NCBI GenBank assembly: GCA_032249135.1
Contig: JAVVGL010000030.1
Coordinates: 1 to 23,172 of the forward strand
Reading direction: 5' to 3'
DNA: 23,172 nt
Source: Candidatus Calescibacterium sp.
GTDB taxonomy: Bacteria; Calescibacteriota; Calescibacteriia; Calescibacteriales; Calescibacteriaceae
Made by a program: the position numbers and the translations under genes. The notes beneath the pieces are model-generated. The model worked only from the letters and a program-made list of their open reading frames with translations, searched no databases and was not told the DNA's origin. Shown here piece after piece: positions 1-23,172 of the stretch. Every line of letters starts with the position of its first letter. The first letter of the stretch is position 1.

Positions 1-1118
1 TATTTTTCAAAAATTGGAATTCCCCACCCAGCGCTCAAAGATATAAAATACCTATCTTCTATTTTCTTCATATCAAAAAAGCTAAATCCTATCTTCACCG
101 CAAATTCAGGGGAAATTCCTATTCTTAATCCTGCTGAGTATTCAAAGTGTTTGTTGAAAAGATTACGAGCACCATATCCTCCACCCTCTCCCTCCTCTTG
201 CAGTTTCGCCTGTAATTTTTCAAAGTAAGGATTTCCATCTTGCCAATCAAAAGTTCCAATCTGCAAATACGGTCTTATACTATAAATAAGCTCTGAACCG
301 AAGACATGATAAGATAAAATTAAAAATCCTCCCCAACCGGATTTTTTAGATTCTAAATCTCTCAACAAAAATCCTTCAAGCAAAGCTATAAGTCCTCCTG
401 GGTTGTTATAAGATATGTTTCCTCCCATGATGAAATTTCGGACAAGAATTTGGGATCCATCTTTCTCTTGTATTCTAAAAGGATCATAGCCCAAAGACAC
501 ACCAACTTCTCCAAATTCTCTTTTTACAAAAAGCTTGCCGATGAAAGTTTTTTCTTTATCAAGATCCCAAAAAGGAGAAGCACCAAATTGTAAGTTCCCG
601 GTTCCAACATCTATAACATATCCCGGTTGAAACTCTCCTATTTCGGCAGAGCCTTCTGCTTCAAATCCTATTGAGTGAATAGGTAAAGGTCCTCCGAAAT
701 CCTCAAACTCTATTATAAATGGTCTTCTTATAACTGGCATAAGGTAAAGTCCGTGATGCCACTCTCTTGTGAAATAACCAAAGGGAGAGTGAAAGCGACC
801 TACCCTTAAAGTAAAAAGCTTATGGAAATTATAGCCCAAATAAAGTCTTTCCGGATAAGCCGCCTCTTCTTCAACCACAAGCTCAACATAACCTTCTGCT
901 CTGCCAAAACCCAAAGAAGATAGCAAGTTTATCTGACCTATGCGGAAGTTGATGAGTTTTTCATCTGAAAAGTAATCGCCACCCATCTCCCCGTATAGAT
1001 ACATAAAACCCCGAAGCTCTTGAGCCCAAACCGAACCCGCAAGACTAATCACCGAAAGAAAGAAAGAAAGAAAGAATGAATGAATGAATGAATGAATGAA
1101 TAGAAATCTGTTTCTCAT
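1..1118 (-). CDS. Outer-membrane beta-barrel / porin-like protein (about 372 aa; runs to the window edge, where the last two bases TA may begin the stop codon)
   Basis: Not in the ORF track; translated by hand. ATG at 1118 with SD GGAGGTG (1125-1131). Open to position 3: MRNRFLFIHSFIHSFFLSFFLSVISLAGSVWA-QELRGFMYLYGEMG...ERLYLGYNFHKLFTLRVGRFHSPFGYFTREWHHG...RPFIIEFEDFGGPLPIHSIG...YFISLSAGWGIPIFEK. Has a signal peptide, alternating amphipathic strands and an aromatic-rich C-terminal strand. Confidence 0.75.
   Translation of the reverse strand, partial: MRNRFLFIHSFIHSFFLSFFLSVISLAGSVWAQELRGFMYLYGEMGGDYFSDEKLINFRIGQINLLSSLGFGRAEGYVELVVEEEAAYPERLYLGYNFHKLFTLRVGRFHSPFGYFTREWHHGLYLMPVIRRPFIIEFEDFGGPLPIHSIGFEAEGSAEIGEFQPGYVIDVGTGNLQFGASPFWDLDKEKTFIGKLFVKREFGEVGVSLGYDPFRIQEKDGSQILVRNFIMGGNISYNNPGGLIALLEGFLLRDLESKKSGWGGFLILSYHVFGSELIYSIRPYLQIGTFDWQDGNPYFEKLQAKLQEEGEGGGYGARNLFNKHFEYSAGLRIGISPEFAVKIGFSFFDMKKIEDRYFISLSAGWGIPIFEK
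1054..1101. repeat. Compound tetranucleotide SSR (GAAA)5(GAAT)7, 48 bp, inside the porin signal-peptide coding region
   Basis: Counted directly; reads (ATTC)7(TTTC)5 on the coding strand, currently in frame. Confidence 0.95.
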
Positions 1119-1268
1119 TTTTTTCACCTCCCTTTTTCTGTGGTTTAATTTTTGTTTAATCTAAAAAATAAAGTCCGAAAAAATTAGAATTCAAAAAAAA
1201 ATTTTATAAATTTGCAAAAAAATTTTCATCCAAAAAATTTTTCATTTTTTCTGATGTCTTCAACTTTG

Positions 1269-1354
1269 CTATATTTTTTTTCTCCAAATAAGATAAGCTA
1301 TAATAGCCGCAAACAAATAAGTCCAATTCCCATTATTGTAATCACTATTTCCAT
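1269..1354 (-). pseudogene. Degenerate tandem paralog of the 1384-1656 membrane protein
   Basis: ATG at 1354 with SD GAGGT. Reads MEIVITIMGIGL, then a 1-nt deletion, then LFAAIIAYLIWRKKI*, aligning with MEVAVTIMGIGVTLMAFIITYLAWRNGK of the upstream copy. Shares CCAATTCCCATTATTGTAA and similar upstream sequence. Confidence 0.7.
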
Positions 1355-1383
1355 ATTTTTACCTCATTTTCAAATAGAAAAGT

Positions 1384-1656
1384 TTAATCCTTTTCCCTAA
1401 GAATTCTTTTTGCTATTTCCTTTTTTTCTTCTGGTGTTTCAGCTAAAATTAAAAGAGCGATGAGTCTGAAACCTTGATCTATTTTCTCTCCGAGCTCCCT
1501 TATTTCTTTCCTTAGTTCTCTGAATCCCTCATCCATCTTGTTGATAATTATTGCTGTATTCTCTTTTATGATTTTCCCATTTCTCCAAGCAAGATATGTT
1601 ATAATAAATGCCATCAAGGTAACCCCAATTCCCATTATTGTAACCGCTACCTCCAT
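1384..1656 (-). CDS. Small protein with N-terminal membrane anchor and coiled coil (90 aa), function unknown
   Basis: Strong SD GGAGGAGGT; hydrophobic residues 3-24, then heptad-like MDEGFRELRKEIRELGEKIDQGF. Confidence 0.75.
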   Translation of the reverse strand: MEVAVTIMGIGVTLMAFIITYLAWRNGKIIKENTAIIINKMDEGFRELRKEIRELGEKIDQGFRLIALLILAETPEEKKEIAKRILREKD

Positions 1657-1860
1657 ATCTTTTACCTCCTCCTCAAATAAAAATTTACTCTTTTTATCTG
1701 AAACTCAATCTTTTTCACCACGAATGGAATTTCCAATTTTGTGTTTTCCAATTTTGTATTTTTCCTTAGACCATCATCCGTACTTTTCCAACTCTTCAAT
1801 CCGCCCCAGTGTTTTTCCATCTTGTGCAAGAAATCTCACATGCAAAACGATTCAAGAAAA

Positions 1861-2637
1861 TTACAAGGAAACTTTCAAAGGCAAAATATATGAGTAATAA
1901 GCTCTTATTATGGAATCAACTGGTTCAAATGATAAAATACGAGAGAGAGGATGCCCCAAAGACGCCAAAAGCTTGACAAACGGATAAGAGAACTTTATTA
2001 TTTTTGCAAGAGGGATATCTGGGAAAAATCTTATCCATCTTTTATCAATATTTGTTTTTATAGCTTCGGACAAAAGAAGAAGGAATAAAGGTAAGTTTTT
2101 GCCTTCACCAGATTTTTCATAAGCATCTTTTATGGTTTTGAAGAACATAATATTAGCGACCTTTATAGCACCTACTGAATCTGCTATCTCTTTTTTCTTT
2201 GCAACCTCACAAGCTAGTTCATACGCTCCTTTCATATTATCTATAAATAAAAGTTCCGCCATCCTATCAGCCCACTTTTCGGTAACATCAAGAGTATGAG
2301 CAGAAACAAAAACCCCATCCTGCTCCTTCTCAATACAAGCCCATATAACTTTATCTTCTTTTTTAGAAAGTATTATCGTGAACAAGTTTCCAGAAACGAA
2401 TTTAGATATTTTTAGAGCCTGCATAGATTTGCAAAGCAGCCTACTATCTATAAGCACATCAATAAAGAATGGATGAAAAAAGAGTTCATCAGCTGAAAGT
2501 TCTTCGCCTGATTTTATCTTTGCGCATCTTCTGACTAACTCAAACCAAGGTTCTCTGAAAGCTTTACCTGCCCAAGCCTTTATCTCTCTTTCTTCTTTTG
2601 TCAAAGGAACTTCTTCCATAAAGTTTAATTTACTCAT
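1861..2637 (-). CDS. Hypothetical protein (258 aa) overlapping the end of ccrA
   Basis: Long ORF; likely start ATG 2637 (MSKLNF) overlaps the ccrA stop by 8 nt; no recognised motif. Confidence 0.7.
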   Translation of the reverse strand: MSKLNFMEEVPLTKEEREIKAWAGKAFREPWFELVRRCAKIKSGEELSADELFFHPFFIDVLIDSRLLCKSMQALKISKFVSGNLFTIILSKKEDKVIWACIEKEQDGVFVSAHTLDVTEKWADRMAELLFIDNMKGAYELACEVAKKKEIADSVGAIKVANIMFFKTIKDAYEKSGEGKNLPLFLLLLSEAIKTNIDKRWIRFFPDIPLAKIIKFSYPFVKLLASLGHPLSRILSFEPVDSIIRAYYSYILPLKVSL

Positions 2638-3829
2638 TTTTCCCTTCATTTTCATTTTCAACTTGAACTTTTATAACCATTTTTCCAAAATGTTTATTTT
2701 CGTACATAAGTTGATGAGCAAGAGGAGTCTCGTGAAATTCAAACACTCGTGAAACTACCGGCTTTATCTTTTTCTGAATTATAAGCTCATTTGCAATATA
2801 TGAATCGTAAGCATTAGCAAAGTGAGAACCTATTATTTTTTTCTGTCTCATCCAAAGGTACCTTACATCAAAAAGAAGATTATATCCCGTTGTTGCACCA
2901 CAAATCACGATTTTTCCGAATCTATCTGCAACATAAACGCTTGTAGCAAATGTTTCATAACCAACATGCTCAAAAACAATGTCAGGATCTTTCCCGCCTG
3001 TAAGCTTTCGTATATCATCTCTAAATCTTTTCATCTCGCTAAAAGTTTTCTCATCTATTTTCCCATTTTTTGGAGCTATGTCGTATTCAGATCTGTTTAT
3101 AAAAAGTTGGGCACCAAGATCTTTAAGAATTTGAGCTTTTTCAGGAGATGAAACAACGCACACAGGAGTTGCACCTACAAGCAAACATATTTGAGTTGCA
3201 AAAATACCAAGACCGCCAGCTGCTCCCCATATTAGAACAACATCACCCGGCTTTATTTCAGCCTGACGAACTAGCATCCTCCAAGCTGTAAAATAAGTCA
3301 AACCGTAGCTCGCTGCCTCCACCCATGAGAGATGTTTTGGTTTCGGAAGAACCTGCTGAGCTTGAACCAAACAAAACTGAGCAAAAGACCCCCAATTTGT
3401 CTCATAACCCCATATTTTCTGATTTTTACAAGCCATAGGATCAAGTCCATTACACTCAGGACACTGCCCACAAGATTGATTACAGTGCAGAACAACCTCA
3501 TCCCCAACTTTGCAGTTTGTCACACCAGGTCCCACTTTCCATACTATCCCGGAAGCATCTGAACCAGCTATGTGGAAGTCATATCCGGTGTATTTCATTA
3601 CATTTACTGGCTTTCCTAAGGAAGCCCATACACCGTTGAAATTCACTCCCGCAGCTTTTACAAGGACTAAAACCTGCCCAGGTCCCGGCTCAGGAACATC
3701 TATTTCTTCAACCTGCATAGCTTTTATAGGCTCCCCTAATCTATCTGGTCTTATAACAACAGCTTTCATCCTCTTGACTGGTGTTCCTGGTTCTACATCC
3801 ACCTTTCCTAAAGGCAATATATCTACCAT
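2630..3829 (-). CDS. ccrA: Crotonyl-CoA carboxylase/reductase (MDR superfamily), 399 aa
   Basis: Ccr signatures AAGVNFNGVWA, FHIAGSDASGIVWKVG, QKIWGYETNWGSFAQF, VLIWGAAGGLG, DVRYLWMRQKKIIGSHFAN. Start moved to ATG 3829 because SD GGAGG lies at 3839-3843. Confidence 0.92.
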   Translation of the reverse strand: MVDILPLGKVDVEPGTPVKRMKAVVIRPDRLGEPIKAMQVEEIDVPEPGPGQVLVLVKAAGVNFNGVWASLGKPVNVMKYTGYDFHIAGSDASGIVWKVGPGVTNCKVGDEVVLHCNQSCGQCPECNGLDPMACKNQKIWGYETNWGSFAQFCLVQAQQVLPKPKHLSWVEAASYGLTYFTAWRMLVRQAEIKPGDVVLIWGAAGGLGIFATQICLLVGATPVCVVSSPEKAQILKDLGAQLFINRSEYDIAPKNGKIDEKTFSEMKRFRDDIRKLTGGKDPDIVFEHVGYETFATSVYVADRFGKIVICGATTGYNLLFDVRYLWMRQKKIIGSHFANAYDSYIANELIIQKKIKPVVSRVFEFHETPLAHQLMYENKHFGKMVIKVQVENENEGKNE

Positions 3830-3923
3830 AGATTTCAACCTCCTTTTTTATATGGAAAGAATAGATCAATCAATACTCTATTTAAAATTTGAAAAGTGAC
3901 TATTTCTTTTTTTCAATTTAATT

Positions 3924-3966
3924 TACGAAAAAACTTACTTATTACTACGAAAAACTTACTTATTAC
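3924..3966. repeat. Tandem direct repeat TACGAAAAA(A)CTTACTTATTAC x2 (22 + 21 bp) upstream of ccrA
   Basis: Copies at 3924-3945 and 3946-3966 differ only by one A in the A-run. Confidence 0.9.
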
Positions 3967-3977
3967 AAAAAAATTTT

Positions 3978-5087
3978 TTAATCTCTATTTGAGAACCTGA
4001 CATAAATTTCTAATTCTGATGGCGGTGGAGGGAAAGGAGAAGAGTTCCTTATAGCTTTCATAACAAAGATATCAAAGTTTCTATTTCCTGATGATTCCTC
4101 TAAATCCATATCAAGAATTGAACCATCTTGACCTATTTTGAGATATACAACACAAGAAAGAAATTCACCTTTAAGAGAAGGCGGAATAACGAAATTCTTT
4201 TTTATACTTTCCCTTATAAGCTGTGCATAAAGAGAGATGAAAGTTTGAGCTGCTCCACCATTTTCTGTTCCCCATTGCATATTACCGCCACCTGAACTCC
4301 TGCCCGAACCTTCTCCCCCCTTACCATCGCCTTTGCCGCCCCCTCCACCAATATATGACTTTGCGAGTTCGCGCAGAGCCTTTTCTAACTCGTCTAAATC
4401 TTTTGCAGTATATTTCCCAGTACCATATTTTTCCTTTTTTTTATCTTTTAAATCTTTATCTTTAACATTGTTCCTATCACTTGCTGTTTGCGATATAGAC
4501 TCTTTTTTACTATTTTTCTCCTCCTTTCTTAAGCTTTGCTTATTTTGAGATCTGATATCTTTTTCAGCCTTTGCGATTTCCTTCTTTTCGTTTAATGATT
4601 TTTTTATGTTAGCATTTGAGTATTTTGATTTTTCTGCTTTGATATTTTCTTTCTTTTTTATAATATTTTCTTTATTTTTTGGAATCTCTTCTTTTCTATC
4701 TTGCTGATCTTTATTATTATTATTATTTTCTTTTTTAACTTTATCTTCTTTTTTCTCTTCCTTTTTTATTTCATCATTTTGATTTGATTTGAGAGGAGAA
4801 GAATCAGATTTCAAATGATAAGGATTATTCTGATATGCTGAACTATCTTCATTAGATTCTGAAGTACTTCCTCCTATCCCCAAATTCATATCTTTTTGTC
4901 CAGAGGCTGCTGTATGAAAAGATACCCAAACTATCTCTTTTTTTTTATTTTTATCTTCTCCTTTATAACTAATCAGAGTGTAGAAAATAAGAAGAATATG
5001 AATGGAAAATGAGAGAATAAAAGAGAAAATGAAAACTTTGTCTTTTCTCTCTTGGTACCCACTTTTATAATTTAGCATCCGAGACAT
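3978..5087 (-). CDS. TolA/TonB-family envelope protein (TM anchor, charged linker, TonB C-terminal domain)
   Basis: N-terminal TM with SFSIH (TonB/TolA S-H motif), long K/E-rich linker, Gly-rich stretch, C-terminal YAQLIRESIKKNF...IGQDGSI...ESSGNRNFD...AIRNSSPFPPPP. Confidence 0.85.
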   Translation of the reverse strand: MSRMLNYKSGYQERKDKVFIFSFILSFSIHILLIFYTLISYKGEDKNKKKEIVWVSFHTAASGQKDMNLGIGGSTSESNEDSSAYQNNPYHLKSDSSPLKSNQNDEIKKEEKKEDKVKKENNNNNKDQQDRKEEIPKNKENIIKKKENIKAEKSKYSNANIKKSLNEKKEIAKAEKDIRSQNKQSLRKEEKNSKKESISQTASDRNNVKDKDLKDKKKEKYGTGKYTAKDLDELEKALRELAKSYIGGGGGKGDGKGGEGSGRSSGGGNMQWGTENGGAAQTFISLYAQLIRESIKKNFVIPPSLKGEFLSCVVYLKIGQDGSILDMDLEESSGNRNFDIFVMKAIRNSSPFPPPPSELEIYVRFSNRD

Positions 5088-5127
5088 GACCTTAACTTAA
5101 TTTCACTTATAAAATACTTCAATCCAA

Positions 5128-5532
5128 TTATACCCTACCGAAATCATCTTCAATTCTTTCTATATCGTCTTCAAGAAGTTTTTCACCCATCCAAACTTCT
5201 ATAATTTTCAGTATTTTATCTTTTGACCTATTTTCTATTCTGTGCGGTTCTTCTTTTTCTATCATCAGAGTATTTCCTTCGCCCATAATGAACTTTTTAT
5301 TTCCTTTGGTTATGAGCGCCTCACCTTCAACTATAACCCACTTTTCTTTTCTGAATTTGTGTTTTTGCAAGCTCAATCTTTTTTGAGGTAAAACAAGTAG
5401 GATTTTTACTTTGAAATTCTCATCACTCCACAGCGTTATAAAACCACCCCATGGTCTTATCTCTTTTTCCTTTGATGGATGATTTTCTATCAGCTCCCTC
5501 AATTTAGCTTCAAAACTATTCTGGTCAGACAT
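5128..5532 (-). CDS. Mannose-6-phosphate isomerase type II C-terminal cupin-domain protein (134 aa)
   Basis: RPWGGF, RLSLQKHKFRKEKWVIVEG, HRIEN, IIEVWMGEKLLEDDIERIEDDFGR are typical of the PMI-II cupin. Start placed at ATG 5532 (MSDQ). Confidence 0.88.
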   Translation of the reverse strand: MSDQNSFEAKLRELIENHPSKEKEIRPWGGFITLWSDENFKVKILLVLPQKRLSLQKHKFRKEKWVIVEGEALITKGNKKFIMGEGNTLMIEKEEPHRIENRSKDKILKIIEVWMGEKLLEDDIERIEDDFGRV

Positions 5533-5623
5533 ATAAATAATTTTAAAGTTTCCTTTGAATAGAAAATCTTTTTGAGAAAAGAAAAAAAACAATCAATAAG
5601 AAGGAACGAAAAATACTTACTGT

Positions 5624-6226
5624 TCAATAGTAGTATGGCGAAGGCAAAAATTCTTTTCTTTCTTTTACCTCACCTACAATCTCGGGTTTTTTTACAAACC
5701 AAAAATCTCCTTTTTTGTAAAGCGTGATATCTACTTTGACCTGAACATGTCCGATAGGATATTTCTTTCTTACGACAAAATCAACAACAAAAGCACATTC
5801 ATTTCCATTATTTTTACTTTCATTATCGTCCCCATTATTATCTTCATTTGTATCTTCACTATTTACCTTTTTTTCGTTTCCAATATATGAAATTTGGAAC
5901 TGTTGAATGTTTGCATAATAAACTTCTTTTTGCCGCACCGCATAAATCATCTTTGCTATAAAAAGTTCAAGGGATTCCTCATCTTCAAAAAACTCTCTTA
6001 TAACATCTTTTGTACCCACATCTCTTATATCATGAGTCTTTAAAACATAAAAAAGTTCTTCTAACCTCTTACTTGCTCCCAAACACTCAGGCGGAGTTGG
6101 AAATTGAACTTTTTTTGAACAAGAAAAAAAGAAAAAAGTAAAAAGAAAAGGAAAAACTATCAAAGAAAAAAAAGAAAAAAGAGAAATAATTTTATTTTTT
6201 TTATCTTTATTTCTTTCTATCCTCAT
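5624..6226 (-). CDS. Putative lipoprotein, function unknown
   Basis: Basic N-terminus, hydrophobic stretch, lipobox-like FFSC. Confidence 0.65.
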   Translation of the reverse strand: MRIERNKDKKNKIISLFSFFSLIVFPFLFTFFFFSCSKKVQFPTPPECLGASKRLEELFYVLKTHDIRDVGTKDVIREFFEDEESLELFIAKMIYAVRQKEVYYANIQQFQISYIGNEKKVNSEDTNEDNNGDDNESKNNGNECAFVVDFVVRKKYPIGHVQVKVDITLYKKGDFWFVKKPEIVGEVKERKEFLPSPYYY

Positions 6227-6265
6227 CTTTTATTCTCTTTTCCTCATCTTTTATTTTCTTTTCCT
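6220..6265. repeat. 21-bp tandem duplication TCCTCATCTTTTATT(C/T)TCTTT x2 covering the lipoprotein start
   Basis: Copies at 6220-6240 and 6241-6261, one mismatch, followed by a partial TCCT. Confidence 0.85.
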
Positions 6266-6886
6266 TTACTTTCTTTCAATTCTATAAATATCAACAGGTA
6301 AAAATTCAACATTTTTTTTGTGGAAAAAAAATTTTCGTCTTAATTGGATTTTAGTTTTAAATGAAGATGTAACACAGAATCCATTTTCTTCTGAAAATTT
6401 CCTTACAAATGGCTCTGAATTTTGAGATAGGAAACACCAAACAACATCAGAAATCTCAAAGGCTTTTTTAAGAAAAATTCTATCGGCTCCTTTTCTTTGA
6501 ATTCCAAAAGGTGGATTCATAATACAAACATCAAATTTCTTTTTGAGATAAAGTTTTTTTACATCAGCGCACAAGAAATCTACCGGGAGAGAAAATCCCA
6601 AATCATCCAAAACTTTTTTGTTTTTTAAAGCAATTTTCAAAGCAGAAATATCTACATCTACACCAAGAACAAATTTAGCATCAACAAAAGCAGCAGCAAA
6701 AGTCAAAATCCCGGTTCCACAACCGAGATCTATAACATACTTTTGAATCAAATCTTGATAAGCTTTTTGTAAAAAGAAAGAGACAGTTTTGCCATCAGTT
6801 TCGTACTGTTCTAAAAAAACTTTGGGTTCATCAAATCCATAAAGTTGAGAGACCAAAATTTCTATTTCCTTAAAAGAAATTTTCAT
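6266..6886 (-). CDS. METTL5-like (archaeal/eukaryotic-type) N6-adenine RNA methyltransferase
   Basis: N-terminal GFDEPKVFLEQYET, SAM-binding VIDLGCGTGIL, catalytic MNPPFG, ADRIFLKKAFEIS, C-terminal FFFHKK..VDIYRI; 206 aa. Confidence 0.82.
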   Translation of the reverse strand: MKISFKEIEILVSQLYGFDEPKVFLEQYETDGKTVSFFLQKAYQDLIQKYVIDLGCGTGILTFAAAFVDAKFVLGVDVDISALKIALKNKKVLDDLGFSLPVDFLCADVKKLYLKKKFDVCIMNPPFGIQRKGADRIFLKKAFEISDVVWCFLSQNSEPFVRKFSEENGFCVTSSFKTKIQLRRKFFFHKKNVEFLPVDIYRIERK

Positions 6887-6929
6887 TACATCTATTGTTT
6901 TTATTTGTTCTCTACATTTACTTTTTTAT

Positions 6930-7424
6930 CTATTTGCTTTCCACCCTTATTTTTCCAACATAATCAAAGAGCTTATCTCCGACGAGAATAAAGTTAGGAA
7001 CAGTGTAGTAACCTAATTCAGTTTTAAAAATGAACCAGAATATAAAATCATCACTACCGGTTAATATTTTACGATGAGCGAAGAACTTACAGATTACTTT
7101 TTGTGCTCTTCCCTTTTTTTCTTCCTTTTTCTCACTTACTCCTTCTTTACTTTCTTTTTTATTTTCAGATTCACAAGTCATGTCTTCTATTGTCTTTATA
7201 TCAAATATTCCGTTTGAGATTACAATTGAAACGCTCCCTGGAAAATTGGTTTCTATTACAATCCAAACTCCATCTGCATCTTGATTCAAAACCAAATTAC
7301 GCTGAAAAACTATAAAATACTTTGTATCCTTTACCGGTGAAAATGTAAGCTTGATATCTTTTGAGCTATAACACGAGCAAAAGAAAAAAAAGAACAAAAT
7401 CAATATACTTTTTAAATTTCTCAC
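6930..7424 (-). CDS. Putative lipoprotein, function unknown
   Basis: GTG start; MRNLKSILILFFFFFCSC signal peptide and lipobox. Confidence 0.65.
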   Translation of the reverse strand: MRNLKSILILFFFFFCSCYSSKDIKLTFSPVKDTKYFIVFQRNLVLNQDADGVWIVIETNFPGSVSIVISNGIFDIKTIEDMTCESENKKESKEGVSEKKEEKKGRAQKVICKFFAHRKILTGSDDFIFWFIFKTELGYYTVPNFILVGDKLFDYVGKIRVESK

Positions 7425-7529
7425 AAATAAAAATTTTATTTTTCACATCAAATTTCAGGAAATATTTTTGAATTTTTGTTCAACAAAAAACATAAACAAA
7501 ATGTAAAATAAAAGGAGGTTATAGTAAAA

Positions 7530-8288
7530 ATGAAAATTCTTGTACCAGTAAAAAGAACGCAAGACCCGTATGTAAAAGTAAGATTAAAACCAGACGGTTC
7601 CGGAATAGACACCTCAAACATAAAGTACGCCATAAACACTTTTGATGAAATAGCAGTTGAAGAAGCTCTAAGAAAAAAAGAAGAATTTGGGGGAGAAGTG
7701 GTGGTCGTATCCGTCGGAACGCAAGAGTGGACAGAACAGATAAGAGTTGCATTAGCTATGGGAGCAGATAGAGGAATTTTGGTAGATACAGGTGGTAAAT
7801 ATGTAGATCACCTTATAGTAGCAAAAGTTCTTGCAAAAATCATACAAGAAGAAAATCCGGACCTTGTGATAATGGGGAAACAAGCAATTGATGACGATGC
7901 AAATCAAGTGGGACAGATTCTCGCAGGAATTCTTGACTGGCCACAAGCAACCTTCGCATACAAAGTTGAAGTAAATCCACAAGAAAAAAAAGCAAAAGTT
8001 ATAAGGGAAGTTGATGGAGGACTTGAAACAGTTGAAGTTGATCTTCCCGCAATAATAACAACAGATTTAAGATTAAATCAACCACGATATGCATCTTTAC
8101 CCGGAATAATGAGAGCAAGACAAAAACCACTCAAAATAATAAAAATTGAAGAACTTGGAATAGATTTGACTCCATCTGTCACAATAGAAAAACTTGAAAC
8201 TCCACCACCAAGAAAAGCTGGAGTAAAAGTAAAAGATGTTGATGAATTAATTGAAAAATTAAAAGAAGCAAAGGTCCTTCCATTCTAA
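7530..8288 (+). CDS. etfB: Electron transfer flavoprotein beta subunit
   Basis: MKILVPVKR, NTFDEIAVEEAL, ALAMGADRG, GKQAIDDD, REVDGG, DLRLNQPRYASLPGIM; SD AAGGAGG. Confidence 0.96.
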   Translation: MKILVPVKRTQDPYVKVRLKPDGSGIDTSNIKYAINTFDEIAVEEALRKKEEFGGEVVVVSVGTQEWTEQIRVALAMGADRGILVDTGGKYVDHLIVAKVLAKIIQEENPDLVIMGKQAIDDDANQVGQILAGILDWPQATFAYKVEVNPQEKKAKVIREVDGGLETVEVDLPAIITTDLRLNQPRYASLPGIMRARQKPLKIIKIEELGIDLTPSVTIEKLETPPPRKAGVKVKDVDELIEKLKEAKVLPF

Positions 8289-8309
8289 TAAAAAAGGAGG
8301 TGTAAAAAG

Positions 8310-9281
8310 ATGAGCATATTAGTTGTGGCAGAAACAAGGAATGGAGAATTAAAAAAGGCTTCTTTATCTGCTGTAACTTGTGCAAGAATATTGGCAGAAA
8401 AAACAGGTTTAAACTACAATATCTTAACCTTTGAACCTTCTGACAAAACAAAAGAAGAGCTATCACAACTTGGAGCTGAAAAACTTTTCGTTGCAAAAGG
8501 AGAACAACTGAAAAATTACACAGCTGAAAATTATGCAATTGCAGTATCAGAAATAGCTAAAAAAGTAGATGCAAAATATATTTTAGCAACAGCTACAACT
8601 TTCGGTAAAGATTTGCTACCAAGACTTGTGGCCAAAATTCCAAATTCAGCGATGGTATCAGAAGTAATAGAAGTTATAGATGGTGAGACCTTCAAAAGAC
8701 TTATGTATGCAGGAGACATAATAGCAACCCTGAAAATAAAATCAGAAAAGAAGGTTTTATCAGTAAGAGGTACTGCCTTTGATAAAGCTGGAAAAGTTGA
8801 TAAAAAATCCGAAATCGTTGAAGAAGAAATAAAAGAAAGTTATCCAAGGAAAAGATTTATAAAACTTGAAGAAACAAAATCAGAAAGACCAGAACTTACA
8901 GAAGCTTCAATAGTTGTATCAGTTGGAAGAGGAATAAAAGATCCAGAAAACATAAAGATTATAGAAGAACTTGCGGATGTTCTCGGAGCAGCAATAGGAG
9001 CGTCAAGAGCAGTCGTAGATGCTGGATGGCTCCCCAATGACTTCCAAGTAGGACAAACAGGAAAAACAGTCGCTCCTCAACTTTATATCGCAATAGGAAT
9101 CTCTGGTGCAATTCAGCACGTTGCAGGAATGAAAGATTCAAAAGTTATAGTAGCCATAAACAAAGACCCAGAAGCTCCTATTTTCCAAATAGCAGATATA
9201 GGACTTGTTGCAGACCTATTCCAGGCAGTTCCTGAACTCACTCAAAAACTCAAAAAATTAAAGCAAGAGAGCGGTGGATAA
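8310..9281 (+). CDS. etfA: Electron transfer flavoprotein alpha subunit
   Basis: [78 protein letters not shown]. Confidence 0.96.
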
Positions 9282-9316
9282 TTTGATTTGGAAAAACCAA
9301 ATTATGAGAGGTTAAA

Positions 9317-10384
9317 CTATTCGGAGAAAATGTGTTCAAAAATCTTTTCACCGAAATCAAAACTTGTAAAGAACTTGGCTACTTCTTTTGATTTTACTTC
9401 AAGTTCTTTTCTCAAAGTTTCATTTTTGTAAAGAAGAAGAATTTTTTCAGCTAAGTCTTTTGGGCTTTTTGGATCAAAAAATATAGCACATTTTCCAAGA
9501 GTCTCTCTAAAAACAGGTATGTCAGACACAATAACAGCTTTTCCAAAACAGCAAGCTTCAAGAGGTGGTATGCCCTGTCCTTCATCAAGAGATGGAAAAA
9601 CAAAAAAAATTGAATTTTTATACAACCACCTCAAAATATTTTCGTCAATATTTTCAAGTATTTTGATTTTATCTGTTTCAGAAATTCTTTGAGCTTTGCG
9701 TCCTCCACCACCCGCGAGCACAAGCTTTAAATCTAATTTATTTTCTATCAATCTGAAAGCCTCAACCAATGTCCCTACATTTTTGTGAGGATTGAAATTT
9801 CCAACATACAAAATAAACTTACCGGGCTCTATCCCTTTTTCCCTCAAAATTTCATAATTAGAAGATGGAATTTTCCCCGATTCAATAATGTAAGATAAAT
9901 CTTGATATACCCTTATCACCTCTCTCTTTACAAGCCTTTGTATCTTATATTTTGAGGTATCTGTTAGAGTAAAAATTTTTTTTGGTAATCTACCAAAAAC
10001 TTTGAGAAAAGCAAGCTGATACCAGGAGAAATCAATAAGGTCAGCAACGAAAATAAAAACTTCTGTTCTCAAAAAAGGAAGTATAATGGGGAATTTAGGG
10101 TATATTGAGAAAAATCTTTTTGTCTTTCCGAAAATTGCCAAAGGTATAAAAATCTGGTCATAAAAAGCTCCCGATCTTTTTAGAAAAATGAAATCAAACT
10201 TATTATCAAACTTATTCCCCTCAAATATTTCCTTTAAAAAATCTGTATCCGTTGTATTATCAGCAATAATGAGAGAACTCTTTTTGTTTTTTGAAACATT
10301 TTTCAAAAATGATACAAGACATCTTGAAAGCCCTGTTTTCCTGCCGCGTACTATCTCCCTACAATCAATACAAATTTCAAACAC
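9317..10384 (-). CDS. Glycosyltransferase family 4 (group 1)
   Basis: FILYVGNFNPHKN, FVFPSLDEGQGIPPLEA (E-x7-E), VIVSDIPVFRE. Confidence 0.9.
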   Translation of the reverse strand: MFEICIDCREIVRGRKTGLSRCLVSFLKNVSKNKKSSLIIADNTTDTDFLKEIFEGNKFDNKFDFIFLKRSGAFYDQIFIPLAIFGKTKRFFSIYPKFPIILPFLRTEVFIFVADLIDFSWYQLAFLKVFGRLPKKIFTLTDTSKYKIQRLVKREVIRVYQDLSYIIESGKIPSSNYEILREKGIEPGKFILYVGNFNPHKNVGTLVEAFRLIENKLDLKLVLAGGGGRKAQRISETDKIKILENIDENILRWLYKNSIFFVFPSLDEGQGIPPLEACCFGKAVIVSDIPVFRETLGKCAIFFDPKSPKDLAEKILLLYKNETLRKELEVKSKEVAKFFTSFDFGEKIFEHIFSE

Positions 10385-10476
10385 AAAATTATTTTGATGA
10401 AGCCGAAAAAGTTTGCTATTTTTTCCTAACTTTTCCTCTCATTTCATCTACTTTTTTTATATTTTTAGATATATAT

Positions 10477-11610
10477 ATGGATTTAGAGATTGCATTTTAC
10501 TCTCTTGCTTTGACAAAGGTAAGAGGGGTAGGCTCAATAATAGGAAAAAGACTCATTGATTTTTTTGGTTCTGCAAAAAACATCTTTTCAGCAGATAAAG
10601 TGAAGATTGAACAAGCGGCAGGAAAATTTGTAGCAGAGAATATAAAGAAATTTTCAAAATGGAGGGAAGTAGAAGAGGAAATAAAACTTGCTCAAAAGCT
10701 CAATCAGAAAATAGTATGCTACGAAGAAAAAGAAAAATATCCCGCACTCCTCCGAAATATCCCAGACCCCCCAATATGCATATTCTACAAAGGTGAGTTA
10801 GAAAAAGATATGCTCTGTGTAGCAATAGTTGGAACTCGATCACCGTCACAATATGGGATAGAAGTCACAAAACTTTTCTCCTCTTTCTTATCATCTATGG
10901 GAATATGCATAGTTTCCGGACTCGCCTTAGGGATTGACACGGTAGCTCACAAATCCGTAGTTGATGTTGGAGGAAAAACATGGGCAGTTCTTGGTTCATC
11001 AGTAGAAAACATATATCCACAAAGCAATGCACCAATAGCAAAAGAAATATTAAATAAAGGCGGAGCTATAATGAGCGAATTTCCCCCAGGAGTCCCACCT
11101 GCTCCTGAAAACTTCCCAAGAAGGAACAGAATAATTGCTGGAATTTCAAAAGCTGTCCTCATAGCAGAGGCACCAGAAAAATCAGGAGCTCTCATTACGG
11201 CATATCTTGCTCTTGAATACGGGCGCGATGTTTTCGCAGTTCCCGGAAATATAACCTCTAAAAAATCAAAAGGAACAAACAAACTTATAAAGGAAGGAGC
11301 ATTCGTAGCAGAATCACCAGATGATATAATATCAAGAGTCGTACCTCAACTTGGACAAAAAGTAAGAGATGAAAAGATAGGTTTTGTTTCTCCCTTCATA
11401 GCTTATGAAATAAAAAGACAAGATATTTCAGATGAAGAGGAAAAAATTCTTTCCGTTCTTGATGAAGAAACTCCAATCCACATAGATGATATAATCAAAA
11501 GAACAGGACTTGACCCATCACAAGTTCTCTCTACCCTCATTTCACTTGAGTTAAAATCTCTCGTTGTAGAGGAAGGAATGGGATACTACAAAAAACCTCC
11601 AAGCTCATAA
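10477..11610 (+). CDS. dprA: DNA-processing protein DprA (Smf), 377 aa
   Basis: YPALLRNIPDPP, AIVGTRSPSQYG, IVSGLALGIDTVAH, FPRRNRIIAGIS, EAPEKSGALITA, GRDVFAVPG, C-terminal winged helix. Start moved to ATG 10477 because the track's extension overlaps the GT4 gene. Confidence 0.95.
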   Translation: MDLEIAFYSLALTKVRGVGSIIGKRLIDFFGSAKNIFSADKVKIEQAAGKFVAENIKKFSKWREVEEEIKLAQKLNQKIVCYEEKEKYPALLRNIPDPPICIFYKGELEKDMLCVAIVGTRSPSQYGIEVTKLFSSFLSSMGICIVSGLALGIDTVAHKSVVDVGGKTWAVLGSSVENIYPQSNAPIAKEILNKGGAIMSEFPPGVPPAPENFPRRNRIIAGISKAVLIAEAPEKSGALITAYLALEYGRDVFAVPGNITSKKSKGTNKLIKEGAFVAESPDDIISRVVPQLGQKVRDEKIGFVSPFIAYEIKRQDISDEEEKILSVLDEETPIHIDDIIKRTGLDPSQVLSTLISLELKSLVVEEGMGYYKKPPSS

Positions 11611-11701
11611 CACAAAATCAGAATGAGCGATAAAGTAAAAAAGTAAAAGTAAAAAAGTAAAAGTAATTGAATAATAAATTCAAGAGAGAAACAGAATAAT
11701 A

Positions 11702-12394
11702 GTGTCAGAAATTACTCCATTTGATAAAAAAGAAATAGTTGATTGGAAATCGTTTTTTCAAAAATCGTATTTGTCACATTATGAACCATTCAGGAGAAGC
11801 GGATACGGTTCAGAACTTGCTTTATTTCTAAGAAAACTTGTCGTAAAAAGAGCCAAAGAAAAATTTTACAAAGGAGGAAAAATGCTCGACATAGGATGCG
11901 GCATAGGGAACTTTGCTGATTACTTTCAAGATTATTTCGGCATAGATATAATCAAAAGCGCTCTTGAAGAGCTCAAAAATAAACACAAAAAAAATAATGT
12001 TTTAGTATCAGATGCAGAAAAATTGCCTTTCAAAAAAGAATCTTTCTCATTTATAATTGCTGTTGAGGTTCTGCAATACATCAGAAACAAAGAGGAGTTT
12101 TTTGACGAAATTTTCAGAGTTATGAAACCAAATTCCCATGCCGTTCTGATAACTCAAAATCCCGACTCCATAATATGGAAGATAAGACAAAAAAGAAGAG
12201 GAAAATCTCCCCTTGAATTCGCTCATATTCATAAAACAATTGAAAACATAAAAAAAAGGGGAGGAATTATAGTATCTTTTGGAGGACTATACACGCCTTT
12301 TGATCCTTTGCTCTTTTTCTTTTTACCAAACTACAATAAAAAATTCGTGGAAACTTTTGCAAAAGCCTACTGGGTAATTTTCAGGAAACAATAA
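11702..12394 (+). CDS. Class I SAM-dependent methyltransferase (Methyltransf_11-like)
   Basis: MLDIGCGIG, DAEKLPFKKESFS, EIFRVMKPN. Confidence 0.85.
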   Translation: MSEITPFDKKEIVDWKSFFQKSYLSHYEPFRRSGYGSELALFLRKLVVKRAKEKFYKGGKMLDIGCGIGNFADYFQDYFGIDIIKSALEELKNKHKKNNVLVSDAEKLPFKKESFSFIIAVEVLQYIRNKEEFFDEIFRVMKPNSHAVLITQNPDSIIWKIRQKRRGKSPLEFAHIHKTIENIKKRGGIIVSFGGLYTPFDPLLFFFLPNYNKKFVETFAKAYWVIFRKQ

Positions 12395-12397
12395 TTT

Positions 12398-13245
12398 TCA
12401 AAAAATATTAATTTTCAAAGCCTTGATCAAAGCATAAATTACAGGGAGAATAAAAACAAGGAGAGCAAAGGCATTTAGATCGTAAAAAATCTTTCTTGTA
12501 TTGTAAATTGCTCTAACAAAACCAAAGATAGCAAAAACCAAAGAGAAGACAAATACAAAAAAATCAATTCGGTAGATAATTATAAGCCCGAAAAAATAAG
12601 CTAAAACCAAAAGAAAAAGAATAAAAAATTTGAAAAGCTTTTTATCTTGGATAGTGAAAGGTTTGAAACCAGCTTTTTTCCACTCCTCATCACCAAAAAC
12701 ATAAAAGAGCGAAAGAGTATGAGGAAGCTGATAAAAATAAAGAAAAACAGGCAAAAAGAAATCTTTAAAATTAAGAGAAGGTAGATCTTTTGCGGCAAAT
12801 ATACCAGAAATTGGAACAAAAGCCCCAACCAATGCCCCTATGAACAAAGAAAAACTTGTTCTCTTTTTCAAAGGAGTATAAACAAAGTCGTAAATAATGA
12901 AAGCTGAAAAAGCAGGTAAAAAAGCAAGAAAATTAATTTTCACAAGTAAAACAATTCCAACAATAAAAAAAATAGAGAAAATAAAAAGAGCTGTTCCGAC
13001 TTCCATCCTGCCAGCCGGTAAAGGTCGCAACCTTGTTCTCAGCATTATCTTATCTTCTTCTCTTTCAAAAATCTGGTTTAAAGAAGCACTTGCACCAGCT
13101 AAAAAAAAATTCCTAAAAATAAAAGAACTGATTTTGAAGAAAAAATTTCCCCACCAGAAAGAACATATCCGCACAGAGCAGACAAAGCATTAGCCAAAAT
13201 TATACGAAATTTTATAAGCAAAAAAATATCCTTGATCATAACCAT
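12398..13245 (-). pseudogene. ctaB: Protoheme IX farnesyltransferase (heme o synthase, UbiA family), split by a 1-nt frameshift in a T9 run
   Basis: 5' frame MVMIKDIFLLIKFRIILANALSALCGYVL...LGIFF* and 3' frame ..LAGASASLNQIFEREEDKIMLRTRLRPLPAGR...YDFVYTPLKKRT...IGALVGA..YQLPH join at A9 13101-13109. One extra base gives a 282-aa protein. May be a sequencing error. Confidence 0.8.
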
Positions 13246-13322
13246 TGAACTTTTTATTTTAAATAATCTATGAAAGAAAAATTCAAAATGAAAAATATGA
13301 AAATTTTCCAAAAATACGACAG

Positions 13323-13537
13323 CTAATCAACTCTCCACTCTAACGCTTTCTTCTGCAAATCCAAAGAACTGTACTGATCGTGATATTCCTCTAATGCTCC
13401 TGCCCAATCTTGACGAAGTTTTCCGCTTTTTTTAGCCCCCTTTTCTCAATCAGAAATTCTATAAAATCTCTTACCTCTTCTTTTAGCTCAGGAGGTAATT
13501 GTTTAATTAGTTCAATTAATTCTTCCGATATCCCCAT
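13323..13537 (-). pseudogene. DUF2281-like small protein (putative antitoxin type) with a -1 frameshift
   Basis: Not in the ORF track. SD GGAGGTG, ATG 13537: MGISEELIELIKQLPPELKEEVRDFIEFLIEKRGLKK, then in the -1 frame SGKLRQDWAGALEEYHDQYSSLDLQKKALEWRVD* (stop 13323). Resembles DUF2281 proteins as recalled (LPPEL..EV.DFI.FL; LRQDWAGAL; LQKKALEWR). Confidence 0.75.
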
Positions 13538-13601
13538 ATACTTACACCTCCAATTTTCCCGCTAATATTTCTTTATTTATATTATATTTTAAGAAACCAA
13601 A

Positions 13602-15023
13602 TTATTTTGAGTTCAGAATTTTTTTCAAGTTCTCAAAACCACCGGAAAAGCTATACGCTTTAAAACCTAATTTACGATAGTACTTTGCTAATCCCTTACT
13701 TGTAAAACCTCTTTCACATACAAAAACAACAATAGAATCTTTGTATTTTTCTTCATCAAATTCATTTATGCTAATTGAATTAGGAAATTTTTGTGGGAGT
13801 AAGCTGACAACCACAGAATTTGTAGGAATATAATTTATAACATACTCATCTTCTTTCAGTATTTCTTTTATCTTCTCTTCACTTTCATCTAAATCTAACT
13901 CAAAAGTTTCATCAACCAACTTATCTAAAATTCTGACATCAATTTTTTGAATTTCGGAGAAAAACTCGGTAAGATCTGCTCTTGATGTCACAGGACCTGT
14001 AGCAATTCCGCACAACTCTTCAACATTCAAAGATAAATCATAAGTTCCAATACTCTGACTTAAAAAAATAATTTCTTGCTTATCATAGCTTATGAGAGGT
14101 CTTATGATGGGTAATGATATACCAAATTCTGCTGCTCGAATGTTTCTTATAGTTTGACTTGTTGCCTGAAAAATAGCTTCACCTGTGATCAGAGCTTCAT
14201 GACCAAACTTTAAAGCTATTTTTTCACCCGCAAGATACATAAATCTTCTCAAAGCAACCTGTCTTATTTCATTTGGAATCTTTAAAAGTATCTCTTTTAC
14301 TATTTCAGAAAATCTCATAACAAAAAACCGAGGTTTATATCCGTAAAACCAGTTTTCATATAAAGACTTTGCAACAGCCCACACAGGGAAAACTTCGCTC
14401 AAACCCCCAAAAGCGAAGTGAAGAAAATCAACCTTACAACCTCTCTTTGCAACAAGATAAGAAGCCACAGGAGAATCAAATCCACCAGAAAATAAACTCA
14501 AAACAAGATCACCAGAGCCTATGGGCAATCCACCGGGTCCCAGTATTTTCTCAGAAAAAATATATGCTCTGTTGTCTCTTATTTCAACATTTATTTCTAA
14601 ATCCGGGTTTTTCAGATCAACTTTTAGGGCATACGGTCTGAGTTTTGCACCAACCACAATCTCAACATCTCTTGAAGTAAAATTATGATTTCCGCTCCTT
14701 TGACATCTTACAGCAAATGTTTTCCCTTTAACCTCATTTTTAAAAATTTTCTCAACTTTGTTTGCAAGGTCATCTAAATCAGTAAATTCAAAAACCTCGC
14801 ACTCGGAAAAGCTACTAATTCCAAATATTCTTTTGAACAAAGATGGGTCTATATCATCTCCCTGAACATATATTCTTGCAGGTTCGTGAAAAACTTTTGC
14901 ATTTTTTCCATGCTTTTTGAGCGCAGACTTTATGTTCCTGACAACAAGACTTTCAAAATGAAATCTTGATCCTCTCCTCCTATATGTAATATCACTTGTA
15001 AGTCTTATGAGATATGTCTTCAC
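13602..15023 (-). CDS. thiI: tRNA 4-thiouridine synthase with THUMP, PP-loop and C-terminal rhodanese-like domain
   Basis: TFAVRCQRSGNHNFTS (THUMP), GPGGLPIG, SLFSGGFDSPVA (PP-loop), TGEAIFQATSQT, RPLISYDKQEII, EELCG, C-terminal VFVCERG. Confidence 0.93.
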   Translation of the reverse strand: MKTYLIRLTSDITYRRRGSRFHFESLVVRNIKSALKKHGKNAKVFHEPARIYVQGDDIDPSLFKRIFGISSFSECEVFEFTDLDDLANKVEKIFKNEVKGKTFAVRCQRSGNHNFTSRDVEIVVGAKLRPYALKVDLKNPDLEINVEIRDNRAYIFSEKILGPGGLPIGSGDLVLSLFSGGFDSPVASYLVAKRGCKVDFLHFAFGGLSEVFPVWAVAKSLYENWFYGYKPRFFVMRFSEIVKEILLKIPNEIRQVALRRFMYLAGEKIALKFGHEALITGEAIFQATSQTIRNIRAAEFGISLPIIRPLISYDKQEIIFLSQSIGTYDLSLNVEELCGIATGPVTSRADLTEFFSEIQKIDVRILDKLVDETFELDLDESEEKIKEILKEDEYVINYIPTNSVVVSLLPQKFPNSISINEFDEEKYKDSIVVFVCERGFTSKGLAKYYRKLGFKAYSFSGGFENLKKILNSK

Positions 15024-15132
15024 AACTTTACTTTATTCATTTTAAAGAGAAACATCACAGAGCTAATATATTACAGATTTTTTTGATTCCTCAGTGAAAC
15101 ATCAAAAAAACTTGAATATAAAGTTTCCATTC

Positions 15133-17799
15133 TTATACCTTTATTTCTCTTGAAATCCCATTTGCTATAACGAGCATATTAGCAAAGTTTTCAAAATCTT
15201 CAATTTGCTCAAAACGAGGTAAAATTTCTCTTTCAAAATAATCTTTTAACCTTTGATTTCCTCCTTCTTTTCTCATAAATATCCTTTTTAGCTCATTTTT
15301 CAAAATCTCTTTTAAATTTGATAAGTTCTGATTCTTATCTTTGTCATATAACTCTTCAACTACCTCAAGATATTGATAGGGAAATCTACTTGAAATCTCG
15401 TTATTTTTAAACTTGCAAATCAAATCTTCAATAAAACCTATTAAATCCCACTTTCCTCCACATTCTTTCTCCCCTCCACTATGAGTTAAAAACACAAGAC
15501 AAAATCCATTTTTACCATAAACATTTTTTGCTCTTTTTTCTGCTTCATTTACTTTCTTTAAAGCTAAATAAAGCGGATATTTGTGATGAACAATTAAAAT
15601 TCCTGCACTCATGGAAGCTTTTTGACTTAAAATTTCCTTAAATTTCTCCTGCAATTTATAAGCACATCTCAAAACCTCTTCCAGTGGTAAAAATGCCAAA
15701 ACATCATCTCCTCCTGCATAAACAAGCTTTCCATAATGATCATCTTCTACAATCTTTCTAACTTCTTCAAGAGCAAATTGAGATAACTTTCTTGAAAAAG
15801 CTTGGTGAATTGATGGAGAAGTCGGATGTCTTGAACACAAAATTTTTTGAAGTTCATTTCTATCTCTTTCCTCTGAAAATCGTATTAGAGCATCTATTAC
15901 TTTTCCGTGAATTGTATCTTTTATTTTGAGATTAAACTCTCCTTTCAACCATTTTCCGATGTTATCTCCATCCATTTGTAAAATCGCATAGTATCCTGAA
16001 GGATTGATTTGATCCAAAAGTTTTAAAATATTCTGAAAGTCTTGGCTACTAACACTAACTCCATACTCCTTTATAAAATAGTCTTCTTTATAAGTTTCTT
16101 TCATAAGAAATTCTCCATCAATATTATAAAGAGGGTCATTTTTTAATTTTGAAACAGAAATAGAGGAAGGAAGATTTAATTTTTGCCTAAGCTTATCAAA
16201 TTCTTGCTGAAAATTCTTCTTTACACTGTTGTCTAACCTCCTCTTTTCTCCAATGCTTGCCATTTCAGAAGTTGATGGAAATTTTATTTCATCAGATAAA
16301 CCAAATTCATCTTTTATGATTTTCGGAAACAATCTTTTTGTAAGACAAACTCCACAAAGTCTCTCACCTTCTTTTAAAGAAACCTTACTTGATAACTTTT
16401 CCCATATCTCATCATTTTTTGCCTTGCAATTATCCCAGTCTTTTACTTTGTCATAAAACGATTTCCATTTAGAAATATCAGTAGCAAACCACAAAACCTC
16501 AAATTCACCGCAAAGATGACATTTTTCTCCTGGCTGATCAATCTGTCCAAAATCTTTTACACTTTTTCTTGCTCCAAGAAGCTTTTCAGTGAGTTCTAAA
16601 ATTAATGAATAAGCACTTCCAACATTAGCAGGCTTATAATAAGGATGATTAACTACCTGCTCAATTGTTTTATAAAGCTCATTTTTATCAGAAAAAAGTT
16701 CCTTATAATCACTTAAAGCATCATCAGGTAAAATTCCTCTCTTACTCCACGGCATTATAACCCAATAAACTTGAAAGTATGAGGAAAGATGATTTTCTAT
16801 ATCGTTTTGGAGACATGAGTTTTTGGAAAAGTCCTTTATTTCTTCATATACTTTTTGAGCAAAATTTTTCAATTTATTTACAAATGAATTTTGGCATTCT
16901 TCTGCCCATTTTTTCCCATTATCCTCATAAGGGATAACTGCTAAAAATCTATTTGGTAAATTGGCAATTGTGAGTTTTTCTTCTGAATAAGCATTATCAA
17001 TAAACTTTCTAAACCAACTTTCGTTTCCAAAATGTCTATTAAGTAGGTCTCTAAAAGTTTGATTATTAAATTTTAATTCACAAATCCACCTATCAAAAAG
17101 AGGTTGTCCGAGTAGATTTGGAAATATAATAACATCAGGTCCAAATTTTTCAACCAAAGGTTTCATACTTTCCCAAATCAAATAAGAAAGCATGTAGCTT
17201 GCTGACCATAAATCAGATGTTTTTCTTGCTTTTGAAATAAAACTTTGAACAGGTCCAATTGTAAAAAGCAAAAATGCAGGATTTGGTAAAGCTGAAACAA
17301 TAGCTGATGTTTGAACCAGATGGTCATAAATAGAATGGTTTGGTGCCCTTGAATCAGCAGGATGTTTATTTATTTCGGGGAAAATTTCAGGGTAAAATCG
17401 CCACAAAAATAAAAAGATAAATTTTGCTCTTTCTTCCTCATTTGAAAAACTTAATTTTCCTAATTTATCAAATAAATTCAGAACTTTGTTTTCATCAGGA
17501 GATTGAATTTTTTCTTTCCTTTCAGAGAAAATATCTATAAATTCGCATTCGTCATAATTTACTTGCGATTCGGTTTCAAATTGCTTTTCTTTGCTTTGAT
17601 CTTGAAATTGAGGTTTTACTATTATTCTACTTTGAGCTGACGCGAGTTGGTCAGCAAGACTTACATTATCATCTTCTAAGATGTCGTTTGGGAAAATTTT
17701 TTCAAAAAGCTTTTTAGCTTCACTTTTGTGAGTCGCAATAGATTTTATCTTATACGGCGGATCATGAAGTAGAGCTTTCAATTTAAGCTTCCAGTCCAT
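15133..17799 (-). CDS. cas10: Type III-B CRISPR large subunit Cas10/Cmr2 (888 aa)
   Basis: N-terminal ALLHDPP (HD domain), PADSRAPNHSIYDHL, IGPVQSFISKARKTSDLWSASYMLS, Zn finger CHLCG...CGVC, FPSTSEMA, Palm motifs MDGDNIG and LVYAGGDDVLA. Start at ATG 17799 after SD GGGGGTG. Confidence 0.96.
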   Translation of the reverse strand: MDWKLKLKALLHDPPYKIKSIATHKSEAKKLFEKIFPNDILEDDNVSLADQLASAQSRIIVKPQFQDQSKEKQFETESQVNYDECEFIDIFSERKEKIQSPDENKVLNLFDKLGKLSFSNEEERAKFIFLFLWRFYPEIFPEINKHPADSRAPNHSIYDHLVQTSAIVSALPNPAFLLFTIGPVQSFISKARKTSDLWSASYMLSYLIWESMKPLVEKFGPDVIIFPNLLGQPLFDRWICELKFNNQTFRDLLNRHFGNESWFRKFIDNAYSEEKLTIANLPNRFLAVIPYEDNGKKWAEECQNSFVNKLKNFAQKVYEEIKDFSKNSCLQNDIENHLSSYFQVYWVIMPWSKRGILPDDALSDYKELFSDKNELYKTIEQVVNHPYYKPANVGSAYSLILELTEKLLGARKSVKDFGQIDQPGEKCHLCGEFEVLWFATDISKWKSFYDKVKDWDNCKAKNDEIWEKLSSKVSLKEGERLCGVCLTKRLFPKIIKDEFGLSDEIKFPSTSEMASIGEKRRLDNSVKKNFQQEFDKLRQKLNLPSSISVSKLKNDPLYNIDGEFLMKETYKEDYFIKEYGVSVSSQDFQNILKLLDQINPSGYYAILQMDGDNIGKWLKGEFNLKIKDTIHGKVIDALIRFSEERDRNELQKILCSRHPTSPSIHQAFSRKLSQFALEEVRKIVEDDHYGKLVYAGGDDVLAFLPLEEVLRCAYKLQEKFKEILSQKASMSAGILIVHHKYPLYLALKKVNEAEKRAKNVYGKNGFCLVFLTHSGGEKECGGKWDLIGFIEDLICKFKNNEISSRFPYQYLEVVEELYDKDKNQNLSNLKEILKNELKRIFMRKEGGNQRLKDYFEREILPRFEQIEDFENFANMLVIANGISREIKV

Positions 17800-17813
17800 A
17801 TTGGCACCCCCTT

Positions 17814-19166
17814 TCAAATCTGCTGCAAATCTTGAATAATTAATTGCTTAATTTTATCTATGCTTTGATCACGGATTTTTATATATATCTCATCTTTCTT
17901 TCCATTGCAAATATCTTTTTTCAACTCAATGGAATTATATTCAAAACCTGCATGAGCAAAAAAATTTCTTTTATCAATTTCGTCACGAAAACTACCAAAC
18001 TTGATTTTTGCGTAAATTTGATATTCTTCACTCAACTTATATTTTAACTCCGAAACTTCTTTTATCTCAACATCAATTCTATTGCATTCTATGGCGAGTT
18101 TTCCAAAAACTTTACCTTTCAGCTCCTCAATCTCAGATAAAGGAATTTCATAAGATTTTCTAAATCCAAGCTTCCCTAATACAGAACTGATAAGATAGGC
18201 TTTTGAAAAGTTTGCAAAACTTTCACGAAATTCAAGCTTTCTTAAAATTTGCACTTTCTCTCCTCTATCATCAATCTGAATATTTTTTTCAAATTCATCT
18301 GAAATCTTTTCAATTTTTGTTCTGAGATCTTCTGGATCTGGAATATAACTTAATAGCGCAACCGGTAAAGCAAAGTAAAATGAACCAAGAAATAACAAAA
18401 TTTCATCTCTGTATTCAGAATACTTTCTATTATTCCCAAAAATTTCTTTGAAAAAATCATTGATTTCTTTTCCTACCTTTTTCTTTTCTTTATCTTCTTC
18501 AAGCCCATTATAAGGCTCTATTGGTCTTCTATCATCTTTATATACGGAGATCTTTGGAAGAATCTTGGTTTCCTCAATAATATTTATATTCAGCAAATCC
18601 GCACCTTCTCTAACAAAAGGATCTGAGTTTAAAACTTTCAAATTTACACTATAAAAATAAGACAAGATTTCAAGAATTTCTCTTAAAGCTCTGTAAGTCA
18701 ATATTGTTATCCAATTTATTCCATGAGTTGCATCAAAAACCACTTCAATTTCATGACTTACTTCCAATTCAGCAAATAAAAAAGAAAACCCTTTAAAAAC
18801 ATCATAATAAAAATCTTTTGCATTCCCTAAAAACTTTGTTTTAATAAATTCACCAAATCCATAAGATATTATGACTTTATCTGGAACAAAACCCAACTCT
18901 TTTCGGCAGAAATCAGAAACTTTCCGTTGAATTTCAGTCTTTATGTATGAATAATTACTCAGCCAATTATGTGAATAATTATCAATACCATTTTTCAATA
19001 AAGTATCAGCTAATGTATCAAGGACAACAATAACTATTTTGTCAGATTTTTCAATTTCTTTTATAAGAGCTAACGGATCTTTTGATTTTTTTGTCTTCCC
19101 TGAGTAGGTATATTTTACCTCTCTCCACTCAAATGGATTACCCCAAGGAGCAATCAAAAGTTTCAT
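17814..19166 (-). CDS. csx1: CRISPR-associated CARF-HEPN ribonuclease Csx1 (450 aa)
   Basis: MKLLIAPWGNPFEW..V.Y, VLDTLA, CARF motif FDATHGINW, NSDP, HEPN R-x4-H motif RNFFAHAG. Start placed at ATG 19166, just after the cmr6 stop. Confidence 0.92.
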   Translation of the reverse strand: MKLLIAPWGNPFEWREVKYTYSGKTKKSKDPLALIKEIEKSDKIVIVVLDTLADTLLKNGIDNYSHNWLSNYSYIKTEIQRKVSDFCRKELGFVPDKVIISYGFGEFIKTKFLGNAKDFYYDVFKGFSFLFAELEVSHEIEVVFDATHGINWITILTYRALREILEILSYFYSVNLKVLNSDPFVREGADLLNINIIEETKILPKISVYKDDRRPIEPYNGLEEDKEKKKVGKEINDFFKEIFGNNRKYSEYRDEILLFLGSFYFALPVALLSYIPDPEDLRTKIEKISDEFEKNIQIDDRGEKVQILRKLEFRESFANFSKAYLISSVLGKLGFRKSYEIPLSEIEELKGKVFGKLAIECNRIDVEIKEVSELKYKLSEEYQIYAKIKFGSFRDEIDKRNFFAHAGFEYNSIELKKDICNGKKDEIYIKIRDQSIDKIKQLIIQDLQQI

Positions 19167-19173
19167 GGCAAAT

Positions 19174-20112
19174 CTAACTATCAAAAATTCCATAACCAAG
19201 CCTCGTTTTTGCCCCAACTCCAAATTCTTTTAAGGCTTTCTTAACCCAACCTCTAACAATTCCAGACAATTCAGAAGAATTACCTAACCAATTCTTTACA
19301 ATTTTCTTTACTTCCTCAGGGAAACCACCATTTCCTGAAATCTCCTTTGACCTGAACCTATCAAATAAAACATTGAAACAAAAAGTAATGCCTTTTTTAA
19401 CAGTTAAAAATATAATTGGATTTGGATTTTCCCAATCTCCTGGAACTTGATTTTTAGTATAATATCCTTGATAATGAGGTGTCATAACATCAAGCTCAAA
19501 AATTTGTTCGTTATTCTGAATTTCAGGAAAGGCGTCAAGAAAAACTAAAAGCCCCTTGAAATTTTGAGCTCCAAATAAGAGTTTATGTTTTAAAATATCT
19601 TCACTATCAGAACCTGAAAGTTCATCATCGTAAAGTTGTTTTTGAAGTTTTTCTATGTCTTTATCTGATTTTTTATTTTGGTTTTCAGCAATTTCCCAAA
19701 AGCTAACCATTCTAACTACACCCTTTAAAGCACTTGCGGGAATATAAGGAATTCCAAAAATGTGATGTAAAGTCAGAGAAGTTTCAAGAACATGCCCTGC
19801 TCCAAGACCTACAACAAGACGAGAGGAGGTTTTGAGTTTTAAGCATTTTTCTCTTTCATTTTTAAATATATTTTCATATCCACACTTTTCTAAATTCTCT
19901 ACTTGATTTTGTATCCTTTTCTTGAAATTTTCAATAACGTTTGGAGCTTCGTTTATAGAGTTTAAAAAGTCTCTTTTATTTTTGGTGTTTATTACAATAT
20001 CTGGTTTTATAAGCTTTTGCAAAGCAAGTGAAATGTTATCGCATTTTGAGTTATTTAATTTAGGTTGATTGCTAAGATAGAGGTAATTTATTAGATCATT
20101 CCAGCTTTTCAT
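19174..20112 (-). CDS. cmr6: Type III-B RAMP subunit Cmr6
   Basis: SRLVVGLGAGHVLETSLTLHHIFGIPYIPASALKG, FLDAFP, DVMTPHY, PNPIIFLTV, Gly loop GVGAKTRLGYG; SD GGGAGG. Confidence 0.95.
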   Translation of the reverse strand: MKSWNDLINYLYLSNQPKLNNSKCDNISLALQKLIKPDIVINTKNKRDFLNSINEAPNVIENFKKRIQNQVENLEKCGYENIFKNEREKCLKLKTSSRLVVGLGAGHVLETSLTLHHIFGIPYIPASALKGVVRMVSFWEIAENQNKKSDKDIEKLQKQLYDDELSGSDSEDILKHKLLFGAQNFKGLLVFLDAFPEIQNNEQIFELDVMTPHYQGYYTKNQVPGDWENPNPIIFLTVKKGITFCFNVLFDRFRSKEISGNGGFPEEVKKIVKNWLGNSSELSGIVRGWVKKALKEFGVGAKTRLGYGIFDS

Positions 20113-20238
20113 AAATAGTCCTCCCTACTTTACCCTCAATCTTAAATCTTTTTTGGTCTCCTCGAGCATTAGAATTTGAGAACTTCATATCCCTACCTCA
20201 CTTTTTATATATAAAAATTAAAGACTTTGCTATTTTCT

Positions 20239-20460
20239 TTAAAAGTTCTTTTGCTTCCACTTTTTTCTAATTCCATTTATAGCAAAAGCATATTTTATAT
20301 CATACTCTATATCTTCAAGGGGATCAAATTGAAATTTGTTCAAGGATTTAGCAAGCTTATATAACTCATCAAAAATTTTGAAATTCTTTTTATAATCAAC
20401 TTTTTCCTTTTTCAAAAGATCTCTTTCAAAACTCTCCCAAACTTTTTTATTCTTTATCAT
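20239..20460 (-). CDS. Small hypothetical protein (73 aa) inside the cmr operon
   Basis: ATG overlaps the cmr5 stop (ATGA). MIKNKKVWESFERDLLKKEK..NFKIFDELY..AKSL..DPLEDIEYDIKYA resembles, from memory, small helical proteins encoded just upstream of nucleotidyltransferase genes. Confidence 0.7.
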   Translation of the reverse strand: MIKNKKVWESFERDLLKKEKVDYKKNFKIFDELYKLAKSLNKFQFDPLEDIEYDIKYAFAINGIRKKWKQKNF

Positions 20461-21155
20461 TCCTTTATTTCAACCTCAACTATTCTTTTTAACCAATTAG
20501 CAATTGCTAAAACTTCCATAGTCGCAAGACGAAGTGTTTGAAAGTCAGTTTCTAATAAAAATTCAAGTAGAAGACTACCTTCTTTATTATTTTTCCAATC
20601 CAAATAAGGCTTAAAACCTGTAACTTCCAAAATTTCGCAAATATCAGTATAAATTTGACCTCTATCATCTCCTTTTGATTTATAAAAGGCAAGTGTAGGA
20701 ATTAAACCATTAGAAATAATCATTTGGGGCAATCTTTTAGCATGTGAGGAATAGTCAGAGGCATAGTCATATTTTGAAAAATCAAAAACAAAATTAGAAT
20801 AGATTTGTGAGATTTGATTTTTAACATTTCGGTTATTTAAATCTTTTCCTTCTTTAAAAAATTCAGATAATTCTCGTTTTGCATTATTTTCATTTTGATT
20901 CAAGGTCCGTAATATATTTCTTAATTGGTTATTGTTCCTTTCATTCATAAACCAAGAAACGAAATCCTTAAACATCTCCAACTTTATTCCATCATAGAAA
21001 CGATATTTATGGAAATCGTCAAAATTGTTAGATTTTAAGTTAAATTGATTTTTAACATCCTTTAATTCAAACCACTTTCCACCTTTTGCCAACTTCAACC
21101 TTTCAACACATTTTAGACAATAAAAAGCCCTTTCTTGTTCAAGTGTTTTTCTCAT
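20457..21155 (-). CDS. cmr5: Type III-B small subunit Cmr5, enlarged (232 aa) by an internal insertion
   Basis: Cmr5 N-terminal motif MRKTLEQERAFY, core YSSHAKRLPQMIISNGLIPTLAFYKSKG and C-terminal LRLATMEVLAIANWLKR; located after cmr4 with an ATGA overlap. Confidence 0.9.
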   Translation of the reverse strand: MRKTLEQERAFYCLKCVERLKLAKGGKWFELKDVKNQFNLKSNNFDDFHKYRFYDGIKLEMFKDFVSWFMNERNNNQLRNILRTLNQNENNAKRELSEFFKEGKDLNNRNVKNQISQIYSNFVFDFSKYDYASDYSSHAKRLPQMIISNGLIPTLAFYKSKGDDRGQIYTDICEILEVTGFKPYLDWKNNKEGSLLLEFLLETDFQTLRLATMEVLAIANWLKRIVEVEIKE

Positions 21156-22045
21156 GTTTGCCCTCCATTAAAAACTTTAACCCTTACAAAACCTTTTCCC
21201 GTTGTCTCATCTCCGCCAAGTTGAAGAATGGAATTATCAGAAAGTAAAGAATTTATTTCTGAAAATACTTTTTGAGCATCCATATTGGAACCTGGCTTAA
21301 ATGAATCTTTGAAAAATAAAATTGAATAAAAAACACTTTCAGAAGGAATTAATTCCTCTGAAAATAAAGCCCCTTCTTTAACAGTTCCTTTTGTCTGGTC
21401 TATTCTTATTCTTGTTCTTATTTCAACTGCATAATTTACAAAATCTTTGAAAACATTATCAGAGACAATAGCAAGATGATTTCTAAGATCTGTAGTTAAA
21501 TCATTTTGATGGACAAAATTTTTTAAGAAATCAGCCAATTCTTTGACTTCATTTTTAACTTCGGCTTTAAAAACAAACTCTTCAAGAGCAACTTGATTAT
21601 TATCTATCCTCAAAGCACTGCTATTTGAAACTAAAACTTTTTTATCATCTGAAACATCAAAAATTTGAACACTTAAGTTAATTCCAACTGCCTTTAAATC
21701 CTCTTTAAATCTCCTCAAAACAAATGGACAGGTAATCCACGCAAAAACTCCTTTTACAGACCTAACAGGATAAAGCAAAATTTTAGCATCAGTTATACTT
21801 ATACAACTTGCAAAATCTGAGCCACCATCTTCTGGACCAAAAATTGTCTCAACTTTATCTTTATCATTCCACACTCTTGAAGCTAAATCTCTTATTACTC
21901 CTTTTATTCCGCTTGACCAAAGAACTGGGAAAGAAGTATGTCTTTCTCTTTGAATAGGTAAATCTACATATGAGACGCTTTGACCCGAACCCATATGTAT
22001 AGGAGTTTCTGCATAGAATGTCAAAACTGCACTTTTCTTATACAT
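21152..22045 (-). CDS. cmr4: Type III-B backbone RNase subunit Cmr4
   Basis: AETPIHMGSG, VDLPIQRERHT (catalytic Asp), SSGIKG, DAKILLYPVRS, WITCP, TRIRID, GALFSEE, QLGGDETTGKG. Confidence 0.96.
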   Translation of the reverse strand: MYKKSAVLTFYAETPIHMGSGQSVSYVDLPIQRERHTSFPVLWSSGIKGVIRDLASRVWNDKDKVETIFGPEDGGSDFASCISITDAKILLYPVRSVKGVFAWITCPFVLRRFKEDLKAVGINLSVQIFDVSDDKKVLVSNSSALRIDNNQVALEEFVFKAEVKNEVKELADFLKNFVHQNDLTTDLRNHLAIVSDNVFKDFVNYAVEIRTRIRIDQTKGTVKEGALFSEELIPSESVFYSILFFKDSFKPGSNMDAQKVFSEINSLLSDNSILQLGGDETTGKGFVRVKVFNGGQT

Positions 22046-22047
22046 TT

Positions 22048-23172
22048 TTATTGCCCTCCCTCCTTTTTAATTAAGACTAAATTAGTTCCTATAAATTCTT
22101 GTTTCCCTTTCGGCTCATTAAAATAATAATCATTTTGACTTTCATTTTTACAAAGAAAATTTGGATTATTTATTATTATTGTTTTATCAATTTGACTTTC
22201 AAGCCAAAGAACTGTTCCGGGAGCAAAAGCTCTTTTTGTCTTTCTTCCCAACTTTGCAGAATTTATTCCAATAATCTCATAACTCCCAAAGCAAGCAGAA
22301 TATATTTCAAAACCATTTATTTGAGGAAGCTTTCCCACATCAAAAACTCCATAAGTCAAAAACAAAACTAAAATTCTATCTTTTCTCTTTAATTCAATTT
22401 TCTCTGGAACTTTTAGCTCATTTCTAATCCATTCCTTAAAATCATTCTTTTGGATTTCATAACTTACATTTTTCATTTCACCTCCGAGCTTTAAAACTTT
22501 TGGCTCATTACTGAAAAATTCAAAGATTTTTTCTTCATCATCTAAACCACACTTTTTAAGTTCCCCATTAGAGAAATCAAATTCTACCCAAAACACAAAT
22601 TTTATATCTTCTTTTAATCTTAAAAACTCAATTCTATAAAGTGCATCCTCTCTACCACCGACTGAATAAAGAGAAGGCTCTACCTTAATTCCAATTCTTG
22701 GCTCATTCTCAAAAATATCTTTGTACTGCAAGATATCTTCTTTTTTTATTTCTTGATTATCTAACCATTTTTTAAGACCATCAGTAGAAATAAATCCTTC
22801 AAATTGCTCAACTTCTTCATCTCCCGAATAAACTGGGAGATTTTTGATTACGTTTGGTTTATTCGTATTATCAGATTTGAAAAGGTTTAATTTGCTCTCA
22901 TCAATAGGTTTTACAGTGAAAAATTTATCTTTCTCTTTTTTCTTTTTTTCTCCATATATATTTTGAGGTTTTGGAAAGTAGATTTTATCTCCTTTTGAGA
23001 TGAACGGACCATAAACAGATTTTAGAATTCCGGAAATATCTATATTTTTAAATTGATAGATTTTTGAGCATATAGCACTTGCAAAAGTATTGGGATGTGG
23101 TGGAAAAGCAGAAACAACAACATCGCCTCTATTGAAAGGTCTGCCCGAACCAAAAAACAAAACATCATAAGG
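22048..23172 (-). CDS. cmr3: Type III-B subunit Cmr3 (5' end lies beyond the window)
   Basis: Frame is open to the window edge: PYDVLFFGSGRPFN...FPPHPNTFASA, GPF, EPRIGI, LYRIEFLRL, LKLGGE, AFAPGTV. Confidence 0.92.
   Translation of the reverse strand, partial: PYDVLFFGSGRPFNRGDVVVSAFPPHPNTFASAICSKIYQFKNIDISGILKSVYGPFISKGDKIYFPKPQNIYGEKKKKEKDKFFTVKPIDESKLNLFKSDNTNKPNVIKNLPVYSGDEEVEQFEGFISTDGLKKWLDNQEIKKEDILQYKDIFENEPRIGIKVEPSLYSVGGREDALYRIEFLRLKEDIKFVFWVEFDFSNGELKKCGLDDEEKIFEFFSNEPKVLKLGGEMKNVSYEIQKNDFKEWIRNELKVPEKIELKRKDRILVLFLTYGVFDVGKLPQINGFEIYSACFGSYEIIGINSAKLGRKTKRAFAPGTVLWLESQIDKTIIINNPNFLCKNESQNDYYFNEPKGKQEFIGTNLVLIKKEGGQ

What the first reader, a model, noticed from the sequence alone, without database searches (positions are those of the whole stretch)
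20766..21092. Cmr5 small subunit carrying a ~105-110-aa unknown inserted domain
Seen: the Cmr5 first helix (MRKTLEQERAFYCLKCVERLK) is separated from the conserved Y...LPQMI..NGL core by residues ~22-130 (LAKGGKWFELKDVKNQF...HKYRFYDGIK...FKDFVSWFMNERNN...IYSNFVFDFSKYD). The insert is in frame and rich in aromatics and Asn/Lys, consistent with a folded helical domain. Established: Cmr5/Cas11 is normally a small subunit (roughly 110-170 aa) with only a short linker here, present in several copies along the target-RNA groove. Inference: the complex would display multiple copies of an extra domain, which could bind nucleic acid, dock an effector (Csx1 or the adjacent 73-aa protein) or shield against anti-CRISPRs. 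This would be an undescribed III-B variant.
Basis: partly seen in the sequence, partly recalled or inferred. Interest (0 to 1): 0.72.

Follow-up and report, generated by a model that had tools for sequence, protein, structure and literature searches.

The report
Cmr5 small subunit with nested domain
A CRISPR type III-B small subunit (Cmr5) here carries a real, well-folded extra domain of about 110 residues with no recognisable relatives, shared by a small group of hot-environment bacteria and of unknown role.

Summary
Window 20457-21155 (-) encodes a 232-aa Cmr5/Cas11. Helix 1 (res 1-21) and the core (res 132-232) together make a complete Cmr5 fold. Residues 22-131 (nt 20763-21092) are a true nested insertion.

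The insert is not disordered: AlphaFold2 gives pLDDT 95.7 in the whole protein and 93.2 alone. It is kept in about 59 of 76 homologue clusters (37-98% identity) from several thermophile lineages. It is under purifying selection (dN/dS 0.21-0.36 against 0.19 for the core). One nested clade has lost it cleanly.

It has no detectable relative. A profile search of 1.84 billion proteins hit only long Cmr5s. No solved or viral fold matched (best Z 4.3), and it is not a copy of the core.

No gene tracks it. cmr1 is present, including in a contig identical to the window. The 73-aa neighbour also follows short Cmr5s and usually pairs with a DUF6036 nucleotidyltransferase.

The library searches found no paper describing it. 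My best reading is a rigid accessory domain on each small subunit, next to the Cmr4/target-RNA face, that modulates the complex. The mechanism is inferred. It is a new variant of a known kind, of moderate interest.

The parts
20457..21155 (-). cmr5L: 232-aa Cmr5/Cas11 small subunit with a nested domain (includes the stop codon)
   Evidence: ORF. PF09701 85.6 bits and TIGR01881 78.7 bits. Fold match to solved Cmr5s, Z 13.3-16.3.
21093..21155 (-). Cmr5 helix alpha-1 (res 1-21)
   Evidence: Aligns with the N-terminal helix of short Cmr5s. Helix 5-23 in the model. dN/dS 0.11.
20763..21092 (-). Nested insert domain (res 22-131): beta-hairpin plus five helices. The N and C segments are conserved; the middle (res 69-112) varies in length.
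   Evidence: Alignments. AF2 pLDDT 93.2, pTM 0.86 when folded alone. Profile search hits only long Cmr5s. No fold match. dN/dS 0.21 / 0.36 / 0.23 for the N, middle and C segments.
20460..20762 (-). Cmr5 core helices (res 132-232), including the nearly invariant Y135, S137, K140, R141 and the SNGLIPTLAFYKSK block
   Evidence: Pfam and TIGRFAM matches. PDB sequence matches to 4gkf, 9arw, 2oeb and 2zop. Conservation.
21152..22045 (-). cmr4 (297 aa), overlapping the cmr5L start by 4 nt
   Evidence: TIGR02580 281.5 bits.
22048..23172 (-). cmr3, cut at its 5' end by the contig end
   Evidence: TIGR01888 151.8 bits. The full 381-aa form and an upstream cmr1 are seen in the identical contig L033.
20239..20460 (-). 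p73: 73-aa helical protein overlapping the cmr5L stop by 4 nt. Here it is an orphan of a p73 + DUF6036 nucleotidyltransferase cassette.
   Evidence: No family hit. Homologues follow both long and short cmr5. The downstream partner in relatives is DUF6036/DUF2204/AbiEii-like.
19174..20112 (-). cmr6
   Evidence: TIGR01898 219.6 bits.
17814..19223 (-). csx1 (CARF-HEPN effector). The listed TTG start overlaps cmr6; the true start is probably later.
   Evidence: TIGR01897 243.3 bits, with Csx1_CARF and Csx1_HEPN domains.
15133..17817 (-). cas10/cmr2
   Evidence: TIGR02577 380.9 bits.

Best explanation
Shown: cmr5L is a functional-looking Cas11/Cmr5 of an otherwise canonical type III-B operon (cmr1-cmr3-cmr4-cmr5-[p73]-cmr6-csx1-cas10). 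An autonomous domain of about 110 aa with no known fold match is nested between helix 1 and helix 2. It packs rigidly on the Cmr5 bundle, is under purifying selection, arose within one Cmr5 subclade and was later lost cleanly at least once.

Inferred: Cmr5 is present in about three copies per Cmr complex, so each complex would carry about three copies of the domain. The domain ends nine residues before K140. K140 is the counterpart of A. fulgidus Cmr5 E40, which sits at the Cmr4 cleavage site next to the target RNA. The domain therefore leaves the bundle at the end that faces Cmr4 and the target.

Most likely role: a built-in accessory module that acts inside the complex. It would buttress or extend the small-subunit filament along the target-RNA groove, through contacts with the neighbouring Cmr5, Cmr4 or the RNA backbone. 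That would tune target holding, cleavage and Cas10 activation, rather than recruit a separately encoded partner. It is modulatory rather than essential, since sister lineages work without it in the same locus architecture.
For: Family and fold:
- PF09701 and TIGR01881 score above their cut-offs on res 125-232.
- Solved Cmr5s match over model residues 1/2..231/232 with Z 13.3-16.3.

Folded and rigid:
- Whole-protein pLDDT is 95.7 and pTM 0.91, with 0 residues below 50.
- The insert alone gives pLDDT 93.2 and pTM 0.86.

Conserved:
- By my count of lengths and coverage, about 59 of 76 clusters are long (191-273 aa, 37-98% identity).
- 7 of 31 genome loci and 33 metagenome loci carry the insert.
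- Invariant or near-invariant insert positions among 55 long rows: G26, K27, L31, G56, Y119, Y131.

Selection (12 non-overlapping pairs):
- dN/dS is 0.21 for res 22-68, 0.36 for res 69-112 and 0.23 for res 113-131.
- It is 0.19 for the core and 0.11 for helix 1.

Modularity:
- On the core-only tree the long/short label needs 2 changes.
- Three short proteins (P0057, P0058, P0060) are nested in a long clade with 100/99 support.
- P0054 (long) and P0057 (short) share 22 of 24 residues in helix 1 and 77% in the core. They differ by the insert.

No dedicated partner gene:
- Long and short loci share the same gene sets: Cmr1, 3, 4 and 6, Csx1, Cas10 and often Csx3/Crn3.

Position:
- The ungapped alignment of query 132-162 to 2oeb 32-62 puts Af E40 opposite K140.
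- Passages of the Cmr-beta preprint 10.1101/2020.06.24.163345 place E40 of the chimeric-structure Cmr5 near the 2'-OH next to the scissile phosphate.
- One search lists 3x1l as carrying the 2oeb sequence.

Complex prediction (2 x Cmr4 + Cmr5L): weak support.
- Score 0.59, best control 0.00.
- The mark was reached by 116 of 157 solved complexes and 2 of 215 mismatched pairs. At 0.60 or under it was reached by only 18 of those 157 and by both mismatches that passed.
- The runs agree in at least 92% of contacts, and the partner's pLDDT is at least 88.
- Cmr4-Cmr5 complexes are solved, so this may be memory. No contacts were given.
Against: No coordinates or contacts were available, so where the insert sits in the assembled complex is inferred from one sequence mapping only.

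The complex prediction was only weak support and did not locate the insert.

The insert's net charge is near neutral and inconsistent in sign (median +1, range -6 to +6, n = 55). This does not favour direct RNA binding.

The middle third varies in length (0 to about 90 residues) and is low in complexity. That part may be only a spacer.

Clean loss in one clade with no visible change in locus composition shows the domain is dispensable in some settings.

No experimental data exist for any member.
Confidence: 0.45

Rival explanations
1. Cis-encoded shield. The three or so copies of the domain coat the small-subunit side of the complex and block anti-CRISPR proteins or other inhibitors sterically. 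This would do in cis what the separate Cmr7 subunit was speculated to do in Sulfolobus Cmr-beta.
For: Cmr7 dimers decorate Cmr5 and other subunits in Cmr-beta. They modulate activity and were speculated to occlude anti-CRISPRs (passages of 10.1101/2020.06.24.163345). The insert has no homologues outside Cmr5. It has a variable, indel-rich middle segment with the highest dN/dS of the protein (0.36). It is gained and lost among close relatives, as expected for arms-race features.
Against: dN/dS of 0.36 is still purifying, and no sign of positive selection was seen at this coarse level. No anti-CRISPR against these systems is known to me. The domain covers only one subunit type. This rests on analogy only.
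Confidence: 0.15
2. Docking platform. The domain recruits a separately encoded factor (Csx1, Csx3/Crn3, p73 or a host protein) to the effector complex.
For: A rigid, conserved surface domain in several copies would be a plausible binding site. csx1 and, in most relatives, csx3 lie in the same operon. p73 overlaps the cmr5L stop codon by 4 nt.
Against: No gene co-varies with the insert. Csx1, Csx3 and Cmr1 occur with both long and short Cmr5. p73 follows 13 of 35 long and 6 of 22 short cmr5 genes. p73 is normally paired with a DUF6036/AbiEii-like nucleotidyltransferase. Csx1-type effectors are known to act through diffusible cyclic oligoadenylate, not by docking (established knowledge, recalled).
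Confidence: 0.1
3. Dedicated target-RNA clamp. The domain closes over or extends the target-RNA groove and binds RNA directly, raising affinity or changing cleavage and release.
For: The insert leaves the bundle next to the nearly invariant Y135-S137-K140-R141 segment, whose Af counterpart lies at the cleavage site. K27, K58 and K112 are conserved in 83-89% of long proteins. In this sample the cores of long proteins carry less positive charge than those of short ones (median +1, n = 55, against +4, n = 13), which could mean charge was relocated.
Against: The insert's net charge ranges from -6 to +6. No nucleic-acid-binding fold was recognised. The core-charge contrast is confounded by phylogeny and weak in the closest comparison: P0054 +1 against P0057/58/60 at +4/+3/+2, while long P0045 is also +4.
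Confidence: 0.15
4. Tolerated passenger. The insertion landed in a permissive loop and persists without contributing to immunity.
For: It was lost cleanly in one clade with the operon otherwise unchanged. The middle is variable. Cmr5 itself was reported as not essential for Cmr function in vitro (statement in PMC3737334).
Against: dN/dS of 0.21-0.36 over 12 independent pairs, with the N and C segments as constrained as the core. It is retained across 37-98% identity and several phyla. The confident, coevolution-supported fold packs on the core (pTM 0.91).
Confidence: 0.1

Closest known systems
Canonical Cmr5 (Cas11 of type III-B): T. thermophilus 2ZOP, DtCmr 9ARW chain F, A. fulgidus 2OEB/3X1L, P. 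furiosus 4GKF
   Same: The helical-bundle fold is the same (Z 16.3, 15.0, 14.3 and 13.3). So are the Pfam and TIGRFAM family, the conserved Y..K/R and SNGL motifs and the operon position between cmr4 and cmr6.
   Different: Those proteins are 113-169 aa with a short helix 1-helix 2 linker. Here about 110 extra residues form a separate domain at that point. None of the solved Cmr5s has it.
Csa5 (type I-A small subunit) with its nested beta-domain
   Same: It is a precedent for a domain inserted within a CRISPR small-subunit helical bundle. That insertion varies in length (20-67 residues) among homologues (PMC3737334, abstract and passages).
   Different: It belongs to a different small-subunit family, which that paper says has no structural relation to Cmr5. 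Its insertion point differs (alpha-4/alpha-6). It is a beta-strand domain with minimal conservation. The insert here is mostly helical and has well-conserved N and C segments.
Cmr7 decoration of Sulfolobus Cmr-beta
   Same: It adds protein mass in many copies along the Cmr4/Cmr5 filaments of a III-B complex and modulates activity (10.1101/2020.06.24.163345, passages).
   Different: Cmr7 is a separate, disulfide-linked dimeric subunit found in Sulfolobales. Here the extra mass is part of the Cmr5 polypeptide. No sequence or fold relation was found.
Cse2 (type I-E small subunit), a two-domain Cas11
   Same: It is a small subunit made of a Cmr5-like helical domain plus a second helical domain (PMC3737334).
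   Different: The Cse2 domains are in tandem and not nested. The insert shows no profile similarity to the Cmr5 core (hhalign probability 0.2%), and no Cse2 or Csa5 chain appeared among its top fold matches.

Membership tests
Cmr5 / Cas11 of type III-B (PF09701, TIGR01881) | Sequence match to the curated family models above their cut-offs | tested here: met
   PF09701: 85.6 bits against a cut-off of 21 (res 125-227). TIGR01881: 78.7 bits against 27.9 (res 131-232)..
Cmr5 / Cas11 of type III-B (PF09701, TIGR01881) | All-helical Cmr5 bundle fold, including the N-terminal helix | tested here: met
   2zop_A: Z 16.3, rmsd 1.6, 110 of 113 aligned over model 2..231. 9arw_F: Z 15.0. 2oeb_A: Z 14.3. 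4gkf_B: Z 13.3. All, on a model with pLDDT 95.7.
Cmr5 / Cas11 of type III-B (PF09701, TIGR01881) | Encoded within a cmr operon with cas10/cmr2, cmr3, cmr4, cmr6 and cmr1 | tested here: met
   cmr3, cmr4, cmr6, csx1 and cas10 are in the window. cmr1 lies upstream of cmr3 in the 100%-identical contig L033. It was not found in the window's own 87%-complete assembly, whose contig ends inside cmr3.
Cmr5 / Cas11 of type III-B (PF09701, TIGR01881) | Small size (about 110-170 aa) with a short linker between helix 1 and helix 2 | tested here: not met
   232 aa, with 110 residues between helix 1 and helix 2 where short relatives have 1-9, or 26 in one. This is the variant feature. It does not remove the protein from the family, because the fold and motifs are intact.
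Cmr5 / Cas11 of type III-B (PF09701, TIGR01881) | Assembles in several copies along the Cmr4 backbone facing the target RNA | tested here: inconclusive
   Prediction of 2 x Cmr4 + Cmr5L gave weak support: score 0.59, best control 0.00. The mark was reached by 116 of 157 solved complexes and 2 of 215 mismatches, but at 0.60 or under by only 18 of 157 and both passing mismatches. Runs agree in at least 92% of contacts and the partner's pLDDT is at least 88. This may be memory of solved Cmr complexes, and no contacts were given. It needs purification or cryo-EM.
Any known domain family for the insert (res 22-131) | Sequence or fold similarity to a described family | tested here: inconclusive
   Pfam and NCBIfam gave only sub-threshold hits over the insert (NPA, P8_CR, Coat_F, FliT). 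The profile search of 1.84 billion representatives gave 3 hits, all long Cmr5s matched at res 22-131. VIA-align against 48,161 chains gave a best Z of 4.3 and none at 5 or above. Foldseek gave 0 PDB hits at E <= 10. BFVD gave a best E of 6.5. The ESM Atlas gave no usable hit. A missing match does not prove a new fold.

The most novel reading that the evidence does not exclude
The nested domain is a new functional module of type III effectors. Three copies would form a lid or rail over the target-RNA groove, next to the Cmr4 active sites, and would gate target capture and release, and so the duration of Cas10 signalling. Or they would serve as a built-in anti-anti-CRISPR shield. Either way, small subunits would be evolvable regulatory scaffolds and not passive spacers. 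Natural plus/minus-insert sister pairs make this directly testable.
Probability: 0.2. Interest if true: 0.7.

Novelty: new variant of a known kind. Interest (0 to 1): 0.5.

Why it matters
Cas11 small subunits are usually treated as minimal helical spacers that line the target strand. Here a subclade has acquired, kept under selection and once discarded a rigid domain with no detectable relatives, at the end of the bundle next to the RNA-cleavage site.

If the domain changes target holding, cleavage timing or cOA signalling, or protects the complex, it would show a new way of tuning type III immunity. It could also offer a handle for engineering thermostable type III diagnostic complexes.

Natural near-isogenic pairs with and without the insert (for example P0054 and P0057) make the experiment simple. 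If the domain proves inert, it is a clean example of domain insertion and loss in a multi-copy complex subunit.

Tried and rejected
1. Insert as a replacement for a missing Cmr1: rejected. Cmr1 (TIGR01894) occurs in loci with long and with short Cmr5, and upstream of cmr3 in the identical contig L033. The L033 ORF itself missed TIGR01894. It is cut at its N-terminus by the contig end, but aligns at 42% identity (E 5e-64) with a Cmr1 that passes the model.

2. Insert as an internal duplication of the Cmr5 bundle: hhalign of insert against core gave probability 0.2%. The Z 3.7 match of the insert to 9arw_F is at noise level.

3. Insert borrowed from another protein family or from phages: the profile search found only long Cmr5s. 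PDB and BFVD fold searches were empty, and the ESM Atlas had no usable hit.

4. p73 as an insert-specific partner: rejected by co-occurrence and by its pairing with the DUF6036 nucleotidyltransferase.

5. Correlation of the insert with Cmr4 or Cmr1 length: I compared ORF lengths by eye and saw no pattern. I ran no formal test.

6. The metagenome scan with the insert-only alignment A4 failed for lack of a conserved stretch. I repeated it with A5.

7. The complex prediction did not give contacts, so it could not place the insert.

8. The search for 'DtCmr' returned only unrelated papers, so I could not read the paper behind the closest solved Cmr5 (9arw).

9. Earlier findings of this scan: nothing by place or by sequence.

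10. A short DNA motif search in the window for the cmr1 region found nothing, as expected, because the contig ends in cmr3.
Full report
**Observation**

The window is a whole 23,172-bp contig (C30) of a 2.1-Mb, 34% GC, 87%-complete assembly. On the minus strand it carries the following genes:

- cmr3, 22048-23172, cut by the contig end
- cmr4, 21152-22045
- a 232-aa Cmr5, 20457-21155
- a 73-aa ORF (p73), 20239-20460
- cmr6, 19174-20112
- csx1, 17814-19223
- cas10/cmr2, 15133-17817

The Cmr5 models cover only the C-terminal part of the 232-aa protein. PF09701 matches res 125-227 to profile positions 15-117 of 119. TIGR01881 matches res 131-232.

In alignments with short Cmr5s helix 1 (res 1-21) and the Y135...LPQMIISNGL core flank a block that the short proteins replace by 1-9 residues, or 26 in one.

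The AlphaFold2 model of the whole protein (68-row alignment; pLDDT 95.7, pTM 0.91) superposes on solved Cmr5s over model residues 1/2 to 231/232:

| Chain | Z | rmsd | Aligned |
|---|---|---|---|
| 2zop_A | 16.3 | 1.6 | 110 of 113 |
| 9arw_F | 15.0 | | |
| 2oeb_A | 14.3 | | |
| 4gkf_B | 13.3 | | |

The block is therefore a true nested insertion. I delimit it as res 22-131 (nt 20763-21092).

**Is it a real domain?**

It is confidently folded. In the whole protein no residue is below pLDDT 50. Folded alone with a 49-row alignment it gives pLDDT 93.2 and pTM 0.86, as a short beta-hairpin followed by five helices. The high pTM of the whole protein indicates that it packs rigidly on the Cmr5 bundle.

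It is conserved. Of 76 homologue clusters, by my count of lengths and coverage:

- about 59 are long (191-273 aa, 37-98% identity, mostly 98-100% coverage)
- 15 are short (127-141 aa, matching only the core at 49-70%)
- 2 are fragments or unclear (P0039, P0042)

Seven of 31 loci from species-representative genomes carry a long form. Their record titles are Ca. Calescibacterium nevadense, an unnamed bacterium, two WOR-3, Kryptonia, Omnitrophota and a Nitrospirae MAG. One search also names Sulfurihydrogenibium and WOR-3. A metagenome scan confirmed 33 further insert-bearing loci. In the window's own genus, 3 of 4 genomes searched (G000 included) hold a long form.

Conservation within the insert is uneven. 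The N-terminal part (L22-A23-K24-x-G26-K27-W28...L31...L40...G56-x-K58) and the C-terminal part (K112...Y119...D130-Y131) are conserved. The middle (about res 69-112) varies from almost nothing to about 90 residues.

Codon analysis on 12 non-overlapping pairs gives the following dN/dS values:

| Region | dN/dS |
|---|---|
| helix 1 | 0.11 |
| res 22-68 | 0.21 |
| res 69-112 | 0.36 |
| res 113-131 | 0.23 |
| core | 0.19 |

A first pass over 46 non-independent pairs gave medians of 0.23 for the insert and 0.14 for the core. The insert is under purifying selection, and its ends are about as constrained as the core.

**Origin and modularity**

I built a maximum-likelihood tree of helix 1 plus core only. 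It had 68 rows: 67 of the 76 clusters plus the window. I left out P0005, P0006, P0007, P0016, P0027, P0067 and P0073 as redundant, and P0039 and P0042 as fragments.

The long/short label needs two changes on this tree. Ten short proteins form one starred clade. Three short proteins (P0057, P0058, P0060) are nested inside a long clade as sister to the long P0054 (100/99 support).

P0054 and P0057 share 22 of 24 residues in helix 1 and 77% of the core, and differ by the insert. Since Cmr5s in general are short, the simplest history is one gain and at least one clean loss. The root was not determined.

The insert has no detectable relatives:

- A profile of eight inserts, searched against 1.84 billion representative proteins, found three proteins. 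All are long Cmr5s matched at res 22-131.
- VIA-align against 48,161 PDB chains gave a best Z of 4.3, with none at 5 or above.
- Foldseek found nothing in the PDB at E <= 10 and nothing meaningful in BFVD (best E 6.5).
- The ESM Atlas gave no usable hit.
- It is not a repeat of the Cmr5 core (hhalign probability 0.2%).

**Context**

Long and short Cmr5 genes sit in the same kinds of operon. Typical orders are cmr1-cmr3-cmr4-cmr5-(p73-NTase)-cmr6-(csx3)-csx1-cas10 and cmr3-cmr4-cmr1-cmr5-cmr6....

*cmr1.* Cmr1 was not found in the window's own assembly, and the contig ends in cmr3. However, metagenome contig L033 is 100% identical in all shared proteins and has a Cmr1 gene directly upstream of cmr3. 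That gene is N-terminally cut by its own contig end. It is 42% identical (E 5e-64) to a Cmr1 that passes TIGR01894.

Cmr1-like genes were found in 22 of 40 long-Cmr5 loci and 15 of 24 short-Cmr5 loci. No locus with at least 900 nt upstream of a complete cmr3 lacked one. That 'testable' class was defined partly by finding Cmr1, so it only shows there is no counter-example.

*p73.* It follows 13 of 35 long and 6 of 22 short cmr5 genes that have enough downstream DNA. In relatives it is followed by a roughly 185-aa DUF6036/DUF2204/AbiEii-like nucleotidyltransferase. In the window only p73 remains. I found no gene that tracks the insert.

**How it probably works**

*Established for Cmr complexes.* Passages of 10.1101/2020.06.24.163345 give a Cmr4(n+1)Cmr5(n) arrangement, with four Cmr4 and three Cmr5 in Cmr-beta. 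Cmr5 residues lie at the Cmr4 active sites and hold the target strand. E40 of the Cmr5 in the chimeric crystal structure lies close to the 2'-OH next to the scissile phosphate.

*Mapped here.* The Cmr5 in that structure (3x1l) has the 2oeb sequence. The ungapped HMMER alignment of query 132-162 with 2oeb 32-62 puts E40 opposite K140, which is invariant among the long forms. The insert therefore ends nine residues before a residue at the cleavage site.

*Inference.* The domain leaves the bundle at its Cmr4/target-facing end, and about three copies would line that side of the complex.

*My best reading* (confidence 0.45) is a built-in accessory module acting within the complex. It would buttress the small-subunit filament or extend the groove, and so tune target holding, cleavage and Cas10 activation. 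It would be modulatory and not essential, given the natural loss.

*Rivals:*

- a cis-encoded shield by analogy with Cmr7 (0.15)
- a dedicated RNA clamp (0.15)
- a docking site for another protein (0.10)
- a tolerated passenger (0.10)

*Evidence bearing on these:*

- The near-neutral and inconsistent net charge of the insert (median +1, range -6 to +6, n = 55) argues against a dedicated RNA-binding domain.
- The lack of a co-varying gene argues against docking.
- The dN/dS values argue against a passenger.
- No positive selection was visible at the coarse level tested.

A prediction of 2 x Cmr4 + Cmr5L gave only weak support:

- The score was 0.59 and the best control 0.00.
- The mark was reached by 116 of 157 solved complexes and 2 of 215 mismatched pairs. 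At 0.60 or under it was reached by only 18 of the 157 and by both passing mismatches.
- The runs agree in at least 92% of contacts, and the partner's pLDDT is at least 88.
- Solved Cmr4-Cmr5 complexes exist, so the pass may be memory.
- No contacts were reported, so the prediction does not place the insert.

**Comparison with what is known**

The protein is a member of the Cmr5/Cas11 family by sequence, fold and context. The one family habit it breaks is small size with a short helix 1-helix 2 linker.

The nearest precedent for a nested domain in a small subunit is Csa5 of type I-A. [quoted passage not shown] It is a different family, site and fold.

The nearest functional analogy is Cmr7, a separate subunit decorating Cmr-beta.

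I ran five full-text searches and found no description of an insert-bearing Cmr5:

- 'Cmr5' + 'insertion'
- 'DtCmr'
- 'Cmr5', 'Cas11', 'small subunit', 'extra domain'
- 'Cmr5', 'Cmr4', 'cryo-EM', 'target RNA', 'helix'
- 'Cmr5' with domain-insertion phrases

For these I saw listings and abstracts only, apart from the two papers read in passages. Subscription-only papers, and the paper behind 9arw, were not seen. Databases label these proteins simply as Cmr5.

**Verdict**

It is a genuine, folded, selected and undescribed nested domain in a Cas11 subunit. It is not linked to the absence of cmr1 or to the 73-aa neighbour, and its function is still inferred. It is a new variant of a known kind, of moderate interest (0.5).

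Noticed in passing
window 20239-20460 (-); L002:1145-1889, L015:10375-11113, L021:3383-4127, L035, L037, L039: In many relatives, with long and with short Cmr5, p73 is the first gene of a two-gene cassette. The second gene is a roughly 185-aa DUF6036/DUF2204/AbiEii-like nucleotidyltransferase, inserted between cmr5 and cmr6. The window keeps only p73, whose start overlaps the cmr5 stop by 4 nt. This may be a toxin-antitoxin or Abi-like module riding in the cmr operon, with p73 here an orphan.
   Followed up: partly
L003:8969-19848 and L059:8909-19753 (also G002:C29): One locus holds a Cmr1 - long Cmr5 - Crn1-like ring nuclease set directly upstream of a complete cas10-cmr3-cmr4-short cmr5 (107 aa)-cmr1-cmr6-csx1 operon. 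Long and short Cmr5, and two Cmr1s, thus coexist. This is either a remnant of a second module or a set of alternative subunits.
   Followed up: no
window 23172 (contig end) and L033:3-992: The window's contig ends inside cmr3, and no Cmr1 was found in the 87%-complete assembly. An identical metagenome contig shows cmr1 immediately upstream and itself ends inside cmr1. Both assemblies break in this region. No CRISPR array was seen in the window.
   Followed up: partly
window 19174-19223 (cmr6/csx1 junction); L002:2946-3275, L037, L039, L042 and others: Most relatives have a roughly 108-aa Csx3/Crn3 ring nuclease gene between cmr6 and csx1. The window and its closest relatives (L033-L035) have none, and cmr6 abuts csx1. 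The listed TTG start of csx1 overlaps cmr6 by 50 nt. Homologue alignments begin near residue 17-20, so the true start is probably later.
   Followed up: no
L010:981-1759, L014:1092-2778, L037:268-650: MNT/HEPN (MntA/HepT-like) pairs are embedded inside cmr operons of relatives. In L014 the Cmr1 ORF runs into an MntA-like C-terminal region (434 aa).
   Followed up: no
L007:1-16073: A WOR-3 contig carries two cmr modules in tandem: cas10-cmr1-cmr3-cmr4, then cmr3-cmr4-cmr1-long cmr5-cmr6-csx3-csx1-cas10. Unassigned ORFs of 99, 322 and 153 aa lie between them.
   Followed up: no
alignment A2: The Cmr5 cores of long proteins carry less net positive charge (median +1, n = 55) than those of the short proteins sampled (median +4, n = 13). 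The contrast is confounded by phylogeny and weak in the closest long/short comparison.
   Followed up: partly
window 13602-15023 (-): A ThiI-type tRNA 4-thiouridine sulfurtransferase gene (THUMP + ThiI + rhodanese) lies directly downstream of cas10. It marks the end of the CRISPR module.
   Followed up: no
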